A stretch of 64,000 nucleotides of DNA, taken from the NCBI RefSeq assembly GCF_003334305.1, contig NZ_QOWS01000014.1; one strand, written 5' to 3'. How positions within the stretch are numbered: position 1 is the first letter of the stretch; every line of letters starts with the position of its first letter. This document shows positions 1 to 64,000 of this stretch, one piece after another. The DNA comes from Escherichia coli (lineage in GTDB: Bacteria > Pseudomonadota > Gammaproteobacteria > Enterobacterales > Enterobacteriaceae). A program made the position numbers and the translations under genes. The notes beneath the pieces are model-generated. The model saw nothing but the letters and a program-made list of their open reading frames with translations, ran no database searches and was not told the origin of the DNA.

Positions 1-4
1 TGTC

Positions 5-565
5 TCAAAACTGAAAGCGCATCCAGGCAAAGTACACATTGCCATTGTTGTAGGTACCCGGAATGTAGGTCATCTGAAAAGTCACTGGGCCATAACCCAC
101 GGAGGCCAATGGCAGTAGAACCGGGAGAGGGATGTAATTCCAGTTATCGCGTGCCGTTACGCCAGCGGTGAATCCCAGACCTAAATGAAAATTTTCATCC
201 GCCAGCGGTCGCCAGGTACTTTCCCATCCGTATCCGGCAATCGGTTCCCATTTGTTCCACGAGTCCTTAAATGCCATGGCATACAGGCCATGCCAGTTTC
301 CTTTTTCATCCCAACGCGACAGGCCAAAACCGCCACCCCACGGTCGCTCGTTATAGCGATCGGTTTTTTCTTTGTCGTAAGCGAAACGTGCATGCCAGGT
401 GATGGCAGGAATATATAAATCATAATGTTCAGGCTGTTGCCAGGTTTGTGCAATATTTTCTCTAAACGTTGTCATCCACTCATCTGCGTTAGCAAAAACT
501 TTACCAACGCTGATTAACTGAATAAAAACAAAGGAAAAGATAGCGACATATTTACTCACGTTCAT
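5..565 (-). CDS. pagP: lipid A palmitoyltransferase PagP
   Basis: ORF 5..589 (-); protein [12 protein letters not shown]...FAWMRFQF recognised as PagP; start trimmed to the ATG giving MNVSKY (the ORF-track start is an upstream TTG). Confidence 0.9.
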
Positions 566-1153
566 TTGTGACCATAAAACATTTATCAAAAATCTACTAC
601 TAGCATAGCAAAGCTACAATTAACATAACCTTAATAGACCCAACATAAAGAATAATCTGAATAGCTGCTCTATTTATTTCCGCTTGTTCAAGTTAAATAT
701 TTCCGCGCATCGATTAAAGATGATGCGTCGTTTTCTGCGATGGGAATAGTCAAAAAAGAAAAACCAAGTCTTTTTTGATGACAAAATGCAATCAAGGAAA
801 AATTATTTTATTTTTTAACTAGATACAACAATCATCTTAACGAAGTATATAATATAAATCGTCAACCTATGCTCATGTTAGATTATTTTTTGAGCGCACA
901 GCCGCAGCTAACACCATTGCAATTAACAAATTTGCATCAATCCACCATCAATTTACACACATTATTATGTGATAATTGCCAACCGCTAAATATGCGTTTT
1001 GTTATCTATGTATAAAAACAGCAACTTCAATGTCTTAATGGCAGTTTTTCTTGATTTTAATCAGCATTCATCGCCAATTTATTGGGCATATTTTTTCCTT
1101 AAGCTTTAGGAATTTTTTATTATTTACTTTGGGGCCTGGAGACAGGAAAAATT

Positions 1154-2539
1154 ATGCTGACATTCATTGAACTCCTTATTGGGGTTGTGGTTATTGTGGG
1201 TGTAGCTCGCTACATCATTAAAGGGTATTCCGCCACTGGTGTGTTATTTGTCGGTGGCCTGTTATTGCTGATTATCAGTGCCATTATGGGGCACAAAGTG
1301 TTACCGTCCAGCCAGGCTTCAACAGGCTACAGCGCCACGGATATCGTTGAATACGTTAAAATATTACTAATGAGCCGCGGCGGCGACCTCGGCATGATGA
1401 TTATGATGCTGTGTGGATTTGCCGCTTACATGACCCATATCGGCGCGAATGATATGGTGGTCAAGCTGGCGTCAAAACCATTGCAGTATATTAACTCCCC
1501 TTACCTGCTGATGATTGCCGCCTATTTTGTCGCCTGTCTGATGTCTCTGGCCGTCTCTTCCGCAACCGGTCTGGGTGTTTTGCTGATGGCAACCCTATTT
1601 CCGGTGATGGTAAACGTTGGTATCAGTCGTGGCGCAGCTGCTGCCATTTGTGCCTCCCCGGCGGCGATTATTCTCGCACCGACTTCAGGGGATGTGGTGC
1701 TGGCGGCGCAAGCTTCCGAAATGTCGCTGATTGACTTCGCCTTCAAAACGACGCTGCCTATCTCAATTGCTGCAATTATCGGCATGGCGATCGCCCACTT
1801 CTTCTGGCAACGTTATCTGGATAAAAAAGAGCACATCTCTCATGAAATGTTAGATGTCAGTGAAATCACCACCACTGCTCCTGCGTTTTATGCCATTTTG
1901 CCGTTCACGCCGATCATCGGTGTACTGATTTTTGACGGTAAATGGGGTCCGCAATTACACATCATCACTATTCTGGTGATTTGTATGCTGATTGCCTCCA
2001 TTCTGGAGTTCCTCCGCAGCTTTAATACCCAGAAAGTTTTCTCTGGTCTGGAAGTGGCTTATCGCGGAATGGCAGATGCGTTTGCTAACGTGGTGATGCT
2101 GCTGGTTGCCGCTGGGGTATTCGCTCAGGGGCTTAGCACCATCGGCTTTATTCAAAGTCTGATTTCTATCGCTACCTCGTTTGGTTCGGCGAGTATCATC
2201 CTGATGCTGGTATTGGTGATTCTGACCATGCTGGCGGCAGTCACGACCGGTTCAGGCAATGCGCCGTTTTATGCGTTTGTTGAGATGATCCCGAAACTGG
2301 CGCACTCTTCCGGCATTAACCCGGCGTATTTGACTATCCCGATGCTGCAGGCGTCAAACCTGGGCCGTACCCTTTCGCCCGTTTCTGGCGTAGTCGTTGC
2401 GGTTGCCGGGATGGCGAAGATCTCGCCGTTTGAAGTCGTAAAACGCACCTCGGTACCGGTGCTTGTTGGTTTGGTGATTGTTATCGTTGCTACAGAGCTG
2501 ATGGTGCCAGGAACGGCAGCAGCGGTCACAGGCAAGTAA
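1154..2539 (+). CDS. dcuC: anaerobic C4-dicarboxylate transporter DcuC
   Basis: 461-aa polytopic membrane ORF, N-terminus MLTFIELLIGVVVIVG; length matches DcuC. Confidence 0.9.
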   Translation: MLTFIELLIGVVVIVGVARYIIKGYSATGVLFVGGLLLLIISAIMGHKVLPSSQASTGYSATDIVEYVKILLMSRGGDLGMMIMMLCGFAAYMTHIGANDMVVKLASKPLQYINSPYLLMIAAYFVACLMSLAVSSATGLGVLLMATLFPVMVNVGISRGAAAAICASPAAIILAPTSGDVVLAAQASEMSLIDFAFKTTLPISIAAIIGMAIAHFFWQRYLDKKEHISHEMLDVSEITTTAPAFYAILPFTPIIGVLIFDGKWGPQLHIITILVICMLIASILEFLRSFNTQKVFSGLEVAYRGMADAFANVVMLLVAAGVFAQGLSTIGFIQSLISIATSFGSASIILMLVLVILTMLAAVTTGSGNAPFYAFVEMIPKLAHSSGINPAYLTIPMLQASNLGRTLSPVSGVVVAVAGMAKISPFEVVKRTSVPVLVGLVIVIVATELMVPGTAAAVTGK

Positions 2540-2579
2540 ATAGTAATGCCGGAGGCAAGTTTCCTCCGGCTTTATCATG

Positions 2580-3260
2580 TCACCCACTGTGGTATATGCG
2601 TTGCGGTCTGCCAACTTTGCCGTGAACAATTTCAGCAATAATCAGATGGCGGCTGGCGCAATATTCAAGATAACGCCTGGCAGTGGTGCGACTGATGGTC
2701 AGTGCCTGCGCCACCGTTTCTGCCGTATGTTGCACACCAGGCTCTTTAAACAGTTTTCGCACCGCGTTTAGCGTCAAGGGATCAATGCCAGTCGGCAGTT
2801 CGTCTTTAGGTTCACCGCGAGCATAGGCATTAAACATCTCATCAATTTGCTTCTGGCTGGCGCTATCAATACTTTCCAGCATATGTTTACGCTGGCGGAA
2901 ACGGGTTAGCGTTTGCCCCAGCCGTTCATAGGCAATGGGCTTAATGAGATAATCAAATACACCACAACGTACGGCTTCAGACACCGTTTCCATATCGCTG
3001 GCTGCAGTGGTAAACACCACGTCGCCGGGATAATGCGCCTGCACCAGTTCATGCAATAAATTAATCCCTCTGCCGTCAGGAAGATAGTTATCGAGCAAGA
3101 TTAGCCCCGGCTTAAAACGCTCGATCATCATTCGGGCCTGCGCCAGGTTTCCCGCCAGTAATATCTGACTGAATCCGGGAATGTGACGAATATATTCCGC
3201 ATGCATCTCTGCCAGCGGCGTTTCGTCCTCAACGATCAATAGGGTTAATGGAGCTGTCAT
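2580..3260 (-). CDS. dpiA: two-component response regulator DpiA (CitB)
   Basis: 226-aa ORF, receiver domain (LIVEDE) plus C-terminal HTH; overlaps dpiB 3' end by 32 bp. Confidence 0.9.
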   Translation of the reverse strand: MTAPLTLLIVEDETPLAEMHAEYIRHIPGFSQILLAGNLAQARMMIERFKPGLILLDNYLPDGRGINLLHELVQAHYPGDVVFTTAASDMETVSEAVRCGVFDYLIKPIAYERLGQTLTRFRQRKHMLESIDSASQKQIDEMFNAYARGEPKDELPTGIDPLTLNAVRKLFKEPGVQHTAETVAQALTISRTTARRYLEYCASRHLIIAEIVHGKVGRPQRIYHSG

Positions 3261-4887
3261 TAGGTTTCACTTTCGGAATATAGATTGAAAACAAGGTACC
3301 GCAGGGATCATTATCTTCGAGAGTGATAACACCACCGCAGCGCGTTACGTAGCTGGCAATCAAGTACAACCCAATGCCATGTTCACCGGGCTCGTCAGCA
3401 CGCGTACTGACCCCCTGCTCAAATATTTTGTCTCGTAGAGACTCTGGAACGCCGCAGCCCTGATCGGCGACTTCAATCACCACATCATCGCCTTCATCGC
3501 TGAGGAATAATTCAACGATCTTGTTTCCTTCATCGCTACGCAGGCTGGCTTCGAAGGCGTTATCAAGTAAATTGCCCACAATGGCTGCAAACTCGGTGCT
3601 ATCCAGTCCTGGCGGCAGTTGCGAAAGCTGGCTACCGGGGACAATGATCATTTTTAGCCCCAGTTCCCGGGCGCGCTGCACTTTACCAAAAAGCAGCCCC
3701 GCCACCTGGCGATCGGCAAACGCCTCACGCAGGCTGTCAATAAGCTGTTGCTGGGCCTGAGACTCCCCCTGCACCATCGCCAGCACGCGATCATACTCTT
3801 TCATCTGCAACAGACCATTGAGCGTCGACATCCAATTGAGATGCTCGTGTCGCAATGTACGAAGGCTCTCGACGTATTGTTTTATTTGCGTCAGTTGCGC
3901 ATTGAGGGTGGAAATTTCGTCTTTACTACGAAAGCTGATAATGGCCCCCAGCAAATCATCACCTGAACGAATAGCTTCCCGATTGGCAATAACGCTCAGA
4001 CCGTTAAAGTTAGCCACCACATCCTGACGTTTTTCATCAATCTGTTCGGTAAAGAAATCGGCGGGCCTGACCACTTCAGCAATGGGTTTACCCAACCATT
4101 GCCGTCCGGGAGAGCTCAGCCCCAGCATCTTTCTTGCGTTACGATTGATGGCGGTAATGTAACCATGCGGATCCACCGCAATCAGCCCTTCATAAACCGA
4201 ACTAAACAGCGCCTCTTGCTGACGGACCACGCGTGCGATTTGCTTTGGCTCCATGCCCATCATTTGCCGACGGATATGCGCTGCCAGGAACCACGACAGC
4301 AACATCAGAATCCCTAACAGCACGACAAACACGCCTGCCATCGGTAATAAAAACTCAGCCCGCCAGCTATCGATTTTACTCACCAGGTAGCCAATCGACA
4401 CCACGCCGATGACTTTTCCATCGTCATCAAAGATTGGCGTTTTGGCGCGCATCGCCATCCCCATTGACCCTTTCCCGGTAATGAAGTAGCTCTCCCCTTT
4501 CTCCAGCGCGCCCTGTTTGGTGAACTGCATAGGATAACCAATTTTCTCCGGATTAGGATGGTAAAGGCGGATCGAGTGCCGGTCCCCAATCACCACATAA
4601 TCAAAATCGGTATCTCTTTGTAATTTGTTAGCGATGGTCGCCAGCCGTTTGTAGTCACGCGTTTTCACCGCAGAGATGACACTGTCATTGGAGGCAATAA
4701 TTTTCGCCTGATTCATTGCCATGTCGCGTACATGAAGCGTTAAATAGTCCTCAAAACTGGCCGTAAAATATTGCGCCAGGGCTGCAATGACAAATATTGA
4801 GAACACCAGAATCAGCAAAAAGATACGCAGCGGAAATGCCAGTCTTTGGAAAAATGCAAACTGTTTATTCTCGTTAAGCTGCAACAT
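3229..4887 (-). CDS. dpiB: sensor histidine kinase DpiB (CitA), citrate sensing
   Basis: ORF 3229..4947 (-); start trimmed to the ATG giving MLQLNENKQFAFF (552 aa); two TM segments, PAS-like periplasmic domain, HATPase C-terminus. Confidence 0.88.
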   Translation of the reverse strand: MLQLNENKQFAFFQRLAFPLRIFLLILVFSIFVIAALAQYFTASFEDYLTLHVRDMAMNQAKIIASNDSVISAVKTRDYKRLATIANKLQRDTDFDYVVIGDRHSIRLYHPNPEKIGYPMQFTKQGALEKGESYFITGKGSMGMAMRAKTPIFDDDGKVIGVVSIGYLVSKIDSWRAEFLLPMAGVFVVLLGILMLLSWFLAAHIRRQMMGMEPKQIARVVRQQEALFSSVYEGLIAVDPHGYITAINRNARKMLGLSSPGRQWLGKPIAEVVRPADFFTEQIDEKRQDVVANFNGLSVIANREAIRSGDDLLGAIISFRSKDEISTLNAQLTQIKQYVESLRTLRHEHLNWMSTLNGLLQMKEYDRVLAMVQGESQAQQQLIDSLREAFADRQVAGLLFGKVQRARELGLKMIIVPGSQLSQLPPGLDSTEFAAIVGNLLDNAFEASLRSDEGNKIVELFLSDEGDDVVIEVADQGCGVPESLRDKIFEQGVSTRADEPGEHGIGLYLIASYVTRCGGVITLEDNDPCGTLFSIYIPKVKPNDSSINPIDR

Positions 4888-5266
4888 TGTTTTCCTTGCG
4901 GGTTGTCCCGAGCCTCTTTGACGGATGTAATTAAAATGTTGAATCAAAATACATAGATATTAATTATGATCGTGGCAAATTTTATTCATTAAATCAATTA
5001 AATCACTTAAACCTGCTGGTCATTTCGTAATTACATTAATTAAAAAACTTAAAACCATTAAATAAATAAAAAACCACTAACTCTATGTGAAATAAATCAA
5101 AATTTCACGCCGAAATACTCCTTAGGATGTATAGCGAAAGGAGAAAAAGATATACCTCGATCACCCCCCTTTCTCCCAAGTGAAAATAAAAGGTTATCAG
5201 TTTGCAACATTGAACAACATTCGTTGCAAATCGATAACAACATGCACCTTCAGGATACTATTTATT

Positions 5267-6325
5267 ATGTTCGGCAATGATATTTTCACCCGCGTAAAAC
5301 GTTCAGAAAATAAAAAAATGGCGGAAATCGCCCAATTCCTGCATGAAAATGATTTGAGCGTTGACACCACAGTCGAAGTATTTATTACCGTAACCCGCGA
5401 TGAAAAGCTTATCGCGTGCGGTGGAATTGCCGGAAATATTATTAAATGCGTTGCTATCAGTGAATCCGTTCGCGGTGAAGGACTGGCGCTGACATTAGCC
5501 ACTGAACTGATAAACCTCGCCTATGAGCGGCACAGCACGCATCTGTTTATTTATACCAAAACCGAATACGAGGCGCTGTTCCGCCAGTGCGGTTTTTCCA
5601 CGCTGACCAGCGTACCCGGCGTGATGGTGCTGATGGAAAACAGCGCCACGCGGCTGAAACGCTATGCCGAATCGCTGAAAAAATTTCGTCATCCAGGGAA
5701 CAAGATTGGCTGCATTGTGATGAACGCCAATCCCTTCACGAATGGTCACCGTTATCTGATTCAACAAGCTGCGGCACAGTGCAACTGGTTGCATCTGTTT
5801 TTAGTCAAAGAAGATTCTTCACGCTTCCCCTATGAAGACCGGTTGGATCTGGTGTTAAAAGGCACCGCCGATATTCCACGCCTGACTGTGCATCGCGGCT
5901 CCGAATACATCATCTCCCGCGCTACGTTCCCTTGCTACTTCATTAAAGAACAGAGCGTCATTAACCATTGTTACACCGAAATTGATCTGAAGATTTTCCG
6001 TCAGTACCTCGCTCCCGCGCTGGGTGTAACTCACCGCTTTGTCGGTACTGAACCCTTTTGTCGCGTTACCGCCCAGTACAACCAGGATATGCGCTACTGG
6101 CTGGAAACGCCGACTATCTCCGCACCGCCCATCGAACTGGTTGAAATTGAGCGGCTGCGTTACCAGGAGATGCCGATATCCGCTTCCCGGGTACGTCAAC
6201 TGCTGGCGAAAAACGATCTCACGGCTATCGCGCCGCTGGTCCCTGCAGTCACGCTGCATTATTTGCAGAACCTGCTTGAGCACTCCCGCCAGGACGCGGC
6301 AGCTCGTCAAAAGACCCCCGCATGA
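5267..6325 (+). CDS. citC: [citrate (pro-3S)-lyase] ligase CitC
   Basis: ORF 5180..6325; start trimmed to ATG at 5267 (MFGNDIFTRVK..., 352 aa); first gene of the citCDEFXG operon. Confidence 0.9.
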   Translation: MFGNDIFTRVKRSENKKMAEIAQFLHENDLSVDTTVEVFITVTRDEKLIACGGIAGNIIKCVAISESVRGEGLALTLATELINLAYERHSTHLFIYTKTEYEALFRQCGFSTLTSVPGVMVLMENSATRLKRYAESLKKFRHPGNKIGCIVMNANPFTNGHRYLIQQAAAQCNWLHLFLVKEDSSRFPYEDRLDLVLKGTADIPRLTVHRGSEYIISRATFPCYFIKEQSVINHCYTEIDLKIFRQYLAPALGVTHRFVGTEPFCRVTAQYNQDMRYWLETPTISAPPIELVEIERLRYQEMPISASRVRQLLAKNDLTAIAPLVPAVTLHYLQNLLEHSRQDAAARQKTPA

Positions 6326-6339
6326 GAAACAGGTGAAAA

Positions 6340-6636
6340 ATGAAAATAAACCAGCCCGCCGTTGCAGGCACCCTTGAGTCTGGGGATGTGATGATACGCA
6401 TCGCCCCACTCGATACGCAGGATATCGACCTGCAAATCAATAGCAGCGTTGAGAAACAGTTTGGCGATGCAATTCGCACCACCATTCTGGACGTTCTCGC
6501 CCGCTACAACGTGCGCGGCGTACAGCTGAATGTCGATGACAAAGGCGCACTGGACTGCATTTTACGTGCACGACTGGAAGCCCTGCTGGCACGCGCCAGC
6601 GGTATCCCGGCTCTGCCATGGGAGGATTGCCAATGA
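6340..6636 (+). CDS. citD: citrate lyase acyl carrier protein (gamma subunit) CitD
   Basis: 98-aa [27 protein letters not shown]; operon context. Confidence 0.92.
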
Positions 6637-7541
6637 TTTCCGCTTCGCTGCAACAACGTAAAACTCGCACCCGCCGCAGCATGTTGTTTGTGCCTGGTGC
6701 CAATGCCGCGATGGTCAGCAACTCCTTCATCTACCCGGCTGATGCCCTGATGTTTGACCTCGAAGACTCCGTAGCATTGCGTGAAAAAGACACCGCCCGC
6801 CGCATGGTTTACCACGCGCTGCAACATCCGCTGTATCGCGATATTGAAACCATTGTGCGTGTCAACGCGCTGGATTCCGAATGGGGTGTCAACGACCTGG
6901 AAGCCGTCGTTCGCGGTGGTGCGGACGTTGTGCGTCTGCCGAAAACCGATACCGCTCAGGATGTTCTGGATATCGAAAAAGAGATCCTGCGTATCGAAAA
7001 AGCCTGTGGTCGTGAACCCGGCAGCACCGGCCTGCTGGCGGCGATTGAATCTCCGCTGGGCATTACCCGCGCAGTGGAAATCGCTCACGCTTCCGAGCGT
7101 TTGATCGGTATCGCCCTCGGTGCAGAAGACTATGTGCGCAACCTGCGTACAGAACGCTCCCCGGAAGGAACTGAACTGCTGTTCGCACGCTGTTCCATTT
7201 TGCAGGCCGCGCGCTCTGCGGGTATTCAGGCGTTCGATACCGTCTATTCCGACGCTAACAACGAAGCCGGATTCCTGCAAGAAGCCGCCCACATCAAACA
7301 GCTGGGCTTTGACGGCAAATCGCTGATCAACCCGCGTCAGATTGATCTGTTGCACAACCTCTACGCACCAACCCAGAAAGAAGTGGATCACGCCCGCCGC
7401 GTCGTAGAAGCCGCTGAAGCCGCCGCTCGCGAAGGCCTCGGCGTGGTTTCCCTGAACGGCAAGATGGTGGACGGTCCGGTTATCGATCGCGCCCGTCTGG
7501 TGCTCTCTCGTGCAGAACTTTCCGGCATCCGCGAAGAATAA
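6633..7541 (+). CDS. citE: citrate lyase beta subunit (citryl-ACP lyase) CitE
   Basis: ORF 6618..7541; ATG at 6633 overlaps the citD stop (ATGA); GGAGG RBS upstream; [22 protein letters not shown]. Confidence 0.9.
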
Positions 7542-7551
7542 GGCAATCAAA

Positions 7552-9084
7552 ATGACGCAGAAAATTGAACAATCTCAACGACAAGAACGGGTAGCGGCCT
7601 GGAATCGTCGCGCTGAATGCGATCTTGCCGCTTTCCAGAACTCGCCAAAGCAAACCTACCAGGCTGAAAAAGCGCGCGATCGCAAACTGTGCGCCAACCT
7701 GGAAGAAGCGATTCGTCGCTCTGGTTTACAGGACGGCATGACGGTTTCCTTCCATCACGCTTTCCGTGGCGGTGACCTGACCGTCAATATGGTGATGGAC
7801 GTCATCGCGAAGATGGGCTTTAAAAACCTGACCCTGGCGTCCAGCTCCCTGAGTGATTGCCATGCGCCGTTGGTAGAACACATTCGCCAGGGCGTGGTTA
7901 CCCGCATTTATACCTCCGGCCTGCGCGGTCCACTGGCGGAAGAGATCTCCCGTGGTCTGCTGGCAGAACCGGTGCAAATCCACTCTCACGGCGGTCGCGT
8001 GCATCTGGTACAGAGCGGCGAACTGAATATCGACGTGGCTTTCCTCGGCGTCCCGTCCTGCGATGAATTCGGTAATGCCAACGGCTACACCGGTAAAGCC
8101 TGCTGCGGCTCCCTCGGCTATGCAATGGTTGATGCCGACAACGCAAAGCAGGTCGTGATGCTTACCGAAGAACTGCTGCCTTATCCGCATAATCCGGCAA
8201 GCATTGAGCAAGATCAGGTTGATTTGATCGTCAAAGTTGACCGCGTTGGCGATGCTGCAAAAATCGGCGCTGGCGCGACCCGTATGACCACTAACCCGCG
8301 CGAACTGCTTATTGCCCGTAGCGCTGCGGATGTGATTGTCAACTCAGGCTACTTCAAAGAAGGTTTCTCCATGCAAACCGGCACCGGCGGCGCATCGCTG
8401 GCGGTAACCCGTTTCCTGGAAGACAAAATGCGTAGCCGCGATATTCGCGCCGACTTCGCCCTTGGCGGTATTACCGCGACGATGGTTGACCTGCACGAAA
8501 AAGGTCTGATCCGCAAACTGCTGGATGTGCAGAGCTTTGACAGCCATGCTGCGCAATCGCTGGCCCGTAACCCCAATCACATCGAAATCAGCGCCAACCA
8601 GTACGCTAACTGGGGTTCGAAAGGCGCATCGGTTGATCGTCTCGACGTGGTGGTACTGAGCGCGCTGGAAATTGACACCCAGTTCAACGTTAACGTGCTG
8701 ACCGGCTCTGACGGCGTACTGCGTGGTGCTTCCGGTGGTCACTGCGATACCGCGATTGCCTCTGCGCTTTCCATCATCGTCGCGCCGCTGGTACGCGGTC
8801 GTATTCCGACTCTGGTGGATAACGTGCTGACCTGCATCACCCCGGGCTCCAGTGTCGATATTCTGGTCACAGACCACGGTATCGCAGTTAACCCGGCACG
8901 TCCGGAACTGGCAGAACGTCTGCAGGAAGCGGGCATTAAAGTGGTTTCCATTGAGTGGCTGCGCGAACGTGCGCGTCTGCTGACCGGTGAACCACAGCCG
9001 ATTGAATTCACCGACCGCGTCGTTGCCGTTGTGCGTTACCGCGATGGCTCGGTGATCGATGTTGTGCATCAGGTGAAGGAATAA
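7552..9084 (+). CDS. citF: citrate lyase alpha subunit (citrate CoA-transferase) CitF
   Basis: ORF 7510..9084; start trimmed to ATG at 7552 (MTQKIEQSQRQERVAAW, 510 aa). Confidence 0.9.
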   Translation: MTQKIEQSQRQERVAAWNRRAECDLAAFQNSPKQTYQAEKARDRKLCANLEEAIRRSGLQDGMTVSFHHAFRGGDLTVNMVMDVIAKMGFKNLTLASSSLSDCHAPLVEHIRQGVVTRIYTSGLRGPLAEEISRGLLAEPVQIHSHGGRVHLVQSGELNIDVAFLGVPSCDEFGNANGYTGKACCGSLGYAMVDADNAKQVVMLTEELLPYPHNPASIEQDQVDLIVKVDRVGDAAKIGAGATRMTTNPRELLIARSAADVIVNSGYFKEGFSMQTGTGGASLAVTRFLEDKMRSRDIRADFALGGITATMVDLHEKGLIRKLLDVQSFDSHAAQSLARNPNHIEISANQYANWGSKGASVDRLDVVVLSALEIDTQFNVNVLTGSDGVLRGASGGHCDTAIASALSIIVAPLVRGRIPTLVDNVLTCITPGSSVDILVTDHGIAVNPARPELAERLQEAGIKVVSIEWLRERARLLTGEPQPIEFTDRVVAVVRYRDGSVIDVVHQVKE

Positions 9085-9087
9085 GCC

Positions 9088-10492
<1,405 letters not shown>

Positions 10493-10542
10493 TTATTTAA
10501 GCACTTGATAAATTTGAAAATATTAATTTTCGGAGAACCCGT

Positions 10543-12006
10543 ATGTCTTTAGCAAAAGATAATATATGGAAACTATTGGCCCCACTGGTGGTGATGGGTG
10601 TCATGTTTCTTATCCCTGTCCCCGACGGTATGCCACCACAGGCATGGCATTACTTCGCTGTGTTTGTGGCAATGATTGTCGGCATGATCCTCGAGCCAAT
10701 TCCGGCAACAGCGATCAGTTTTATTGCGGTTACTATTTGCGTTATTGGCAGTAATTACCTGCTCTTTGATGCCAAAGAATTAGCTGACCCAGCGTTTAAT
10801 GCGCAAAAACAGGCGCTGAAATGGGGTCTGGCTGGTTTTTCCAGCACCACGGTATGGCTGGTATTTGGCGCATTTATTTTTGCATTAGGGTATGAAGTTT
10901 CCGGGTTAGGTCGTCGCATTGCCCTTTTCCTGGTGAAATTCATGGGCAAACGCACGCTGACGTTGGGTTATGCGATTGTCATTATCGACATTCTGCTGGC
11001 ACCGTTTACACCGTCCAACACCGCGCGTACCGGGGGTACGGTTTTTCCGGTCATTAAAAACCTGCCGCCGTTGTTTAAATCATTCCCCAACGATCCGTCC
11101 GCGCGTCGTATTGGCGGCTATTTGATGTGGATGATGGTCATTAGTACCAGTCTGAGTTCGTCCATGTTTGTCACCGGTGCGGCACCAAACGTGCTGGGTC
11201 TGGAGTTCGTCAGCAAAATTGCCGGTATCCAGATTAGCTGGTTGCAGTGGTTCCTCTGCTTCCTGCCGGTTGGGGTTATCTTGCTTATCATTGCGCCGTG
11301 GCTTTCCTACGTGCTGTACAAACCGGAAATCACACACAGTGAAGAAGTGGCAACCTGGGCGGGTGATGAACTGAAAACCATGGGTGCGCTGACACGCAGA
11401 GAGTGGACACTGATTGGCCTTGTATTGCTCAGCTTAGGTTTGTGGGTTTTTGGCAGTGAAGTCATTAATGCTACTGCAGTTGGTCTGCTGGCAGTTTCGC
11501 TAATGCTGGCCCTGCACGTTGTGCCTTGGAAAGATATTACCCGCTATAACAGCGCATGGAACACGCTGGTCAACCTGGCAACTCTGGTTGTGATGGCTAA
11601 CGGCCTGACTCGTTCTGGCTTTATTGACTGGTTCGCCGGTACCATGAGTACGCACCTGGAAGGATTCTCACCAAACGCAACGGTGATTGTACTGGTTCTG
11701 GTGTTCTACTTTGCACACTACCTGTTTGCCAGCCTGTCTGCGCACACCGCAACCATGCTGCCGGTTATTCTGGCCGTCGGTAAAGGTATTCCGGGCGTAC
11801 CAATGGAACAACTGTGTATCCTGCTGGTGCTGTCTATCGGTATCATGGGCTGTCTGACGCCGTATGCAACCGGTCCTGGGGTGATTATTTACGGCTGTGG
11901 CTATGTGAAATCAAAAGATTACTGGCGTCTTGGCGCAATCTTCGGGGTGATTTACATCTCTATGTTGCTGTTGGTTGGCTGGCCGATTCTCGCCATGTGG
12001 AACTAA
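10543..12006 (+). CDS. citT: citrate:succinate antiporter CitT
   Basis: 487-aa polytopic membrane ORF MSLAKDNIWKLLAPLVVMG; downstream of citG. Confidence 0.9.
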   Translation: MSLAKDNIWKLLAPLVVMGVMFLIPVPDGMPPQAWHYFAVFVAMIVGMILEPIPATAISFIAVTICVIGSNYLLFDAKELADPAFNAQKQALKWGLAGFSSTTVWLVFGAFIFALGYEVSGLGRRIALFLVKFMGKRTLTLGYAIVIIDILLAPFTPSNTARTGGTVFPVIKNLPPLFKSFPNDPSARRIGGYLMWMMVISTSLSSSMFVTGAAPNVLGLEFVSKIAGIQISWLQWFLCFLPVGVILLIIAPWLSYVLYKPEITHSEEVATWAGDELKTMGALTRREWTLIGLVLLSLGLWVFGSEVINATAVGLLAVSLMLALHVVPWKDITRYNSAWNTLVNLATLVVMANGLTRSGFIDWFAGTMSTHLEGFSPNATVIVLVLVFYFAHYLFASLSAHTATMLPVILAVGKGIPGVPMEQLCILLVLSIGIMGCLTPYATGPGVIIYGCGYVKSKDYWRLGAIFGVIYISMLLLVGWPILAMWN

Positions 12007-12037
12007 TACGTTCGCCAAACGCTGAATAAATCATCAC

Positions 12038-12072
12038 GCCCGCCAGGTTAGCCCACCTGGCGGGCTTTTTTA
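12038..12072 (+). terminator. rho-independent terminator after citT
   Basis: GC-rich inverted repeat gcccgccaggt...acctggcgggc followed by a T-run, ~30 bp after the citT stop. Confidence 0.7.
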
Positions 12073-12119
12073 TGATTTAATAGATAGTATTCAGTGTATG
12101 TATGAGTTCCACACCCATT

Positions 12120-12926
12120 ATGAAAGCATTCTGGCGTAACGCCGCGTTGCTCGCGGTTTCTCTGCTTCCCTTCTCTTCTGCCAACGCCGTAGCGTTGCAG
12201 GCAAAACAGTATGGCGATTTTGATCGCTATGTCCTGGCCCTCTCCTGGCAAACCGGATTTTGCCAGAGTCAACACGATCGAAATCGTAACGAACGAGATG
12301 AATGTCGCCTGCAAACCGAAACGACCAACAAAGCTGATTTTCTGACCGTACATGGTCTGTGGCCAGGATTGCCTAAATCGGTTGCTGCCCGTGGTGTTGA
12401 TGAACGCCGCTGGATGCGCTTCGGTTGCGCTACTCGCCCAATCCCGAATCTACCAGAAGCACGCGCCAGCCGAATGTGTTCATCGCCGGAAACCGGGTTA
12501 TCACTGGAAACGGCCGCTAAACTAAGTGAAGTCATGCCAGGAGCTGGCGGACGTTCCTGCCTGCAACGCTACGAATATGCCAAACACGGTGCCTGCTTTG
12601 GTTTTGATCCGGACGCATACTTCGGTACGATGGTACGCCTGAATCAAGAAATTAAAGAGAGCGAAGCCGGAAAATTCCTTGCGGATAATTACGGTAAAAC
12701 AGTGAGCCGCCGTGACTTTGACGCCGCCTTTGCCAAAAGCTGGGGAAAAGAGAACGTGAAAGCAGTTAAGCTAACGTGCCAGGGTAACCCTGCGTATTTG
12801 ACTGAAATTCAGATCTCGATCAAAGCTGACGCCATCAACGCTCCGCTTTCTGCAAACTCATTCTTGCCACAACCACACCCAGGCAACTGTGGCAAAACCT
12901 TTGTGATTGATAAAGTGGGTTATTAA
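12120..12926 (+). CDS. rna: periplasmic ribonuclease I (RNase T2 family)
   Basis: ORF 12102..12926; start trimmed to ATG at 12120 (MKAFWRNAALLAVSLLPFSSANA signal peptide, 268 aa). Confidence 0.9.
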   Translation: MKAFWRNAALLAVSLLPFSSANAVALQAKQYGDFDRYVLALSWQTGFCQSQHDRNRNERDECRLQTETTNKADFLTVHGLWPGLPKSVAARGVDERRWMRFGCATRPIPNLPEARASRMCSSPETGLSLETAAKLSEVMPGAGGRSCLQRYEYAKHGACFGFDPDAYFGTMVRLNQEIKESEAGKFLADNYGKTVSRRDFDAAFAKSWGKENVKAVKLTCQGNPAYLTEIQISIKADAINAPLSANSFLPQPHPGNCGKTFVIDKVGY

Positions 12927-13072
12927 TCATCTGATTTACAAAACACGCTAATTCGTCTTCCATAAACCGTGACGATTAAGAATTATACATAATGCGCTGC
13001 ATTGAGGAATTCCCTGAATGTGACGCAAATCACTTCAAAGAGTGAGCAACAGTCAGTATCATCATGTGAGTT

Positions 13073-13107
13073 AAACCCTCGCCGCCTGACGGTGAGGGTT
13101 TTCTTTT
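13073..13107 (+). terminator. hairpin plus T-tract in the rna-rnk intergenic region
   Basis: aaccctcgccg...cggtgagggtt inverted repeat followed by ttcttttggg; coordinates approximate. Confidence 0.5.
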
Positions 13108-13155
13108 GGGTATGTTTATCTGCGACACTCGCAGTACCGACGACATGGAGTAAAA

Positions 13156-13566
13156 ATGTCCAGACCAACTATCATCATTAACGACCTGGATGCCGAACGC
13201 ATCGATATTCTGCTGGAGCAACCCGCCTATGCTGGTTTGCCAATCGCCGACGCGTTAAACGCAGAGTTGGATCGCGCCCAAATGTGTTCGCCAGAAGAGA
13301 TGCCACACGACGTGGTGACAATGAACAGCCGGGTTAAATTCCGCAATCTTAGCGATGGCGAAGTGCGTGTGCGCACGCTGGTGTATCCGGCAAAAATGAC
13401 CGATAGCAATACTCAGCTTTCCGTTATGGCTCCGGTAGGTGCCGCACTGCTGGGGCTGCGCGTTGGCGATTCCATTCACTGGGAACTTCCGGGCGGCGTT
13501 GCAACCCACCTTGAAGTGCTGGAACTCGAATACCAGCCAGAAGCTGCTGGCGACTACCTGCTTTAA
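13156..13566 (+). CDS. rnk: regulator of nucleoside diphosphate kinase Rnk (GreA/GreB-like)
   Basis: 136-aa [23 protein letters not shown]. Confidence 0.9.
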
Positions 13567-13703
13567 TCCCATCTGCACAAGCGATAACTCGCTTTGCCCA
13601 GAGGATGCACTCGCATCCTCTTTACGCAAAATCAGCAATTTTTCCTGGTTCTCACTGTTCACTTTTGCTGCAAAATTATTCCGTTTCGTTTGTGGGAATA
13701 ACC

Positions 13704-13793
13704 ATGGCAGAAGCATTTTACATCCTGATAGGATTTCTGATTATGGCGGCGATTATCGTCATGGCTGTCCTTTACCTCGAAAACCACTCCTGA
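13704..13793 (+). CDS. candidate small membrane protein (29 aa, single predicted TM helix); hypothetical
   Basis: ATG at 13704 in frame with track ORF 13605..13793; MAEAFYILIGFLIMAAIIVMAVLYLENHS; weak GGGAA RBS-like motif upstream; ends 3 bp from the convergent ybdR stop. Confidence 0.3.
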   Translation: MAEAFYILIGFLIMAAIIVMAVLYLENHS

Positions 13794-13796
13794 CGA

Positions 13797-15035
13797 TCAT
13801 ATTGTTCCCCCCGGCATCGCATTCACCAGACCTGAAACCGCCTTCTGCGCCGCCTCTGCGCTTTGTGCACCGGGTACCAGAATCACCTTACGGCACTCCT
13901 CTTCACGTTTTTCGAAAATCTCATATCCCCGGGCGGCCTCTTCAAACGGCATATAGTGGGTAACAATTTCTTCTGGTTTCAGTAATCCTTTCTCAATTAA
14001 CGGTAATAATTCTCCCAGCCATGCGTGAACGTGGGTCTGTCCCATTTTAAACGTCAACCCTTTATCAAAGGCGTCGCCAAACAGGAAACCGTGAATAAAT
14101 CCAGCGTAGACGCCCGGTACGCTAACAATGCCGCCACGCCTGACCGCCGCAATACACTGGCGCAACGCTTTACCGCTGCTGCCCTCCAGTTTCAGGTTAG
14201 TCAGCACCGTTTCCGTGGTGCTGCCTTTCGCTTCAAAACCGACGGCGTCTATTACTGCATCCACGCCCCGGTGACCTGCCGTTTGTTCAATAATTGACTG
14301 TGCCGGATCGCTATCTTCATCGAAATTAATCGGGATCGCGCCGTAGCGGTCAGCGGCGAAACGCAAGCGGTAGGGATGATGATCAACAACAAAAATCTGT
14401 TCCGCACCGAGCAACCGTGCACAGGCGATTGTCAACAATCCCACTGGACCGGCACCATAGACTGCAACGCTTGAACCTTGTTGGATCTGCGCATTTTTTG
14501 CTGCCTGCCATGCCGTTGGCAGAATATCAGAAAGGAAAAGGGCTTTATCATCTGAAAGCAAAGGCGGTACTTTAAACGGCCCCACATTCTCTTTAGGGAC
14601 GCGGACATATTCCGCCTGTCCACCAGGAACGCCACCATACAGGTGACTATAACCAAACAATGCCGCGGGAGCTGGTATCTGTTTTTTATTGAGCGCAGCG
14701 CCTTTACCCGCATTGGTATTTTCGCAGGCGGCATATTGCTGCATTCGACAGAAAAAACAGTCGCCACAAGCAATGACAAACGGAATTACCACCCGGTCGC
14801 CTTTTTGCAAATTTTTTACGTCCTTTCCGGTTTCAACGACTTCCCCCATAAATTCATGACCAAAAATATCGCCATGTTTAACCTGGGGTATTTTGCCTCG
14901 ATAAAGATGGAGGTCAGAGCCACAGATCGCCGTTGCCGTAATACGCAGAATAATATCATCTGCCTGTTCAATGCCCGGATCGGGAACATTTTCTACCTGA
15001 ACGTGATGTGGGCCGTGATAAGTCAATGCTTTCAT
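13797..15035 (-). CDS. ybdR: Zn-dependent alcohol/threonine dehydrogenase-family oxidoreductase YbdR
   Basis: 412-aa [24 protein letters not shown]; GHEFMGEVV Zn-ADH motif. Confidence 0.88.
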
Positions 15036-15255
15036 GCAACCTCCAGAGACAGTTCAAAAAAGAGTCAGTCTTTAAGGGTAGCTATCACAGCGGGAAAACG
15101 GGCGGTACCGCAGGTTTTGGGAGAATTCCTGGTGTTCAGTGAGAATATATTAATCACAGAAACCGTTCGTAAGGAAAAAGAACCAGACAAATATCAGGGA
15201 TAAATATTATAATCATGGCGAATGATTTGTTCATGATTAACAGGGAGAAAGGGTT

Positions 15256-15684
15256 ATGTATAAGACAATCATTATGCCAGTTGATGTATTTGAAATGGAA
15301 TTGAGCGACAAAGCTGTTCGCCACGCTGAATTCCTCGCCCAGGATGACGGAGTTATTCATCTACTTCACGTACTACCCGGGTCAGCCAGCCTGAGCCTGC
15401 ACCGTTTTGCCGCTGATGTGCGTCGTTTTGAAGAGCATCTGCAACATGAAGCAGAAGAACGTCTGCAAACGATGGTCAGCCACTTCACCATCGATCCTTC
15501 CCGCATTAAACAACATGTCCGTTTTGGTAGCGTGCGGGATGAAGTCAATGAGTTGGCAGAAGAACTGGGGGCTGATGTTGTAGTTATTGGTTCTCGCAAC
15601 CCATCGATTTCGACCCATCTGTTAGGTTCTAACGCCTCGAGCGTGATCCGCCATGCCAATCTGCCGGTGCTGGTTGTGCGTTAA
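15256..15684 (+). CDS. uspG: universal stress protein G (UspG/YbdQ)
   Basis: 142-aa [31 protein letters not shown]. Confidence 0.9.
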
Positions 15685-15703
15685 TTGCCAGAATAAATAT
15701 CCC

Positions 15704-15737
15704 GCCCTGCCCGGAGCCATCCCGGCAGGGCTTTTTA
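15704..15737 (+). terminator. rho-independent terminator after uspG
   Basis: gccctgcccgg/cccggcagggc stem followed by TTTTT. Confidence 0.7.
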
Positions 15738-15744
15738 ATGCCAT

Positions 15745-15776
15745 AAAAAAGCCGCCAGGTTTGACCCCGGCGGCTA
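15745..15776 (-). terminator. rho-independent terminator after ahpF
   Basis: minus strand reads agccgccgggg...cctggcggc followed by a T-run, just past the ahpF stop. Confidence 0.6.
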
Positions 15777-15804
15777 AGCAATTGCAGGTGAATCTTACTT
15801 CTTC

Positions 15805-17370
15805 TTATGCAGTTTTGGTGCGAATCAGGTAGTCAAAAGCACTCAGAGAGGCTTTGGCACCTTCGCCAGTGGCGATGATGATCTGCTTGTACGGAACCGT
15901 CGTACAGTCACCCGCTGCGAATACGCCTTTGACGTTGGTTTCGCATTTCGCATCAATGATAATCTCACCCATGCGGTTACGTTCGACTGCGCCTTCCAGC
16001 CAGTTGGTGTTCGGCAGCAGACCAATCTGGACGAAAATACCGGCCAGTTCGATGTTGTGAATATCGCCGCTGACACGATCTCGATATTCCAGACCAACGA
16101 CTTTGCTGCCGTCGCCTTTCACTTCCGTGGTTTGCGCATTCAGAATAATGTCGACGTTTTTCAGGCTGCGCAGTTTGTCCTGCAGAACCTGGTCGGCTTT
16201 CATTTCTGGCGCAAATTCGAGCAGCGTTACGTGCTCAACGATACCCGCCAGGTCAATTGCCGCTTCCACGCCGGAGTTACCGCCGCCGATAACCGCTACG
16301 CGTTTGCCTTTAAACAGCGGGCCGTCGCAGTGCGGGCAGTAGGTCACGCCTTTGGTGCGATACTGATCTTCGCCAGGAACGTTCATGTTGCGCCATTTTG
16401 CACCGGTCGCCACGATAATGCTGCGTGCTTTCAGTACCGCGCCAGAAGCTGTTTCAATCTGATGCAGACCACCTTCAACTGCTGCTGGGATCAGTTTGCT
16501 GGCGCTCTGGCTGTCGATCACATCAACGTCGTATTCATCAACGTGAACTTTCAGTGCGCCTGCCAGCTTCTGCCCTTCAGTCTTCGGTACAGAAATGTAG
16601 TTTTCGATATCAACGGTATCGAGGATCTGACCACCAAAACGTTCGCCCATCAGACCGGTACGGATGCCTTTACGTGCGGAGTAAATTGCTGCAGCTGCAC
16701 CCGCCGGGCCGGAACCAACGATTAATACGTCATAAGCATCACGCTTGTTCAGCTCTTCTGCCGCACGTTTTTCCGCGCCCGTATCAATTTTGGCAACGAT
16801 TTCAGTCAACGTCATGCGGCCCTGACCAAACTCTTTCCCGTTTACGAACACTGCCGGAACGCCCATCACGTTGCGATCGGTGATTTCGTTCTGGAAGGTG
16901 CCGCCGTCAATTGCAGTGTGCTTGATGCGCGGGTTCAGTACGCTCATCAGGTTCAGCGCCTGCACCACGTCCGGGCAGTTATGGCAAGAGAGCGAGTAAT
17001 AGGTTTCGAATTCAAAATCACCGTCAATATGGCGAATCTGCTCCAGCAGAGACTGCGCTTCTTTCGACGGATGACCACCGGTCCATAGCAACGCCAGTAC
17101 CAGCGAGGTGAACTCGTGGCCCAGCGGGGAGCCTGCAAAACGTGGCCCCTGGTTGGAACCTGGGTTGGTGATCAGGAAAGACGGCTTACGCACCGGCAAG
17201 CTGTTATCTTCTTTAAAGGTGACTTTGTCTGACAGTTCTGCGATTTCAGCCAACAGTTCCTTGATTTCTGCCGATTTAGCGCTGTCATCCAGCGTGGCAA
17301 TTAACTCAACAGGCTTGGTCAATTTCTCAAGGTAAGCCTTGAGTTGAGTTTTCATATTTGTGTCGAGCAT
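15805..17370 (-). CDS. ahpF: alkyl hydroperoxide reductase subunit F
   Basis: ORF 15805..17400; start trimmed to the ATG giving [17 protein letters not shown] (521 aa); AGGAGA RBS. Confidence 0.93.
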
Positions 17371-17540
17371 GTTTATCTCCTGGGCTTTAAACATCATCAT
17401 GCAAGCGGCCTCTGCGGCTACCTGGATGCAGCTTGCATCATGGTGCGGGGAAGAAAATCGGGTGCCGCAGCACCCGAAGAATTAGGTGAATTTCCGAAGT
17501 ATTTCGCGCCGGAGTTGGTAGCGCGAAAGACGAAGGAAAT

Positions 17541-18104
17541 TTAGATTTTACCAACCAGGTCCAGAGACGGAGCCAGAGTTGCTTCACCTTCTTTCCATTT
17601 AGCCGGGCAAACTTCACCTGGGTGAGAAGCTACGTACTGTGCTGCTTTGATTTTACGCAGCAGGTCAGACGCGTCACGGCCAATGCCTTCAGCGGTAACT
17701 TCGATTGCCTGGATGATACCCTGCGGGTCAACAACGAAGGTCGCACGGTCAGCCAGACCTTCATCTTCACGCATGTTGTCGAAGTTACGGGTCAGGGCGC
17801 CAGTCGGGTCGCCGATCATCGCATATTTGATTTTAGCGATGGTTTCAGAGCTGCTGTGCCATGCTTTGTGGGTGAAGTGAGTATCGGTAGATACTGCGTA
17901 TACGTCTACGCCCAGTTTCTGCAGTTCTTCGTAGTGGTCAGCAACGTCACCCAGTTCGGTCGGGCATACGAAAGTAAAGTCAGCCGGGTAGAAGAAGAAG
18001 ACGCTCCAGCGGCCTTCGGTATCTTTTTCGGTGATTTCGATGAATTCGCCGTTTTTGAATGCCTGGTTTTTAAAAGGTTTAATTTTGGTGTTAATCAAGG
18101 ACAT
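17541..18104 (-). CDS. ahpC: alkyl hydroperoxide reductase subunit C (peroxiredoxin)
   Basis: 187-aa [26 protein letters not shown]. Confidence 0.95.
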
Positions 18105-18475
18105 CTATACTTCCTCCGTGTTTTCGATGAGATGTAAGGTAACCAATTTTTGCCGATTCGGCTAATGCGTTTCCATTATCAAATCGATAAGTTTTACCTT
18201 ACAACCTTCGTAAGACAACTTTGTGAACTTTGCACCGCCAGCGGCGATAAAAAGTAAAATGGCCCCCTTTCCAGGTGACCGTGTAATCTGAACTACCCTT
18301 TGGTATCTTCAGCGCCTGCCTGCAGGCTGAGGTGTTGCCCTTACAAATGCAACAACGACATGGATTACAACACCCTCATAAACAAAGGGCAATCACCTGA
18401 TCTAAGCTCTTACCTATGACAGTGATAGGTTATGCCTTTTACTCGACTTTTGCACTGACTGAAAAGGACAAATTA
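18105..18475. promoter_or_regulatory. ahpC / dsbG divergent control region (expected OxyR-regulated ahpC promoter)
   Basis: 370-bp intergenic region between divergently transcribed ahpC and dsbG; the OxyR site is placed from knowledge of the K-12 locus, not from a motif found here. Confidence 0.4.
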
Positions 18476-19222
18476 ATGTTAAAAAAGATACTTTTACTGG
18501 CTCTGCTTCCTGCAATCGCCTTCGCAGAGGAACTTCCTTCCCCAGTAAAAGCGATTGAAAAACAGGGCATTACAATCATCAAAACGTTCGATGCCCCCGG
18601 AGGAATGAAAGGTTATCTCGGAAAGTATCAGGATATGGGCGTCACCATCTACCTGACTCCCGATGGTAAGCACGCTATCTCTGGTTACATGTACAACGAG
18701 AAAGGTGAAAACCTGAGTAACACACTTATCGAAAAAGAAATTTACGCACCAGCCGGACGCGAAATGTGGCAACGGATGGAACAATCCCACTGGCTCCTCG
18801 ACGGTAAAAAAGATGCGCCGGTCATTGTCTACGTGTTCACCGATCCGTTCTGCCCATATTGTAAACAGTTCTGGCAGCAGGCGCGCCCGTGGGTAGATTC
18901 TGGCAAAGTGCAATTAAGAACATTGTTGGTTGGGGTTATCAAGCCAGAAAGCCCGGCGACAGCAGCGGCAATTCTTGCCTCCAAAGATCCCGCAAAAACC
19001 TGGCAAGAATATGAATCCTCTGGTGGCAAGCTTAAGCTAAACGTGCCTGCAAACGTAAGTACAGAACAAATGAAAGTGTTAAGCGCCAACGAGAAACTCA
19101 TGGACGATCTGGGGGCAAATGTCACACCAGCTATCTATTACATGAGTAAGGAAAATACGCTGCAACAGGCCGTGGGGTTGCCCGATCAGAAAACGCTTAA
19201 TATCATTATGGGGAATAAATAA
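18476..19222 (+). CDS. dsbG: periplasmic disulfide isomerase/chaperone DsbG
   Basis: ORF 18416..19222; start trimmed to ATG at 18476 ([17 protein letters not shown] signal peptide, 248 aa); CPYC active site. Confidence 0.9.
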
Positions 19223-19234
19223 AAGATAATTCAT

Positions 19235-19270
19235 GGATGGTTGAAATACATCCCTGCTTTTCAACCATCC
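19235..19270 (+). terminator. perfect 12-bp-stem hairpin after dsbG (putative terminator, no clear U-tract)
   Basis: ggatggttgaaa...tttcaaccatcc inverted repeat ~13 bp after the dsbG stop. Confidence 0.4.
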
Positions 19271-19430
19271 TAAAAAAGCATGAATTGCTCGCTCTGCCCT
19301 AAGTGGCTATGCTATTTTAGAAAAACTTAATCCTGAGTTAAGCAAAAAAATATAATCAATAAAAATATATACGCAAAAAACATTGATTAAGTGAATATAC
19401 CATGGAAGAAAAATATAACCGGAGTAGTGT

Positions 19431-20333
19431 ATGGCCAATCTCTACGACTTGAAAAAGTTCGACTTAAACCTTCTTGTCATATTTGAGTGTATTTACCAGC
19501 ATTTAAGCATTAGCAAAGCTGCTGAATCACTATATATCACCCCATCAGCCGTGAGCCAGTCGTTACAACGCTTACGTGCGCAATTTAATGACCCTTTATT
19601 CATTCGCTCAGGAAAAGGTATCGCGCCGACGACAACAGGGTTGAATCTGCATCACCATCTTGAGAAAAACCTCAAAGGCCTTGAACAAACAATTAATATA
19701 GTCAATAAGTCCGAACTAAAGAAAAACTTTATTATCTACGGCCCTCAGCTCATTTCTTGCTCTAATAATAGTATGCTGATCCGCTGCCTACGGCAAGATG
19801 CCTCTGTCGAGATTGAGTGCCATGATATCCTCATGTCAGCAGAGAATGCTGAAGAACTGTTGGTTCACCGCAAAGCCGATCTGGTGATCACCCAAATGCC
19901 AGTGATCAGCCGTTCCGTCATTTGCATGCCATTGCATACAATTCGCAATACTCTAATTTGTAGTAATAAGCATCCGCGAATTACTGACAATAGCACTTAT
20001 GAACAAATTATGGCAGAAGAGTTCACCCAATTAATATCCAAATCAGCAGGAGTTGATGATATTCAAATGGAAATAGACGAGAAGTTTATGAATCGCAAAA
20101 TTTCATTTCGTGGTTCCTCTTTGCTGACAATCATTAATAGCATTGCAGTTACAGATTTACTGGGAATAGTCCCCTATGAACTTTATAATTCCTACCGTGA
20201 CTTTCTTAATTTAAAAGAGATAAAACTAGAACATCCGTTACCTTCAATAAAGCTTTACATTTCCTATAATAAATCTTCTTTAAATAATTTGGTGTTCTCC
20301 CGATTTATTGACCGTCTAAATGAGAGTTTTTGA
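19431..20333 (+). CDS. ybdO: LysR-family transcriptional regulator YbdO
   Basis: 300-aa ORF with N-terminal HTH (LSISKAAESLYITPSAVSQSLQRLR); markedly AT-rich coding region. Confidence 0.85.
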   Translation: MANLYDLKKFDLNLLVIFECIYQHLSISKAAESLYITPSAVSQSLQRLRAQFNDPLFIRSGKGIAPTTTGLNLHHHLEKNLKGLEQTINIVNKSELKKNFIIYGPQLISCSNNSMLIRCLRQDASVEIECHDILMSAENAEELLVHRKADLVITQMPVISRSVICMPLHTIRNTLICSNKHPRITDNSTYEQIMAEEFTQLISKSAGVDDIQMEIDEKFMNRKISFRGSSLLTIINSIAVTDLLGIVPYELYNSYRDFLNLKEIKLEHPLPSIKLYISYNKSSLNNLVFSRFIDRLNESF

Positions 20334-20479
20334 TATATAACTACAGACAGCTACTATAACTTTCATCTATTTATTCACAGCGCGAATGAAAAATAAAACA
20401 CTCTGCTTTGCAGTGTTTACTTTATAATTAACAGACTTATCTCACTGATCACCCTGTAACGTTCAGAGAGCGTCTTCAG

Positions 20480-21700
20480 ATGTCTATTTATAAAATTCCT
20501 CTTCCGCTCAATATTCTGGAAGCTGCACGAGAGCGTATTACCTGGACACTCAACACCCTACCCCGCGTTTGTGTCTCATTTTCTGGCGGCAAAGACTCTG
20601 GTTTAATGCTGCATCTGACAGCCGAACTTGCCCGACAAATGGGCAAAAAAATCTGCGTTTTGTTTATCGACTGGGAGGCGCAATTCTCTTGCACCATTAA
20701 CTATGTTCAGTCCCTGCGCGAGTTGTACACCGATGTCATCGAAGAGTTTTACTGGGTTGCGCTCCCGCTTACGACGCAAAATTCCCTTTCACAATACCAA
20801 CCCGAATGGCAGTGCTGGGAACCTGATGTCGAATGGGTGCGTCAGCCCCCGCAAGATGCGATAACCGATCCTGACTTTTTCTGCTTTTACCAGCCAGGCA
20901 TGACCTTCGAACAATTTGTACGTGAGTTTGCCGAATGGTTTTCACAAAAACGTCCGGCGGCGATGATGATCGGCATCCGTGCGGATGAGTCCTACAACCG
21001 TTTTGTCGCCATCGCCAGTTTAAATAAACAACGTTTTGCCGACGATAAACCATGGACTACGGCCGCACCAGGCGGTCATAGCTGGTACATTTACCCCATT
21101 TACGACTGGAAAGTGGCTGATATCTGGACCTGGTATGCAAATCATCAAAGTCTCTGCAACCCACTGTATAACCTAATGTATCAGGCAGGCGTTCCTCTGC
21201 GTCATATGCGAATTTGCGAACCTTTTGGCCCGGAGCAACGACAAGGATTATGGCTCTATCACGTTATCGAACCGGATCGCTGGGCTGCTATGTGCGCACG
21301 AGTCAGCGGGGTAAAAAGTGGCGGCATTTACGCCGGACATGATAATCATTTCTATGGGCATCGGAAAATCCTCAAGCCAGAACATTTAGACTGGCAAGAA
21401 TATGCATTATTGCTGCTCAATAGCATGCCGGAAAAAACAGCTGAGCATTACCGCAATAAAATCGCCATTTATTTGCACTGGTATCAGAAAAAAGGCATCG
21501 AGGTTCCACAAACCCAGCAAGGGGACATTGGCGCGAAAGATATCCCCTCCTGGCGGCGGATATGCAAAGTTTTACTCAATAACGATTACTGGTGTCGGGC
21601 ATTATCATTTAGTCCTACGAAAGCGAAGAACTATCAGCGTTATAACGAACGGATAAAAGGAAAACGTCAGGAATGGGGGATACTATGCAACAACGATTAA
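20480..21700 (+). CDS. ybdN: PAPS-reductase-like (DUF3440) protein YbdN, IbrA homolog
   Basis: 406-aa ORF; N-terminal SGGKDS PP-loop motif (VCVSFSGGKDSGLMLHL). Confidence 0.85.
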   Translation: MSIYKIPLPLNILEAARERITWTLNTLPRVCVSFSGGKDSGLMLHLTAELARQMGKKICVLFIDWEAQFSCTINYVQSLRELYTDVIEEFYWVALPLTTQNSLSQYQPEWQCWEPDVEWVRQPPQDAITDPDFFCFYQPGMTFEQFVREFAEWFSQKRPAAMMIGIRADESYNRFVAIASLNKQRFADDKPWTTAAPGGHSWYIYPIYDWKVADIWTWYANHQSLCNPLYNLMYQAGVPLRHMRICEPFGPEQRQGLWLYHVIEPDRWAAMCARVSGVKSGGIYAGHDNHFYGHRKILKPEHLDWQEYALLLLNSMPEKTAEHYRNKIAIYLHWYQKKGIEVPQTQQGDIGAKDIPSWRRICKVLLNNDYWCRALSFSPTKAKNYQRYNERIKGKRQEWGILCNND

Positions 21701-22302
21701 CGCAGGATTTAACGCAATTTCTCGCCAGCTTGCCGGAAGATGATCGCATCAAAGCGATTAATGAAATCCGCATGGCGATCCATCAGGTTAGCCCCTTTCG
21801 TGAAGAGCCAGTGGATTGCGTTCTGTGGGTTAAAAACAGCCAACTTATGCCTAATGATTACAACCCAAACAACGTGGCACCACCCGAAAAAAAACTGCTG
21901 AAAAAATCCATTGAAATAGATGGTTTTACCCAACCCATTGTGGTCACGCATACGGATAAAAATGCCCTGGAAATCGTGGATGGTTTTCACCGCCATGAAA
22001 TTGGTAAAGGCTCATCATCATTAAAATTACGCTTAAAAGGTTATTTGCCGGTGACCTGTCTGGAAGGTACGCGTAATCAACGCATCGCCGCGACTATTCG
22101 TCATAATCGCGCTCGTGGACGCCATCAAATCACCGCCATGTCGGAAATCGTCCGTGAACTTAGCCAGTTGGGATGGGACGATAATAAAATTGGCAAAGAG
22201 CTAGGAATGGACAGCGACGAAGTGCTGCGCCTGAAGCAAATTAACGGCCTGCAAGAGCTGTTTGCCGACCGTCAATATTCCCGCGCCTGGACGGTTAAAT
22301 AA
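21673..22302 (+). CDS. ybdM: ParB/Srx-like nuclease-domain protein YbdM, IbrB homolog
   Basis: 209-aa ORF overlapping the ybdN 3' end by 28 bp. Confidence 0.85.
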   Translation: MGDTMQQRLTQDLTQFLASLPEDDRIKAINEIRMAIHQVSPFREEPVDCVLWVKNSQLMPNDYNPNNVAPPEKKLLKKSIEIDGFTQPIVVTHTDKNALEIVDGFHRHEIGKGSSSLKLRLKGYLPVTCLEGTRNQRIAATIRHNRARGRHQITAMSEIVRELSQLGWDDNKIGKELGMDSDEVLRLKQINGLQELFADRQYSRAWTVK

Positions 22303-23463
22303 CTAAAGCTGGCGCAGGCGTTCAGCTGCTGCCAGCAACGTCGATTCCTTCTTGGCAAAACAGAGACGAATCAGTTTATGTGGGAAGGGATCGGCGCAAA
22401 ACACCGACAGCGGAATCGCCGCTACGCCGTGCTCCTGCGTCAGCCACTGGCAAAACTCAACATCATCCAGGGTAGAAACCTCGCTGTAATCCACCAGCAA
22501 AAAGTATGTACCTTCACACGGTAAAATCTCCAGCCGGCTTTCATTTAAAGCATTCACCAGAATATCGCGCTTCTGGCGATAAAAGTCCGGTAACGCAAGA
22601 TAATGCTCAGGTTCTGCACGTAGCATATCAGCAAGCGCCAGCTGTGCCGGGGTATTCACCGAAAAGGTCAGATACTGATGTACCTTGCGAATTTCGGCGC
22701 TGATGGGCGCTGGCGCAACACAATAACCCACTTTCCAGCCGGTCATATGATAGGTCTTGCCAAATGAAGAAACCGCCACTGCCCGCTCACGCAGCTGCGG
22801 ATGCGCCAGCACACTGGCATGGCCCTGTTGTGAAAAGTTGATGTGCTCGTAGACTTCATCGCTAATGACAAAAATCTCGTGCCCGGCGATCGCCTGCCAC
22901 AAAGCGGCGAAATCAGCCTGCTGCCAGACAGTTGCACTGGGGTTATGCGGAGTGTTGAGGATCACCAGTCTGGTGCGCTCGCTTAATAATGCGGCAAATT
23001 CCTGCCAGTCAACGCGAAAATGCGGTGGTTGCAGTGCCATACGCTTCACTATTCCCCCAGAAAGCGCGATGGCGGGGGAGTAACTGTCATAGCTGGGATC
23101 AAAACAAATCACTTCATCGCCATTGCGCACCAGTGCGGTAATCGCCGCGTATAACGCTTCCGTCGCCCCTGCCGTTACGGTGATATCGCTATCGGCATCT
23201 GGTTGATAGCCATACAAACGTTCCGTTTTCTGAGCAATCGCCTCGCGCAAGGCCTGCACGCCGGTCATGGGCGCGTATTGGTTTGCCCCCTGGGCAACGT
23301 GGTACGCCAGCCGCTCCTGTAAATAGCGCGGACCATCAAAATCAGGAAAGCCTTGCGACAGGTTAATCGCCTGGTGTTGCTGCGCCAGCGCGCTCATCTG
23401 GGTGAAAATAGTGGTGCCAAGTTGTGGAAGTTTGCTTTGTGGAATCAGAGGGTTATTTGTCAT
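22303..23463 (-). CDS. ybdL: PLP-dependent methionine aminotransferase YbdL
   Basis: 386-aa class-I aminotransferase ORF MTNNPLIPQSKLPQLGTTIF. Confidence 0.88.
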   Translation of the reverse strand: MTNNPLIPQSKLPQLGTTIFTQMSALAQQHQAINLSQGFPDFDGPRYLQERLAYHVAQGANQYAPMTGVQALREAIAQKTERLYGYQPDADSDITVTAGATEALYAAITALVRNGDEVICFDPSYDSYSPAIALSGGIVKRMALQPPHFRVDWQEFAALLSERTRLVILNTPHNPSATVWQQADFAALWQAIAGHEIFVISDEVYEHINFSQQGHASVLAHPQLRERAVAVSSFGKTYHMTGWKVGYCVAPAPISAEIRKVHQYLTFSVNTPAQLALADMLRAEPEHYLALPDFYRQKRDILVNALNESRLEILPCEGTYFLLVDYSEVSTLDDVEFCQWLTQEHGVAAIPLSVFCADPFPHKLIRLCFAKKESTLLAAAERLRQL

Positions 23464-23571
23464 TTTTATTGTACCTGACGAAGTTGCGTGTTGAAGGCAC
23501 TATAACACGATGCTAGTATTTGGCAATCAAGACGTTTAGATGTCTAAATAAAACAATAAGGACAACACAAC

Positions 23572-24660
23572 ATGCCTCACAATCCTATCCGCGTGGTCGT
23601 CGGCCCGGCTAACTACTTTTCACATCCAGGAAGTTTCAATCACCTGCACGATTTTTTCACTGATGAACAACTTTCTCGCGCGGTGTGGATCTACGGCAAA
23701 CGCGCCATTGCTGCGGCGCAAACCAAACTTCCGCCAGCGTTTGGACTTCCAGGGGCAAAGCATATTTTGTTTCGTGGTCATTGCAGCGAAAGCGATGTAC
23801 AGCAACTGGCGGCTGAGTCCGGTGACGATCGCAGCGTGGTGATTGGCGTCGGCGGCGGCGCACTGCTCGACACCGCGAAAGCCCTCGCCCGCCGTCTCGG
23901 TCTGCCATTTGTTGCCGCTCCGACGATCGCCGCCACCTGCGCAGCCTGGACACCGCTCTCCGTCTGGTATAACGATGCCGGACAGGCGCTGCATTATGAG
24001 ATTTTCGACGACGCCAATTTTATGGTGCTGGTGGAACCGGAGATTATCCTCAATGCACCGCAACAATATCTGCTGGCGGGGATCGGTGACACGCTGGCGA
24101 AATGGTATGAAGCGGTGGTGCTGGCTCCGCAACCAGAAACGTTGCCGCTAACCGTGCGACTGGGGATCAATAATGCGCAGGCCATTCGCGACGTATTGTT
24201 AAACAGTAGCGAACAGGCGCTGAGCGATCAGCAAAATCAACAGTTAACGCAATCATTTTGCGATGTGGTGGATGCTATTATTGCTGGTGGTGGGATGGTC
24301 GGTGGTCTGGGCGATCGTTTTACGCGTGTGGCGGCGGCTCATGCCGTGCATAACGGTCTGACTGTCCTGCCGCAAACCGAGAAATTTCTCCACGGCACCA
24401 AAGTCGCTTATGGCATTCTGGTACAAAGCGCCTTGCTGGGTCAGGATGATGTGCTGGCGCAATTAACCGGGGCGTATCAGCGTTTTCATCTGCCGACCAC
24501 GCTGGCGGAGCTGGAAGTGGATATCAATAATCATGCGGAGATCGACAAAGTGATTACCCACACCCTGCGTCCGGTGGAATCCATTCATTACCTGCCAGTC
24601 ACGCTGACACCAGATACGTTGCGTGCAGCGTTCGAAAAAGTGGAATCGTTTAAAGCCTGA
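23572..24660 (+). CDS. ybdH: iron-containing alcohol/glycerol-dehydrogenase-family oxidoreductase YbdH (HcxA)
   Basis: 362-aa ORF MPHNPIRVVVGPANYFSHPGS. Confidence 0.85.
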   Translation: MPHNPIRVVVGPANYFSHPGSFNHLHDFFTDEQLSRAVWIYGKRAIAAAQTKLPPAFGLPGAKHILFRGHCSESDVQQLAAESGDDRSVVIGVGGGALLDTAKALARRLGLPFVAAPTIAATCAAWTPLSVWYNDAGQALHYEIFDDANFMVLVEPEIILNAPQQYLLAGIGDTLAKWYEAVVLAPQPETLPLTVRLGINNAQAIRDVLLNSSEQALSDQQNQQLTQSFCDVVDAIIAGGGMVGGLGDRFTRVAAAHAVHNGLTVLPQTEKFLHGTKVAYGILVQSALLGQDDVLAQLTGAYQRFHLPTTLAELEVDINNHAEIDKVITHTLRPVESIHYLPVTLTPDTLRAAFEKVESFKA

Positions 24661-24669
24661 CGTGCAAAT

Positions 24670-24867
24670 TTAGCAGCAGCGCGCGCCGCCTTTTCCACCG
24701 TAGCGCGCGTCCTGCCGCTCACGGAAAAACTCTTCGTAGGTCATCGGCGTTTGATCGGGATGGTTAACCCGCATATGTTCGACATAGTTGTCGTAATCAG
24801 GCATACCAATCATCAGCTTCGCCGCCTGACCTAAATATTTTCCGGCTTTTGCCAGTGAATCAAACAT
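24670..24867 (-). CDS. ybdD: DUF466 small protein YbdD (cstA-associated)
   Basis: 65-aa [35 protein letters not shown] downstream of cstA on the same strand. Confidence 0.85.
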
Positions 24868-24900
24868 CTTGGCCTCCGCTAACCATGTTGCTGAAAGAGT

Positions 24901-24934
24901 GCCGGATGCGGCGTGAACGCCTTATCCGGCCTAC
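24901..24934. repeat. REP (repetitive extragenic palindromic) element
   Basis: gccggatgcggcgtgaacgccttatccggcctac; near-identical copy at 46834..46867. Confidence 0.8.
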
Positions 24935-24954
24935 AAATGCTATCAACGCGCTCG

Positions 24955-25046
24955 GTCAGTCCCCTCGCCCCATCGGGGAGAGGGTTAGGGTGAGGAGGAA
25001 CCCTCGGCACTATGCCAACATTCGCCAACATCCCCCCTCACTCTGA
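24955..25046. repeat. GC-rich imperfect-palindrome intergenic repeat (second copy at 32370..32472)
   Basis: gtcccctcgccccatcggggagagggttagggtgagg matches the reverse complement of cccctcaccctaaccctctccccaaaggggcgaggggac at 32433..32472. Confidence 0.6.
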
Positions 25047-25048
25047 CT

Positions 25049-27154
25049 TTAGTGTGCGCCTTTTGCCTGCGCCACGATCTCCTCGACATTTTCCGGCATT
25101 GGCTCATACGGCGTTTCTTTCGCCGTTGGCTTCGGATCTTTCAATGCCGCCAGTGCCGTCTTAATCGAGAACAGCGCCAGAACCACCACGACCACCATAA
25201 AGAAGATGGTTAACCCGGCATCCAGACGGTTGTTGAACACCAGTTGCGCCAGCTGTGACTCAGTATACTGCGACGGAATATTGCCGCTGTCGATCATTGC
25301 CTGGAACTTATTAGCAATGGCCAGGAAGCCGACTTTCGCATCCGGGCTAAACGCTTTCTGCCAGCCTGCGGTCAGGGTACAAATCAGCAGCCAGGCCGTT
25401 GGTACCAGCGCCACCCAGGCGTAACGTTGACGTTTCATCTTGAACAACACCACGGCACAGAGCATCAGCGCCATCCCTGCCAGCATCTGGTTGGCAATAC
25501 CAAACAGCGGCCACAGAGTGTTAATGCCGCCCAGCGGATCGACCACGCCCTGATGGAGGAAGTAGCCCCACGCCAGTACGCACAGCGCTGTTGCCAGCAG
25601 GTTAGCAGGCAGTGAATCGGTCCGCTTCAGGCCCGGAGAAACCACGCCCAGCAGATCCTGCAACATAAAGCGCGCAGCACGCGTACCCGCATCTACCGCC
25701 GTCAGAATAAACAGAGCTTCAAACAGAATGGCGAAGTGATACCAGAACGCCACATCCATCATACCACCCAGCGCACCGTGCAGGATGTAAGCCATCCCCA
25801 CCGCCAGCGTCGGCGCACCGCCCGCACGGGAAATGATCGACTGTTCACCCACTTCGCTGGCAATCTGGTTGAGCGTATCTGGTGTAATGCTAAAGCCCCA
25901 GCTACTCACCACCTGCGCGGCAGAAGCGACTACATCCGCCGTCCCTGCCGGAGCCAGCACCGCCATTGGGCTGTTCATGGCAAAATACACGCCCGGATCG
26001 ATGATACAGGCAGAAACCAGCGCCATAATCGCCACGAAGGATTCCATCAACATCCCACCGTAGCCGATAAAGCACGCCTGCCCTTCGTTCGCCAGCATCT
26101 TCGGCGTGGTGCCGGAAGAGATCAGCGCATGGAAGCCAGACACCGCACCACAGGCGATGGTGATAAACAGGAACGGGAACAGGTTACCGGTCCATACCGG
26201 GCCAGTGCCATCGACAAATTTGGTCAGCGCAGGCATGGTCAGCGTCGGGCGCATAATCAAAATGCCTACCGCCAGACCGACGATAGTCCCGATTTTCAGG
26301 AAGGTCGAGAGATAGTCACGCGGGGCCAGCAGTAACCACACCGGCAGCACCGCCGCCACAAAACCGTAACCCACCAGCATCCAGGTCAACTGCACGCCGG
26401 TAAAGTCAAAGTACGGTGCCCAGGTCGGACTTTCTGCCACCCAGCCGCCAGAGATAATGGCGAAAATCAGGAATACCAGACCGATGACCGACACTTCGCC
26501 AATACGCCCCGGACGCAGATAGCGCAGGTAGATCCCCATAAACAGCGCCAGCGGAATGGTGAACGCAACGGTATATGTTCCCCACGGGCTATGAGTCAGG
26601 GCTTTCACCACGATCATCGCCAGCACTGCAAGGATAATGACCATGATCATAAAGCAGGCCACCAGCGCTATCACCCCGGCGGTTGGCCCCATCTCTTCTT
26701 TGACCAGCTCACCCAGCGATCGACCGTCACGGCGCGTAGAAACAAACAGCACCATGAAATCCTGCACCGCACCGGCGAGAACCACCCCGGCGAGCAGCCA
26801 GATCATCCCTGGCAGGTAACCCATTTGCGCCGCCAGTACCGGCCCAACCAACGGACCTGCTCCGGCAATGGCCGCAAAATGGTGACCGAACAGCACTTTC
26901 TTGTCCGTCGGCACATAGTCCAGCCCGTCGTTATGGCGCACCGCTGGCGTCATACGCGTCGGGTCAACCGCCAGCACATTTTTGGCGATATACAGCCCAT
27001 AAAAACGGTAAGCGATCAGATAGATACAGACCGACGCCACCACAATCCACAGCGCGTTGATCTGTTCCCCACGATTTAAAGCAATGTATCCCAGAGCAAA
27101 TGCTCCCATTACAGAGAGCACTGTCCAGACGAGGTATTTCCCTGATTTGTTCAT
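25049..27154 (-). CDS. cstA: carbon starvation protein A (peptide/pyruvate transporter family)
   Basis: 701-aa polytopic membrane ORF MNKSGKYLVWTVLSVMGAFALGYIAL. Confidence 0.93.
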   Translation of the reverse strand: MNKSGKYLVWTVLSVMGAFALGYIALNRGEQINALWIVVASVCIYLIAYRFYGLYIAKNVLAVDPTRMTPAVRHNDGLDYVPTDKKVLFGHHFAAIAGAGPLVGPVLAAQMGYLPGMIWLLAGVVLAGAVQDFMVLFVSTRRDGRSLGELVKEEMGPTAGVIALVACFMIMVIILAVLAMIVVKALTHSPWGTYTVAFTIPLALFMGIYLRYLRPGRIGEVSVIGLVFLIFAIISGGWVAESPTWAPYFDFTGVQLTWMLVGYGFVAAVLPVWLLLAPRDYLSTFLKIGTIVGLAVGILIMRPTLTMPALTKFVDGTGPVWTGNLFPFLFITIACGAVSGFHALISSGTTPKMLANEGQACFIGYGGMLMESFVAIMALVSACIIDPGVYFAMNSPMAVLAPAGTADVVASAAQVVSSWGFSITPDTLNQIASEVGEQSIISRAGGAPTLAVGMAYILHGALGGMMDVAFWYHFAILFEALFILTAVDAGTRAARFMLQDLLGVVSPGLKRTDSLPANLLATALCVLAWGYFLHQGVVDPLGGINTLWPLFGIANQMLAGMALMLCAVVLFKMKRQRYAWVALVPTAWLLICTLTAGWQKAFSPDAKVGFLAIANKFQAMIDSGNIPSQYTESQLAQLVFNNRLDAGLTIFFMVVVVVLALFSIKTALAALKDPKPTAKETPYEPMPENVEEIVAQAKGAH

Positions 27155-27334
27155 AGTTGTTATCCGTGTGCGTGTCCATAGATATGTTACATTTTGTTTC
27201 TATAACATCTTTGTACGATTTAACAACACGGTAACCATGTAAATCGGAGTTGAAACCAATATTTAACTTAACAATGTTAACTCGATCACTCCGTTAACCG
27301 AGTTTTCCTGCAATCTCATTTAATTCTGTCGGGC

Positions 27335-28496
<1,162 letters not shown>

Positions 28497-28497
<1 letters not shown>

Positions 28498-29354
28498 TAT
28501 TTCACCTCGCGGGAGAGTAGCTTCCACCAGGCGTCGATGGTCGGGTTTTTCGCCAGCATGACAAAGTCGATATCACCATGCACTTTGCGCCAGCGCGCCG
28601 CCAGCGCCATCATGCGCACCGAATCCAGACCGTAGTCGATCAGGTTGTCGTCATCGAACGGTTCATCGGACTCGTCCAGCAACGGCAGGATAACCTCACG
28701 CAGCGCCGCTTTGCTGGCGGGGACAGGTGCTGGCAGTAATTCTTCAGTCATCACCACCCGGCCAGACCGCCCGGCCACATATTTCAGCGACATCAAATGC
28801 TCGTCACGGCTGAAATCGGCCAGCGCATCCGCCACCATAAACGGTTTAATATCGCGCATAAATGCGTCGGTTGCGGTGGTCATACAGCCAATGTGGGCAT
28901 ATACCCCGGTAATAATCAGCTGGTTACGTCCACTCTCTTTGAGCATTTGCTCCAGCGGAGAACGATGAAACGCGCTGTAGCGCCACTTCACCAGCACCGT
29001 GTCGTCGGCATCTGGCGTCAGGCGATCCACCACCTTTTGCTGTTCCGGCGAACGGGTCAGGCCCGGCCCCCACATATCATTCAACAGCGCCCGATCTTCA
29101 TCGCTCTGCTCTTTCGGCTGGGCGGTGTAATAAACCGGGATATTGTGCTGTTTGCAGTAGTCGCGCAGCGCAGCAATATTCGCGATCACCTGCTCCATCA
29201 TCGGGCAGTTCTCGCCCCAGAAGCTGACAAAATAGTCCTGCATATCATGGATTAACAACGCGGCACGTTGCGGTTCAAAGGCCCAGTCAACTTTATTCTT
29301 AGGGATATCGTGAGACTCCGGCAGTGCGTAAGCCTGTAATTTTGGAATAGCCAT
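28497..29354 (-). CDS. entB: isochorismatase / aryl carrier protein EntB
   Basis: 285-aa ORF MAIPKLQAYALPESHDIPKNKVDW. Confidence 0.93.
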
Positions 29355-29367
29355 CGTGTTCTCTCCT

Positions 29368-30978
29368 TCAGGCTGATGCGCGTGACGCCAGCCACTGACG
29401 TAATTGTTTTTTATCGACTTTCCCGACCGCCGTCAGCGGAAGTGAATCTACACACTCCACGCGATCCGGTAATTTAAATTCGGCAATACCCTGTTCACGC
29501 AGGAAACGACGCACCTGCACCGCGCGCAGCGGCTCTTTTACCACCAGATAAGCGCAGCTTTTTTCGCCCATCAGCTCATCTTCCATGCTCACCAGTGCGG
29601 CGTAGATCACCGCCGGGTGGCGCAGCAGCAGGTTTTCGATCTCTTCGGCAGCGATCTTCTCACCGCCACGGTTGATCTGATCTTTCTCGCGCCCCTGCAC
29701 GGTGATGTACCCCTCTGGATCAATAGAGATCAGATCGCCGGAACAGTAAAAACCGTTGGCATCAAAGGCACTGGCATTGTGCTGCGGACTTTTGTAATAA
29801 CCGCGGAAGGTGTACGGCCCGCGCGTCATCAGGCGTCCAACTTCCCCTTGCGGCAGTGGATTTCCTTCAGCATCAGCAACCCATACTTCATCGTCCGGAC
29901 ACATTGGGTAACCCTGGGTATGGATAATTTTCTCCGCGCTATCATCAAGTCGGGTGTAGTTCACCAGCCCTTCCGCCATGCCAAACACCTGCTGCAACAG
30001 GCAGCCAATCTCAGCGGGAATACGCGCCGCAAGGGTGGCTGAAAGACGTGCGCCGCCGACCTGTAACAGTTTCAGCGAGGCAAGCTGCGCCCGGCTTTCA
30101 CCTTCGGTCAGCGCCTGCAACCACAGGCTGACTGCCGGTGGCACCAGCGCGGTGACGTTCACCTGATGTTTTTCAATCAATGGGAAGCAAAGCGTGGCGC
30201 TGGGATCGGCCGCCAGAACAACCGTTCCTCCGGCAAGAAAGACGCCCAGCGATCCCGGCGAACTCATGGCGTAGTTATGAGCCGCCGGGATCGCGCACAG
30301 GTAGCGTGTCTGTTGTGTGAACTGACAAATCTCGACGCTACGACGCACGCTGTAGTAGTAGTCGTTATGAGTGCGCGGGATCAGTTTCGGTGTGCCGGTG
30401 GTGCCGCCGGAAAGCTGGAAATAGGCCACTTCATCAGCAGGTGATGGCGTGGCAGTAAAATCCTCAGCCGGATGGTTAATCGCATCCTGCAAGTTATGCT
30501 CACCGCTGTCGTTGTGCAGTTGCACCACGCGAATGGAGGAATGTTCTGTGACGAAAGTATTGAGGAAATCATCCCCGCTAAACAGCGCATGTTGGCGATC
30601 GGCAATCAGCAATGCGGGTTCAATCTGGCTGGCATAGGCGTTCAGTTCACTACGCTGATGGCTGAACAGCGCCAGCACCGGCGCAACGCCCAGTTTCAGC
30701 AGCGCGAAAAAGGTAATATACAATTCAGCGACGTTACCCAGTTGTACCAGCGCGGTTTCACCAGGTTTAATGCCCTGACGGCGTAAACTACACGCGAGGT
30801 TATCCGCCGCCTGATTCAGCTCCCGGTAACTCAACTGTCGCTCGCCGTCGATAACCGCGATGCTGTCACTCGCAGCGTGGCGAGTCAGAATGTCGGTCAG
30901 CGGCAAATCCTGCCAGTAGCCTTTTTCCCGATAGCGACGGGCAAACTCTTCCGGCCAGCGGGTGAATGGAATGCTCAT
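29368..30978 (-). CDS. entE: 2,3-dihydroxybenzoate-AMP ligase EntE
   Basis: 536-aa adenylate-forming enzyme [25 protein letters not shown]. Confidence 0.93.
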
Positions 30979-30987
30979 CCTCGCTCC

Positions 30988-32163
30988 TTAATGCAATCCA
31001 AAAACGTTCAACATGGTAGAAAGTTTGACGCCTGTTTCGCGCCACTCACCCAACGGTGACGACGCAGGCACAATCCCCGCTCCGGCAAACAGACGCACCT
31101 GATTTTCCCGCAGCTTCGCGCAGCGGATGGTCACCACCCATTCGCCGTTACCTTCGCTGTCACACCAACCCACAATGCCGCCAAACAGTTCGCGGTCGAA
31201 TGGCTCCAGTTCAGCAATAACCTGGGTCGCGGCCTGATGCGGGAAACCGCTCAGCGCGGGGGTTGGATGCAGCAGACAGGCCAGAGTCAGTGCGTTTTCT
31301 TGCGAATTCGCTTTACCTTCAAAGGGAGTTGCGAGATGCCACAGCGTCGGCGTGGTAATCAATTGTGGAGAGGAGGGAACGTGTAACTCACTACTGCGTT
31401 CGCGCAGTACCTCTTTCATCGCCTGAGTCACCAGTTCATGTTCATGGCGATCTTTTTCTGACGCCAGCAGACGATTACCCGCTTCGCGATCGAGCACTTC
31501 ATCCGGCTGACGACGCGCGGAACCGGCTAACGGAATGGAGCTAAAACGCTCGCCGTCTTTACGTAGCAGCAGTTCCGGGCTGGCCCCCAGCAGGACGCCA
31601 CCATCAGCCAGCGGGACATGGAAGTTGTAACTAACCGGGTTTTGCGCAATCAACCGTTCCAGCAATACGCCACTATCAATGGCGGCGTCAGTGGTGATAT
31701 CAATCAATCGTGACAACACCACTTTGTCGACCTGCGGCGTGGCGGTAAGTGCGGCGGCGCGGGCAACCATCTGTTCAAACGTGGTTTGTTCAGGAATTGC
31801 CTGGCGTTCCACCACGTTCAGCGACTGGCTGCGGGTAAAACGGCGGGCTGAGGTCTGTTTTTCCTGGCGGGAGAACGACTGCCAGGATTCGGGAATATAC
31901 AGCGACGAAGGCTGACGTGGATCGAAGGGAATCGCCCCGACCATCACCGGATTTTTGATGCCCTGCGCTTTGGCATCGGCAAACAGCGCGGCGAGTTTTT
32001 GCTGGAAGGGACTGTCGGGCGAATCCCCGTTCACAGCCGGTTCATCGAAGCGGGCGAAACATCCTGACGTCGTAAAACTGCGGTACGGCGACATAAAGAA
32101 AAAGCGATTGGGCGCAAGTGTTGCCATGGTCTGCTGTACTTCCTCAGCCAGTGACGTATCCAT
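30988..32163 (-). CDS. entC: isochorismate synthase EntC
   Basis: ORF 30988..32175; start trimmed to the ATG giving [24 protein letters not shown] (391 aa). Confidence 0.92.
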
Positions 32164-32176
32164 ATCATCCTCCACA

Positions 32177-32214
32177 AAATGATAAAGGCTTTAATAATGA
32201 TTATCATTTATATT
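32177..32214. promoter_or_regulatory. Fur box(es) in the entC promoter (entC-fepB divergent region)
   Basis: aaatgataaaggctttaataatgattatcatttatatt contains the Fur consensus-like core ataatgattatcatt 14-50 bp upstream of entC. Confidence 0.75.
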
Positions 32215-32369
32215 TTCGGTCGCTAACCTAAAAGCAAACGCGCACTATGTCAACTCTTGAGGTAACGCAATCTGCAACTCGGGGTTGCATCTGGTTGTGG
32301 TTACAATAAAAATGAGAAGCATTATTGATGGATTCGCATAAGCGCAATGTGATGTCCTGCGCCGTTCTG

Positions 32370-32472
32370 CCCCCTCTCCCTTCCAGGGTGAGGGCTGGGG
32401 TGAGGGTTAATGTTCGCACCAGTGCTGGCTGTTCCCCTCACCCTAACCCTCTCCCCAAAGGGGCGAGGGGAC
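32370..32472. repeat. GC-rich palindromic intergenic repeat in the fepB leader (same family as 24955..25046)
   Basis: ccccctctcccttccagggtgagggctggggtgagggtta ... cccctcaccctaaccctctccccaaaggggcgaggggac; internal inverted repeats. Confidence 0.6.
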
Positions 32473-32537
32473 GGATTGTGCGCTTTGTCGAATTTGTCAT
32501 TACGCCCTTAACCTTATTAATAACAGGAAGCTGATTT

Positions 32538-33494
32538 GTGAGACTCGCCCCGCTCTACCGCAACGCCCTTCTATTAACAGGACTTTTACTTTCAGGAATA
32601 GCCGCAGTTCAGGCCGCTGACTGGCCGCGTCAGATTACTGACAGCCGTGGCACACATACACTGGAAAGCCAGCCGCAGCGTATTGTTTCCACCAGCGTCA
32701 CCCTGACCGGCTCACTGCTGGCGATTGATGCTCCGGTGATCGCCAGCGGCGCGACCACGCCGAATAACCGCGTCGCGGATGACCAGGGCTTTTTACGCCA
32801 GTGGAGCAAGGTGGCGAAAGAACGCAAACTGCAACGGCTCTATATCGGCGAACCGAGCGCCGAAGCCGTTGCCGCGCAAATGCCGGATCTGATTTTAATT
32901 AGCGCAACCGGCGGGGATTCGGCGCTGGCACTGTATGATCAGCTTTCCACCATCGCCCCGACATTAATCATCAATTACGACGACAAAAGCTGGCAGTCGC
33001 TGTTAACGCAGCTTGGCGAAATTACCGGGCATGAGAAACAAGCGGCAGAGCGGATTGCACAGTTTGATAAGCAACTGGCAGCGGCGAAAGAGCAAATCAA
33101 ATTACCGCCGCAGCCGGTCACTGCCATTGTCTATACCGCCGCTGCACACAGTGCCAATCTCTGGACGCCGGAATCAGCACAAGGGCAGATGCTGGAACAA
33201 CTCGGCTTTACGCTGGCGAAGTTGCCCGCAGGGTTAAACGCCAGCCAAAGCCAGGGCAAACGCCATGACATCATTCAGCTTGGTGGGGAAAATCTGGCTG
33301 CTGGGTTAAATGGCGAGTCACTATTCCTGTTCGCCGGTGATCAGAAAGATGCCGATGCGATTTATGCCAATCCACTGCTCGCGCACCTGCCCGCAGTACA
33401 AAACAAGCAGGTTTATGCGCTGGGAACCGAGACGTTCCGCCTGGATTACTACAGCGCCATGCAAGTGCTGGAACGACTTAAGGCGCTGTTTTAA
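32538..33494 (+). CDS. fepB: ferric enterobactin periplasmic binding protein FepB
   Basis: 318-aa ORF with GTG start, [26 protein letters not shown] signal peptide. Confidence 0.92.
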
Positions 33495-33497
33495 GCA

Positions 33498-34748
33498 TTA
33501 ACTGTCAGACGCTGTCACCTGCGGCGGCGTCTGGCGAAAACGTCGCAACTCCACCAGCACCAGCAATAACAACACGCCGATAATCAACAAACCAAAACCG
33601 CTCGCGCTTGCGGAAGCAACCGGTGTCATCATCGCGCCCAAACCACCCAGCAGCGCCGCGCCTATGGCATCGCCCGTCACGTTCTGCGCCGTCCACAAAC
33701 CGTTAATCCGCCCTAACATCGCTTCCGGGGTTTGCGTTTGCAGCATTGTATATTGCAGCAACGAACTAACCGCGCTCAGCCAGCCGAACAGCGCCAGACA
33801 AACCACGCCTAAAATCCACATCGGCATCAGGCCAAACAGACCAATGGCGAGGAACGATCCCAGCGTGGAGAGCAGCATCAATAACCCTGGTCGCGCACTA
33901 TGTGCCAGCTTCCCGCTGGTTAACGCACCAATAGCCGCGCCGAGCGGGATCGCCGCGTAGAGAAAACCAATCTGTGCCGCTGACATCTGCCAGTTGTCAG
34001 CCAGCGCCGGATACAGTACCCGCACCGCGCTCGCCATCGTCAATAAACCACCCAGCAGCGCAATCCCGCCCACCAGCGGGCTGGCAAGCAGAAAACGAAA
34101 TCCTGCCAGTAATGATTTCAACGGATGCTCACGCGGCTGCGGTGGCGGTGGCAACGCCGGAAGGCTTAACAACGGTAGCAAGGTAATAAACGTGCCCGCC
34201 GCCGCCAGCCCGTAGTTCCAGGCTACGCCACCGGTCGCCAGCAATAAACCGCCAATCATGGGCGAAATCACCGACCCCAGACGCACGGTCAACATGGTGA
34301 TCGCCCCGGCCTGCATTAAGTTTTCACGCCCTACCAGTGCTGGTGTCGCCGCCAATAGCGCCGTAACGCCAAGCGATGCGAAAAAACCATCCCATAAACC
34401 AAGTAAATAGATTGCCAGCAATGACGGCTCCGGCAGCAGTGCATTAAGGCACAGTCCAATGAAGCCAATGCCACAGGTGCCGCGCGCCAGCAAAATCACT
34501 TTTTTGCGCTCATAGCGATCCGCCAGCACACCGCCAACCATCAGGCCAACAAACATCGCGCCGCCGGTCAGCGTCACCGAAAGCCCCACCTGCCAGGTAG
34601 AATGCGTCATCATCTGGATCTGCACCGGCACCGCGACGCCGAGCAAACCCAGAGACACAATTGAGATAAAACGAGCGAGGAATACTGCGCGAAACGCCGG
34701 GTGCGTTTTCAACAGGCTGAGGTTAAGCAGCCAGGATTGTTTATTCAT
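33498..34748 (-). CDS. entS: enterobactin exporter EntS (MFS)
   Basis: 416-aa 12-[32 protein letters not shown]. Confidence 0.92.
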
Positions 34749-34821
34749 TACAATGCCTTGCCATCAAATATTTTAAATACCTATTCTTAGGCTGCACATG
34801 CTAACATATCCAAATAAGATC

Positions 34822-34846
34822 GATAACGATAATTAATTTCATTATC
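34822..34846. promoter_or_regulatory. Fur box in the entS / fepD divergent promoter region
   Basis: gataacgataattaatttcattatc immediately upstream of fepD. Confidence 0.75.
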
Positions 34847-34858
34847 ATGGAAGTTCGT

Positions 34859-35863
34859 ATGTCTGGTTCTGTTGCCGTGACACGCGCCATTGCCGTGCCC
34901 GGATTGCTGTTATTACTGATTATCGCGACGGCATTAAGCCTGCTCATTGGGGCAAAATCACTCCCCGCTTCCGTAGTGCTGGAGGCCTTCTCCGGCACCT
35001 GCCAGAGCGCCGACTGCACCATCGTGCTCGACGCGCGTCTGCCGCGTACCCTTGCCGGTTTACTGGCAGGCGGCGCGCTTGGCCTTGCCGGGGCGTTAAT
35101 GCAAACCCTCACCCGTAACCCACTTGCCGACCCCGGCTTGCTTGGCGTGAACGCCGGAGCCAGCTTTGCCATTGTGCTGGGTGCGGCGCTGTTTGGTTAC
35201 TCTTCCGCACAGGAACAACTGGCGATGGCCTTCGCCGGGGCGCTGGTGGCCTCGTTGATTGTTGCCTTTACCGGCAGCCAGGGCGGCGGGCAGTTAAGTC
35301 CGGTGCGTTTAACCCTGGCGGGCGTGGCGCTGGCGGCGGTGCTGGAAGGACTGACCAGCGGCATCGCCCTGCTTAATCCTGACGTCTACGATCAACTGCG
35401 TTTCTGGCAAGCCGGTTCGCTGGATATTCGCAATCTACATACCTTAAAAGTGGTGCTGATCCCGGTTCTGATCGCCGGAGCAACTGCGCTATTACTGAGT
35501 CGCGCGCTGAACAGTTTGAGCCTCGGCAGTGACACCGCGACGGCGCTGGGCAGTCGCGTGGCGCGCACACAGTTAATTGGTCTGCTGGCGATTACCGTGC
35601 TTTGTGGTAGTGCGACAGCGGTAGTTGGCCCGATTGCCTTTATTGGCCTGATGATGCCGCATATGGCGCGTTGGCTGGTGGGTGCCGATCATCGCTGGTC
35701 GCTGCCCGTCACGCTACTCGCCACCCCTGCCCTGCTGCTGTTTGCCGATATCATCGGGCGGGTGATTGTGCCCGGCGAGTTGCGCGTTTCTGTGGTCAGT
35801 GCGTTTATTGGTGCACCGGTGCTGATCTTCCTCGTGCGACGTAAAACGCGAGGTGGTGCATGA
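34859..35863 (+). CDS. fepD: ferric enterobactin ABC transporter permease FepD
   Basis: ORF 34847..35863; start trimmed to ATG at 34859 (MSGSVAVTRAIAVPGLLLLL, 334 aa). Confidence 0.9.
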   Translation: MSGSVAVTRAIAVPGLLLLLIIATALSLLIGAKSLPASVVLEAFSGTCQSADCTIVLDARLPRTLAGLLAGGALGLAGALMQTLTRNPLADPGLLGVNAGASFAIVLGAALFGYSSAQEQLAMAFAGALVASLIVAFTGSQGGGQLSPVRLTLAGVALAAVLEGLTSGIALLNPDVYDQLRFWQAGSLDIRNLHTLKVVLIPVLIAGATALLLSRALNSLSLGSDTATALGSRVARTQLIGLLAITVLCGSATAVVGPIAFIGLMMPHMARWLVGADHRWSLPVTLLATPALLLFADIIGRVIVPGELRVSVVSAFIGAPVLIFLVRRKTRGGA

Positions 35864-36852
35864 TTTACGTCTCTCGCCGATTACTCATCACCTGTTTGCT
35901 GCTTATTTCCGCCTGTGTGGTTGCAGGTATCTGGGGATTACGCAGCGGTGCCGTCACGCTGGAAACCTCGCAGGTATTCGCCGCGCTGATGGGCGATGCG
36001 CCGCGCAGTATGACGATGGTGGTCACCGAATGGCGTTTACCACGCGTGCTGATGGCGCTGTTGATTGGCGCGGCACTGGGCGTCAGCGGTGCGATTTTTC
36101 AGTCGCTGATGCGTAACCCGCTCGGCAGCCCTGACGTAATGGGCTTTAACACCGGGGCGTGGAGCGGCGTGCTGGTGGCGATGGTGCTGTTTGGTCAGGA
36201 CCTGACGGCTATCGCGCTGGCAGCAATGGTGGGCGGCATTGTCACTTCTCTGTTGGTCTGGCTGCTCGCCTGGCGTAACGGTATCGACACCTTTCGGTTG
36301 ATTATTATCGGCATCGGCGTTCGCGCCATGCTGGTGGCCTTTAATACCTGGCTGTTGCTGAAAGCGTCTTTAGAAACGGCGCTAACAGCGGGTTTGTGGA
36401 ATGCCGGATCGCTCAATGGCCTGACGTGGGCAAAAACTTCGCCTTCCGCACCCATCATTATATTGATGCTCATTGCCGCCGCCTTGCTGGTGCGGCGAAT
36501 GCGCTTGCTGGAGATGGGCGATGATACCGCCTGCGCGCTGGGCGTCAGCGTCGAGCGTTCGCGTCTGTTAATGATGCTGGTTGCAGTGGTGCTTACCGCT
36601 GCGGCAACGGCGCTTGCCGGGCCGATTTCCTTTATTGCTTTAGTCGCGCCGCACATTGCCCGACGCATTAGCGGCACCGCTCGCTGGGGGCTGACCCAGG
36701 CGGCGCTGTGCGGAGCGCTGTTACTGCTGGCGGCCGATCTCTGCGCCCAACAACTGTTTATGCCGTATCAACTTCCGGTTGGCGTCGTTACCGTCAGCCT
36801 CGGCGGTATTTACCTTATCGTCTTGTTAATTCAGGAGTCTCGCAAAAAATGA
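35860..36852 (+). CDS. fepG: ferric enterobactin ABC transporter permease FepG
   Basis: 330-aa ORF overlapping the fepD stop. Confidence 0.92.
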   Translation: MIYVSRRLLITCLLLISACVVAGIWGLRSGAVTLETSQVFAALMGDAPRSMTMVVTEWRLPRVLMALLIGAALGVSGAIFQSLMRNPLGSPDVMGFNTGAWSGVLVAMVLFGQDLTAIALAAMVGGIVTSLLVWLLAWRNGIDTFRLIIIGIGVRAMLVAFNTWLLLKASLETALTAGLWNAGSLNGLTWAKTSPSAPIIILMLIAAALLVRRMRLLEMGDDTACALGVSVERSRLLMMLVAVVLTAAATALAGPISFIALVAPHIARRISGTARWGLTQAALCGALLLLAADLCAQQLFMPYQLPVGVVTVSLGGIYLIVLLIQESRKK

Positions 36853-37664
36853 CCGAATCAGTAGCCCGTTTGCGCGGCGAACAGTTAACCCTGGGATATG
36901 GCAAATATACCGTTGCGGAAAATCTGACTGTAGAAATTCCTGATGGTCACTTCACGGCAATTATCGGACCAAATGGCTGTGGTAAATCCACGTTACTGCG
37001 TACCTTAAGCCGCCTGATGACGCCTGCTCACGGGCATGTCTGGCTGGATGGCGAGCACATTCAACATTACGCCAGTAAAGAAGTTGCACGCCGGATTGGT
37101 CTGTTGGCGCAAAATGCTACCACGCCGGGCGATATCACCGTGCAGGAGCTGGTGGCGCGTGGACGTTATCCGCATCAACCGCTGTTTACCCGCTGGCGCA
37201 AAGAGGATGAAGAAGCGGTAACGAAAGCGATGCAGGCCACGGGAATAACTCATCTGGCAGATCAAAGCGTGGATACCCTTTCTGGCGGACAACGCCAGCG
37301 AGCGTGGATCGCGATGGTGCTGGCCCAGGAAACGGCAATTATGCTGCTCGACGAACCCACGACCTGGCTGGATATCAGTCATCAGATTGATCTACTGGAA
37401 CTGTTAAGCGAACTGAACCGCGAGAAAGGCTATACCCTGGCGGCGGTGCTGCACGATCTTAATCAGGCCTGTCGTTACGCCAGCCATTTGATTGCATTGC
37501 GGGAAGGGAAAATTGTTGCTCAGGGAGCGCCGAAGGAGATTGTCACTGCTGAACTGATTGAGCGCATTTATGGTCTGCGATGCATGATCATTGACGATCC
37601 GGTAGCCGGAACGCCGCTTGTGGTGCCGCTCGGACGAACGGCACCTTCAACCGCAAATAGTTAA
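36849..37664 (+). CDS. fepC: ferric enterobactin ABC transporter ATPase FepC
   Basis: ORF 36708..37664; start trimmed to ATG at 36849 overlapping the fepG stop (MTESVARLRGEQLTLGYG, 271 aa); Walker A GPNGCGKST. Confidence 0.92.
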   Translation: MTESVARLRGEQLTLGYGKYTVAENLTVEIPDGHFTAIIGPNGCGKSTLLRTLSRLMTPAHGHVWLDGEHIQHYASKEVARRIGLLAQNATTPGDITVQELVARGRYPHQPLFTRWRKEDEEAVTKAMQATGITHLADQSVDTLSGGQRQRAWIAMVLAQETAIMLLDEPTTWLDISHQIDLLELLSELNREKGYTLAAVLHDLNQACRYASHLIALREGKIVAQGAPKEIVTAELIERIYGLRCMIIDDPVAGTPLVVPLGRTAPSTANS

Positions 37665-38794
37665 ACTAAGTGGTCTGCCATCATGGCATCCTGTTTTCTG
37701 GATGCCATCGCATAGCGCAATAACACGCTACCACAAGCCACCATCCCGCCGATCAGCGCGGAAAGGATCACAATAATCGCCTTACCCGGACCGTCTTTTT
37801 TCACTGGCAATGACGGGCTTAACTGATATTTAAACGGCGTAAAATTCACATCGTTGATATTTGCTTTTGTTAACTGCTCAACAAGATACTGACGATTACG
37901 TAATTCACCGTTCAGTTCCGCAACGTCAGTGACCGCTTTTTCAATTTCCAGTTTGCGTTCAATACCGTCTGCGCCGAGAGAAATAGAGAAATCGGGGTCA
38001 TCTTTAACGGCCTGACCATTACTGTATACGGGCTTTTTAATTCCCGCCGCGTTGGCAATGTCGAGTGAATAATTGAGGCGCTGAATGTTTGCATCAAGTT
38101 GATTTTTCGTTTTAATGCGATCCTGAGCCAGTTTTTCTTTTTCAAACTGGGTTTTGATCTCCAGTTTATTACGGACGTTTTCTATCGACTCTTTCACCAC
38201 CAACGCAGAGATATAATCGATATACCCGCTCAAAACGGTCTGCGCCTCTTTACTGGTTGGCGCGGTAAAACTTAGCGTCCAGGAGGTATACAGTGACGGT
38301 TCATCTTTTTTCTTACTGGCATTGTCATCAACCGCTTTCATTTTTTCGCTCAATGCAACAATAGCGCGATGCAAATCCAGTTCATCGATTTTCGCCTCTT
38401 TTAATTGGTCCATCACATAAGGTGATGAACGCAGGTACTCTTCCAGCAAGCTAACAGACTGAAACTTCTTGATAAACAGGTTAAATGCACCGCCACGGTC
38501 GATATTAACATCGAGATCAAGAACGCGGAGTTTGGTAAAGGTTTTCTCCAGGTCCTGCCACTGAATGGCTTCGGCGGGAGTAATAACGGCTGAGCTGGTC
38601 CATTTTTGCGGCAGGATGAAAGAGATCAGTAAACCTGCGCAGGCAAATGCAAAAACGACCGCCATGACCGTTTTTTTGGCCCGCCATAAAACTTCGATTA
38701 GATTAAGTAAATCAATTTCATTATTACTGGGCGACGCCAGAGGATACTCAGAAAAATGAGCGTCACTTCCCTGTTTAATATTCAATGATGACAT
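37661..38794 (-). CDS. fepE: polysaccharide co-polymerase (Wzz-like) FepE
   Basis: 377-aa ORF MSSLNIKQGSDAHFSEYPLASPSNNEIDLL; 3' end overlaps the convergent fepC by 4 bp. Confidence 0.9.
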   Translation of the reverse strand: MSSLNIKQGSDAHFSEYPLASPSNNEIDLLNLIEVLWRAKKTVMAVVFAFACAGLLISFILPQKWTSSAVITPAEAIQWQDLEKTFTKLRVLDLDVNIDRGGAFNLFIKKFQSVSLLEEYLRSSPYVMDQLKEAKIDELDLHRAIVALSEKMKAVDDNASKKKDEPSLYTSWTLSFTAPTSKEAQTVLSGYIDYISALVVKESIENVRNKLEIKTQFEKEKLAQDRIKTKNQLDANIQRLNYSLDIANAAGIKKPVYSNGQAVKDDPDFSISLGADGIERKLEIEKAVTDVAELNGELRNRQYLVEQLTKANINDVNFTPFKYQLSPSLPVKKDGPGKAIIVILSALIGGMVACGSVLLRYAMASRKQDAMMADHLV

Positions 38795-38960
38795 GGGGTA
38801 TAACCTGAAAATGAGTCCAATAGGGGAAAATCTCCACGGCGCTCACTTTACCAGTTGGTGAGAATTATCCGAAGCTGAAGTTTGTAAATTCCTTCCACTG
38901 AATGCAACATTCACTCTATTTAAGAGAAATAACTAGCAAACTTATAAACTAAATAAATGA

Positions 38961-38994
38961 TTAACCCATAATTATTTCCTATAATTATGGGTTA
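38961..38994. promoter_or_regulatory. perfect 14-bp-arm AT-rich palindrome between entF and fepE (entF terminator hairpin and/or fepE operator)
   Basis: ttaacccataatta-tttcc-taattatgggttaa located 16-50 bp downstream of the entF stop. Confidence 0.45.
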
Positions 38995-39009
38995 ATAGAT
39001 AATGTTAAT

Positions 39010-42000
39010 TTACCTGTTTAGCGTTGCGCGAATAATCGGCCCAATTTTTTCAAACGCCCCTGGAGAGATAATATCCACATGCGCACAATCCTGACGATAG
39101 ATATCCAGCTCCGCAATCCACGGCGACCAGGCGCGTTCGGGGCTCATACCTTCCTGAAGCGTGCGTTCAGCAACAAACAGCGTCGCTTTACCATCAAACG
39201 GTACGCTATGAGCAGTCGTCAGCAGGCGCACAGCATCAGCGTAGTTGCCTTCAATGGTGGTAAACAACTCCGTTGAAGTACTTCCCTGCTGTGCAGCCAG
39301 GAAGGCCTCGCGCTCGCGGTTAATCTCCGCCAGCACTTCCGGGTCCAGACCATTAGCTTCTTTTTCCTGCCAGTTTTGCGTTTCTGGCGGCCAGGTATCC
39401 AGCAAGCCAAGAAATGCCACCTGTTCGCCACGGGCACGCAGTCGCGCCGCAATACCCTGCACCAGCGTACCGCCAAGGGAATACCCCAGCAGGTAATAAG
39501 GGCCGTGCGGTTGTTGCTCAAGTAACGTTGCCAGATGCGCTTCGCAGACTTCATCCAGGTTTGTCGCTGTCTGCATGGGTCCATGAGGGCGCGGCGACTG
39601 AATGCCAATAATCGACCATTGTGGATCGAGATAACGCGAGAGCACGCTAAACTGCCAGGCAAAACCGGATGCCGGATGGAAACAAAACAGCGTCGGGCCA
39701 TTACCTTCACGCAACGGCAGAATGGTTTCGAATCCCATGCGCCGGGAGCTGTCCTCTTCACCATCAATAATCGTTGCCAGTTTGGCGACGGTTGACGCGA
39801 CCATCACCTGCCCCGGCGTCACCTGACGAGCAAACTGTCGACTTAACTGCGCTGCCAGTTTCATTGCCAGTAGCGAATGACCGCCCAGCGCAAAGAAATC
39901 AGCATCGGCATCCTGCACGTCACAACCCAGCAACGACGCGAATGCCGCGGCGATAATCTTTTCACTGCCCGCTTTCGGTGCACGTCCCGACGCTTGTGTC
40001 TTCAGTTCAGGCAACGGTAAGGCTTTGCGATCCAGCTTGCCGTTGGCGCTAAGAGGTAACTGTGGAAGTTGCAGCAGAACCACCGGCACCATATGCGGCG
40101 GCAATGTTTCGCGAAGCTGTGCCTGTAATGCGCTGGTATCCAACGGCAGACCTGATTGCGACACCAGATAGCCCACCAACTGACGCGCATCACCACCGGT
40201 GGCTGCCGCCAGGTTAATCACACAGGCGTGGGTAACGGCTTGTTTGACATCCGGCAGCGCCTGCATCACGCGATCGATTTCGCCCAGTTCGATACGCTGC
40301 CCGCGAATTTTTAGCTGATCGTCACTGCGCCCGAGGTACTCCACCGCGCCGTTATCCAGCCAGCGGGCGACGTCTCCGGTACGATACATCCGTTCACCTG
40401 GGGCAAAAGGATCGGCAATAAAACGGCTGGCGGTCAGATCGGGTCGTCCAAGATACCCCTGCGCCAGTTGGATGCCGGTGAGATAGAGATCACCCGCCAC
40501 ACCCGGCGGCACCGGATGCATCATCGCATCAAGAATACGCAGACCCGTATTCCATACCGGATAACCAATCGGCACACTGCTGCCGCGCACCTGTGCCAGT
40601 TCCTCGCCAAAAGCCGGATACCAGCTGACATCTACCGCCGCTTCCGTCGGGCCATACAGGTTATGCAACGGCGCGCCGGTTAACTGTTGCCATTCGCGGC
40701 ATAAATCAGCCGGTAAGGCCTCACCACTACAGAAAACCTGTTTCAACGTCGCGCAATTCTGGCGAGCGGTTTGCGGCGTCAGCGATGCAACAAATGCCGC
40801 CAGCATCGACGGCACAAAGTGCGTGGTCGTTACGCCATATTCGGCAAAGAATTGCTGCATAGCGAGCGGGTCACGGTGCGCTTCCGGTTCAGCCATCACC
40901 AGTTTTGCCCCTGCGATAAACGGCCAGAAAAACTCCCACACCGAGACATCAAAACTGCACGGCGTTTTTTGGGCAACGACATCTTCGCCTGTAAGCGGGT
41001 AGTGATTTTGCATCCATAACAGGCGGTTAACGATAGCCGTCTGCCCGACCATTACACCTTTCGGCCTGCCGGTGGAGCCAGAGGTAAAGATGATATAAGC
41101 CGTGTGGTGCGGTTGTGAAAGTTGCAGCGGCGCACTGCCCTGGGGGGTAAGCGGGGCGTTATAGCAAAGGCTTGTTAAATTGGGAACATCGCTAAAGCGC
41201 GGCAGTTGATCGTCGGTGGTAATTAACAGCGACGGACGCGCATCTTCCAGCATCATTTTCAGGCGATCGTCCGGATAGCCGGTATCCAGCGGTAGCCAGG
41301 CCGCGCCAGCTTCAACTATTGCATGGAGTGCCAGGGTCAAAAAGACCGAGCGCGGTAGTGCCACCGCCACGCTGTCCCCTGGTTTAACGCCGCGCTCACG
41401 CAGCAGATTCGCCAGCGCCACCACCTGCTCGCGCATTTCCCGATAGCTGAACAGGTAACGCGCATCTGCCAGCGCCGGAGCATCCGGTGTTTTTGCCGCT
41501 TGTTCTGCCACCAGCGCGCTCAGCGTGGTTTCTGGAATCTCAACCTGAGTGGCGTTGATCTGCGCCAGCTGCGCATACTCACCTGGCAGCATAATATCGA
41601 CATCGCCGCACAACAGCGCCGGATCCGCGGCGAACTGGGCAATCAGCATTTTCAGGCGTTCAGCATGCTGGATTAACGTTGGCTCATCGTAACGCTGTTT
41701 ATTGGCGAGGATCTCAATACTCAAATCACCGTGTTCATCCGGGAACAGGGCCAGTTCAAGGTCATTAACCGGACCGGTTGCCAGGGTATGGGTTTGCGTC
41801 TGAACACCAGGAATATCCAGTTGGTAATCAAATACCTTGATATTGAGTACCGGACCGAACAGCGGTTCCTCTCCTGCCGCTCGCCCGCTGTCACGGACAA
41901 TTTGTTCGGCATCGTAACGTTGATGACGACGCATTTTTTTCAGTTGTGCTGCCAGTCGGGTTGCCAGTTCCGGCAGCGTTTCTTGCGCCGCAATGTGAAT

Positions 42001-42891
42001 ACCCAACGGTAAAACGTTGAGCACGGGTCCGCTAGCCGTCAGCGCCGCCGAGCCCAGTCGACGCATAAAGATAAATCCGGCGGCATAGTCCATGCGATTG
42101 CACAATCGCCCCAGCCACAAGGCTGCCAGCGCAAGGGCTAAATCGGTACGCTGCACACCTGAAAGTTGCGTAGCCAGCTGGCGGAATTCCCCGTCGGTAA
42201 ATTCCAGTTTCAGGCGCAGAATATCTGCCGAAGCGCTGCGCCTCGCTAAAGGTGCCGGAGAAAGTGACGCGGGCGGCGGCAGTTGACGACGCTGTTCTGC
42301 CCAGAATGCCGCATCACGCTGCCAGGCTTCGCTTTCGCGGTATTGCTGGTACTCTTCCACTACATCAGCGAAAGGCGTAAACGGCGAAGCAGGCGTTGGT
42401 TCGCCACGCAGCCATGTGCAGTAAATATTGGCGATCTGGCGAGTAATGGCCGGGAAACTGAAGCCATCGACCAGCAAATGGTGATAACGCTGATACCAGT
42501 ACCAGCGGTTATCCGCAACATGTATCAGCTGATGAAAGACCAGTGGTTTACCGCTATCGACGCGCAAATCTTGTTGCAAATCCGCCAGCATTAATGCCTG
42601 CGCAGTACCGTGCGGATCAATATTGGTTCGCAGGTCGATAATTTCTGGCAGTTCGAATATCAGCGCATCATCGACCCACTGCCAGACTTCGCCGTTATCT
42701 TCCGTAAAACGCATCCGCAACGTATCTGCTTGCGCTAGTCCGACAACCACCGCGCGGGCCAGTAATGGCGCATCAACATCTCCAGTTAACTCAACGTAAT
42801 GCGCCACGCTCCAGGCGGAGGGTAAATCCGACAGTTTTTCTGCCATCCAGATGCCGGGCTGTGCGGCGACCAAAGGTAAATGCTGGCTCAT
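39010..42891 (-). CDS. entF: enterobactin NRPS EntF (C-A-PCP-TE, serine-activating)
   Basis: ORF 39010..43029; start trimmed to the ATG giving MSQHLPLVAAQPGIWMAEKL (1293 aa); start overlaps the ybdZ stop (ATGA). Confidence 0.93.
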   Translation of the reverse strand: MSQHLPLVAAQPGIWMAEKLSDLPSAWSVAHYVELTGDVDAPLLARAVVVGLAQADTLRMRFTEDNGEVWQWVDDALIFELPEIIDLRTNIDPHGTAQALMLADLQQDLRVDSGKPLVFHQLIHVADNRWYWYQRYHHLLVDGFSFPAITRQIANIYCTWLRGEPTPASPFTPFADVVEEYQQYRESEAWQRDAAFWAEQRRQLPPPASLSPAPLARRSASADILRLKLEFTDGEFRQLATQLSGVQRTDLALALAALWLGRLCNRMDYAAGFIFMRRLGSAALTASGPVLNVLPLGIHIAAQETLPELATRLAAQLKKMRRHQRYDAEQIVRDSGRAAGEEPLFGPVLNIKVFDYQLDIPGVQTQTHTLATGPVNDLELALFPDEHGDLSIEILANKQRYDEPTLIQHAERLKMLIAQFAADPALLCGDVDIMLPGEYAQLAQINATQVEIPETTLSALVAEQAAKTPDAPALADARYLFSYREMREQVVALANLLRERGVKPGDSVAVALPRSVFLTLALHAIVEAGAAWLPLDTGYPDDRLKMMLEDARPSLLITTDDQLPRFSDVPNLTSLCYNAPLTPQGSAPLQLSQPHHTAYIIFTSGSTGRPKGVMVGQTAIVNRLLWMQNHYPLTGEDVVAQKTPCSFDVSVWEFFWPFIAGAKLVMAEPEAHRDPLAMQQFFAEYGVTTTHFVPSMLAAFVASLTPQTARQNCATLKQVFCSGEALPADLCREWQQLTGAPLHNLYGPTEAAVDVSWYPAFGEELAQVRGSSVPIGYPVWNTGLRILDAMMHPVPPGVAGDLYLTGIQLAQGYLGRPDLTASRFIADPFAPGERMYRTGDVARWLDNGAVEYLGRSDDQLKIRGQRIELGEIDRVMQALPDVKQAVTHACVINLAAATGGDARQLVGYLVSQSGLPLDTSALQAQLRETLPPHMVPVVLLQLPQLPLSANGKLDRKALPLPELKTQASGRAPKAGSEKIIAAAFASLLGCDVQDADADFFALGGHSLLAMKLAAQLSRQFARQVTPGQVMVASTVAKLATIIDGEEDSSRRMGFETILPLREGNGPTLFCFHPASGFAWQFSVLSRYLDPQWSIIGIQSPRPHGPMQTATNLDEVCEAHLATLLEQQPHGPYYLLGYSLGGTLVQGIAARLRARGEQVAFLGLLDTWPPETQNWQEKEANGLDPEVLAEINREREAFLAAQQGSTSTELFTTIEGNYADAVRLLTTAHSVPFDGKATLFVAERTLQEGMSPERAWSPWIAELDIYRQDCAHVDIISPGAFEKIGPIIRATLNR

Positions 42892-43106
42892 TGTGCCTCC
42901 TGCAACTGGGTGAAATTGGCCGGTGTCAGAGTACGCCAGTGGACTTCCAGCCACTGCTGGCAGGACGCCTGTGACTGCGGCTGACACACAATGTCCCAGC
43001 CTGCCGGTAAGGCGCATTGTTGCGGCCACAGACTGAATTGCCCCTGCGCATTGCGCAAAATGTAAAACGCTCCCTGTGGATCATCGAAGGGATTACTGAA
43101 TGCCAT
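42888..43106 (-). CDS. ybdZ: MbtH-like protein YbdZ
   Basis: ORF 42888..43112; ATG at 43104-43106 gives MAFSNPFDDPQGAFYILRNAQGQFSLWP (72 aa). Confidence 0.9.
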   Translation of the reverse strand: MAFSNPFDDPQGAFYILRNAQGQFSLWPQQCALPAGWDIVCQPQSQASCQQWLEVHWRTLTPANFTQLQEAQ

Positions 43107-43108
43107 AT

Positions 43109-44233
43109 TCAACTCCTGTCATGGAAAAGTGGTTGCCAGAGGTCGATTAGCCCCTGCATCAAGCCACCGCGCCAACAAAGCGCATCATGTCCGCCGTCAA
43201 CCTGACGCCAGAAAATGGATTCTTTTATGGGGTGTAATTGCGCATACAGCGCCTGATTGGCCCGCATAATCATCGGCTCGCGAATACCCGCTTCCAGCAC
43301 AATGCGCAGACCTTCGGCGCTAACTTCACCAGCTTTAAGCTTTTCAAGTAACACGCCCTCTTGCTGCCCGCCCCGATGCGGCCACCAGTACGATCCTGAC
43401 TGGCTTAATACACAGCCAAAGCGTTCAGGCCAGTGCAGTCCGGCATACAGCGCGGAAAGTCCACCAAAACTCTGCCCGGCGACCACGGTGCGATCGGCGC
43501 GATCGCTAAAAGGGGCAATAGCTTTCACCAGGGGTAATAACTCTTGCTGTACTGCCAGCCAGAAATCCGCATTACACGGCAGTTCGTGAGCGCGGTGCGT
43601 AGTGTCGATAGCGTCGATCAACACATACACGGCGGGAGGAAGTTGCTGACGATGGGTCAACGAAGTCAGCACAGGCCAGACAGGCATACTCTGCGCCCAA
43701 AATTCGCCATCGAGCAAAACTGCCAGCGGGCGTTCTCCTGCTGTTGCATCGCCAGTGGTAAAAATCCATACACGGCGTGAATTTTTCAACCGTTCACTTT
43801 TCCAGATAATTTCTTTGGCAGGCGTTTCTGGCGCTTGCGGACAATCCCATCCCGGTTGCAGAGGCGCTTGCGGCATTTCGAGTGCAGAAACAGCGTGCCC
43901 TCGCCCGCCTTTCCAGCTTTGTGGATTCAGCGGATCGGCTATTGCCTGGGGTAATAGTTTTCGCCAGCCTTCACGTAATTCGAGGCGATCGGGGGATGGT
44001 GCAGAAAAAATGTCATCGCGTTCGGTGGGAATAAAACAGTAGCTGCCGCGCCAGTTGGCATTGAGTTGTGTCGTCCACTGCCAGACGTTGGTGCCTGCAA
44101 TTCGCTGCATCGACTGGGGCTGGCTGTTCTGATGGTGATCGGTCACACCAGTGATGTAGACCCATACGCGCTTTATCGTCGAGTATTCTTCAGAACCTTG
44201 GGGATCACGCCACCAGAAAGTGACCTCAAACAT
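43109..44233 (-). CDS. fes: enterobactin esterase Fes
   Basis: ORF 43109..44311; start placed at the ATG giving MFEVTFWWRDPQG (374 aa); the frame stays open 26 codons further up to a GTG at 44311. Confidence 0.8.
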   Translation of the reverse strand: MFEVTFWWRDPQGSEEYSTIKRVWVYITGVTDHHQNSQPQSMQRIAGTNVWQWTTQLNANWRGSYCFIPTERDDIFSAPSPDRLELREGWRKLLPQAIADPLNPQSWKGGRGHAVSALEMPQAPLQPGWDCPQAPETPAKEIIWKSERLKNSRRVWIFTTGDATAGERPLAVLLDGEFWAQSMPVWPVLTSLTHRQQLPPAVYVLIDAIDTTHRAHELPCNADFWLAVQQELLPLVKAIAPFSDRADRTVVAGQSFGGLSALYAGLHWPERFGCVLSQSGSYWWPHRGGQQEGVLLEKLKAGEVSAEGLRIVLEAGIREPMIMRANQALYAQLHPIKESIFWRQVDGGHDALCWRGGLMQGLIDLWQPLFHDRS

Positions 44234-44360
44234 TTCGTCATTCAGACGCTGCCATTCCGGGCCATGTTTCGACTGCCACCAGCTCTCACTTCCTACTTTT
44301 AACGCCGTCACACCATAACCCCATGTTTACTGTGCAATTTTTCATTGATTGCAGAAATAT

Positions 44361-44400
44361 ATTGATAATATTATTGATAACTATTTGCATTTGCAATAGC
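44361..44400. promoter_or_regulatory. overlapping Fur boxes of the bidirectional fes / fepA promoter
   Basis: attgataatattattgataactatttgcatttgcaatagc; tandem GATAAT-type repeats. Confidence 0.75.
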
Positions 44401-44553
44401 GTAATGGCGCGCCGTGGGAAGCGCGGACATTAATTAACCAACTGCACTGCGTGTCTTTCAGGATCAAAGGTTTTCGCGGTAGCGGGATGCGTCGTGTTGA
44501 TGACGACCATGCCCGACAGTTGCAATTCGTGGCAAAAATGCAGGAATAAAACA

Positions 44554-46794
44554 ATGAACAAGAAGATTCATTCCCTGGCCTTGTTGGTCAATCTGGGGAT
44601 TTATGGGGTAGCGCAGGCACAAGAGCCGACCGATACTCCTGTTTCACATGACGATACTATTGTCGTTACCGCCGCCGAGCAGAACTTGCAGGCACCTGGC
44701 GTTTCGACCATCACCGCAGATGAAATCCGCAAAAACCCAGTTGCCCGCGATGTGTCGGAGATCATCCGTACCATGCCAGGCGTTAACCTGACCGGTAACT
44801 CCACCAGTGGTCAGCGTGGTAATAACCGCCAGATTGATATTCGCGGCATGGGTCCGGAAAACACGCTGATTTTGATTGACGGCAAGCCAGTAAGCAGCCG
44901 TAATTCGGTGCGTCAGGGCTGGCGTGGTGAGCGCGATACCCGTGGTGATACCTCCTGGGTGCCACCTGAAATGATTGAACGTATTGAAGTTCTGCGTGGT
45001 CCGGCAGCTGCGCGTTATGGCAACGGCGCGGCGGGCGGCGTGGTTAACATCATTACCAAAAAAGGCAGTGGTGAGTGGCACGGCTCCTGGGATGCTTATT
45101 TCAATGCGCCAGAACATAAAGAGGAAGGTGCCACCAAACGTACCAACTTCAGCCTGACCGGTCCGCTGGGCGACGAATTCAGCTTCCGCTTGTATGGCAA
45201 CCTCGACAAAACCCAGGCTGACGCGTGGGATATCAACCAGGGCCATCAGTCCGCGCGTGCCGGAACGTATGCCACGACGTTACCAGCCGGGCGCGAAGGG
45301 GTGATCAACAAAGATATTAATGGCGTGGTGCGCTGGGACTTCGCGCCTCTGCAATCACTCGAACTGGAAGCGGGTTACAGCCGCCAGGGTAACCTGTATG
45401 CGGGCGATACCCAGAACACCAACTCTGACGCTTACACTCGCTCGAAATATGGCGATGAAACCAACCGCCTGTATCGCCAGAACTACTCGCTGACCTGGAA
45501 CGGTGGCTGGGATAACGGCGTGACCACCAGCAACTGGGTGCAGTACGAACACACCCGTAACTCGCGTATTCCGGAAGGTCTGGCGGGCGGTACCGAAGGG
45601 AAATTTAACGAAAAAGCGACACAGGATTTCGTCGATATCGATCTTGATGACGTGATGCTGCACAGCGAAGTTAACCTGCCGATTGATTTCCTCGTTAACC
45701 AGACGCTGACGCTGGGTACGGAGTGGAATCAGCAACGGATGAAGGACTTGAGTTCCAATACCCAGGCGCTGACCGGGGCGAACACCGGCGGCGCTATTGA
45801 TGGTGTGAGTGCCACCGACCGTAGCCCGTATTCAAAAGCAGAAATTTTCTCGCTGTTTGCCGAAAACAACATGGAGCTGACTGACAGCACCATCGTAACG
45901 CCGGGGCTGCGTTTCGATCATCACAGTATTGTCGGCAATAACTGGAGCCCGGCGCTGAACATATCGCAAGGTTTAGGCGATGACTTCACGCTCAAAATGG
46001 GCATTGCCCGTGCTTATAAAGCACCGAGCCTGTACCAGACTAACCCGAACTACATTCTCTACAGTAAAGGTCAGGGTTGCTATGCCAGCGCGGGCGGCTG
46101 CTATCTGCAAGGTAACGATGACCTGAAAGCAGAAACCAGCATCAACAAAGAGATTGGTCTGGAGTTCAAACGCGACGGCTGGCTGGCGGGCGTCACCTGG
46201 TTCCGTAACGATTATCGCAATAAGATTGAAGCGGGCTATGTGGCTGTAGGGCAAAACGCAGTCGGCACCGATCTCTATCAGTGGGATAACGTGCCGAAAG
46301 CAGTGGTTGAAGGTCTGGAAGGATCGTTAAACGTACCAGTTAGCGAAACGGTGATGTGGACCAATAACATCACTTATATGCTGAAGAGTGAAAACAAAAC
46401 CACGGGCGACCGTTTGTCGATCATCCCGGAGTACACGTTGAACTCAACGCTGAGCTGGCAGGCGCGGGAAGATTTGTCGATGCAAACGACCTTCACCTGG
46501 TACGGTAAGCAGCAGCCGAAAAAATACAACTACAAAGGTCAGCCAGCGGTTGGCCCGGAAACCAAAGAAATCAGTCCTTACAGCATTGTGGGTCTGAGCG
46601 CGACCTGGGATGTGACGAAGAATGTCAGTCTGACCGGCGGCGTGGACAACCTGTTCGACAAACGTTTGTGGCGTGCGGGTAATGCCCAGACCACGGGCGA
46701 TCTGGCAGGGGCCAACTATATCGCGGGTGCCGGGGCGTATACCTATAACGAGCCGGGACGTACGTGGTACATGAGCGTAAACACTCACTTCTGA
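44554..46794 (+). CDS. fepA: TonB-dependent ferric enterobactin outer-membrane receptor FepA
   Basis: ORF 44494..46794; start trimmed to ATG at 44554 (MNKKIHSLALLVNLGIYGVAQA signal peptide, 746 aa); TonB box DTIVVTA; C-terminal F. Confidence 0.93.
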   Translation: MNKKIHSLALLVNLGIYGVAQAQEPTDTPVSHDDTIVVTAAEQNLQAPGVSTITADEIRKNPVARDVSEIIRTMPGVNLTGNSTSGQRGNNRQIDIRGMGPENTLILIDGKPVSSRNSVRQGWRGERDTRGDTSWVPPEMIERIEVLRGPAAARYGNGAAGGVVNIITKKGSGEWHGSWDAYFNAPEHKEEGATKRTNFSLTGPLGDEFSFRLYGNLDKTQADAWDINQGHQSARAGTYATTLPAGREGVINKDINGVVRWDFAPLQSLELEAGYSRQGNLYAGDTQNTNSDAYTRSKYGDETNRLYRQNYSLTWNGGWDNGVTTSNWVQYEHTRNSRIPEGLAGGTEGKFNEKATQDFVDIDLDDVMLHSEVNLPIDFLVNQTLTLGTEWNQQRMKDLSSNTQALTGANTGGAIDGVSATDRSPYSKAEIFSLFAENNMELTDSTIVTPGLRFDHHSIVGNNWSPALNISQGLGDDFTLKMGIARAYKAPSLYQTNPNYILYSKGQGCYASAGGCYLQGNDDLKAETSINKEIGLEFKRDGWLAGVTWFRNDYRNKIEAGYVAVGQNAVGTDLYQWDNVPKAVVEGLEGSLNVPVSETVMWTNNITYMLKSENKTTGDRLSIIPEYTLNSTLSWQAREDLSMQTTFTWYGKQQPKKYNYKGQPAVGPETKEISPYSIVGLSATWDVTKNVSLTGGVDNLFDKRLWRAGNAQTTGDLAGANYIAGAGAYTYNEPGRTWYMSVNTHF

Positions 46795-46833
46795 TGCTAA
46801 CGTCAGATTGTTGACAAAGTGCGCGTCGTTCAT

Positions 46834-46931
46834 GCCGGATGCGGCGTGAACGCCTTATCCGGCCTACAAAAATCTTGCCAATTCAATATATTGCAGGACC
46901 ATGTAGGCCTGATAAGCGTAGCGCATCAGGC
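46834..46931. repeat. BIME-like pair of inverted REP elements downstream of fepA
   Basis: gccggatgcggcgtgaacgccttatccggcctac (46834..46867) and inverted gtaggcctgataagcgtagcgcatcaggc (46893..46931). Confidence 0.8.
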
Positions 46932-46968
46932 AGTTTAGCGTTTGTCATCAGTCTCTAATATGGTCGAC

Positions 46969-47589
46969 ATGAAAACTACGCATACCTCCCTCCCCTTTGC
47001 CGGACATACGCTGCATTTTGTTGAGTTCGATCCGGCGAATTTTTGTGAGCAGGATTTACTCTGGCTGCCGCATTACGCGCAACTGCAACACGCTGGACGG
47101 AAGCGCAAAGCCGAACATTTAGCCGGGCGGATCGCTGCAATTTATGCGCTGCGGGAATATGGCTATAAATGTGTGCCCGCAATCGGCGAGCTACGCCAAC
47201 CGGTGTGGCCTGCGGAGGTATACGGCAGTATTAGCCACTGCGGGGCTACGGCATTGGCCGTGGTTTCCCGTCAACCGATTGGCGTTGATATCGAAGAAAT
47301 TTTTTCTGCGCAAACAGCGACCGAATTGACAGACAACATTATTACACCAGCAGAACACGAGCGACTCGCAGACTGCGGTTTAGCCTTTTCTCTGGCGCTG
47401 ACACTGGCATTTTCCGCCAAAGAGAGCGCATTTAAGGCAAGTGAGATCCAAACTGATGCAGGTTTTCTGGACTATCAGATAATTAGCTGGAATAAACAGC
47501 AGGTCATCATTCATCGTGAGAATGAGATGTTTGCTGTGCACTGGCAGATAAAAGAAAAAATAGTCATAACTCTGTGCCAACACGATTAA
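46969..47589 (+). CDS. entD: 4'-phosphopantetheinyl transferase EntD
   Basis: ORF 46942..47589 (track start is TTG); start placed at the ATG giving MKTTHTSLPFAGHTLHFVEF; an in-frame ATG 9 bp upstream (MVDMKTT) is an alternative. Confidence 0.85.
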   Translation: MKTTHTSLPFAGHTLHFVEFDPANFCEQDLLWLPHYAQLQHAGRKRKAEHLAGRIAAIYALREYGYKCVPAIGELRQPVWPAEVYGSISHCGATALAVVSRQPIGVDIEEIFSAQTATELTDNIITPAEHERLADCGLAFSLALTLAFSAKESAFKASEIQTDAGFLDYQIISWNKQQVIIHRENEMFAVHWQIKEKIVITLCQHD

Positions 47590-47710
47590 TTGACAACATC
47601 TGGTACGATTCGCCCGCAGCCATCACTGACCGCGGGCGAAAGTGTAAAGCAGGTGCCTTACCACTCTGACCTGACAACCGGATATGCGGGGATTGCTCCC
47701 CGCACAACGG

Positions 47711-47863
47711 CTACTTCTTCGGTTCGTAAGCGAGAACAGCCTTAAACTCAATATTACGTTCCTTTACGGTGAACTCACACAGCGAGTCTCCGACCAGAAG
47801 CGTAAATCCCAGTACCGTCAAACACAGCACTATGACTGCCACAAGGGCATATTTCGTCAGCAT
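47711..47863 (-). CDS. hokE: Hok-family type I toxin (copy 1)
   Basis: 50-aa [50 protein letters not shown]; the frame is open a further 33 codons upstream to an ATG at 47962 (MKPQEIF...). Confidence 0.85.
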
Positions 47864-47939
47864 GTTTATATTGCCTCCATGCGAAGAAGGGACTACCATC
47901 CGAGTTGTTGAGGCTCGGAGTGGCAGCCCCAGGATTGAT

Positions 47940-48010
47940 AGAAATATCTCCTGGGGCTTCATCTTTCCAGACCTCAGAGTTAACCTGAAACCGGAAAGCT
48001 TCAGGCACCC
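47940..48010 (+). ncRNA. candidate Sok-like antisense RNA, copy 1 (position inferred)
   Basis: placed antisense to the mok-like start/RBS region by analogy with hok/sok architecture; stem-loop cctgaaaccggaaagcttcagg on this strand; no promoter verified. Confidence 0.25.
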
Positions 48011-48213
48011 GCCGTTATCTTACCCTTCCTCAACAAAATAGCTGTTTATTTATACAGTGAATCCTGTTTCGGACTTCTGTCGGCAAAACTCATCATTGCT
48101 CTTAAAACGAAATCGCCCGCAGCCATCACTGACCGCGGGCGAAAGTGTAAAGCAGGTGCCTTACCATCCTGACCTGACAACCGGATATGCGGGGATTGCT
48201 CCCCGCACAACGG

Positions 48214-48366
48214 CTACTTCTTCGGTTCGTAAGCGAGAACAACCTTAAACTCAATATTACGTTCCTTTACGGTGAACTCACACAGCGAATCCCCGACCAG
48301 AAGCGTAAATCCCAGCACCGTTAAACACAGCACTATGACTGCCGCAAGGGCATATTTCGTCAGCAT
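48214..48366 (-). CDS. Hok-family type I toxin (copy 2)
   Basis: 50-aa [50 protein letters not shown]; 2 aa substitutions relative to copy 1 (V8A, A42V). Confidence 0.85.
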
Positions 48367-48466
48367 GTTTATATTGCCTCCATGCGAAGAAGGGACTACC
48401 ATCCAAATTGTTCAGGTTTGGGTAGGTAGCCCCAGGGTTGATAGAAATATCGTCCTGGGGCTTCAT
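48278..48466 (-). CDS. mok-like overlapping leader ORF (copy 2), out of frame with hok
   Basis: 62-codon ORF starting MKPQDD at the position homologous to the copy-1 MKPQ start, ending inside hok in another frame, as in the canonical mok/hok arrangement. Confidence 0.3.
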
Positions 48467-48514
48467 CTTTCCAGACCTCAGAGTAAACCTGAAACCGGAA
48501 AGCTTCAGGCACCC
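48444..48514 (+). ncRNA. candidate Sok-like antisense RNA, copy 2 (position inferred)
   Basis: homologous position to the copy-1 candidate. Confidence 0.2.
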
Positions 48515-48798
48515 GCAGTTATCTTACCCTTGCTTAGCAAAATAGCTGTTTATTTATACAGTAAGTCCTGTTTCGGACTTCTCACTCCCCATTTGATCAA
48601 CTGAAGCTGAACCCGTTTTTTTCTGCATGCCTCAATCGTCAAAATTCTTCGCCACCAGCCAGCCGTGCCATAACTTGTCACATTGCAAAAGTAGCCAAAT
48701 TGCTTCAGTCACCATCACCAAAAAAAGAAACATTCCAGAACTTCCGCATCTCGCCCAGCCGCTCCGACTTCTATACTGAATAGAAAACGCCAACTTAA

Positions 48799-49926
<1,128 letters not shown>

Positions 49927-49991
49927 GTAGGGAATTGCCTTACAGAAGAATATCCCTGACAATGGTGTTTTAACTTACATTTAACAATGTT

Positions 49992-50240
49992 ATGAAACAC
50001 CCTTTAGAAACCTTGACTACCGCAGCAGGCATTTTGCTGATGGCTTTCCTCTCTTGCCTGCTGCTGCCCGCCCCCGCACTGGGGCTGACGCTGGCACAAA
50101 AACTGGTGACCATGTTCCATCTGATGGATCTTAGCCAGCTTTACACTTTATTGTTTTGTCTGTGGTTTTTAGTGCTGGGCGCTATTGAGTATTTTGTTCT
50201 GCGCTTTATCTGGCGACGCTGGTTCTCGCTGGCGGATTAA
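49992..50240 (+). CDS. ybdJ: small inner-membrane protein YbdJ
   Basis: 82-aa ORF with two hydrophobic segments, [25 protein letters not shown]. Confidence 0.8.
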
Positions 50241-50304
50241 ACGTCGATTATCGCCGTACTTCGCGGCATACTTTGCTTATTCTCCTTCGCCTAAAGGAAC
50301 GTTT

Positions 50305-50673
50305 ATGGATAAGCAATCACTGCACGAAACGGCGAAACGCCTGGCCCTTGAGTTACACTTTGTCGAGCTTTGCTGGCCTTTTGGCCCGGAGTTCGATGTT
50401 TTTAAAATTGGCGGCAAAATTTTTATGCTGTCGTCGAAGCTGCGCGGCGTCCCCTTTATCAATCTGAAGTCCGATCCACAAAAATCCCTGTTAAATCAGC
50501 AGATATACCCGAGCATTAAGCCAGGGTATCACATGAATAAAAAGCACTGGATTTCGGTGTATCCCGGCGAGGAAATCTCCGAAGCGTTACTTCGCGATCT
50601 GATCAACGATTCGTGGAATCTGGTGGTTGATGGTCTGGCTAAACGCGATCAAAAAAGAGTGCGTCCAGGCTAA
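50305..50673 (+). CDS. ybdF: uncharacterised protein YbdF (DUF419 family)
   Basis: ORF 50185..50673; start trimmed to ATG at 50305 with AAAGGAA RBS ([21 protein letters not shown], 122 aa). Confidence 0.85.
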
Positions 50674-50766
50674 AGCGGAAATCTATAGCGCATTTTTCTC
50701 GCTTACCATTTCTCGTTGAACCTTGTAATCTGCTGGCACGCAAAATTACTTTCACATGGAGTCTTT

Positions 50767-51420
50767 ATGGATATCATTTCTGTCGCCTTAAAGCGTCATT
50801 CCACTAAGGCATTTGATGCCAGTAAAAAACTTACCCCGGAACAGGCCGAGCAGATCAAAACTCTCCTGCAATACAGCCCATCCAGCACCAACTCCTAGCC
50901 GTGGCATTTTATTGTTGCCAGCACGGAAGAAGGTAAAGCGCGTGTTGCCAAATCCGCTGCCGGTAATTATGTGTTCAACGAACGTAAAATACTTGATGCC
51001 TCGCACGTCGTGGTGTTCTGTGCAAAAACCGCGATGGACGATGCCTGGCTGAAGCTGGTTGTTGACCAGGAAGATGCTGATGGCCGCTTTGCCACGCCGG
51101 AAGCGAAAGCCGCGAACGATAAAGGTCGCAAGTTCTTCGCTGATATGCACCGTAAAGATCTGCATGATGATGCAGAGTGGATGGCAAAACAGGTTTATCT
51201 CAACGTCGGTAACTTCCTGCTCGGCGTGGCGGCGCTGGGTCTGGACGCGGTACCCATCGAAGGTTTTGACGCCGCCATCCTCGATGCAGAATTTGGTCTG
51301 AAAGAGAAAGGCTACACCAGTCTGGTGGTTGTTCCGGTAGGTCATCACAGCGTTGAAGATTTTAACGCTACGCTGCCGAAATCACGTCTGCCGCAAAACA
51401 TCACCTTAACCGAAGTGTAA
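50767..51420 (+). pseudogene. nfsB: oxygen-insensitive NAD(P)H nitroreductase NfsB with in-frame amber codon at codon 44
   Basis: a 218-codon frame otherwise colinear with NfsB ([43 protein letters not shown] - TAG - [16 protein letters not shown]...NITLTEV); TAG at 50896..50898 where Gln (CAG) is expected. Confidence 0.85.
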
Positions 51421-51479
51421 TGCTCTCTTGCCGGGCATCTGCCCGGCTATTTCCCCTCAGATTCTCCTGATTTGCATAA

Positions 51480-52775
<1,296 letters not shown>

Positions 52776-52811
52776 TTAAAAAAACCGCTCTCATCGAATG
52801 GATGAGAGCGG
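52776..52811. terminator. bidirectional rho-independent terminator between ybdG and pheP
   Basis: perfect stem ccgctctcatc/gatgagagcgg flanked by an A-run (a T-run on the minus strand, so strongest for pheP) and a weaker T-tract on the plus side. Confidence 0.7.
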
Positions 52812-52842
52812 ACATCGTTTTGTCGGATGTAGCGTGAATGCC

Positions 52843-54219
52843 TTATTTCCGACGCAGCGTTTTAAATGCCACAAACAGGAATACAATCCACACCGGCAGC
52901 AGGATCGCTGACAAGCGCATATCATCCATCGTGCACATCAGCAGCAAAATCATGCCGAGGAAGGCAATGCAAAGATAGTTGCCGAACGGATAGAGCAGCG
53001 CCTTAAACTGTGTTTCACGCCCCTGACGTCGCATCGCTGCACGAAAACGCAGATGCGCCAGGCAGATCATAATCCAGTTCAACAGCAGCGTTGCTACCAC
53101 CAGCGCCATCAGCAGACCAAACGCTTTTTGCGGCAGCAGATAGTTGATTAATACCACCAGCGAAGTGATCGCTCCGGAAAGCATCAGCGAATTAATCGGC
53201 ACACCGCGACGGCTGACGCGAGTCAAAAACTTCGGCGCATTACCCTGCACAGAAAGGCCAAACAGCATGCGGCTGTTAGAGTAAACCCCGCTGTTATACA
53301 CTGACAGCGATGCTACCAGAATGACGAAGTTCAGCGCAGAAGCTACCACGTTGCTGTCGAGATTATGGAAAATCATCACAAACGGGCTACTGTTGGATTT
53401 CACTTCCACCCACGGATAGAGCGCCAGTAAAACCACCAGTGAGCCGATGTAAAACAGCAGGATGCGATACACCACCTGATTTACCGCTTTTGGAATGCTT
53501 TTTTCCGGATCGCGCGCTTCAGCGGCAGTAATCCCAATCAGCTCCAGACCGCCGAAGGAGAACATAATTACCGCCAGCGACAAAATCAGCCCATTCCAGC
53601 CGGTGGCAAAGAAACCACCGTAGCGCCAGAGGTTGTCGATACTGGCTTTCTCGCCGCCGTGACCAGAAAACAGCAGCCACAGGCCAAAGCCGATCATACC
53701 GATGATCGCCAGCACTTTAATCAGCGCAAACCAGAACTCGGTTTCACCATATAAGCGCACGTTCACCAGGTTAACGGCGTTGATGATAATAAAGAAGGCG
53801 GCAGCCCAAATCCACGTTGGAACATCCGGGAACCAGTACTGCATATAGATGCCCGCAGCGGTCAGCTCTGCCATTCCCACCAGCACGAACATTACCCAGT
53901 AGTTCCAGCCAGAGAGGAAGCCCGCAAACGGTCCCCAGTATTTATAGGCAAAGTGGGCAAATGAACCGGATACCGGCTCTTCGACCACCATCTCGCCAAG
54001 CTGGCGCATAATCAGGAAAGCGATGATCCCGGCGACGCCGTAGCCCAGCAATACAGCCGGACCCGCCATCTGAATCGCCGGGCCAATGCCAAGAAACAGA
54101 CCAGTACCAATTGCGCCACCCAGCGCAATCAGTTGAATATGACGGTTATGTAATCCGCGATGAAGCGTCGGCTCTTGATTCGACGCAGTATCTTCCGATA
54201 CGGTTGACGCGTTTTTCAC
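52843..54219 (-). CDS. pheP: phenylalanine-specific permease PheP (APC family)
   Basis: ORF 52843..54255; start placed at the GTG giving (M)KNASTVSEDTASNQEPTLHRGL (458 aa) with AGGGGAAAGG RBS. Confidence 0.9.
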   Translation of the reverse strand: MKNASTVSEDTASNQEPTLHRGLHNRHIQLIALGGAIGTGLFLGIGPAIQMAGPAVLLGYGVAGIIAFLIMRQLGEMVVEEPVSGSFAHFAYKYWGPFAGFLSGWNYWVMFVLVGMAELTAAGIYMQYWFPDVPTWIWAAAFFIIINAVNLVNVRLYGETEFWFALIKVLAIIGMIGFGLWLLFSGHGGEKASIDNLWRYGGFFATGWNGLILSLAVIMFSFGGLELIGITAAEARDPEKSIPKAVNQVVYRILLFYIGSLVVLLALYPWVEVKSNSSPFVMIFHNLDSNVVASALNFVILVASLSVYNSGVYSNSRMLFGLSVQGNAPKFLTRVSRRGVPINSLMLSGAITSLVVLINYLLPQKAFGLLMALVVATLLLNWIMICLAHLRFRAAMRRQGRETQFKALLYPFGNYLCIAFLGMILLLMCTMDDMRLSAILLPVWIVFLFVAFKTLRRK

Positions 54220-54320
54220 GCCTTTCCCCTGTGTGTCTTTTTTGTTGAGGGGCACCTTTTAACATTTAGTGCCCATCGTCGCAAGACACAATCCACACGG
54301 TTAAACGGGGTATCCTGCTT

Positions 54321-57300
54321 TTATTTCCGTACCCGATGTCGGTGCAGCCACATCAGCTTATACGCCGCCGGGATAATAAACAGCGACAGCAAAGGTGCGG
54401 TGATCATGCCGCCAATCATCGGCGCGGCAATCCGGCTCATCACCTCTGAACCAGCCCCCGTTCCCCACAGAATCGGCAGCAGACCGGCGATAATCACCGC
54501 CACCGTCATCGCTTTCGGGCGCACGCGCAGTACCGCGCCGTGATACAACGCCTCATCCAGCTTCTGCTCACTGAATGTTTGCGGATTATTCAACGACGGC
54601 TCGGCCTCTATGGCGTGACGTAAATACATCAGCATCACCACGCCAAATTCGGCGGCGACCCCGGCAAGGGCAATAAAGCCAGTACCCGTCGCCACAGAAA
54701 GATGAAAGCCCATCCACCACAGCAACCAGATGCCGCCCACCAGCGCAAACGGTACGCTGCTGATAATCAGCAACGCTTCGCCCACCCGACGGAATGCCAG
54801 ATACAACAGCACGAAGATGATCATCAGTGTCATCGGCACCATGAGTTTCAGCTTATGGTTGGCGCGCTCCAGTAGCTCGAACTGCCCGGAGAATGCCACG
54901 CTGGTGCCCGGTTTTAACTGCACTTTTTCAGCTATCGCTTTTTGCAAATCGTGAACCACCGACACCATGTCACGATCGCGGGCATCGATATAAATCCAGC
55001 TCGTCGGGCGCGCATTCTCGGTTTTCAGCATCGACGGTCCGGTAGAGACTTTAACGTCGGCCACGTCTGCCAGGGTGATTTGCTGCTTCATCGGCGTCAG
55101 GATCGGCAACTGGCGCAGTGCCTGCGGACTATCGCGCCAGCTTTGCGGATAACGCAGATTAATGGGATAACGGGCAATCCCTTCCACCGTTTCGCCAACC
55201 ATCGCCCCGCCCACCGTAGAAGTCACAAACAACTGCACATCCGCCACCGTCATACCGTAACGCGCGGCTTTTTCACGGTTAATCTCAACGTTGATATAGC
55301 GCCCACCTTCCAGACGCTCGGCAAGCGCAGAAGCCACACCTGGTACCGTTCGTGCCACCTCTTCAATTTGCTCCGCCATCGCGTCGATATCCGCCAGCAC
55401 AGTGCCGGAAACTTTAATTCCGATGGGGCTTTTAATGCCAGTCGAGAGCATATCGATACGGTTACGAATTGGCGGCACCCACAGATTCGCCAGCCCCGGC
55501 AGACGCACGGTGTTATCCAGTTCCTCAATGATTTTGTCCATCGTCATGCCTGGCCGCCACTGCTCCTGCGGCTTAAGCTGGATGGTCGTTTCTACCATCT
55601 CCAGCGGAGCAGAATCGGTGGCGGTTTCCGCTTTCCCGGTTTTCCCAAATACCCGCGCCACTTCAGGTACGCTCATAATTAGCTTGTCGGTTTTTTGCAG
55701 CATACTCGCCGCCTCTGCTGCGGAAATCCCCGGCAGCGTCGATGGCATATACAACAAGTCGCCTTCATTGATCTGCGGTAAAAATTCCCCGCCAACTTTA
55801 TTGAGCGGCCAGAGAACCGTCAGCACCGAAAGCGCCGCCACCAGCAGCGTGGTTTTCGGCCAGTGCAGTACTTTCAGCAACAGCGGATGATAAACACGAA
55901 TCAAAAAGCGATTGAGCGGGTTACTGCTTTCCGGCGGAATTTTGCCACGGATCCAGTAGCCCATCAGGATCGGGATCACTACGATCGCCAGCAGCGCCGC
56001 ACCCGCCATCGCATACGTTTTGGTGAACGCCAACGGGCCAAACAGACGCCCTTCCTGCCCTTCCAGGGTGAAGATCGGGATAAACGACAACGTGATAATC
56101 AGCAGACTGATAAATAGCGCCGGCCCCACTTCAACAGACGCATCGGTGATCACCTGCCAGCGCGTTTTATTATCCAGCGTGGCGTCAGGATGCTGGTGCT
56201 GCCACTCTTCCAGCCGTTTATGTGCATTTTCGATCATGACGATAGCGGCATCGACCATCGCCCCGACGGCAATCGCAATGCCGCCCAACGACATAATATT
56301 GGCATTCAGTCCCTGGAAGTGCATGACAATAAAAGCAATACACAACCCCAGCGGCAACGAAATAATCGCCACCAGCGCCGAGCGCACATGCCAGAGAAAC
56401 AGCGCACAGACTACCGCCACCACAATAAACTCTTCCAGCAACTTGCCGCTGAGGTTGTCGATGGCGCGGTCAATGAGCTGGCTGCGATCGTATGTTGTAA
56501 CTATCTCCACGCCTTCCGGCAGACTACTTTTCAGCGTTTCCAGTTTGTCCTTCACGGCGGCGATCACTTCTCGGGCGTTTTTGCCGGATCGCAGGATCAC
56601 CACCCCGCCCGCCACTTCACCTTCGCCATTCAGTTCGGCAATGCCCCGGCGCATCTCCGGGCCAATCTGGACCTTCGCAACATCACGCAGATAAACGGGC
56701 ACGCCATTTTCACTGGCTTTTAAAACGATGTGATTAAAGTCGTCGAGCGTTTGCAGATAGCCGCTGGCGCGCACCATATATTCCGCTTCCGCCAGTTCGA
56801 TCGACGAACCGCCCGCTTCCTGGTTTGAAGCATCCAGCGCGCTTTTTACTTCGGCTAGACTGATGCCATATTGCGCCAGGCGCTGGGGATCGATAACCAC
56901 CTGATACTCTTTCACCACGCCGCCCACCGACGCCACTTCCGCAACGTCAGGGATGGTTTTTAGCTCATATTTGAGAAACCAGTCCTGCAATGAGCGTAAA
57001 TCGGCCAGATCGTGCTTACCGCTGCGATCCACCAGTGCATATTCATAGATCCAGCCAACACCCGTGGCATCTGGTCCCAGCTCGGCGCTGACTCCCGCAG
57101 GCAGCTTACCCTGTACCTGGTTGAGGTACTCCAGCACCCGCGAACGCGCCCAGTACGGATCGGTACCATCTTCGAAAATGACATACACATAAGAGTCGCC
57201 AAACTGTGAGAAACCGCGCACAGTCTTCGCGCCAGGCACCGACAACATGGTGGTGGTTAGCGGATAAGTCACCTGATTTTCAACGATTTGCGGTGCCTGA

Positions 57301-57464
57301 CCGGGATAGCTGGTTTTAATAATCACCTGCACATCGGAGAGATCCGGCAGCGCATCCACTGGCGTGTTAATGATGGTCCAGGTGCCCCAGATGCTCAGAA
57401 ACAACGCGCCCATCAGCACCAAAAAACGGTTCGCCACCGAGCGACGAATAATCCATTCAATCAT
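54321..57464 (-). CDS. cusA: Cu(I)/Ag(I) RND efflux pump CusA
   Basis: 1047-aa [30 protein letters not shown]. Confidence 0.95.
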
Positions 57465-57475
57465 TGGTTATTCCC

Positions 57476-58699
57476 TCAATGCGCATTGGTAGCACTTTCA
57501 GAGCGCATCCGCTCCAGTGCGCCAGAAATATTGGCTTCGGAATCAATCAGGAACAGGCCGCTGGAAACCACCTTTTCACCTTCCTCCAGACCAGAGTGTA
57601 ACGCGGTGACGCCTTGCGATGCCTGGAAAACGGCAACGCGTTTCGGTACAAAGCGTCCGTCGGCATCAACGGTAATCACCCGCTGTTCGTTGCCGGTATC
57701 AATCAGCGCCTGTGACGGAATGAGCAGCATCGGTTCGCTGGCGGTATTGAGTTGCAACCAGGCGTTCATTCCCGGTTTTAGCGCCTCGTCGGCGTTGTCG
57801 ACTTCCAGACGCAGCTGCAGCGTGCGGGTCGCGGCATCCACGCCAGGTAGCAGCGTCCATTTGCGGATGGTGAGTGTTTTATCCGGTCGCGCCGGAACGG
57901 TGAGGGTAAACTGCGAGGCATCTTTCACCAGCCAGGCGATGGACTCCGGGATCGCAGCAGTGACCCACACCGGGTCCATACCCTGAATTTTCGCGACCAC
58001 GTTATCTTTGGCGATATTCATTCCCGCGCGCAGATCAAACGCGGTGATCACGCCATCAATGGGCGCTTTGAGCGTAAAGCGAGTCTGGATTTTTTGCGTG
58101 GCTATCAGGCGGCGAATATCCGCCTCCGGCATTCCCGCCAGTCGCAGCCGCTCAAGAATGCCTTCAGTCTGGGTCGCCGTACCGCCGGTTTCGCGCAGCA
58201 GTAAATACTCACTCTGCGCTTCCACCCAGTCAGGAATGGTCAGGTCGAGAAGCGGTGTGCCCTTTTGTACTTTATCGCCCACGGTAAGCGGATACACCTT
58301 GTCGATAAACCCGGCAGCGCGAGCCTGCACAATGGCATACTGATACTCGTTGTAACTGACATTCGCCGGGAAACTCTGGGCAAAAGTCAGCGGCCCGCGC
58401 GTGACGGTAGCCGTTTTCACCCCCAGATTCTGCGTCTGAGTCGGGTCAATGCGCACACCAGACGCAGAACTCTCTTCATCGGCATATTTCGGCACCAGAT
58501 CCATATCCATAAACGGCGATTTACCTGGTTTATCGAACCGCGTATTGGGGTACATCGGGTCGTACCAGAATAAGATTTTACGTTCTGCGGTCGACGTTTT
58601 TTCTGCGGGTGGTTCAGCCTTTGCAAACCAGGTAAAACCTGCCGCAGAAATAATACCGCCCGCGATCATGCTGCCGATAATAAGCGCGATTTTTTTCAT
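57476..58699 (-). CDS. cusB: Cu(I)/Ag(I) efflux membrane fusion protein CusB
   Basis: 407-aa ORF MKKIALIIGSMIAGGIISAAGFTWF. Confidence 0.93.
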   Translation of the reverse strand: MKKIALIIGSMIAGGIISAAGFTWFAKAEPPAEKTSTAERKILFWYDPMYPNTRFDKPGKSPFMDMDLVPKYADEESSASGVRIDPTQTQNLGVKTATVTRGPLTFAQSFPANVSYNEYQYAIVQARAAGFIDKVYPLTVGDKVQKGTPLLDLTIPDWVEAQSEYLLLRETGGTATQTEGILERLRLAGMPEADIRRLIATQKIQTRFTLKAPIDGVITAFDLRAGMNIAKDNVVAKIQGMDPVWVTAAIPESIAWLVKDASQFTLTVPARPDKTLTIRKWTLLPGVDAATRTLQLRLEVDNADEALKPGMNAWLQLNTASEPMLLIPSQALIDTGNEQRVITVDADGRFVPKRVAVFQASQGVTALHSGLEEGEKVVSSGLFLIDSEANISGALERMRSESATNAH

Positions 58700-58714
58700 C
58701 TCATTAAACCTGGG

Positions 58715-59047
58715 TTACTGGCTGACTTTAATATCCTGTAATAAAGAAAGGTTGCCCTGCTGGACAAAATTAAACGCCACTTTGTCGCCGGTTTTAATTT
58801 CACTCATTTTCGTCTGCGGGGTGATGGTAAAGCGCATGGTCATCTCCGGCCAGTTCACAGCAGCAATCGGATCGTGATGGATGGTGATTTTTTTGCTTTC
58901 CAGATCAATACCCTTTACCTCGCCAGTGGCACTAATAACCTGTGGTTGTGCTTCGCTCATGGTTTCATGATGATGTTCGTTAGCCTGGGCATTAAAGCCA
59001 ATAACGGTAAACAGACTGAACATTGCGACTTGCAGTGCTTTTTTCAT
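58715..59047 (-). CDS. cusF: periplasmic Cu(I)/Ag(I) metallochaperone CusF
   Basis: 110-aa ORF MKKALQVAMFSLFTVIGFNAQA... Confidence 0.93.
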   Translation of the reverse strand: MKKALQVAMFSLFTVIGFNAQANEHHHETMSEAQPQVISATGEVKGIDLESKKITIHHDPIAAVNWPEMTMRFTITPQTKMSEIKTGDKVAFNFVQQGNLSLLQDIKVSQ

Positions 59048-59070
59048 TTATTCTCTCCTGGAGTTAAAAG

Positions 59071-60453
59071 TTATTGCTGCCAACCGCCACCAAGTGCGGT
59101 ATATAAAGAAATTTCGTTAACCTGACGGGCATAATTCAGGTCAAGTAAAGTTTGTCGGGTTGCAAATAACGAACGTTCGGCATCCAGCACTTCCAGATAA
59201 CTTACTGCGCCGTGCTGATATAATGCCCGCGCCCGTTGCAAAGTAATTTGCAGCGATGCCAGATAACGCTGCTGGGCGCTAATTTGATCGTTCAGGCTTT
59301 GACGTAATGCCAGCGCATCTGCCACTTCTTTAAAGGCGTTCTGGATTTTCTGTTCATAATTCACTACCGACTGCTGCTGGCGAATTTCGGCGATATCCAG
59401 ATTGGCCTGGTTGCGTCCGGCATTAAAAATGGGGATCTCAATTTTAGGAATAAAATTCCACATCCCGCTGCTGGCGTTAAATAATGACGACAGATCGCTG
59501 CTGACGGTTGATATTCCGCTGGTCAGGCTTATAGATGGGAAAAATGCCGCGCGTGCGGCCCCAATATTGGCATTAGCCGCCATTAACGCGTGTTCAGCTT
59601 CCATAATATCCGGGCGCTGCAATAAGATTTGCGACGACAAGCCCGCCGGTAATTTAACGCTTTGCAGGCTGTCGCTGTTTACTGTCTGCGCTTGCGGCAG
59701 CTTGCCGTAGCTTCCCAGCAACAGTTGCAATGCATTATTCGCCTGCGCCAGTTCCCCCTGACGTTTAGCGATGTCGCTGCGGGTACTTTCTATCACCCCG
59801 CGAGCCTGTTCCAGCGCCAGAACATTACTGCTACCTGTCAACAGTTGTTTTTCGACAAACGCATATGACTGCTGATAATTACGCAGCGTTTCTTCAGCTA
59901 TTTGCAATTGCGCATACGCCAGTTGCTGATTGAAATAGCTTTGCGCGACATTAGAAACCAGCAGAATATGCACCGCGCGCTGAGCTTCCTCAGTGGCTAA
60001 ATAATTTTGGCGCTCGGCTTCGCTCATGTTCTTTAAGCGACCGAAAAAATCGAGGTCAAAGCTGGCGTTAAGGCCGGTCGAAAACTCCCGTGTCGTGGCG
60101 GTATTCCCTTTAAGATTACCGCTCCAACTGCCGCTGCCCTCGCCATTGAGCTGTGGGTAGCGGTCGGCATCGGTCAGACGATATTGCGCCCGCGCTTCCT
60201 GCACTTTCAGCGTCGCCATGCGCAAATCCCGGTTATTCACCAGCGCCTCGCTAATCAGCGTCTTTACCTGATTATCAACAAAAAAGGTGCGCCAGCCCGC
60301 GTTCTGGTAGTTATCTGCTGCGTTAACCAAGCCGTTCTGGCTGAGTGAGAACTGCTGCGGCACGGGCATTGCCGGACGCTGATAATCCGGTGCCAGTGAA
60401 CAACCGGTTAGCGCAAGGGCCACACAAAATGGCAGAAGTTTACAAGGAGACAT
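59071..60453 (-). CDS. cusC: Cu(I)/Ag(I) efflux outer-membrane factor CusC
   Basis: 460-aa ORF, lipoprotein signal MSPCKLLPFCVALALTGCSLAPD. Confidence 0.92.
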   Translation of the reverse strand: MSPCKLLPFCVALALTGCSLAPDYQRPAMPVPQQFSLSQNGLVNAADNYQNAGWRTFFVDNQVKTLISEALVNNRDLRMATLKVQEARAQYRLTDADRYPQLNGEGSGSWSGNLKGNTATTREFSTGLNASFDLDFFGRLKNMSEAERQNYLATEEAQRAVHILLVSNVAQSYFNQQLAYAQLQIAEETLRNYQQSYAFVEKQLLTGSSNVLALEQARGVIESTRSDIAKRQGELAQANNALQLLLGSYGKLPQAQTVNSDSLQSVKLPAGLSSQILLQRPDIMEAEHALMAANANIGAARAAFFPSISLTSGISTVSSDLSSLFNASSGMWNFIPKIEIPIFNAGRNQANLDIAEIRQQQSVVNYEQKIQNAFKEVADALALRQSLNDQISAQQRYLASLQITLQRARALYQHGAVSYLEVLDAERSLFATRQTLLDLNYARQVNEISLYTALGGGWQQ

Positions 60454-60522
60454 AGGCTCATAATTTCTGGTGATTTTATACCGCCAACTTTACTCGCCAG
60501 GCTCTGATTTTCCGGTGACAGG

Positions 60523-60544
60523 AAAATGACAAAATTGTCATTTT
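60523..60544. promoter_or_regulatory. CusR box in the cusC / cusR divergent promoter region
   Basis: perfect palindrome AAAATGACAAAATTGTCATTTT, matching the CusR binding consensus as I recall it. Confidence 0.8.
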
Positions 60545-60609
60545 GCCAATAAGCGATTGCCATCTGATCCCGCTACTCTAGAATTGCCCGGGCAACATGC
60601 GGAGGAAAA

Positions 60610-61293
60610 ATGAAACTGTTGATTGTCGAAGATGAAAAGAAAACCGGAGAATACTTGACCAAAGGGTTAACCGAAGCCGGTTTTGTGGTCGATTTGGCCG
60701 ACAACGGGCTGAATGGCTACCATCTGGCGATGACCGGTGATTATGATCTGATAATCCTCGATATTATGCTGCCGGACGTGAACGGCTGGGATATCGTGCG
60801 CATGTTACGCTCCGCCAATAAAGGGATGCCGATTCTGTTGCTTACCGCGCTTGGCACCATTGAACATCGCGTCAAGGGGCTGGAGTTGGGGGCAGATGAC
60901 TACCTGATGAAACCATTCGCTTTTGCTGAACTGCTGGCGCGGGTGCGCACTCTCCTGCGGCGCGGGGCGGCGGTAATTATCGAAAGTCAGTTTCAGGTTG
61001 CCGACCTGATGGTCGATCTCGTCAGCCGCAAAGTCACCCGCAGCGGCACGCGCATCACTCTGACCAGTAAAGAGTTTACTCTGCTGGAGTTTTTTCTCCG
61101 CCATCAGGGCGAAGTGCTGCCCCGCTCGCTTATCGCCTCGCAGGTGTGGGACATGAATTTCGACAGCGACACTAACGCCATTGATGTGGCGGTGAAGCGG
61201 CTACGCGGCAAAATCGACAACGACTTTGAGCCGAAGCTGATTCAGACCGTGCGCGGCGTGGGCTATATGCTTGAGGTGCCGGATGGTCAGTAA
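60610..61293 (+). CDS. cusR: copper-responsive OmpR-family response regulator CusR
   Basis: 227-aa [28 protein letters not shown]; GGAGGA RBS. Confidence 0.93.
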
Positions 61294-62731
61294 GCCATTT
61301 CAGCGCCCGTTTTCGCTGGCAACCCGTCTGACCTTTTTTATCAGCCTGGCCACCATCGCGGCGTTTTTCGCCTTTGCATGGATCATGATCCACTCAGTGA
61401 AAGTGCATTTTGCCGAGCAGGATATTAATGATTTAAAAGAAATTAGCGCCACCCTTGAACGGGTACTTAATCATCCTGACGAGACGCAAGCCCGACGCTT
61501 AATGACGCTGGAAGATATCGTCAGTGGTTATTCCAACGTGTTGATTTCCCTGGCAGATAGCCACGGCAAAACGGTGTATCACTCCCCCGGTGCGCCGGAT
61601 ATCCGCGAGTTTACGCGTGACGCCATACCCGATAAAGACGCGCGGGGCGGTGAGGTGTATCTCCTTTCCGGCCCGACGATGATGATGCCAGGCCACGGTC
61701 ACGGGCATATGGAACACAGCAACTGGCGGATGATTAACTTGCCGGTTGGCCCGTTGGTGGACGGCAAACCGATTTATACGCTCTACATCGCGCTTTCGAT
61801 CGATTTTCATCTTCATTACATAAATGATTTGATGAATAAACTTATTATGACCGCATCTGTCATCAGCATCCTGATCGTCTTTATCGTGCTATTGGCGGTA
61901 CATAAAGGTCACGCGCCGATCCGCAGCGTCAGCCGTCAAATCCAGAATATCACCTCGAAAGATCTCGACGTTCGCCTTGACCCGCAGACCGTGCCCATTG
62001 AGCTGGAACAGCTGGTACTGTCGTTCAACCATATGATCGAGCGTATTGAGGATGTCTTTACCCGCCAGTCCAATTTCTCAGCGGATATCGCTCACGAAAT
62101 TCGCACGCCGATTACCAATCTCATCACGCAAACGGAAATCGCCCTCAGCCAGTCTCGCAGCCAGAAGGAGCTGGAAGATGTGCTCTACTCTAATCTCGAA
62201 GAGCTGACGCGAATGGCGAAAATGGTCAGCGATATGCTGTTTCTCGCTCAGGCCGATAACAACCAGCTAATCCCCGAAAAGAAAATGCTCAACCTGGCGG
62301 ATGAAGTCGGCAAAGTGTTCGATTTTTTCGAGGCGTTAGCGGAAGATCGCGGCGTGGAGTTGCGGTTTGTTGGCGACAAATGTCAGGTTGCGGGCGATCC
62401 GCTGATGCTGCGTCGGGCGTTAAGCAACCTGCTTTCTAATGCCCTGCGTTATACGCCACCCAGTGAGGCTATTGTAGTGCGCTGCCAGACGGTCAATCAT
62501 CAGGTGCAAGTTTCCGTCGAAAACCCCGGTACGCCCATTGCGCCCGAGCACTTACCGCGATTGTTTGACCGTTTCTATCGCGTTGACCCTTCCCGCCAGC
62601 GAAAAGGTGAAGGTAGCGGTATTGGGCTGGCGATAGTGAAATCGATTGTTGTCGCGCATAAAGGCACGGTTGCGGTAACGTCAGATGCGCGGGGGACAAG
62701 GTTTGTGATTATGCTGCCGGAGAGAGAGTGA
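61283..62731 (+). CDS. cusS: copper/silver sensor histidine kinase CusS
   Basis: ORF 61271..62731 (track start is TTG); ATG at 61283 gives [22 protein letters not shown]; overlaps the cusR 3' end by 11 bp. Confidence 0.9.
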
Positions 62732-63467
62732 TTATTAAGTTCAAATTCAGGGCGTGGTGCATCACCTCCTGGTATTGTTGATCAACAAATTAGAGAAAAA
62801 CTTATTAAACATATGAAATATCGAAGGCTTTTATTTTTCAAAGTTTCACGAGATGTTTGTATATGAAACTTAGTTAAATCTGTGTTTCTTCCAATTGTAG
62901 ATCACAATGCCCTTTCTAAATTTTCATCGTTATAAACAAGCCATCTATCATATAAAGCAATGAATAATTTAATCGCGATTAATCATCATTAATTGTTATA
63001 TTATTCACTCAATCTATTTATCAAGTGAATTTGATAAATTCCTAATTTAAAATATCCACTATTGAGCCAGTATTTAACAACGTTAAGATGTGCAATGTGC
63101 AGATCATGTTATCAGGGTGGAGCGGTAGCATATATTTCTTATGCAATCATTCATTTTAATAATGTTAATTGGATTATTTATTGCTGTGAATAAAAATATA
63201 TTATGAATATTGGTTTAACTTTGCGTTTTTGTTACTCGTTGTGATATGCGTACCTGTCCTGAATAACGCCAAGAAACAAGAGGTTGAGCTTGTGATTATT
63301 TTTTTGACTGAACAGACACCCGTTTCTGTAAAGTAATATTTAAACAAAATTCTCACATAACCATAGCATTTTCTGTTCCTTCCCTAATAACGTCTGAAGT
63401 CGTCCCGCTTATCACATTATCCGCAGTTGTACGGTACGGATCATTATTCATTTTACCGGAGGTTGCT
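62732..63467. other. AT-rich ORF-free spacer between cusS and the vgrG-like gene
   Basis: ~735 bp of strongly AT-rich sequence with no ORF of 60 codons or more on either strand; sharp compositional contrast with flanking genes. Confidence 0.6.
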
Positions 63468-64000
63468 ATGTCAACCGGATTACGTTTCACACTGGAAGTG
63501 GACGGCCTGCCGCCGGATGCTTTTGCGGTGGTTTCCTTTCATCTGAACCAGTCACTCTCTTCGCTCTTTTCCCTCGATCTCTCCCTGGTCAGCCAGCAGT
63601 TTCTCTCCCTTGAATTTGCGCAGGTGCTGGACAAAATGGCCTACCTGACGATATGGCAGGGCGATGAAGTACAGCGCCGGGTGAAAGGCGTGGTGACCTG
63701 GTTTGAACTCGGGGAGAACGACAAAAACCAGATGCTGTACAGCATGAAGGTGCACCCGCCGCTGTGGCGTGCCGGTCTGCGCCAGAACTTCCGTATCTTC
63801 CAGAACGAGGACATCAAAAGCATCCTCGGCACGATGTTGCAGGAAAACGGGGTGACCGAATGGAGTCCGCTGTTCAGCGAGCCGCATCCTTCCCGTGAGT
63901 TTTGTGTCCAGTACGGTGAGACTGATTACGATTTCCTGTGCCGGATGGCGGCGGAGGAAGGCATCTTCTTTTATGAGGAGCACGCGCAAAAAAGTACCGA
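63468..64000 (+). CDS. vgrG: VgrG-like type VI secretion spike protein, N-terminal part only (runs off the window)
   Basis: ATG at 63468 preceded by GGAGG RBS; translation MSTGLRFTLEVDGLPPDAFAVVSFHLNQSLSSLFSLDLSLVSQQFLSLEFAQVLDK... is a typical VgrG N-terminus; not on the ORF track because there is no stop within the window. Confidence 0.75.
   Translation, partial: MSTGLRFTLEVDGLPPDAFAVVSFHLNQSLSSLFSLDLSLVSQQFLSLEFAQVLDKMAYLTIWQGDEVQRRVKGVVTWFELGENDKNQMLYSMKVHPPLWRAGLRQNFRIFQNEDIKSILGTMLQENGVTEWSPLFSEPHPSREFCVQYGETDYDFLCRMAAEEGIFFYEEHAQKST

Follow-up and report, generated by a model that had tools for sequence, protein, structure and literature searches.

Within the window (the whole 64-kb stretch of Escherichia coli DNA analysed here), the genes entF and wzz(fepE), the latter coding for the O-antigen very-long-chain length regulator, lie in tandem on the minus strand and are separated by a 215-nt spacer. 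A 601-nt query (positions 38600–39200) is 100% identical to an E. coli ST2350 record, and the RefSeq annotation of that record gives both genes in this orientation. EntF ends in ...RATLNR* with a TAA stop codon at 39010..39012, and the fepE coding sequence occupies 37661..38794, with its ATG at 38794. The spacer contains an exact inverted repeat at 38960..38996, in which two 16-nt arms (ATTAACCCATAATTAT and ATAATTATGGGTTAAT) with 100% complementarity flank a 5-nt loop; it begins 13 nt past the entF TAA, and 165 nt separate its other end from the fepE ATG. A preliminary description of this DNA had reported a perfect palindrome with 14-nt arms at 38961–38994. The exactness of the repeat and its placing between the entF stop and the fepE start are confirmed here, and its dimensions are corrected, as the true arms are 16 nt long and the string first given was two bases short.

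No other perfect hairpin-type repeat in the 64-kb window is as long, and just five such repeats there have arms of at least 10 nt. When the 215-nt spacer was shuffled 20,000 times by mononucleotides, arms never exceeded 14 nt, and 16-nt arms have an analytic expectation of about 1e-5 in the AT-rich core.

On the minus strand RNA the repeat forms a stem of 16 perfect pairs, AU-rich and with only three G-C pairs, in which the 5′ arm corresponds to 38996–38981, the loop (AGGAA) to 38980–38976, and the 3′ arm to 38975–38960. The hairpin has a predicted folding energy of about -17 kcal/mol (-17.1 to -17.6); the value of -17.6 is that in a 69-nt context (z = -4.7), and an 86-nt context folds at -22 kcal/mol (z = -3.9). 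A U-rich tail (CAUUUAUUUAGUUUA, 38945..38959) follows on the same strand, with 6 U among its first 10 nt. The segment immediately 3′ of the stem (CAUUUAUUUA) has C and A as its first two bases, such that the U-tract is interrupted. Terminator prediction by a simple consensus scan calls this hairpin on the minus strand, in line with the initial suggestion that it might terminate entF transcription.

Three other identities for the palindrome or its spacer were considered and rejected: an interspersed repeat (REP/BIME, ERIC, or MITE) or regulon motif is ruled out by the single locus per genome in 5426 E. coli genomes, a sigma-70 promoter-like TTAACA-16-AATTAT over the 5′ arm is a chance match (3 found against 2.7 expected), and none of the small ORFs in the spacer overlaps the hairpin meaningfully.

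Covariation of the hairpin across genera

A scan for relatives of FepE yielded 75 loci, and entF lies directly upstream in 25 of them. A hairpin of at least 11 pairs, positioned 1 to 41 nt past the entF stop codon and followed by a T-rich tail, is present in 21 of these 25 spacers, which come from Escherichia, Salmonella, Citrobacter, and Intestinirhabdus; eight further E. coli alleles likewise have a hairpin of at least 11 pairs and a T-rich tail in the same place. Outside these 21 are one Citrobacter locus and three Pseudocitrobacter loci. The exception C. sp. MGH106 has its hairpin 48 nt past the stop codon, with just 3 T in the tail. The Pseudocitrobacter loci (L024, L025, and L075) have an insert of ~1.58 kb between entF and fepE, and a different, GC-rich hairpin (CCCTCCC-TTTC-GGGGGAGGG) directly past the entF stop.

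The stem sequences differ among the orthologous hairpins. When 20 hairpins are aligned, pairing at the 16 positions of the hairpin found in the window holds in 90.5% of cells, compared with 37–52% when the 3′ partner is slid by 1–3 columns, and seven of the stem pairs have changed on both sides. The covariation score of the alignment is 0.364, against 0.162 ± 0.018 for shuffled alignments, and 0.364 is reached by none of 500 shuffles. In 8 of the 20 sequences there are U-G or G-U pairs, which fall at two positions of the stem, and hairpins of the Citrobacter freundii group have 2–5 G-U pairs, with folding energies of -14.5 to -19.8 kcal/mol in the sense orientation versus -5 to -14 in antisense. 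The loop varies from 3 to 11 nt, and the T-tract is asymmetric, being conserved on one side of the hairpin only. The covariation, the G-U wobbles seen in the sense orientation only, and the variable loop together argue that selection acts on a helix in the entF sense RNA accompanied by a U-tract, and not on a DNA palindrome.

Probable termination downstream of entF and the expression of fepE

These features, together with published expression data, make it very probable that the palindrome is the stem-loop of an ordinary Rho-independent (intrinsic) terminator of the Fur-regulated fes-ybdZ-entF transcript. The terminator reading offered in the preliminary description therefore gains support from the position of the hairpin, its sense-strand fold, its U-rich tail, the cross-genus covariation with G-U wobbles, and the reported uncoupling of entF and fepE expression. 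Structure, position, conservation, and covariation come from the sequences compared here, whereas the uncoupling is drawn from the literature on another strain; termination at the window allele, and its efficiency, is what we infer from the two.

The expression data are most detailed for strain CFT073, in which RNA-seq fold changes (fur mutant over wild type) are 388 for fes, 158 for ybdZ, and 294 for entF but 4.92 for fepE; the sole Fur ChIP peak of the operon is the one given for fes/fepA, and no separate fepE peak is listed (PMC7157518 Table S1). These data indicate a strong but leaky block between entF and fepE in CFT073, whose allele differs from that of the window, and termination is taken to be incomplete because fepE still responds 4.9-fold to the fur deletion. 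In an ExPEC strain in serum, fes, ybdZ, and entF are induced and fepE responds separately (PMC4145685). The iron-regulon response of MG1655 includes a 13.7-fold increase for entF, and fepE is not among the up-regulated genes in the retrieved passages of that study (PMC6049941). Uncoupling of this kind could include differences in RNA processing or decay too. Neither entF nor fepE is present in the 3′-end tables of Adams et al. 2021, and text searches (terminator, SEnd-seq, RIL-seq) returned no 3′-end mapping of the site.

A plausible course of events would begin at the Fur-regulated fes promoter, from which transcription would proceed through ybdZ and entF. The nascent minus-strand RNA would fold into the 16-bp hairpin 13 nt past the entF stop codon, and the U-rich segment (CAUUUAUUUA) would then leave a weak RNA:DNA hybrid from which most polymerases would be released before reaching fepE. 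The minority reading through could account for the weak Fur dependence of fepE, and the hairpin would probably also protect the 3′ end of the entF mRNA. Expression of fepE would come mainly from its own H-NS/RcsB-controlled promoter ~120 nt further downstream, with the palindrome insulating that promoter from upstream transcription. If the terminator reading is true, a sharp 3′ end is predicted 5–10 nt past 38960, within CAUUUAUUU.

Papers using the RegulonDB-derived operon name fes-ybdZ-entF-fepE treat fepE as co-transcribed with the upstream genes. For annotation, two transcription units, fes-ybdZ-entF and fepE, with a leaky terminator between them are a better description than a simple four-gene operon; such a terminator explains why the response of fepE to loss of Fur is ~60 times below that of entF. 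A Fur-box-like stretch also lies over the entF stop codon (38998–39014, GATAATGTTAATTTACC, also given as GATAATGTTAAT), with ~11 of 19 matches to GATAATGATAATCATTATC when counted by eye, and resembles a half box. It is probably not significant, since no separate Fur ChIP peak is listed for fepE in CFT073.

The fepE promoter region and other roles considered for the palindrome

The spacer downstream of the palindrome contains an RcsB-type pseudopalindromic box (TCGGATAATTCTCA, 38859..38872, minus strand; consensus TN(G/A)GA-N4-TC(T/C)NA) located 78 nt upstream of the fepE ATG. Of the 25 orthologous spacers, 22 have a box fitting this consensus 72 to 79 nt ahead of the fepE ATG, and one more has it 145 nt ahead. 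Among the elements of the spacer, this box is the one that truly resembles an operator. Behind it lies a putative extended -10 element of the fepE promoter (TGGTAAAGT, 38845..38853, minus strand), which conforms to a TGnTA(A/G)A(A/C/G)T motif conserved after the RcsB box in the orthologous spacers. In Salmonella, RcsB binds TCGGATAATTCTGA, a site beginning 79 nt before the fepE ATG and covering -36 to -22 relative to the mapped transcription start (PMC7913699). The fepE start in the window is predicted at ~38836–38837, as the homologous Salmonella start lies 36 nt past the start of the RcsB box. Pescaretti is said to have described, in 2011, that PmrA controls wzzfepE in Salmonella. PmrA is reported not to induce wzzfepE in E. 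coli K-12 (PMC8129183).

A homologue of a known H-NS site (TTTGCTAGTTATT, 38928..38940, minus strand) lies ~20 nt downstream of the hairpin, inside a 24%-GC segment (38900–38999), and is one mismatch from the DNase I footprint TTTGCTGGTTATT mapped in EHEC EDL933 (PMC8669466). In that study H-NS was found to bind a fepE promoter fragment, with its footprint at TTTGCTGGTTATT, and fepE was up 3.3-fold in an hns mutant (PMC8669466). The fepE gene (37661–38794) has 37–50% GC in 100-nt windows versus 54–60% for entF (39010–39800), consistent with its being an H-NS target. The earlier proposal that fepE might be controlled independently of the upstream Fur promoter is thus upheld by the H-NS site, the RcsB box, and the gene's own promoter, although not by way of the palindrome, as these elements lie 20–140 nt downstream of it.

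The very AT-rich palindrome and its TpA-rich ATAATTAT motifs might, besides terminating transcription, help to nucleate or extend a fepE-repressing H-NS filament. The 24% GC at 38900–38999, the adjacent footprint, the higher fepE expression in the hns mutant, and the lower GC of fepE relative to entF would all fit, but we consider this additional role unlikely. The major mapped H-NS footprint is outside the palindrome, and a conserved, co-varying stem is neither needed for H-NS binding nor explained by it; moreover, the hairpin is GC-rich in C. amalonaticus and in Pseudocitrobacter, showing that AT-richness of the stem is not conserved.

The terminator reading also bears on a published deletion. 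In EDL933, a 40-nt deletion designated 'delta fepE-bs' raises fepE expression 2.1-fold (PMC8669466). According to the published primers, the 40 nt removed are GGTTTATCATTTATTTAATTTATAAGTTTGCTGGTTATTT, whose homologue in the window is 38928–38975; besides the 13-nt H-NS footprint, the deletion takes out the base of the stem on its 3′ side and the U tail. Interpretation as deletion of an H-NS binding site is confounded, because the 3′ stem base and U tail are also lost, and the 2.1-fold rise in fepE may partly reflect loss of the terminator and read-through from entF. The primers in PMC8669466 have AACCCC where the 5′ arm of O157 genome Z1768 (L003) has AAACCC.

A role chiefly in RNA stability or processing, with the hairpin acting as a 3′ exonuclease shield for the entF mRNA or as part of a 3′-end-derived small RNA, is quite unlikely. 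A stable 3′ hairpin just past the entF stop codon would serve in this way, and Hfq binds long U tails such as those of the K-12 and CFT073 alleles; terminator hairpins generally act as stabilisers too. Against this as the main role, a 3′ end must first be produced for such an element to act on, and a conserved U-tract right next to the stem is what marks termination itself. A scan of 37500–39500 against Rfam 15 at E up to 10 gave chance-level matches only, with none over 38940–39010, and a literature search turned up no link between entF and a small RNA.

The preliminary description had also entertained an operator for a dimeric regulator that might control fepE independently of Fur. That a dimeric transcription factor acts in this way on the two 16-bp (or 14-bp) half-sites is extremely improbable. 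The palindrome is indeed perfect, AT-rich, intergenic, and upstream of fepE, and all 20 aligned hairpins share its core (CCATAAT/ATTATGG) unchanged, but operator function by a protein dimer is disfavoured because conserved half-sites with fixed spacing would be expected. The half-sites are not conserved outside Escherichia, where compensatory and G-U changes keep the pairing and destroy the DNA symmetry; Citrobacter and several Escherichia alleles do not keep the DNA palindrome intact, the distance between the arms is as variable as the loop, and the T-tract is retained on one side. The centre of the palindrome is ~140 nt upstream of the predicted fepE start, and the motif is single-copy in each genome. 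Within the window, other half-site copies amount to two matches with 2 mismatches, which is chance level (at least 4 matches in 3 of 100 shuffles).

DNA pull-down, one of the checks proposed in the preliminary description, has in effect been published for an O157 fragment carrying the hairpin, though not the window allele: this fragment is 427 bp long and runs from 59 nt before the entF stop codon to +153 of fepE (PMC8669466). The proteins recovered were EF-Tu, PDH (pyruvate dehydrogenase), MalP, S1, GroEL, CbpA, Dps, H-NS, and Ivy (PMC8669466 Table S2), that is, the nucleoid proteins H-NS, CbpA, and Dps together with abundant contaminants, and no dedicated regulator.

Alleles within E. coli and relation to known elements

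The hairpin core is present in nearly all E. coli genomes and varies at its edges. Searches of 5426 complete E. coli genomes with 73-nt and 41-nt queries show the locus to be single-copy, with a median of one place per genome; a palindromic query matches both strands, so two reported 'places' correspond to one site. The exact window allele, with its perfect 16-bp form, is found in 228 of the 5426 genomes (4%), and about 10% of complete genomes have no match to the 73-nt segment of the window. The perfect palindrome is a minority lineage allele rather than the conserved state, which also counts against its being an operator. Positions 38940–39012, containing the terminator and tail, vary more within E. 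coli than any other part of the locus, with 83.6% identity to K-12 over these 73 nt versus 94.7% over the 601 nt around them; the 115 nt of spacer nearest the promoter hardly vary within the species.

The K-12 allele, AAACCCATAATTA-CAGAAAA-TAATTATGGGTTT, has a 13-bp stem followed by the tail TTTATTTGTTT (also given as UUUUUUAUUU and UUUUUUAUUUGUUU; a U6 tail), and this hairpin with its tail has the textbook form of an intrinsic terminator. The corresponding sequence in O157 and B2 strains, ATAAACCC...GGGTTTAT, runs into CATTT(A/G)TTT, an interrupted tail. BL21 shares with the window the form ATTAACCC...GGGTTAAT, which differs from O157 by a compensatory flip of an A-U pair to U-A, and a further C-to-T change in the window allele shortens the 7-nt loop to 5 nt. 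This flip and the loop-closing C-to-T change in the window lineage account for the perfect 16-bp symmetry, which is an accident of the lineage allele, not a conserved property. Strain 94EC has the 5′ change alone, and its stem is shorter. A U-G wobble is present in the stems of CUVET20-416, 98222, Escherichia sp. MOD1, and E. albertii alleles.

Relative to K-12, the window allele has a longer and more stable stem (-17.1 versus -12.9 kcal/mol) and a weaker proximal U-tract (6 versus 8 U among 10 nt). The interrupted proximal U-tract may make termination less efficient than in K-12 or CFT073, and the window element is probably a partial terminator.

A second, strongly divergent spacer haplotype occurs in CFT073 (L091:5268–5513) and CH4811 (L005), is 246 nt long rather than 215, and is barely alignable with the window outside the hairpin, the RcsB box, and the ribosome-binding region. 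The CFT073 spacer nevertheless contains an orthologous hairpin, AAAACCATAATC-CGACTAAAT-GATTATGGTTTT, followed by TTTATTC (the U-tail is also given as U7). Strain 510016 (L090) carries an IS1 insertion following ...TATTAACCCATAATTA, at the apical end of the hairpin's 5′ arm (~window 38978), which splits the terminator and parts entF from fepE.

It is a speculative and rather unlikely extension of these comparisons that allelic variation in the terminator tunes the leak of Fur-driven transcription into fepE. The alleles behind this idea are the U6 tail of K-12, the interrupted tail of O157 and B2 strains, the flipped pair with interrupted tail of the window and BL21, the divergent CFT073-type spacer, and IS1 insertions. 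If it were true, E. coli lineages would differ in how the production of very long O-antigen chains is coupled to iron starvation.

Compared with known systems, the palindrome shares with intrinsic terminators of the Enterobacteriaceae a stem-loop 3′ of the stop codon on the sense strand, compensatory changes in the stem, and in vivo uncoupling at the orthologous site. A U-rich tract of about 7–9 nt directly 3′ of the stem, as such terminators have, is fully present in K-12, in CFT073, and in most other genera; the window allele has its U-rich but interrupted segment there. It differs from the usual intrinsic terminators in its unusually long, AU-rich stem (16 bp, 3 G-C), the perfect symmetry of this allele, and its interrupted U-tract. 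With AT-rich regions silenced by H-NS it has in common a position within a 24%-GC tract beside the mapped EHEC footprint; however, that footprint adjoins the palindrome and is not on it, and H-NS leaves the covariation and the U-tract unexplained. The RcsB box and fepE promoter of Salmonella (PMC7913699) are closely matched in the window, with TCGGATAATTCTCA at 78 nt upstream of the ATG corresponding to TCGGATAATTCTGA at 79 nt. In contrast to the palindrome, the RcsB box is 14 bp long, lies 88 nt further downstream, and is conserved by sequence rather than by covariation.

Follow-up and report, generated by a model that had tools for sequence, protein, structure and literature searches.

Codon conservation and protein structures favour a GTG start and a 400-residue Fes in Escherichia coli

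Results

In the window analysed here, a stretch of 64,000 nucleotides of Escherichia coli DNA, Fes is very probably translated from a GTG codon at position 44311, and the 26 codons that this start places ahead of the historical ATG would be a conserved N-terminal element of the protein, not an optional leader. Fes is a cytoplasmic esterase that releases iron by opening ferric enterobactin. Four observations support the GTG start: the segment is conserved at the protein level, the GTG is kept together with a Shine-Dalgarno-like element, an alternative start is lacking, and the segment is present in the solved proteins. The GTG-initiated form of 400 amino acids is already known, as RefSeq/PGAP, NCBIfam and the PDB entries all use it. 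The start at MFEV, which the original prediction took to be the usual one, is only the old K-12 annotation and is superseded; the ATG was reportedly chosen in the original fes sequence paper of 1988.

The fes reading frame and its annotation

Translated from the GTG, the fes frame on the minus strand reads MTALKVGSESWWQSKHGPEWQRLNDE-MFEVTFWW and continues to 400 amino acids, with the stop codon at 43109-43111 (Table 1). Upstream, a TAA at 44329..44327 closes the frame six codons before the GTG, and between this TAA and Met27 no second in-frame ATG, GTG or TTG was found besides the GTG (identical locus L003). The original prediction, which noted that the frame stays open from the GTG to the ATG at 44233 and contains several Trp residues, agrees with the open reading frame list and the sequence in its coordinates, translation and Trp content; the extension contains three Trp (W11, W12 and W20).

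Table 1 Features of the fes start region and their window coordinates
Feature	Coordinates	Strand	Basis
fes coding sequence, enterochelin/enterobactin esterase (400 codons + TGA)	43109..44311	-	Open reading frame list, RefSeq CDS, NCBIfam
fes GTG start codon (annotated RefSeq start)	44309..44311	-	Only in-frame start between TAA and Met27
Extension, codons 2-26, motif GSxxWW...G-P	44234..44308	-	Conservation, AlphaFold2, PDB 2b20/3c87/3mga
ATG of Met27, historical 374-aa start, ordinary internal codon	44231..44233	-	Conservation, anti-Shine-Dalgarno duplex, AlphaFold2
In-frame TAA bounding the fes frame upstream	44327..44329	-	Open reading frame list and sequence
Shine-Dalgarno-like GGGGT, 6 nt upstream of the GTG, inside the conserved AAACATGrGGTTAT block	44318..44322	-	50-locus nucleotide comparison
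Out-of-frame ATG GTG TGA overlapping the fes GTG start	44308..44316	-	Spacer comparison across genera
Published Fur footprint, mapped onto the window	~44356..44403	.	NC_000913 611868-611915, PMC2189734

Of 5426 complete E. coli genomes, 5415 carry the fes region at 95% identity or more. A 1501-nt query matched E. coli O43 str. RM10042 at 100% and nearly all other matching complete genomes (5415 matching) at 95-99% identity. In the two RefSeq/PGAP records opened, from a 100%- and a 98%-identical genome, fes is a CDS of 1203 bp whose first base corresponds to window position 44311. Fes of E. coli K-12 (b0585; WP_000125843.1, 400 aa) is encoded by the same gene, with the same GTG start, length and fepA / fes-ybdZ-entF neighbourhood at ~98% DNA identity, and differs by a few strain-level substitutions only. 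In the window, fes likewise lies in the enterobactin gene cluster, with fepA divergent and ybdZ and entF downstream.

The protein matches the NCBIfam equivalog NF007758 / PRK10439 with 706.3 bits against a cut-off of 222, and residues 2-398 of Fes align to positions 14-417 of the 418 in the model. We note that the NCBIfam model has 13 extra N-terminal positions. The Pfam architecture consists of Enterochelin_N (PF11806, residues 29-155, E = 4.7e-42) followed by Esterase (PF00756, alpha/beta-hydrolase, residues 174-390, E = 6e-21). PF11806 starts at residue 29 and so omits the conserved GSxxWW...G-P helix and strand of the same structural domain (residues 1-28, 44225..44311). The serine-hydrolase nucleophile motif G-x-S-x-G is found as GQSFG at residues 279-283; across 47 homologous sequences G279 and Q280 are invariant and S281 and G283 are kept in at least 90%, and G373, G374 and H375 are also invariant. 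By the usual pattern of this fold, the Ser of GQSFG and the conserved His would be catalytic. The identity of 97-98% to the Shigella enzyme, which was crystallised with enterobactin present (3C87), suggests that this Fes hydrolyses (ferric) enterobactin.

Codon-level conservation of the extension

A 26-codon open frame by itself could arise by chance, and it is the codon-level conservation of the aligned loci that puts the extension beyond chance. We compared 50 genomic loci, one genome per species, of which 49 were aligned (Escherichia, Citrobacter, Salmonella, Enterobacter, Lelliottia and others). All loci but one keep an uninterrupted frame across the extension. Mean column entropies at codon positions 1, 2 and 3 are 0.60, 0.52 and 1.07 for extension codons 2-26, and 0.48, 0.31 and 1.21 for codons 27-155 (49 loci, a set biased by one of the two locus-search patterns, which sits inside the extension). 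The same signal was obtained (0.81, 0.79 and 1.15) in a less biased subset of 10 loci that have no exact match to the inside pattern and were obtainable only through the outside one. G7, W11, W12 and P18 are invariant in all 49 loci and S8 is kept in 48, with synonymous variation at several of these residues: G7 is encoded by GGA, GGC or GGG, S8 by AGT or AGC, and P18 by all four Pro codons. An untranslated leader would lack both this third-position excess and invariant Gly and Pro residues with synonymous changes.

The variable residues within the extension are 1-6 and 23-26. In pairwise comparisons with Citrobacter, Salmonella and Enterobacter cloacae/hormaechei, the extension has a pN of 0.19-0.34 and a pS of 0.42-0.79. 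Its dN/dS of ~0.1-0.5 is higher than that of the gene body (0.07-0.13); dS is saturated for most inter-genus pairs, and we placed weight on pN versus pS and on codon-position entropy instead of exact dN/dS values. Judged by these substitution patterns, the extension is under looser selection than the gene body, yet clearly translated.

The single locus with a broken frame is L045 (C. koseri NCTC10786, 1230..1240), where an extra G in TGG(G)TGG at W11-W12 causes a frameshift. We considered this frameshift as evidence against the extension and rejected it, since the frame of this gene changes at least twice more downstream of the extension, and the 147-member C. koseri protein cluster P0033 is intact. 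L045 is probably a long-read assembly error or a pseudogene. Stops or frameshifts in close relatives, which were to count against the extension in the original prediction, were thus found in no other locus.

The extension in protein structures and in the wider family

The 26-residue segment is included in the solved proteins of Shigella flexneri (2B20, 3C87, 3C8D and 3C8H) and Salmonella Typhimurium (3MGA). The Shigella flexneri crystal sequences align over residues 1-400 (E = 5e-280) and are identical in the extension residues; these constructs differ from the E. coli protein by three extra tag residues and about five substitutions. Fes of Salmonella Typhimurium has the same N-terminal motif, GSEAWWRTKTGPEW, followed by the strand VTFWWRDPQG. 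It differs in having Asn, not Met, at position 27, and Salmonella reads GAA at the position of the E. coli GTG, its own ATG start lying one codon earlier.

An AlphaFold2 model built on a 47-sequence alignment has a mean pLDDT of 94 and a pTM of 0.92, and the mean pLDDT is 83 for residues 1-10, 96 for residues 11-20 and 98 for residues 21-30. In this model, residues 9-13 with the WW motif form a helix, and residues 19-22 form a strand adjoining the strand of residues 27-35, at the start of which Met27 is located. The model agrees with the crystal structures with TM scores of 0.90-0.95 over 392-395 alignment columns. Given these aligned columns and the 388-397 ordered residues of the crystal chains, the greater part of the 26 residues must be ordered in the crystals. 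According to the model, a start at Met27 would deprive the N-terminal domain of one strand and of the invariant WW helix.

The same element is found in more distant proteins. A homologue search among 1.84 billion cluster representatives returned many homologues of 35-47% identity, whose alignment to Fes begins at query residues 2-7. The 47-sequence alignment, which reaches down to 30% identity, has only 21 invariant columns, and G7, W11, W12 and P18 account for four of them; the alignment was picked from matches aligning from the N-terminus, making it a selected set. Among full-length 50%-cluster representatives, for which no N-terminal selection was applied, the pattern [FWL]W-x5-9-G-x-P ahead of the first strand is present in 85 of 104, versus 8% of shuffled sequences. 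In these Fes/IroD-type siderophore esterases (Enterochelin_N + Esterase), the aromatic-Trp ... G-x-P element precedes the first strand VTFLWR; they differ from Fes in that most carry 10-80 further N-terminal residues, and they share 30-47% identity with it. As far as these alignments tell, the aromatic-Trp...G-x-P element is a hallmark of the family and not a peculiarity of E. coli. Codon conservation and structures, both proposed as checks in the original prediction, clearly favour the GTG start, and its suspicion that the longer form might be real is borne out.

Choice of the start codon

Selection acts at the protein level on residues 7-22, and upstream of these residues the GTG is the sole start codon; translation would therefore have to begin at the GTG. 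Of the 49 loci, 45 keep the GTG. Only 5 of the 49 have ATG at codon 27, which elsewhere encodes Asn, Asp, Lys or Gln; even among the five other Escherichia loci, two (E. albertii and Escherichia sp. MOD1-EC7003) have Thr or Asn there. The block AAACATGrGGTTAT upstream of the start is common to all genera, and its GGGGT or GAGGT is Shine-Dalgarno-like. The GTG follows this element by 6 nt in Escherichia and by 7 nt in Citrobacter and Enterobacter. The predicted duplex with the 3' end of 16S rRNA is -5.4 kcal/mol before the GTG (top 12% of positions in the gene) versus -2.4 kcal/mol before the ATG, which is the median for positions in the gene and corresponds to no Shine-Dalgarno element. In Enterobacter there is no ATG nearby and the GTG is the sole candidate start. 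Citrobacter has an in-frame ATG two codons before the GTG, but this ATG lies just 1 nt past the Shine-Dalgarno-like element. Salmonella starts at an ATG that precedes the GTG position by one codon.

It is very unlikely, though the best surviving of the alternatives, that both starts are used in E. coli, with the GTG giving the full enzyme and the ATG a minor 374-aa isoform without the first helix and strand. In favour of this reading, the ATG shares the fes frame and occurs in E. coli, E. whittamii and one clade strain, with an independent occurrence in Enterobacter soli, and internal initiation is known for other E. coli genes. However, the ATG has no Shine-Dalgarno element and is not kept even within Escherichia, folding predictions give a more stable local mRNA structure at the ATG (-15.5 kcal/mol) than at the GTG (-5.6 kcal/mol), and the truncated product would lack the strand and invariant helix described above. 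The N-terminal peptide expected from the GTG start is TALKVGSESWWQSK, with or without the initiator Met, and that from the ATG start is MFEVTFWWR. Text searches of the literature for discussion of the start codon, an EcoGene reannotation and N-terminal peptides found nothing usable.

A start at the ATG alone, which would make Fes a 374-aa protein and the 78 nt upstream an untranslated leader open by chance, is still less probable and can hardly be upheld. ATG is the commoner start codon, this ATG was the K-12 annotation for many years, and Pfam Enterochelin_N begins at residue 29; Chen et al. 2007 also put the Fur site at -149 from the ATG (PMC2189734). Against this stand the codon pattern of the extension, the missing Shine-Dalgarno element, and the absence of the ATG from 44 of 49 relatives, including E. 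albertii, Escherichia sp. MOD1-EC7003, Salmonella and Citrobacter. In addition, the AlphaFold2 model shows the segment as part of the folded N-terminal domain, and the crystal chain lengths imply that it is ordered.

We give equally little credence to a third reading, in which the out-of-frame ATG at 44316 forms a two-codon upstream open reading frame and ribosomes that terminate on it reinitiate at the overlapping GTG to express fes: the stop of the mini-ORF does overlap the fes GTG and the Shine-Dalgarno-like element is just upstream, but GGGGT ends 1 nt before this ATG, a spacing too close for efficient initiation under established spacing rules, and Enterobacter and Salmonella lack the mini-ORF, while in Citrobacter it is in frame and in E. 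albertii no stop follows at once. Between GGTTAT and GTGACG, Escherichia has a spacer of 3 nt, as against 4 nt in Citrobacter, Enterobacter and Salmonella. Because the spacer is 1 nt shorter, the ATG is out of frame in Escherichia and the GTG is the sole option. From this comparison, ATG GTG TGA at 44316-44308 looks like a relic, after a 1-nt deletion, of the ATG that is in frame in Citrobacter. We consider it very improbable that this relic modulates fes translation, or that E. coli and its closest relatives make a minor truncated Fes from the codon-27 ATG; if true, either would add a lineage-specific post-transcriptional layer to Fur control.

Start assignments in related genera vary. In Citrobacter loci L007-L021, L042, L043, L047 and L051 (~1195-1203), gene callers use the ATG 1 nt after the Shine-Dalgarno-like GGGGT/GAGGT, giving proteins of 403-405 aa; the true fes start in Citrobacter may be the GTG two codons downstream of the called ATG, which is better spaced. 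Separately, P0093, from Citrobacter-like sequences, is called at 423 aa from an upstream ATG. In Enterobacter and Lelliottia (L022-L037 and L052), the fes frame runs on without a stop far upstream of position 1201 and across the Fur-box region, reaching 429 codons in L052, which invites over-long gene calls.

Position of the GTG relative to the Fur operator

The published Fur footprint at fepA-fes covers NC_000913 611868-611915 (PMC2189734). We converted it to window coordinates through a K-12-derived record, with a 1-nt offset inferred from the reported fepA distance, and its edge lies ~45 nt upstream of the GTG. The original prediction had placed the GTG within ~50 bp of the Fur boxes, which fits this mapping. 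Its further suggestion, that the longer form would move the N-terminus and change the leader length, does not apply, as a short leader of ~45-50 nt is already the accepted arrangement. Chen et al. 2007 reported the centre of the Fur cluster at 611889, with distances of 172 nt to fepA and 149 nt to fes (PMC2189734). By arithmetic on the K-12-derived coordinates, the distance of 149 nt fits only the ATG, and the GTG is ~71 nt from the cluster centre; Chen et al. 2007 therefore used the old ATG start. Two divergent transcription starts 19 bp apart have been reported (PMC4469952). From the Fur footprint and the transcription start positions, we infer that the GTG is within the fes transcript. No minus-strand site reached the threshold of a consensus promoter scan. 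TTGCAA-17 nt-TAATAT at ~44396-44368, picked out by eye, could plausibly be the fes promoter; it has only 8 of 12 consensus positions and was not relied on.

For the preferred GTG start, the following sequence of events may be proposed. The mRNA would start in or just after the Fur-covered promoter, with the transcription start placed by inference ~45-50 nt upstream of the GTG. The ribosome would be recruited by the conserved Shine-Dalgarno-like GGGGT 6 nt upstream of the GTG and would initiate at 44311 in vivo. The extension would then supply the short Trp-Trp helix and the beta-strand that adjoins the strand beginning at Met27.

The 400-aa GTG-initiated Fes is the form to be used for cloning, for the interpretation of structures and for the distance between the Fur operator and the start, which is ~45 nt rather than ~125 nt. 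Older literature and the Pfam domain boundaries reflect the superseded ATG start.

Downstream of fes, we observed in the region 42888..43111 (minus strand) that ybdZ (MbtH-like, 72 aa) starts at 43106, 2 nt past the fes stop, and that the 3' end of ybdZ and the annotated start of entF share 4 nt. This tight packing suggests translational coupling along fes-ybdZ-entF.

What the first reader, a model, noticed from the sequence alone, without database searches (positions are those of the whole stretch)
47611..48582. Tandem duplication of a hok/sok-type type I toxin locus between entD and ybdK, with no IS element
Two ~468-bp units (47611..48078 and 48114..48582) lie head-to-tail with a 35-bp spacer. 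Each carries a complete 50-codon Hok reading frame (two amino-acid differences), a mok-like leader ORF and the conserved 3' hairpin. From memory, K-12 has a single hokE here next to an IS186 copy thought to inactivate the locus; this window has no IS and two copies, so both could be expressed. Roughly 5-10% divergence between units suggests the duplication is not recent.
Basis: partly seen in the sequence, partly recalled or inferred. Interest (0 to 1): 0.6.

Follow-up and report, generated by a model that had tools for sequence, protein, structure and literature searches.

The report
Common tandem hokE toxin-antitoxin pair
The window holds two complete copies, one after the other, of the small hokE toxin / SokE antisense-RNA module between entD and ybdK, but this is an old arrangement found in at least 38% of complete E. 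coli genomes and in sister species, so it is ordinary.

Summary
Two head-to-tail units (47610-48078 and 48113-48582, genes on the minus strand) are separated by a 34-bp spacer. They differ at 26 of 470 aligned positions (5.5%). Each has an intact 50-codon hokE.

Each unit also has the parts of a hok/sok-type locus:
- an Rfam hok/sok leader match (86 bits);
- a SokE-like antisense gene;
- a LexA (SOS) box;
- 5'/3' tac-fbi pairing;
- a 3' hairpin.

There is no insertion sequence.

The interpretation as something unusual does not hold.
- The unit-spacer-unit junction occurs in at least 2055 of 5426 complete E. coli genomes, including O157:H7 and IAI1, and RefSeq annotates it there as two hokE genes.
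- The K-12 state (one copy plus IS186) occurs in 1872 genomes.
- The same junction is present in E. whittamii and two other divergent Escherichia lineages, so the duplication probably predates E. coli.
- Hok "islets" made by local duplication have been described in general terms. I found no paper that names this locus.

- The differences between units cluster in the Sok 5' tail and its target hairpin.
- The leader ORF is a mok-like overlapping frame only in the upstream unit. In the downstream unit, as in K-12, it is in frame with hok.

Verdict: already known, low interest.

The parts
48113..48582 (-). Upstream (ybdK-proximal) hokE/sokE unit, 470 bp, allele type 'beta'
   Evidence: Direct repeat, alignment, allele typing.
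47610..48078 (-). Downstream (entD-proximal) hokE/sokE unit, 469 bp, allele type 'alpha'
   Evidence: Direct repeat, alignment, allele typing.
48079..48112 (.). 34-bp spacer. It supplies the T-tract (TTTCGTTTT on the minus strand) of the upstream unit's terminator.
   Evidence: It has no homology to either outer flank. It is conserved in other arrays. Only 3 of the 2056 records matching the 91-nt junction query matched it partially, so in E. coli it was found almost only at this junction.
48214..48366 (-). hokE copy 2, 50 codons (A8, V42)
   Evidence: ORF list. Pfam HOK_GEF, E = 1.1e-7. The exact sequence is named HokE in public records.
47711..47863 (-). hokE copy 1, 50 codons (V8, A42). The protein is identical to the UTI89 copy, to the entD-proximal O157:H7 copy, and to a cluster member whose UniRef representative is HOKE_ECO57.
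   Evidence: ORF list; RefSeq WP_000956465.1; cluster look-up.
48278..48466 (-). Leader ORF of unit 2: 62 codons, overlapping hok out of frame (mok-like)
47711..47962 (-). Leader ORF of unit 1: same ATG, but lacking one C, so it runs in frame into hok (83 codons). K-12 hokE is the same.
47907..47966 (+). SokE-like antisense RNA of unit 1, about 60 nt: a 5' single-stranded tail, then a hairpin followed by CUUCAUCUUU
   Evidence: Mapped by homology to the sokE ncRNA annotated in MG1655. Sequence and fold.
48410..48470 (+). SokE-like antisense RNA of unit 2, about 61 nt. Its 5' tail differs from that of unit 1 at 7 positions.
48042..48057 (.). LexA (SOS) box CTGTATAAATAAACAG upstream of the unit 1 mRNA start
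   Evidence: Pattern search: 2 matches in the window, 0 expected by chance. hokE is listed among LexA-regulated genes with a known SOS box.
48546..48561 (.). LexA (SOS) box of unit 2
47855..48010 (-). hok mRNA leader of unit 1 (Rfam RF01794). The inferred mRNA 5' end is at 48010, and the tac element is at 48003-48010.
   Evidence: 86.5 bits against a gathering score of 59. The 5' end pairs with fbi in the predicted fold.
48358..48514 (-). hok mRNA leader of unit 2 (Rfam RF01794). The inferred mRNA 5' end is at 48514.
   Evidence: 86.2 bits; fold.
47652..47659 (-). fbi element of unit 1 (AAGGCACC), paired with the mRNA 5' end
48155..48162 (-). fbi element of unit 2
47684..47705 (-). GGGG-N6-CCCC hairpin after the hok stop codon in unit 1. 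It is the likely 3' end hairpin of the processed mRNA and is the site where IS186 sits in K-12.
48187..48208 (-). The same hairpin in unit 2
48113..48142 (-). Terminator hairpin of unit 2, followed by a T-tract
   Evidence: The only terminator-like site found by the scan.
47610..47639 (-). The same hairpin at the end of unit 1, with no T-tract (followed by AATCGTACC), as in single-copy loci

Best explanation
The region is a two-unit array of the chromosomal hokE/sokE type I toxin-antitoxin module. It is an old copy-number polymorphism of the entD-ybdK intergenic region in Escherichia, not a strain-specific event.

Each 469-470-bp unit is a self-contained module with these parts:
- a LexA box over the inferred promoter;
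- an mRNA of about 400 nt whose 5' end (tac) pairs with a 3' element (fbi), keeping the full-length RNA closed with the leader Shine-Dalgarno sequence sequestered;
- a leader ORF whose translation is expected to deliver ribosomes to the hok start;
- the 50-codon membrane toxin, carrying a TadA-editable TAC(G) codon 46;
- on the opposite strand, a Sok RNA of about 60 nt complementary to the leader.

Inferred mechanism, by analogy with plasmid R1 hok/sok and K-12 hokE. DNA damage removes LexA and raises hok mRNA. Slow 3' trimming removes fbi, and the 5' end refolds into the tac stem. The processed RNA is then either bound by its Sok and destroyed, or translated to give the toxin.

Copy number changes by recombination between units. 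K-12 and its relatives carry one unit, disabled by IS186 inserted in the 3' hairpin.

What is shown: the anatomy, the in-silico folds, the distribution among genomes, and the age. What is inferred: expression, SOS induction of both copies, toxicity of both copies, and how specific each Sok is for its own mRNA.
For: Anatomy of both units:
- Repeat and alignment; intact Hok ORFs.
- Pfam HOK_GEF match; both exact proteins are named HokE and each was seen on at least 1000 contigs.
- Rfam RF01794 scores 86 bits in each unit against a gathering score of 59.
- K-12 sokE maps onto both units. Its inferred promoter lies in the least variable part of the unit (diversity 0.000-0.005).
- The full-length mRNA folds pair nt 1-8 with fbi, with z-scores of -8.4 and -7.5.
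- Truncated RNAs refold into a 5' tac stem that frees the GAGG leader SD, as described for R1.
- A perfect LexA box is present in each unit, and hokE is an accepted LexA-regulon member.
- TACG at codon 46 is present in both units, and editing of hokE codon 46 has been reported.

Distribution:
- The junction is in 2055 of 5426 genomes.
- The whole 2.4-kb region matches at 99% identity or better in 898 records.
- PGAP annotates hokE x2, and x3 in some genomes.
- The K-12-type IS186 junction is in 1872 of 5426 genomes.

Age:
- The same unit-spacer-unit arrangement occurs in E. whittamii, where entD is only 87% identical to the window's.
- It also occurs in two other divergent Escherichia lineages.

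Literature: tandem type I loci and Hok islets made by local duplication are described. 13.5% of chromosomal hok genes in Escherichia lie in islets.
Against: - No expression data were available. No sigma-70 promoter reached the scan threshold for hok or sok, so promoters and RNA ends rest on homology.
[quoted passage not shown] This is reported second-hand, so 'functional' may mean little more than 'intact'.
- Unit 1 lacks a canonical overlapping mok frame and lacks a T-tract after its terminator hairpin.
- The spacer is not derived from either present flank, so a simple duplication of today's single-copy locus does not explain the array.
- E. albertii has one copy, so 'two copies ancestral for the genus' is not established.
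Confidence: 0.85

Rival explanations
1. One reading: a noteworthy, lineage-specific tandem duplication that restores or doubles an active hokE locus relative to the IS186-inactivated K-12 state.
For: K-12 does have one copy with IS186 in the 3' hairpin. The window has two intact copies and no IS.
Against: The junction is in at least 38% of complete genomes, including O157:H7, O55:H7, O111:H8 and IAI1, and in other Escherichia species. The K-12 state is itself only about 35%. Both arrangements are annotated in RefSeq.
Confidence: 0.03
2. The one-, two- and three-unit loci seen today are different deletion subsets, or unequal-crossover products, of an older array of four or more diverged hokE alleles in a fixed order. 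Each allele has its own Sok recognition sequence.
For: - The units fall into about four allelic groups that are older than the strains carrying them.
- In the 10 E. coli sensu lato arrays read, the orders are beta-alpha, gamma-alpha, delta-beta-alpha, beta-gamma, delta-gamma and delta-alpha. All fit the single order delta-beta-gamma-alpha, and no array repeats a type.
- Single-copy loci carry alpha, beta or delta.
- Differences cluster in the Sok tail and its target.
Against: - Only 10 arrays were read (about 17 genomes sampled in all).
- Consistency of six pair orientations with some linear order has roughly a 3/8 chance at random (my calculation).
- E. whittamii shows gamma-like followed by delta, which breaks the order.
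- Alleles are mosaics. For example, the +C indel occurs on several backgrounds, which indicates gene conversion.
- No four-unit array was read.
Confidence: 0.25
3. One of the two units (most likely the entD-proximal one) is a decaying, non-functional copy.
For: Unit 1 has no out-of-frame mok and no terminator T-tract. Chromosomal hok loci have been called inactive.
Against: - Both features of unit 1 are shared with single-copy loci: E. albertii and E1V33 have the alpha-type leader, and K-12 and UTI89 have the same flank with no T-tract.
- The Hok ORF, leader ATG, SD, inferred Sok promoter, tac, fbi and hairpins are all intact.
- The unit 1 protein is identical to the only HokE of UTI89 and to the entD-proximal copy of O157:H7.
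- Four of the six CDS differences between the units are synonymous.
Confidence: 0.1
4. The two units arrived by independent insertion of hok cassettes rather than by local duplication.
For: The spacer has no homology to either flank. The homology ends sharply at the same unit boundaries in all arrays.
Against: The units are 94.7% identical, share one orientation, and belong to one family found at only this locus. In three-unit arrays the spacer itself is repeated with the unit, which fits a repeating unit-plus-spacer period. The Hok survey also attributes islets to local duplication.
Confidence: 0.07

Closest known systems
E. coli K-12 hokE/sokE locus (b4415/b4835), with IS186B
   Same: - Same chromosomal site between entD and ybdK.
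- About 96% identical unit.
- Same Sok position, LexA box, hairpins and 50-aa toxin.
- The K-12 leader ORF is in frame with hok, as in the window's unit 1.
   Different: K-12 has a single unit of a different allele ('delta'). IS186 inserted in the GGGG-N6-CCCC hairpin separates fbi and the terminator from the mRNA body. The window has two intact units of the 'beta' and 'alpha' types.
hok/mok/sok of plasmid R1 (parB)
   Same: - Architecture: Rfam leader model, tac-fbi closure, the leader SD sequestered and then freed after 3' truncation, a cis-antisense Sok with a 5' tail and terminator hairpin, and a Hok/Gef toxin.
   Different: - Chromosomal, and in tandem.
- Carries a LexA box.
- The leader ORF frame is not fixed: it is overlapping in unit 2 and in frame with hok in unit 1.
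- No evidence of post-segregational killing. Chromosomal loci tested by others lacked it.
Tandemly repeated type I toxin-antitoxin loci (ldr/rdl, ibs/sib, zorO-orzO/zorP-orzP) and Hok 'islets'
   Same: Two or more copies of a small-toxin/antisense module in one intergenic region, arising by local duplication and stable over evolutionary time.
   Different: Those papers do not single out the hokE pair at entD-ybdK. Here the divergence between copies is concentrated in the antisense recognition segment.
SOS-regulated type I toxins tisB/istR-1 and dinQ/agrB
   Same: A small membrane toxin under a LexA box, held in check by an antisense RNA.
   Different: The toxin families are unrelated, and their antitoxin RNAs are arranged differently (my own knowledge, not tested here). 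SOS control of hokE is documented for K-12 only. For the two units here it rests on the presence of the box.

Membership tests
Hok/Gef toxin family (Pfam PF01848) | Sequence match to the family profile; a membrane peptide of about 50 aa | tested here: met
   HOK_GEF, E = 1.1e-7, model positions 1-42 of 42, for copy 2. Both exact sequences are public proteins named HokE.
NCBIfam HokA equivalog NF007290 / Hok subfamily NF007279 | Score above the curated cut-off | tested here: not met
   49 and 45 bits against a cut-off of 89; 40 and 35 bits against a cut-off of 73. The proteins are related to HokA but are not HokA. RefSeq names them HokE; how that name is assigned was not examined.
hok/sok locus (R1 paradigm) | Conserved structured hok mRNA leader (Rfam RF01794) | tested here: met
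   86.5 and 86.2 bits against a gathering score of 59, full-length matches on the hok strand. Two stem pairs covary among alleles.
hok/sok locus (R1 paradigm) | Long-range 5' tac / 3' fbi pairing in the full-length mRNA, and refolding after 3' truncation | tested here: met
   In silico only. The minimum-free-energy folds pair nt 1-8 with AAGGCACC, with z-scores of -8.4 and -7.5. Truncated RNAs form the tac stem and release the leader SD.
hok/sok locus (R1 paradigm) | Overlapping out-of-frame mok reading frame coupled to hok | tested here: inconclusive
   Unit 2 has one: 62 codons, frame +1. Unit 1 does not: its leader ORF is in frame with hok at 83 codons, as in K-12. Translational coupling itself cannot be tested with these tools.
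hok/sok locus (R1 paradigm) | Cis-encoded unstable antisense Sok RNA complementary to the leader | tested here: inconclusive
   Both units align to the annotated K-12 sokE, with a conserved hairpin and U-rich tail. The inferred promoter TTGCCT-N17-TACCAT is below the scan threshold. Expression and stability cannot be tested here.
hok/sok locus (R1 paradigm) | Toxicity of Hok; post-segregational killing | not testable with these tools
   The K-12 HokE allele was toxic when overexpressed. Chromosomal hokA/B/C loci did not mediate post-segregational killing. Both points come from the literature.
LexA (SOS) regulon | LexA box CTGT-N8-ACAG at the promoter; induction by DNA damage | tested here: inconclusive
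   CTGTATAAATAAACAG is present in both units, with 0 expected by chance. hokE is listed as having a known SOS box. Induction of these two copies was not tested.
Hok islet / tandem type I toxin-antitoxin repeat | Two or more hok homologues within 2 kb, of one sequence cluster | tested here: met
   The starts of the two hok genes are 503 bp apart and the proteins are 96% identical.

The most novel reading that the evidence does not exclude
The entD-ybdK site holds the remains of an ordered multi-allele hokE array (delta-beta-gamma-alpha). Its units have kept nearly identical toxins, promoters and RNA scaffolds, but have diverged specifically in the Sok 5' tail and target hairpin and in the leader-ORF frame.

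On this reading, each antitoxin controls mainly its own toxin mRNA. Different E. coli lineages then carry different combinations of independently controlled, SOS-inducible toxins.
Probability: 0.2. Interest if true: 0.45.

Novelty: already known. Interest (0 to 1): 0.15.

Why it matters
It matters little as a discovery. The arrangement is in reference genomes such as O157:H7 and IAI1, is annotated as two hokE genes, and fits the published picture of tandem type I toxin loci.

It is useful mainly as a correction of a K-12-centred view:
- The IS186-disrupted single copy is one of several common states (about 35%).
- Tandem intact copies are at least as common (38% or more).

Anyone studying hokE, SOS-induced toxins or persistence in non-K-12 strains should expect two or three copies with different Sok sequences and different leader frames. 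These can confound probes, knock-outs and read mapping.

Tried and rejected
- Tandem Repeats Finder reported nothing, because the 503-bp period exceeds its 500-bp limit. The repeat finder and alignment were used instead.
- The sigma-70 scan found no promoter for hok or sok. Promoter assignments (hok -10 TAAGAT at 48017-48022; sok TTGCCT-N17-TACCAT at 47871-47899) are my reading by position and homology only.
- The spacer was compared with both outer flanks and showed no significant similarity (shuffle P about 0.7). I therefore dropped the idea that it is a duplicated piece of the entD end.
- Counting copies from the number of BLAST 'places' of a 370-nt unit query was rejected, because partial hits to other hok loci inflate it. 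Junction-specific 91-nt queries were used instead. These give lower bounds, because divergent spacers may escape megablast.
- Pedersen & Gerdes 1999 is not held, and the supplements of Fozo 2010 are not held. The Hok preprint and its supplements do not name this locus.
- The exact-pattern scan of species representatives found nothing in E. fergusonii or E. marmotae. A 24-nt exact pattern cannot establish absence.
- I did not find or read a four-unit array. One search shows at most 3 junctions in one genome.
Full report

Yes. The repeat finder reports two direct-repeat blocks, 47610-47909/48113-48412 (97%) and 47949-48078/48453-48582 (95%), with start-to-start spacing of 503 and 504. The two blocks are one repeat broken by a single-base indel.

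A pairwise alignment in the sense of the genes shows homology running from AGAAGTCC to GCGGGCGA, with none beyond either end. Within those limits there are 26 differences in 470 columns, or 5.5%; blastn gives 94.7% identity. The units are therefore 47610-48078 and 48113-48582, and the spacer is 48079-48112 (34 bp).

Tandem Repeats Finder missed the repeat because the period exceeds its 500-bp limit.

The hok genes are on the minus strand, so the unit at 48113-48582 is the upstream one. The two 50-codon Hok ORFs (47711-47863 and 48214-48366) differ by V8A and A42V plus four synonymous changes.

The flanking ORFs are entD (46942-47589) and ybdK (48808-49926), and there is no room for an insertion sequence between them.

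**2. What each unit contains**

- *Toxin.* Copy 2 matches Pfam HOK_GEF (E = 1.1e-7). Both exact sequences are public proteins named HokE, each seen on at least 1000 contigs. The NCBIfam HokA and Hok-subfamily models score below their curated cut-offs, as expected for a HokE rather than a HokA.
- *Leader RNA.* Rfam RF01794 ('sok') hits both units at 86 bits against a gathering score of 59. The match is on the hok mRNA strand, so it marks the structured leader and puts the mRNA 5' ends at about 48010 and 48514.
- *Closed full-length mRNA.* Folding the roughly 405-nt RNAs pairs nt 1-8 (GGGUGCCU) with AAGGCACC near the 3' end. The z-scores are -8.4 and -7.5 against shuffles. In this fold the leader GAGG Shine-Dalgarno sequence sits inside the 5' hairpin.
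- *Refolding after truncation.* When the RNA is cut upstream of fbi, three of the four truncations tested refold with a new 5' stem (GCCUGAAGCU with GGUUUCAGGU) that releases that region. This is the closed-to-open switch described for R1 hok.
- *Antisense RNA.* MG1655 annotates sokE 44-103 nt upstream of the hokE start on the opposite strand. The homologous segments here are 47907-47966(+) and 48410-48470(+). Each has a 5' single-stranded tail and a hairpin followed by CUUCAUCUUU. The segment holding the inferred sok promoter and the hok SD and start is the least variable part of the unit among 19 units compared.
- *LexA box.* Each unit carries CTGTATAAATAAACAG, at 48042-48057 and 48546-48561, with 0 matches expected by chance. 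hokE is listed among LexA-regulated genes with a known SOS box.
- *Editable codon.* Codon 46 is TAC followed by G in both copies. This is the TadA editing context reported for hokE.
- *3' hairpins.* A GGGG-N6-CCCC hairpin follows each stop codon (47684-47705 and 48187-48208), and a 13-bp terminator hairpin ends each unit. Only the upstream unit's hairpin is followed by a T-tract, which the spacer supplies. The downstream unit ends like all the single-copy loci.

**3. One correction on 'mok'**

Both units share the leader ATG. The upstream unit has an extra C (GGACGAT), which gives a 62-codon ORF overlapping hok out of frame, like mok. The downstream unit lacks that C, so its leader ORF runs in frame into hok (83 codons).

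This is not decay peculiar to this strain. K-12 hokE, E. albertii and several other units have the in-frame form. A third allele class has a second 1-nt deletion and a 22-codon uORF that stops about 30 nt before the hok ATG.

Work on R1 shows that leader translation must reach the hok SD, while the Mok product itself is not important. Frame variation is therefore tolerable in principle. The short-uORF class would be predicted to couple poorly, but this was not tested.

**4. Comparison with other genomes**

The 2.4-kb region is 100% identical to E. coli strain 600468, and 898 records match it at 99% or better. RefSeq annotates two hokE genes there.

- A 91-nt query spanning the end of the upstream unit, the spacer and the start of the downstream unit is found in 2055 of 5426 complete E. 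coli genomes. These include O157:H7 and IAI1. A 370-nt unit query also gives two places in the O55:H7 and O111:H8 records.
- Only 3 of 2056 matching records match that query partially, so the spacer is essentially confined to this junction.
- This count is a lower bound, because more divergent spacers may escape megablast.
- Three-unit arrays exist.
- The K-12 junction between the hokE 3' hairpin and the IS186 end is found in 1872 of 5426 genomes.
- In K-12, IS186B sits 18 nt after the stop codon, inside the GGGG-N6-CCCC hairpin. It separates fbi and the terminator from the rest of the mRNA.

Tandem intact copies are therefore at least as common as the K-12 state.

**5. Age**

An exact 24-nt pattern was scanned over one genome per species. 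The fetched loci were then compared with the window.

| Genome | Arrangement | Note |
|---|---|---|
| E. whittamii | fepA-entD-unit-spacer-unit-ybdK | entD only 87% identical to the window's; junction 93% identical |
| 'E. coli' SCPM-O-B-8794 | tandem | flanking genes about 91-92% identical |
| Escherichia sp. MOD1-EC7003 | tandem | |
| E. albertii | single | |
| Escherichia sp. E1V33 | single | |

The shared spacer suggests a single origin. If the arrays were inherited vertically rather than exchanged between lineages, that origin predates the diversification of E. coli. Whether the genus ancestor had one or two copies is open.

The spacer has no detectable similarity to either outer flank, so the array is not a plain duplication of today's single-copy locus. 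Its origin is unexplained.

**6. Where the two units differ**

Ten of the 26 differences lie in 36 nt (47900-47935; binomial P about 1e-5). Seven of them lie in the 22 nt complementary to the Sok 5' tail. Among 19 units from 12 genomes, this segment is by far the most variable: mean pairwise difference is 0.18 there against 0.11 or less elsewhere, mostly below 0.05.

In the mRNA the segment forms a hairpin. Two of its stem pairs switch between G-C and A-U among alleles.

Predicted duplexes of the 22-nt Sok tail:

| Sok tail | Target mRNA | Predicted duplex (kcal/mol) |
|---|---|---|
| Unit 1 | own | -48.9 |
| Unit 2 | own | -42.8 |
| Unit 1 | unit 2 | -17.3 |
| Unit 2 | unit 1 | -27.2 |

Sok and its target are encoded by the same DNA, so any mutation there preserves cognate pairing. 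The clustering may therefore reflect relaxed constraint rather than selection for orthogonal antitoxins. I cannot distinguish the two explanations.

**7. A pattern seen in passing**

The units fall into about four allele groups. In hok transcription order the 10 arrays read are:
- beta-alpha (the window and 600468);
- gamma-alpha (two O157-type genomes);
- delta-beta-alpha (two genomes);
- beta-gamma (two genomes);
- delta-gamma (three genomes);
- delta-alpha (one genome).

Single-copy loci carry alpha, beta or delta.

All of these fit one order, delta-beta-gamma-alpha, and no array repeats a type. That pattern would be expected if the loci are subsets of an older, longer array. The evidence is weak, however. 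Few genomes were read. The chance of such consistency at random is roughly 3/8 (my calculation). E. whittamii breaks the order, and the alleles are visibly mosaic.

**8. Literature**

Tandem duplication of type I toxin loci is a recognised feature. A recent survey found 10% of Hok genes in 'islets' of 2-6 copies that arose by local duplication. In Escherichia, 13.5% of chromosomal hok genes lie in islets.

I found no paper in the held library that names the hokE pair at entD-ybdK. The primary paper on chromosomal hok loci is not held.

Chromosomal hok loci tested by others did not mediate post-segregational killing, while HokE was toxic when overexpressed.

**9. Verdict**

The suggestion that this is an unusual state is not supported. 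It is a common, old, already annotated copy-number polymorphism. Interest is low.

The residual points of interest are the concentration of differences in the antisense recognition segment, the variable leader frame, and the possible ordered array. None of them is established.

Noticed in passing
window 48272-48604 (+): A 110-codon ORF lies antisense to the leader of the upstream hok unit. RefSeq annotates part of it as a 'hypothetical protein' (WP_009008364.1). In genomes with other hokE alleles the same ORF is marked as frameshifted or carries an internal stop. It tracks the indels in the leader, so it is probably not a gene.
   Followed up: partly
window 47684-47705 and 48187-48208: The GGGG-N6-CCCC hairpin after each hok stop codon is exactly where IS186 sits in K-12 and in 1872 other complete genomes. 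From memory, this matches the known IS186 target preference. Both copies here are uninterrupted.
   Followed up: partly
L006, L016, L019 (Ecol_656, 72322051416_S37, AHB24): In one group of genomes the hokE array is flanked on the entD side by two SDR-family oxidoreductase genes instead of entD. Their junction variant is about 93% identical to the window's, and 542 records fall in the 90-95% identity band.
   Followed up: no
L019 (AHB24) and hits H11, H32, H38: In some genomes IS150 is inserted in or next to the hokE array, on the ybdK side. This is a second kind of IS disruption at this locus.
   Followed up: no
L007 (strain BS-04): This locus is rearranged: one complete beta unit plus fragments of another, spread over about 800 bp between entD and hokE.
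   Followed up: no
window 46823-46910: Between fepA and entD there are an ES036 (RF02751) match above its gathering score and sub-threshold naRNA4/REP-like matches. This looks like an ordinary REP element.
   Followed up: no
window 13002-13110 (+) and 18249-18342 (-): An rnk leader (RF01771, 125 bits) and STnc70 (RF02069, 44 bits) are found elsewhere in the window. Both are unrelated to the finding.
   Followed up: no
window 47855-48010 and 48358-48514 (-): The Rfam family called 'sok antitoxin' (RF01794) matches the hok mRNA strand, not the strand of the annotated SokE RNA. A hit to it therefore marks the hok leader, and its strand should not be read as the antitoxin's strand.
   Followed up: yes
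L003, L006, L009, L010, L015 (gamma-type units): One hokE allele class has a 22-codon leader ORF that stops about 30 nt upstream of the hok ATG. By the R1 rule that leader translation must reach the hok SD, these copies might not translate Hok, although their hok ORFs are intact.
   Followed up: partly

Follow-up and report, generated by a model that had tools for sequence, protein, structure and literature searches.

The 121 bp that separate entD from the first of two tandem hokE/sokE units (type I toxin-antitoxin) are very likely the empty form of a site that IS186 has entered repeatedly in other strains, lying in the 3' untranslated region (UTR) of the first unit. In the 64,000-nt stretch of Escherichia coli DNA analyzed here (the window), fepA (ending at 46794, plus strand) is followed by a REP-rich spacer, entD (phosphopantetheinyl transferase; 46969 to 47589, plus strand), two small open reading frames (ORFs) on the minus strand, and ybdK (48808 to 49926, plus strand), which forms the right-hand flank of the hokE locus as it does in K-12. 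entD was assigned from the ORF list and the RefSeq annotation of a near-identical genome, and ybdK from the ORF list and annotation. The spacer between fepA and entD (46800 to 46940) contains REP/BIME-like palindromes, and its Rfam matches, to ES036 (40.5 bits) and naRNA4 (38 bits), are sub-threshold or marginal. The entD stop codon, TAA, occupies 47587 to 47589 on the plus strand and the stop codon of hokE copy 1 occupies 47711 to 47713, so the gap measures exactly 121 bp (47590 to 47710) and has no room for an insertion sequence (IS). An earlier note, made from the sequence alone, had put this IS-free gap at about 120 bp.

The same note had stated that K-12 carries an IS186 copy between entD and hokE, and the annotation of MG1655 confirms this. 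There the order is ybdK, sokE, hokE, IS186B, entD, fepA, with hokE at 607836 to 607988, IS186B (insL2; 1.3 kb) at 608007 to 609351, and entD at 609459 to 610079. Direct alignment showed that the K-12 junction is interrupted and placed the insertion point at window positions 47688 to 47701; to either side of this point, window and K-12 align in the same order, and the two aligned parts overlap briefly at 47689 to 47700. The K-12 junctions, GGGGATTACTCC on one side of IS186 and GGATTACTCCCC on the other, revealed a 10-bp target duplication. Read at greater length, they run GCGGGGATTACTCC / CATAAGCG up to the IS and CGCTTATG / GGATTACTCCCCGC beyond it. Once the IS and one copy of the duplication are taken out, K-12 becomes colinear with the window.

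The insertion point falls in a hairpin just past the hok stop codon. Its core in the window, GGGGATTGCTCCCC at 47688 to 47701, reads GGGG(ATTGCT)CCCC and is a perfect IS186 target of the form GGGG(N6)CCCC; the variable part is ATTGCT in the window versus ATTACT in K-12, E. coli B, and ATCC 8739. The published target, GGGG(N6/N7)CCCC, is rare: the whole genome of K-12 has 19 sites of the N6 form and 35 of the N7 form (PMC5009759). A motif search of the 64-kb window found only two GGGG(N6/7)CCCC sites, at 47688 to 47701 and 48191 to 48204, each within a hok post-stop hairpin. The copy-1 hairpin, GCGGGGATTGCTCCCCGC, spans 47686 to 47703 and was also delimited by the junction sequences, and the copy-2 hairpin (48189 to 48206) holds the second empty target, again GGGGATTGCTCCCC. 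K-12 hokC has the homologous post-stop hairpin, GGGG(ATCACT)CCCC, 19 nt from its stop codon, and IS186A sits in it with a 10-bp duplication (within the K-12 region 14800 to 17600). Two of the three IS186 copies of K-12 thus lie behind hok genes. The presence of a rare IS186 motif in the hok post-stop hairpin explains both this placement and the repeated insertion at the same site across the species.

The two minus-strand genes encode 50-amino-acid (aa) Hok-family toxins. Copy 1 (47711 to 47863) differs from K-12 HokE at a single residue (A8V) and is identical to WP_000956465.1, which is RefSeq HokE; copy 2 (48214 to 48366) also differs at one residue (A42V) and is identical to WP_000956456.1. 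Matches to NCBIfam Hok-family models had E values of 1e-9 to 4e-13 but lay below the curated cutoffs (the scores were 49 and 45 bits, where the HokA model requires 89), and no HokE-specific NCBIfam model scored above its cutoff for either protein. The name HokE therefore rests on identity to K-12 HokE at 49 of 50 residues in each copy and on RefSeq, which calls the identical proteins HokE in a genome that matches this locus at 100%. The genes are part of a larger duplication with a spacing of 503 bp: positions 47610 to 47909 recur at 48113 to 48412 with 97% identity, and positions 47949 to 48078 recur at 48453 to 48582 with 95% identity. The repeat boundaries leave a unique 34-bp spacer (48079 to 48112) joining the two units. 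Compared with window positions 47590 to 48640, the single hokE unit of K-12 is a patchwork of copy-1 and copy-2 variants, with the left flank of copy 1 and the right flank of copy 2. Such a pattern fits unequal crossing-over, or gene conversion from one tandem copy to another, in either direction.

Each unit also contains putative accessory elements of a hok/sok locus. An in-frame AUG 36 nt upstream of hok opens a mok-like ORF of 62 aa in both copies (47711 to 47899, minus strand, in copy 1), with no obvious Shine-Dalgarno sequence; in copy 1, the open frame extends beyond this AUG as far as an ATG at 47962. K-12 mokC, annotated in frame with hokC and ending at the same stop codon, offers a parallel. 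Homologues of the Sok antisense RNA lie on the plus strand at 47907 to 47966, where 55 of 60 nt match the K-12 sokE annotation, and at 48410 to 48470, assigned by homology to K-12 sokE. Upstream is the putative Sok promoter, TTGCCT and TACCAT separated by 17 nt, which is identical to that of K-12 and was recognized by homology. The leaders of the hokE mRNAs were matched on the minus strand by Rfam model RF01794 at 47855 to 48010 in copy 1 (86.5 bits; gathering score, 59) and at 48358 to 48514 in copy 2 (86.2 bits). RF01794 carries the name "sok antitoxin," and its matches fall on the hok-sense strand, where they cover the leader as far as the hok AUG, with K-12 sokE annotated on the other strand. 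The model thus appears, from the strand of its matches, to describe the hok leader and not the Sok RNA. A 110-aa ORF at 48272 to 48604 on the plus strand, antisense to hokE copy 2 and its leader, is listed in RefSeq as a hypothetical protein (WP_009008364.1) and is probably an annotation artifact of the hok/sok RNA region.

In the mRNA of plasmid R1 hok, a 5'-terminal element (tac) folds back on a 3' element (fbi) (PMC9841398). We folded the minus strand of each unit from the start of its RF01794 match (48010 and 48514) to just beyond the terminal hairpin. Both the minimum-free-energy and the centroid structures close the two ends of the molecule on each other: nucleotides 1 to 8 pair with 353 to 360 in copy 1 (z = -8.4 relative to shuffled controls) and with 354 to 361 in copy 2 (z = -6.7). 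In both predictions, the mRNA 5' end, GGGUGCCU, pairs with AGGCACCU in the 3' UTR, and a terminal hairpin of 13 to 14 bp follows. These elements map, on the minus strand, to a predicted tac at 48003 to 48010 and a predicted fbi at 47651 to 47658 in copy 1, and to a predicted fbi at 48154 to 48161 in copy 2. Removing IS186A from K-12 hokC in silico restored an equivalent pair, GGGUGCUUG and CAAcGCACCC, which differs from the hokE pair by a compensatory change. For hokE, the tac/fbi helix is predicted on thermodynamic grounds, and covariation lends it very little support.

The ends of the transcripts are less sharply defined than the elements within them. A simple sigma-70 scan of the region found no promoter, so the hok transcription start is placed from the start of the Rfam model and by analogy with R1. 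At the other end, a U tract, TTTCGTTTTA, comes directly after the copy-2 hairpin (48113 to 48142, minus strand; terminator scan and fold). The copy-1 hairpin (47609 to 47640, minus strand; inverted repeat and fold nucleotides 371 to 402) has a 14-bp stem, forms the left boundary of the 503-bp repeat unit, and is followed by AUCGUACC. It lacks a U tract and was not flagged by the terminator scan; the absence of the U tract makes the true 3' end of copy 1 uncertain, and copy-1 transcripts may extend into the 3' end of entD in the antisense direction.

Taken together, these elements suggest a hokE mRNA that would start near 48010 on the minus strand and carry, in order, the leader targeted by Sok, the in-frame mok-like ORF, the 50-codon hok ORF (stop at 47711), the GC hairpin at 47686 to 47703, fbi at 47651 to 47658, and the terminal hairpin at 47609 to 47640, so that some 20 nt would separate its end from the entD stop codon. 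If hokE works as R1 hok/sok does, pairing between fbi and the 5' tac would keep the full-length mRNA closed, stable, and untranslatable, and slow trimming from the 3' end would then open it to either Sok binding or translation. For hokE, we infer both the transcript ends and this regulatory role of the helix. In K-12, B, and ATCC 8739, IS186 separates the hok ORF from its predicted fbi and terminator by 1.3 kb, and the effect on hokE expression is likewise deduced from this layout. K-12 hokA, hokC, and hokE are called IS-inactivated in the statements of PMC7232551 and PMC12214031 that follow Pedersen and Gerdes (1999). In the W-like strain of the window, neither copy has been hit, and both units keep all of their predicted cis elements.

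We considered whether the 121 bp might instead be a functionless spacer or the terminator region of entD, its likeness to a hok 3' UTR and to the IS186 motif being incidental. The hairpin at 47609 to 47640 begins 20 nt past the entD stop codon and could terminate plus-strand transcription of entD, and the scans detected neither a promoter nor a canonical terminator for copy 1. Against this reading, positions 47610 to 47710 recur with 97% identity after the second hok copy, which has no entD beside it, and in sequence type 131 (ST131) the same block follows hok but adjoins a different gene; the block therefore belongs to the hok unit, with which it travels, and not to entD. In both copies it also includes sequence complementary to the mRNA 5' end, and hokC is arranged likewise. 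We regard an entD terminator or idle spacer as very improbable and read the gap as the 3' UTR of hokE copy 1, on the evidence of the sequence, the K-12 alignment, and the predicted RNA fold.

We examined how this junction is distributed among 5,426 complete E. coli genomes. A 221-nt query across the junction found it uninterrupted in 2,899 genomes, making this the majority state, and most of the remaining genomes break at query position 161, which corresponds to window position 47700. Junctions with IS186 in the K-12 orientation numbered 1,741 on one side and 1,727 on the other (about 1,730 genomes, or about a third), and the opposite orientation was found in 286 genomes, O104:H4 among them. 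The flank part of the IS queries lies inside the 503-bp repeat, so the hok copy that bears the IS is indistinguishable in these counts: they include insertions behind either copy and overlap with the uninterrupted class. An ST131-type left flank was found in 629 genomes. Together, the four classes come to about 5,540, which exceeds the 5,426 genomes in the set. In these 629 genomes, such as ST131 strain 4433 (extracted locus 1 to 2500), the hokE pair adjoins a block of SDR-oxidoreductase and ABC-transporter genes and not entD. The ST131 break falls exactly at window position 47609, the start of the hok repeat unit.

The junction between tandem hokE copies was present in 2,052 of the 5,426 genomes, as counted with a 91-nt query, the flanks of which are so short that neither could produce a match by itself. 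A count of 2,981 obtained with a 171-nt query was rejected because half-matches to single-copy loci had been joined at exactly 80% coverage. The junction is found in O157:H7, IAI1, and a W-derived strain, among others, and the whole locus is present in one piece in W and O55:H7.

Individual genomes reveal that IS186 has entered these hairpins more than once. E. coli B (BLR(DE3)) and ATCC 8739 share the K-12 insertion, down to the ATTACT core, the orientation, the 10-bp duplication, and the exact junctions, GGGGATTACTCC and GGATTACTCCCC. In BLR(DE3), the upstream sequence of hokE, toward ybdK, has also given way to fragments of IS3, IS1A, and IS150 (5271 to 7161 of the extracted locus), which means that the B locus is disrupted on both sides. 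In strain GPEC79-13-647 (NZ_CM142761.1), the flanks are identical to those of the window and IS186 is present behind both hokE copies, in opposite orientations, at 3661 to 5010 and at about 5513 to 6863 of the extracted locus. Insertions in both orientations and behind both copies amount to at least three independent insertions into hokE hairpins. The hokE post-stop hairpin is a recurrent hot spot for IS186, for which GPEC79-13-647 provides direct evidence.

The strain background agrees with the state of the junction. Positions 39001 to 64000 of the window match strain A7 (NZ_CP028767.1) best, at 100% identity, and E. coli W at 99.4%, and identity to K-12 across the hokE locus is about 95%. 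The last 533 nt of the window (63468 to 64000, plus strand) encode the N terminus of a VgrG type VI secretion tip protein (TIGR03361; E = 1.5e-51); this 5' part of a vgrG gene adjoins cusS where K-12 has nfrB. The window thus has none of the K-12-lineage traits, namely, IS186B between hokE and entD, a single hokE, and nfrB beside cusS. The earlier note had argued from the missing IS, together with the vgrG flank, that the DNA is not from a K-12 derivative, and its conclusion is borne out by the empty junction, the two hokE copies versus one, vgrG in place of nfrB, and the identities to A7 and W. As a sign of lineage, the absence of the IS needs a narrower reading than the note gave it: it does rule out K-12, but the insertion is not specific to K-12, being shared by B, ATCC 8739, and others among the roughly 1,730 genomes of 5,426, and its absence is the commoner state. 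The comparison with other laboratory strains that the note had proposed found B interrupted in the same way as K-12 and W uninterrupted in one piece. That the strain is W-like and not K-12 is, as judged from these sequence comparisons, a sound conclusion; by inference, it belongs to phylogroup B1. Two records labeled "DH5alpha," NZ_CP026085.1 and NZ_CM135829.1 (4.83 Mb), match the window at 99.4% over an uninterrupted 25 kb, as W does. At this locus they are not K-12 derivatives, and the labels are probably wrong.

An empty site could also arise by precise excision of an IS186 copy that the junction had once borne, as K-12 does now, in which case the window could descend from an IS-bearing lineage. 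Excision of this kind would leave exactly the structure seen here, since K-12 lines up colinearly with the window when stripped of the IS and of one copy of the duplication. IS elements rarely excise precisely, however. The window also differs from K-12, B, and ATCC 8739 in the target core itself, has two hok copies, and diverges from K-12 by about 5% across the locus. Most genomes have an empty junction, among them strains as diverse as O157:H7, O55:H7, O111:H8, and IAI1, and the close relative W is without any IS186 copy (PMC3032704). A past insertion and excision at this site is hardly credible on this evidence, and we take the junction to be one that IS186 has not entered.

The earlier note had further described the hok loci as uninterrupted and probably functional. 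They are uninterrupted, and the Hok ORFs, the Sok homologues and their promoters, the mok-like ORFs, the predicted tac/fbi helices, and the terminal hairpins are intact in both copies. Function is not thereby established; from sequence, it is plausible. One feature bearing on it is the missing U tract behind the copy-1 terminal hairpin, and another is residue 46, which is Tyr in HokE and Cys in toxic Hok proteins. In HokE, Cys46 arises only through A-to-I editing of the mRNA, which is partial (about 40% in K-12), and UACG is the context in which TadA edits hokE mRNA to recode Tyr46 to Cys (PMC12214031). The Tyr46 codon stands in a UACG context in both copies of the window, at 47720 to 47731 and 48223 to 48234 (GCU UAC GAA CCG on the minus strand).

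It could be supposed that the intact tandem pair is an active toxin-antitoxin module, serving, for example, in stress-induced growth arrest, persistence, or phage defense, and that IS186 insertion elsewhere represents selected loss of function. All cis elements are intact in both copies, overexpression of HokE has been reported to be toxic (bioRxiv 10.1101/2025.08.07.668861), hok/sok loci are hot spots for mobile-element insertion whose disruption is possibly adaptive (bioRxiv 10.1101/527788), and IS186 insertions do recur at hokE hairpins. This recurrence, however, is sufficiently explained by the rare perfect IS186 motif, and HokE depends on partial mRNA editing for Cys46. Moreover, IS-free chromosomal hokA, hokB, and hokC showed neither post-segregational killing nor activation by rifampicin, according to the later summary, in bioRxiv 10.1101/2025.08.07.668861, of Pedersen and Gerdes (1999). 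We therefore think it unlikely that the pair is such a module. A further proposal, that use of the hokE and hokC hairpins as IS186 targets has led to repeated knockout (at least three events, reaching up to about 37% of complete genomes) by uncoupling the ORF from fbi and the terminator, that the frequency of insertion reflects selection against active chromosomal hok and not just target preference, and that the IS-free pair of the window would be active and costly, strikes us as decidedly doubtful.

An empty IS186 site beside hokE is an ordinary and already documented strain polymorphism, and each component of the coincidence between the hairpin and the IS186 motif has been published. What our analysis adds is that the gap is a hok mRNA 3' UTR, as predicted from alignment and folding, that its hairpin is a recurrently hit IS186 target, and that the tandem pair is widespread. 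The strain of the window keeps both hokE units with all of their regulatory RNA elements. The state of the junction offers a rapid way to exclude a K-12, B, or ATCC 8739 background, although its practical value is modest.

Among known systems, the K-12 hokE/sokE locus (b4415/b4835) with IS186B (insL2, b0582) resembles the window in its position between entD and ybdK, in the conserved sokE and its promoter, and in the 3' UTR sequence itself, which in K-12 is split between the two sides of the IS. It differs in having one mosaic unit and a 1.3-kb IS186B, whereas the window has two IS-free units 503 bp apart. K-12 hokC/sokC with IS186A likewise has a GGGG(N6)CCCC target hairpin between the hok ORF and fbi, but lies at a different site (dnaJ-nhaA), encodes a different Hok paralogue, and is occupied, whereas both hokE sites of the window are empty. 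The hok/sok locus of plasmid R1 shares with the window a 50-aa Hok/Gef toxin, an overlapping upstream frame, an antisense RNA of about 60 nt directed to the leader, a closing 5'-3' helix (predicted here), a terminal hairpin, and a GC hairpin after the stop codon. In R1, mok is out of frame with hok; the hokE units of the window differ in having the mok-like frame in frame with hok, in being chromosomal and tandem, and in carrying Tyr46. The closest counterparts are the adjacent hok-2.1 and hok-2.2 of adherent-invasive E. coli (AIEC) NRG857c, two IS-free hokE units at the same locus (PMC7232551), and the several hokE copies of E. coli W (PMC3032704). About 10% of Hok genes occur in islets of 2 to 6 copies (bioRxiv 10.1101/2025.08.07.668861), and the locus in the window is an ordinary member of these tandem hok islets, with no substantive difference from them.

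Follow-up and report, generated by a model that had tools for sequence, protein, structure and literature searches.

Antisense-target hairpins of two tandem hokE/sokE cassettes in Escherichia coli: compensatory change between the copies and the possibility of copy-specific control

Two hokE/sokE cassettes between entD and ybdK

The window (the whole 64,000-nt stretch of DNA analysed here) carries the E. coli chromosomal gene order fepA-entD-hokE-hokE-ybdK. Several complete genomes match it at 100% identity, and in these RefSeq annotates 'hokE (x2)'. The two hokE genes lie on the minus strand in direct repeats of ~470 nt with a period of 503/504 nt (Table 1), and both cassettes are intact in the sense that each has its open reading frame (ORF) and terminator as well as the leader, the Sok promoter and the 3' element for end pairing. 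Such a tandem arrangement of hokE is very common in E. coli. Leaders at least 99% identical to that of copy 1 are found in ~1,540, and leaders at least 99% identical to that of copy 2 in ~2,160, of ~5,400 matching E. coli records (counts that possibly include some partial matches).

The two HokE proteins differ by V8A and A42V (copy 2 relative to copy 1). HokE copy 1 matches the Pfam domain HOK_GEF (PF01848) over positions 1-42/42 with E = 2.5e-8, and NCBIfam Hok models match at E = 1e-9 to 1e-13, though short of their own curated cut-offs. The locus is hokE/sokE and belongs to the hok/sok family, an assignment that follows from the joint presence of the toxin domain, the leader model, the antisense gene, the target hairpin and the predicted pairing of the mRNA ends. 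Hok toxicity, repression by Sok and cleavage of the duplex by RNase III are family traits that may extend to the two window copies. (Overexpression of K-12 HokE is toxic, according to a preprint, bioRxiv 10.1101/2025.08.07.668861.)

The hok mRNA leaders match the Rfam model RF01794 at full length and above its gathering score of 59, and the consensus structure of the model includes the antisense-target hairpin that is the subject of the following section. Despite its family name ('sok antitoxin', CssrC), RF01794 covers the hok-sense strand, and it does so in both leaders; SokE is only part of the region, and on the opposite strand. This is one of two annotation traps at the locus. The other is a RefSeq antisense ORF over the leader, which is probably spurious.

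In the MFE folds of both 402-nt mRNAs the 5' segment GGGUGCCU pairs with the 3' AGGCACC, and the target hairpin is absent. Pairing between the 5' and 3' ends is in this way predicted for both messages, and by analogy AGGCACC may have an end-pairing role like that of R1 tac/fbi. In the full-length fold of copy 1 there is also perfect CCACUC/GAGUGG pairing of the region around a 3'-UTR dinucleotide with the 5' lower arm of the hairpin. Coupled change of this dinucleotide (47664-65, compared with 48167-68 in copy 2) and the 5' lower arm is only partial across strains, and the 3' partner of that arm differs in other genera.

In E. coli hokE no start codon was found after the GGGGC/GAGGC box, and no conserved mok start; the sole nearby AUG is that of the 3' hairpin arm, and it shares the hok frame (62 aa). 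The ORF opened by an AUG further upstream differs between the copies, being 83 aa long and in frame in copy 1, but 62 aa long and out of frame in copy 2. In some Klebsiella and Kluyvera homologues the 5' arm does contain an AUG, and R1 likewise has its AUG there. With no conserved mok start found in E. coli hokE, the manner in which Sok would block hok translation is less clear than in R1.

The RefSeq annotation of K-12 MG1655 places sokE (b4835), 60 nt long, opposite hokE, with its 5' end 44 nt upstream of the hokE AUG. K-12 and the window are separated by zero indels from the loop to the hokE AUG, and the Sok 5' ends of the window therefore fall at G47907 and G48410. (Sok and hok mRNA ends in this strain are predicted ends throughout, mapped by homology and annotation.) Both predicted Sok RNAs fold into an 11-nt free tail and a stem-loop, and have a GC-rich hairpin with a U-run. 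The Sok promoters were assigned by hand, on the basis of conservation and the K-12 annotation: in 53 of 53 homologues the -35 element TTGCCT (complement AGGCAA) is invariant, the -10 element is always TAnnAT, and the 17-nt spacer is gapless. A strict sigma-70 consensus scan of the region did not call the Sok promoter. On the plus strand, the hairpin arm at 47900-47904 (48403-48407 in copy 2) fills the gap between the Sok -10 element and +1, and is outside Sok. The initial annotation had expected this stretch to hold the target and the promoter of Sok; the position to which K-12 sokE maps and the invariance of the promoter support this expectation. At the level of sequence, then, each leader would be overlain by a cis-antisense RNA with its own promoter and terminator.

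Table 1. Features of the two hokE/sokE cassettes (positions are those of the window; hairpins, RNA ends and end-pairing elements are predicted)
Feature	Position	Strand	Basis and remarks
Tandem unit 1, entD-proximal	47609..48078	-	Complete hokE/sokE cassette; direct repeats, pairwise alignment
hok-1 mRNA terminator hairpin	47609..47640	-	Inverted repeat, fold
hok-1 mRNA 3' element AGGCACC	47652..47658	-	Full-length MFE fold; predicted partner of 5' GGUGCCU
hokE copy 1 CDS, 50 aa + stop	47711..47863	-	Translation; RefSeq WP_000956465.1 HokE
hok-1 mRNA 5' leader	47855..48010	-	RF01794, 86.5 bits, model positions 1-157
Sok-1 promoter	47871..47899	+	-35 TTGCCT 47871-47876, 17-nt spacer, -10 TACCAT 47894-47899
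Extended antisense-target hairpin, hok-1 mRNA	47889..47930	-	Local MFE -27.4 kcal/mol; Rfam consensus; covariation
hok-1 top stem-loop CCGAG-CCUCAACAA-CUCGG	47900-47918	-	Top of extended hairpin
SokE-1, 60 nt	47907..47966	+	K-12 sokE mapping, predicted fold; 11-nt 5' tail GUUGAGGCUCG, then stem-loop and U-run
Tandem unit 2, ybdK-proximal	48113..48582	-	Complete hokE/sokE cassette; direct repeats, pairwise alignment, RefSeq
hok-2 mRNA terminator hairpin, then T-run	48113..48142	-	Terminator scan
hok-2 mRNA 3' element AGGCACC	48155..48161	-	Full-length MFE fold
hokE copy 2 CDS, 50 aa + stop	48214..48366	-	Translation; RefSeq WP_000956456.1 HokE
hok-2 mRNA 5' leader	48358..48514	-	RF01794, 86.2 bits, model positions 1-157
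Sok-2 promoter	48374..48402	+	-35 TTGCCT 48374-48379, 17-nt spacer, -10 TACCAT 48397-48402
Extended antisense-target hairpin, hok-2 mRNA	48392..48433	-	Local MFE -19.3 kcal/mol; Rfam consensus; covariation
hok-2 top stem-loop CCAAA-CCUGAACAA-UUUGG	48403-48421	-	Top of extended hairpin
SokE-2, 61 nt	48410..48470	+	K-12 sokE mapping, predicted fold; 5' tail GUUCAGGUUUG

The target hairpin and its covariation

The two units differ at 26 of 470 shared alignment columns, and 10 of these 26 differences fall inside 33 columns (47902-47934). In a permutation scan, clustering of this degree has p ~1e-4 when the scanned interval is 33 nt and 3e-3 when it is 45 nt (a size picked after the data had been seen). 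The initial annotation had reported that substitutions between the copies are concentrated in a ~45-bp stretch of the leader, and had quoted a plus-strand stem-loop, CCGAGTTGTTGAGGCTCGG at 47900-47918 and CCAAATTGTTCAGGTTTGG at 48403-48421, in which both arms have changed while pairing and loop length are kept. The quoted strings are exact, the concentration is real, and the changes are compensatory as described. Two of the five stem pairs are changed on both sides, from G-C in copy 1 to A-U in copy 2 (47916/47902, equivalent to 48419/48405, and 47914/47904, equivalent to 48417/48407); the remaining three pairs are the same in both copies, as is the loop length of 9 nt, and a single base of the loop differs (47910 versus 48413). 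When 10 random substitutions were placed in a 50-nt stretch, all five pairs were kept and at least two of them were double-changed in 0.09-0.6% of trials, the range being set by transition bias. Hybrid stems built from an arm of copy 1 and an arm of copy 2 have a predicted stability of -0.3 kcal/mol or form no stem, compared with -4.9 and -0.9 for the native stems.

Folding in silico yields an extended hairpin in both leaders, with this stem at its top (local MFE values are listed in Table 1), and the RF01794 consensus structure holds the same long hairpin, with loop consensus CUaaACAA. Both window copies have a YUNR (U-turn) motif in the loop (CUCA and CUGA), as do 28 of 47 distinct homologues; it is absent in K-12 and in several common E. 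coli alleles.

A homologue scan with HokE, at one genome per species, gave 54 loci of 72-100% amino acid identity in Escherichia, Citrobacter, Klebsiella, Kluyvera, Pseudocitrobacter, Enterobacter, Phytobacter, Kosakonia, Trabulsiella and Yokenella. From these, 53 leaders (47 distinct) were aligned with plain MAFFT, all of them HokE-type, with hokA-D and plasmid loci outside the set, and the alignment was scored with the 16-pair hairpin of copy 1 (columns 40-81). Across these 53 leaders from ~10 genera 87.6% of cells are paired, as against 31-52% when the 3' partners are slid. Double-sided changes occur in 54 cells, compared with 16.6 +/- 3.5 in shuffles (0 of 500 shuffles were as high), and the covariation score is 0.277, compared with 0.159 for the control. 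The strongest covarying pair, 54-68 (GC:25/AU:18), is one that differs between the window copies. Pair 56-66, which also differs between them, is AU:29, CG:5 and GC:1, with 12 unpaired cells that come partly from misalignment of the loop. The counts for pairs 53-69 and 41-80 are CG:33/UA:9 and AU:36/GC:10, respectively. RNAalifold, run on the 53 leaders with no structure given, recovers the top stem and the outer stem.

The covariation across 53 leaders and the de novo RNAalifold prediction imply that the stem is a selected structure, which is what had been proposed from the two copies alone; the RF01794 consensus concurs, and pairing is kept in the wider alignment. The hairpin is the already known textbook antisense-target stem-loop of hok mRNA, previously supported by covariation. 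(Gultyaev, Franch and Gerdes reportedly established, in 1997, a covariation-backed structure for the hok family.)

Function of the hairpin and its alternatives

The stem-loop is very probably the top of the Sok-target hairpin of the minus-strand hokE toxin mRNA. On the model of R1, from which the refolding, the docking of tail on loop and the RNase III step are taken, 5'-3' end pairing would hold the full-length hok mRNA closed; trimming of the 3' end would let the leader refold, so that the hairpin forms and its loop (CCUCAACAA in copy 1, CCUGAACAA in copy 2) is exposed. SokE, ~60 nt long and read from the plus strand, would start inside this loop, at 47907 or 48410. Its 11-nt single-stranded 5' tail would dock on the loop and the 5' arm, and full duplex would follow. 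The SokE-hok duplex would in turn block Hok synthesis and mark the mRNA for RNase III.

The geometry of this arrangement bears on the compensatory changes. Because Sok is encoded opposite its target, changes in the loop or the 5' arm are mirrored in Sok and leave cognate pairing perfect. By contrast, the 3' arm is not in Sok, and must change separately if the mRNA hairpin is to be kept closed, which is the compensation seen between the copies. Pairing of Sok with hok, being automatic for a cis-antisense RNA, cannot explain the matching changes at 47902 and 47904; since these positions of the 3' arm are outside Sok, changes there can only serve the mRNA hairpin.

Two other explanations of the matching changes have to be weighed. 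Since either strand of a perfect stem is self-complementary, the plus-strand sequence can fold too, and the hairpin might accordingly belong to the Sok RNA, with compensation preserving the structure of Sok. The homologues pair only modestly better in the mRNA sense than in the antisense (87.6% versus 80.7%, with 90 G.U cells), and so modest a gap is not the main argument for the strand assignment. That argument is positional. The annotated start of K-12 sokE corresponds to 47907, inside the loop; the arm at 47900-47904 adjoins the invariant -10 box at 47894-47899, which is too close for a start upstream of the arm; and in the predicted Sok the hairpin region is the free 5' tail, as it is in R1 Sok. 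A Sok hairpin is for these reasons a most improbable source of the compensation, and the hairpin is confined to the hok mRNA strand.

On the other hand, the matching changes might have no function at all, and have arisen in decaying chromosomal relics, by chance or by recombination between pre-existing alleles. There is something to be said for this: chromosomal hok loci gave no post-segregational killing in earlier tests (as stated in bioRxiv 10.1101/2025.08.07.668861 with reference to Pedersen & Gerdes 1999), IS186 disrupts hokE in K-12, and hokE alleles have clearly been exchanged between positions. However, the probability of chance compensation is 0.001-0.006, the stem covaries across ~10 genera, and both window cassettes are intact from ORF to terminator. 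Recombination, for its part, explains how the copies came to differ and not why every allele keeps pairing. Changes devoid of function are thus very improbable, and the reading of the stem-loop as the top of the Sok target on hok mRNA is retained in what follows.

Divergence of the tandem copies and comparison with known systems

There is nothing new in the hairpin as such; the surrounding pattern is what could matter. It is chiefly at the point of first contact between Sok and its target that the tandem copies diverge. They have different bases at 7 of 19 Sok tail positions; 3 of these 7 fall in the first 11 nt, among them the N of the loop YUNR. Predicted duplexes of tail and target separate cognate from cross pairs. 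The tail of Sok-1 on hok-1 and that of Sok-2 on hok-2, both perfect over 19 nt, are predicted at -42.1 and -36.0 kcal/mol, respectively, whereas Sok-1 on hok-2 (7 mismatches over 19 nt) is predicted at -15.9 kcal/mol, and Sok-2 on hok-1 (12 Watson-Crick pairs, 4 G.U and 3 mismatches over 19 nt) at -20.4 kcal/mol.

These differences suggest that the cassettes may have diverged, or have been selected to diverge, at the Sok tail and its target, such that each Sok represses its own hok only and the tandem pair constitutes two independent toxin-antitoxin switches. Copy-specific control of this kind, which the initial annotation had also envisaged, is plausible in the light of the predicted duplexes, with the balance tipping slightly against it. 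The asymmetry of the cross duplexes is one consideration: Sok-2 on hok-1 keeps its G.U wobbles and has only 3 mismatches, so that one-way cross-repression is conceivable. Another is that the remaining ~40 nt of Sok are nearly identical between the copies.

The same question can be put to other tandem pairs, of which 12 were sampled (7 from E. coli, 3 from other Escherichia, one from Klebsiella spallanzanii and 1 from Enterobacter). In 12 of 12 the two copies have different loop or top-stem alleles. However, at least six loop alleles circulate in Escherichia, among them A (CCGAG-CCUCAACAA, window copy 1), B (CCAAA-CCUGAACAA, window copy 2), C (CCAAA-CCCGAACAA-UUUGG, K-12, with no U in the loop), D (CCAGACAA) and E (CCCAAACAA). 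With that many alleles, 12 unlike pairs out of 12 are expected by chance with a probability of ~11% (an estimate for equal allele frequencies), and the observation that tandem copies always differ is on its own not significant. Alleles B and D, moreover, are found at either position and at a second locus, which implies that exchange of cassettes is frequent; shuffling of cassettes fits this distribution as well as selection does.

Over the 12 pairs, the ~25-nt stretch that comprises the Sok tail and the target loop shows 0.18 differences per site, against 0.045 for the rest of the unit and 0.064 for hok synonymous sites, that is, ~3x the synonymous rate, and it exceeds the synonymous rate in 12 of 12 pairs (which share alleles and are not independent, while synonymous sites of a highly structured mRNA may be constrained and the ratio thereby inflated). 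For the window pair alone the figures are 9/26 in the target stretch and 4/37.7 at synonymous sites (Fisher p = 0.03). It is possible, if speculative, that the Sok tail and target loop are under diversifying selection, that tandem and dispersed copies are thereby mutually insulated, and that the 3' arm follows by compensation.

Were the divergence to insulate the copies, hok/sok would be a further natural example, next to Zor/Orz (Ibs/Sib is another), in which antisense specificity evolved after duplication, and its alleles would make up a collection of tail-loop pairs that are orthogonal in nature. Insulation of hokE copies in one genome through the hypervariable segment on which Sok docks is plausible. 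Nothing specific on cross-talk of Sok among hok paralogues turned up in a literature search, and none of the papers found compares Sok tails within hok islets. Such islets are described by Escalera-Maurer et al. (bioRxiv 10.1101/2025.08.07.668861): they account for 10% of hok genes and 13.5% of the chromosomal Escherichia ones, and consist of 2-6 copies <2 kb apart that come from local duplication. The preprint does not contain the words cognate, cross-talk or tandem, and no within-islet comparison of Sok or its target was found in the passages covered.

The closest relative is K-12 hokE/sokE (b4415/b4835), which shares with the window the entD-ybdK locus, a cassette that is ~95-97% identical, the position of the Sok start and the architecture of the hairpin. 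K-12 has a single copy, from which IS186 cuts off the 3' pairing element, and the window two intact ones (alleles A and B); K-12 itself carries a third hairpin allele (C, above), unlike either of these.

The hok/sok (parB) system of R1 provides the mechanistic model. In R1, end-pairing keeps the full-length hok mRNA closed, and 3' trimming leads to refolding and to formation of the antisense-binding stem-loop (PMC1635323). R1 Sok is 64 nt long and recognises, through an 11-nt single-stranded 5' tail, a loop found in the mRNA only once it has refolded (Faridani et al. 2006, PMC1635323), and the Sok-hok duplex is cleaved by RNase III (PMC1635323). R1 and the window have in common a Hok-family toxin, a leader matching RF01794, predicted pairing of the mRNA ends, and a cis-antisense RNA of ~60-64 nt whose 11-nt free 5' tail faces the hairpin loop of the refolded mRNA (in the window, by prediction). 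The window system differs in being chromosomal, in being tandemly duplicated, and in that no conserved mok start was found in its 5' arm.

For the relation between the two copies, the pertinent comparison is with zorO-orzO and zorP-orzP of E. coli O157:H7, another tandem duplication of type I cassettes, in which a few bases set the sRNAs apart at their 5' pairing ends. There, a 3-nt difference at the 5' end of the sRNA ('V1') lets OrzO repress zorO and stops OrzP from doing so (PMC3919570), which is a precedent from another duplicated type I system. The toxin family is unrelated, no covariation of a target hairpin is involved, and the sRNA is not fully cis-antisense, pairing instead over 18 nt in the 5' UTR. 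With these differences, Zor/Orz can be thought of as the experimentally proven version of the copy-specific control that is suggested for the hokE pair of the window.

Target loop, second hairpin and predicted closed form of the hok mRNA

Loops that serve as antisense targets are expected to carry a YUNR U-turn motif. Across the alignment of HokE-type leaders (loop columns 57-65), this motif is present in only 28 of the 47 distinct homologues, and it is missing in common E. coli hokE alleles: CCCGAACAA of K-12, as well as CCAGACAA and CCCAAACAA.

The Sok stem-loop differs between the two tandem copies at two places, a substitution (47934 in copy 1, 48437 in copy 2) and a 1-nt indel at 48452. 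The Sok strand accommodates both, as G•U or as a bulge, while a C•A mismatch results on the mRNA strand, which hints that the constraint on this second hairpin comes mainly from its role as terminator of Sok.

The copies also differ in a dinucleotide of the 3' UTR (47664-47665 vs 48167-48168; GAGUGG vs GGAUGG in the mRNA). When the copy 1 mRNA is folded at full length, the segment containing it is predicted to pair with CCACUC, the 5' lower arm of the target hairpin (the Sok-docking stem-loop of the leader). The dinucleotide may represent a change coupled to the closed form of the hok mRNA; across strains, it matches the hairpin allele just partly.

Reading frames and annotation of the leader

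Each leader contains an AUG (GAUGAAGCCCC), located at 47962 in copy 1 and at 48466 in copy 2. In copy 1 it opens an 83-aa ORF (47711-47962) that is in frame with hok; the corresponding mok-like ORF of copy 2 (62 aa, 48278-48466) overlaps hok out of frame because of one extra C, the insertion at 48452. Comparison of homologous leaders finds no conservation of this AUG beyond Escherichia, and the 5' arm of the target hairpin showed no canonical start codon for mok.

Rfam model RF01794 is named 'sok antitoxin', yet both of its matches in the window are to the sense strand of hok mRNA. SokE, as annotated in K-12, lies on the opposite strand and spans just the middle of the model. Pipelines annotating with RF01794 would assign 'sok' to the incorrect strand. 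The ORF of WP_009008364.1 is antisense to the copy 2 hokE leader and overlaps Sok. Many further strains have the equivalent ORF flagged as frameshifted, as pseudo or as incomplete, and WP_009008364.1 probably does not represent a real gene.

Rfam matches and the antisense ORF in the window
Feature	Position	Strand	Remark
RF01794, copy 1	47855-48010	minus	hok mRNA sense, ending at hok start codon
RF01794, copy 2	48358-48514	minus	hok mRNA sense, ending at hok start codon
WP_009008364.1	about 48335-48604 (48272-48604 in ORF listing)	plus	RefSeq 'hypothetical protein'
rnk leader	13002-13110	plus	Rfam, 124.9 bits
STnc70	18249-18342	minus	Rfam, 44.1 bits
ES036/CssrF	46869-46910	plus	Rfam, 40.5 bits; between fepA and entD

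hokE units at other sites and in K-12

Some E. coli carry an extra tandem hokE pair elsewhere on the chromosome, adjoining an SDR-family oxidoreductase gene (loci L061, NZ_CP146588, and L062, NZ_CP033762). The hairpin alleles of these pairs, D+B and B+C (B being that of copy 2, C that of K-12 and D another circulating type), are also found at the entD locus, which suggests that hokE cassettes move or recombine between chromosomal sites.

In E. coli K-12 (L056/L067) and O19:H7 730V1 (L066), IS186 lies ~20 nt past the hokE stop codon, and its insertion eliminates the 3' AGGCACC end-pairing element together with the terminator. Both hokE copies of the window retain these elements and therefore look intact, in comparison with a crippled K-12 copy.

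Follow-up and report, generated by a model that had tools for sequence, protein, structure and literature searches.

A common single-nucleotide leader indel shifts the upstream reading frame in the duplicated hokE/sokE module of Escherichia coli

Results

Genomic context and anatomy of the two units

The 46.9-49.0 kb segment of the 64,000-nt stretch of E. coli DNA analysed here (referred to as the window) corresponds to the E. coli entD/hokE/hokE/ybdK region, and RefSeq genomes with identical DNA carry the annotations entD, hokE, hokE and ybdK. Between the end of entD (47589) and the start of ybdK (48808) we found two head-to-tail hok/sok units of ~503 bp each, 94% identical in pairwise alignment (Table 1). 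The locus is the known hokE/sokE type I toxin-antitoxin module in duplicated form, and both modules are complete. Full-length matches to the Rfam model RF01794 (gathering score 59) were obtained for the leaders of copy 1 (47855-48010, 86.5 bits) and copy 2 (48358-48514, 86.2 bits). Both 50-aa hok ORFs are intact, with two substitutions (V8A and A42V) separating Hok of copy 2 from that of copy 1, and identical proteins are called HokE by PGAP; the NCBIfam HokA and Hok-family models recovered the Hok ORFs at E-values of 1e-11 to 1e-9, yet below their curated cut-offs.

Table 1. Features of the hokE/sokE locus in the window.
Feature	Position	Strand	Basis
hokE/sokE unit copy 1, entD-proximal (promoter region, leader, hok CDS, fbi element, terminator hairpin)	47610..48081	-	alignment; Rfam; PGAP hokE on identical DNA
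hokE/sokE unit copy 2, ybdK-proximal	48113..48585	-	alignment; Rfam; PGAP hokE
hok CDS copy 1, 50 aa	47711..47863	-	identical to WP_000956465.1, annotated HokE
hok CDS copy 2, 50 aa	48214..48366	-	WP_000956456.1, annotated HokE
Upstream ORF copy 1, MKPQEIF..., 83 codons, in frame with hok, common stop	47711..47962	-	
Upstream ORF copy 2, MKPQDDIS..., 62 codons, other frame	48278..48466	-	
Predicted SokE antisense RNA copy 1	47907..47966	+	homology to K-12 sokE (b4835); fold
Predicted SokE antisense RNA copy 2	48410..48470	+	homology to K-12 sokE; fold
Indel site A, extra base in copy 2 (plus-strand G; C in hok sense)	48452		alignment
fbi-like 3' element copy 1, AGGCACCU	47651..47658	-	predicted pairing with mRNA 5' end GGGUGCCU (48003-48010)
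fbi-like 3' element copy 2	48154-48161	-	equivalent 5' end at 48507-48514
Terminator hairpin copy 2, followed by T-run	48113..48142	-	terminator scan; alignment
Homologous hairpin copy 1, without T-run	47610-47639	-	terminator scan; alignment

In copy 1 the predicted SokE spans positions -44 to -103 relative to the hok ATG and includes the start codon of an upstream ORF beginning with MKPQ (the MKPQ ATG); in the K-12 annotation sokE occupies 607733-607792 and the hokE ATG lies at 607836. As a generic sigma-70 scan of the region returned no promoter at the thresholds used, the hok and Sok promoters are placed by homology only. Minimum-free-energy folding predicted a 5'-3' fold-back (tac/fbi) in both full-length mRNAs, with nucleotides 1-8 pairing with 353-360 in copy 1 and with 354-361 in copy 2. 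The terminator hairpin is followed by TTTCGTTTTA in copy 2 and by AATCGTACC, which has no T-run, in copy 1 and in all single-copy loci. Further afield, the fepA-entD intergenic region (46804-46910) gave an Rfam ES036 match of 40.5 bits, above its gathering score, alongside sub-threshold naRNA4 and Ysr224 matches, all of which are consistent with REP-type repeats.

The window resembles the K-12 hokE/sokE locus (b4415/b4835) in site, flanking genes (ybdK and entD), Hok family, and leader and Sok sequence. While the window harbours two intact tandem units and no insertion sequence, K-12 has one copy, cut on its 3' side by IS186 just past the hok stop, with the fbi element and the terminator gone. 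Insertions of IS186/IS421 at one same point past the hok stop (immediately after GGGGAG[C/T]AATCCC) were registered in unrelated strains (K-12 HMS174, ECE218, HUSEC2011 and MG1655), where they remove the fbi element and the terminator; in ECE218 an IS421 lies on both sides of the hokE unit. As a pair, the two units are similar to the tandem hok 'islets', in which two Hok genes that belong to one identity cluster lie within less than 2 kb of each other as a result of local duplication (bioRxiv 10.1101/2025.08.07.668861). The leader frame polymorphism described below lies outside that recent survey of Hok, which explicitly left Mok ORFs aside (bioRxiv 10.1101/2025.08.07.668861).

A single-base difference changes the upstream reading frame

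At site A the hok-sense strand reads CAGGA-GATATT in copy 1 and CAGGACGATATT in copy 2, the counterpart of the additional base being the junction 47948/47949 of copy 1. The alignment and the ORF positions confirm both the coordinates and the sequences of this 1-nt indel as given in a preliminary description of the locus, together with the ORF geometry reported there: in copy 1 the upstream ATG (47962) and the hok ATG are 99 nt apart, so that they share a frame and an ORF of 83 codons results; in copy 2 the spacing from the ATG at 48466 is 100 nt, and the 62-codon ORF starting there runs into hok in another frame, terminating 89 nt inside it. An in-frame upstream start of the MokC type, sharing the stop of hok, is present in copy 1 and absent from copy 2.

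The probability that the additional base stems from a sequencing or assembly error, a possibility raised when the indel was first noticed, is next to nil. At least 30 complete E. coli genomes, sequenced independently by different laboratories and on different platforms, contain the 2101-bp segment spanning 46900-49000 at 100% identity, and lowering the threshold to >=99% brings the tally to 898 records; both alleles are frequent population-wide, each linked to its own flanking haplotype, and the indel site (GGA[C]GAT) lies outside a homopolymer run. For practical purposes these exact 2.1-kb matches in independent genomes, and the commonness of the alleles, refute an assembly error, and the indel is real.

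The databases reflect both reading frames. The exact 83-aa ORF has been deposited as 'protein HokE' or 'Toxic protein HokE' on 480 contigs, and close variants of it bear the label 'Regulatory peptide MokC'. The entry of the 62-aa ORF as 'small toxic membrane polypeptide HokE' is probably a wrong label; NCBIfam returned no family for this ORF or for an antisense ORF of 110 aa.

Three leader states in Escherichia coli

Within 23 E. coli hokE units (those of the window and of 14 further E. coli loci, picked evenly down the similarity ranking), the distance from the MKPQ ATG to hok takes one of three values. A distance of 100 nt yields the 62-aa ORF overlapping hok; 99 nt, the in-frame state of K-12 hokE and of copy 1, yields the 83-aa ORF (or 17 aa, if a stop intervenes); and 98 nt yields a 22-aa ORF that ends at a TAG 30 nt before hok. 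Two indel sites, A and a second one termed B (CCAAACC[T/C/-]GAAC), account for the three states, and thus the frame of the upstream ORF is not a conserved property of hokE. Phase variation was considered as a source of the difference and rejected, as neither site lies within a long homopolymer or repeat tract.

The frequency of the states was assessed by exact-haplotype BLAST in 5,426 complete genomes (90-92-nt queries, >=99% identity band); the resulting counts, which are approximate since they derive from BLAST identity bands and not from a full census, were ~2159 genomes for the K-12 type (99 nt), ~1836 for the 100-nt leader haplotype, ~1107 for the type of window copy 1 (99 nt) and ~353 for the commonest 98-nt haplotype. 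The in-frame 99-nt state is the commonest one in E. coli. Two copies were present in 25 of 60 evenly spaced records (~40%). A count of records with >=80% coverage was discarded as a number of two-copy genomes, because single-copy loci also join to 97% coverage.

In all eight sampled two-copy E. coli loci (the window among them) the copies differ in their ATG-to-hok distance, and the leader haplotypes swap between the entD-proximal and ybdK-proximal positions among strains. Chance and shared ancestry, or recombination or selection, may underlie this regularity, which could hint at selection for heterogeneity, against neutrality. At two loci (ST131 and UPEC-774U) a gene for an SDR-family oxidoreductase, instead of entD, adjoins the entD-proximal hokE. 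On the strand opposite hok copy 2 and its leader (48335-48604, plus strand), PGAP places a 'hypothetical protein' (WP_009008364.1) that it flags as 'frameshifted' or partial in genomes with 98- or 99-nt leaders; broken by both loop indels and without a matching NCBIfam family, it is probably a spurious ORF.

Our literature search retrieved no paper describing the three-state leader polymorphism, which is a within-family allelic detail.

Polarity of the leader states

In representative genomes of other Escherichia species the hokE locus also resides between entD and ybdK. One copy with a distance of 99 nt was found in E. albertii and in Escherichia sp. E1V33, and two copies in E. whittamii (99 and 99 nt), Escherichia sp. 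MOD1-EC7003 (98 and 98 nt) and strain SCPM-O-B-8794 (99 and 98 nt). The 100-nt state was encountered in none of the Escherichia outgroup copies examined and was seen only in E. coli, and the E. albertii and E1V33 leaders are similar to that of window copy 1. This distribution of leader sequences suggests that the 99-nt state of copy 1 is probably ancestral and that the 100-nt state of copy 2 probably arose within E. coli.

The comparison of hokE leaders across genomes had been proposed at the outset as a way to decide between the two polarities, and its outcome (99 nt in E. albertii, E. whittamii and E1V33) points to copy 1. The preliminary description had viewed copy 2 as canonical and copy 1 as an altered fusion. 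Its observation that the MKPQ ORF stands in a different frame to hok in each copy holds; its polarity is probably to be reversed, with 99 nt being the majority and K-12 state and occurring in outgroups, and 100 nt having been seen only in E. coli.

The upstream ORF and the mok of related systems

Like R1 hok/mok/sok and K-12 mokB/hokB, hokE has an RF01794 leader, a predicted tac/fbi fold-back and a cis-antisense Sok with a terminator hairpin. In both K-12 hokB and hokC the leader reads CCGAGGCC...ATG, with a GAGG Shine-Dalgarno (SD) motif and the ATG at -58 and -57, respectively, beneath the 5' end of Sok; the mok start of R1, too, is preceded by a GAGG SD and lies 58 nt ahead of hok (PMC9841398). 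At the homologous place hokE reads CCTGGGGCTGCC..., with GGGG in the position of the motif and no ATG, GTG or TTG. Thus, a canonical mok (GAGG plus a start ~57-58 nt upstream of hok) is lacking in hokE, as it is in several relatives from other genera. The MKPQ ATG lies 40 nt further upstream than the mok start, at -99, at the 3' end of the Sok-complementary region, whereas the mokC ATG sits under the 5' end of SokC. The reading of the MKPQ ORF as canonical mok hence fails, since it is not positionally homologous to the mok of R1, hokB or hokC.

The MKPQ ATG corresponds to GACGAAG or GAAAAG in the paralogues, which became GATGAAG in hokE. Every aligned hokE unit of Escherichia has this ATG, and HokE-like loci of genera such as Citrobacter, Klebsiella and Kluyvera lack it. 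Its sole SD-like motif, a GAGG 9 nt upstream, is embedded in a 15-bp stem in every predicted fold, which argues for weak use of the MKPQ ATG and for RNA structure as a possible reason for its invariance.

With regard to frame, the canonical systems themselves are divided. The K-12 mokC start lies 57 nt ahead of hokC and in frame with it, so that MokC consists of MLNTCRVPLTDRKVKEKRA followed by HokC (69 aa, i.e. 19 + 50 aa), and in K-12 mokC/hokC (gef), as in copy 1, the leader ORF shares the toxin stop and amounts to an N-extended Hok; K-12 mokB begins out of frame, 58 nt ahead of hokB, and in R1 and mokB/hokB, as in copy 2, the upstream ORF overlaps hok in another frame. Because the in-frame mok is the curated state of K-12 mokC/hokC, an in-frame leader already has a precedent. 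In Klebsiella and in Kluyvera intermedia a canonical mok ATG lies at -51, in frame (67 aa), and in Kluyvera genomosp. 1 it lies at -50 and opens an 18-aa ORF overlapping the start of hok; the K. intermedia and genomosp. 1 loci differ by a 1-nt hairpin-loop indel (CCCAGACAG vs CCC-GACAG). The occurrence of in-frame and out-of-frame leaders across relatives indicates that, family-wide, there is no fixed frame between leader ORF and hok.

RNA structure and signatures of selection

The consensus fold of 18 distinct leaders comprises three local hairpins and an anti-SD hairpin (CCUUC/GGAGG) over the hok SD. In this consensus structure site A (column 63) occupies an unpaired position flanked by stems 53-61/79-87 and 64-67/72-75, within the internal loop of hairpin 2 (GCCCCAGG..GAUA-UUUC-UAUC..CCUGGGGC), a hairpin common to the hok mRNA and, on the opposite strand, the Sok terminator; site B (column 101) falls in the apical loop of hairpin 3. 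The stems are all kept across leaders, pairs 96:110 and 98:108 of hairpin 3 showing compensatory AU<->GC changes, and the predicted Sok folds of the two copies are near-equal (-25.6 vs -24.8 kcal/mol). Polymorphisms are synonymous to nonsynonymous at 16:11 in the hok frame, as opposed to 7:20 and 8:19 in the other two frames. The synonymous excess in the hok frame, along with the kept stems, makes selection visible on Hok and on RNA structure; in the same polymorphism data no selection is visible on the frame or the product of the upstream ORF.

These results bear on the notion that one of the copies is a decaying pseudogene and the indel a part of its degradation, which we deem improbable. 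In favour of such decay are the missing T-run past the copy 1 terminator hairpin and the inactivity of K-12 chromosomal hok loci in post-segregational-killing assays mentioned in bioRxiv 10.1101/2025.08.07.668861 with reference to Pedersen and Gerdes 1999. However, the 3' end of copy 1 is the same as in single-copy loci, both units have kept a leader that scores in Rfam, the Sok hairpin and the fold-back, and their intact and nearly identical Hok ORFs go along with the excess of synonymous polymorphism.

The most diverged part of the units is the Sok 5' tail (47907-47931 vs 48410-48434) with its target hairpin, in which 7 of 25 nt differ; the target hairpins lie at ~47901-47930 and 48404-48434, and the differences in their stems are compensatory AU<->GC changes. 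Predicted Sok-target duplexes reach -58.9 and -52.7 kcal/mol for the cognate pairs and -27.2 and -37.2 kcal/mol for the cross pairs. On these modelled energies, there may be partial insulation between the Sok RNAs of copy 1 and copy 2.

Discussion

We favour, with a probability of roughly 0.7, the reading in which the indel is an old, tolerated polymorphism at an unpaired leader position, the frame of the upstream ORF is not conserved, and the Hok peptide and the RNA architecture are. Under this reading hokE conserves the Hok peptide and, on the RNA level, the fold-back of the 5' and 3' ends, the hairpins of the leader, the target of Sok and the anti-SD hairpin that covers the hok SD. In R1, mok translation is needed up to the hok SD, and its continuation beyond the hok start, like the Mok peptide itself, is dispensable (PMC9841398). 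Transposed to hokE, ribosomes that start at the MKPQ ATG in the 99- and 100-nt states would cross the anti-SD stem, and those of the 98-nt state would stop at the TAG (-32 to -30) with their footprint still over CCUUC (-27 to -23). Through read-through in the former and the footprint in the latter, all three frames could open the hok SD, and such opening, irrespective of frame, could activate hok initiation in a manner that matches R1. Ribosomes of the 99-nt state, having met no termination, would additionally make an 83-aa N-extended Hok similar to MokC. Whether this holds or the MKPQ ATG goes unused, a functional difference between the two copies need not be assumed, although one may exist. 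Hok is lost in R1 when mok terminates prematurely ahead of the hok start (PMC9841398), and by the same token the 98-nt (22-aa) and 17-aa alleles might differ functionally from the rest.

In the account given by the preliminary description, copy 2 represents the canonical overlap and copy 1 is frame-fused, being regulated differently or producing an 83-aa N-extended Hok from the MKPQ ATG. On its side, the ORFs are arranged as stated, the MKPQ ATG is shared by all Escherichia hokE units, falls within the SokE-complementary region and has a GAGG 9 nt upstream, and an in-frame precedent exists in MokC, an annotated regulatory protein. We nevertheless find this account doubtful, given that the in-frame state is the majority, likely ancestral and K-12 state, that the MKPQ ATG is not the positional homologue of the hokB, hokC or R1 mok start and has its putative SD sequestered in a stable predicted stem, that the 98-nt (22-aa) state and the 17-aa variants leave no single frame conserved, and that the R1 data render the frame past the hok start irrelevant to coupling (PMC9841398).

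Somewhat more credible, if still on the unlikely side, is that the MKPQ ATG is never used and that hokE is translated from its own SD or by coupling to an in-frame ATG at -36 (which extends Hok by 12 residues and is the same in both copies), leaving the indel without translational consequence. No unit carries an indel from the -36 ATG onwards, an ATG at -32, -33 or -36 is found in most relatives from other genera while the -99 ATG is absent outside Escherichia, the SD of the MKPQ ATG is buried in a predicted stem, and all three frames are tolerated. Yet the -36 ATG has no recognisable SD, and it is the reverse complement of the likely -10 box of Sok (TACCAT), which could in itself explain its conservation. 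Our literature search yielded nothing usable on a described 'mokE' or on ribosome profiling at hokE.

A bolder proposal, which we regard as hardly probable, would have the hokE leader ORF as a non-homologous replacement of mok, with the three frame states selected as settings of toxin output and two-copy strains preferentially keeping differing settings together with diverged, mutually insulated Soks.

Under the reading that we prefer, the indel finding is ordinary, a common and old polymorphism in an unpaired RNA loop. It brings little new biology, as the module is annotated, the in-frame ORF is in the databases and the family tolerates either leader frame. Its practical bearing is on annotation: hokE is without a canonical mok, the ORF that begins at the upstream ATG should not be named mok by analogy, and ORF-based annotations (an 83-aa 'HokE', a 62-aa 'HokE' and an antisense 'hypothetical protein') flip with two loop indels. 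Should the three leader states differ in Hok output, they would offer a naturally occurring set of alleles in which to study translational coupling in type I toxins.
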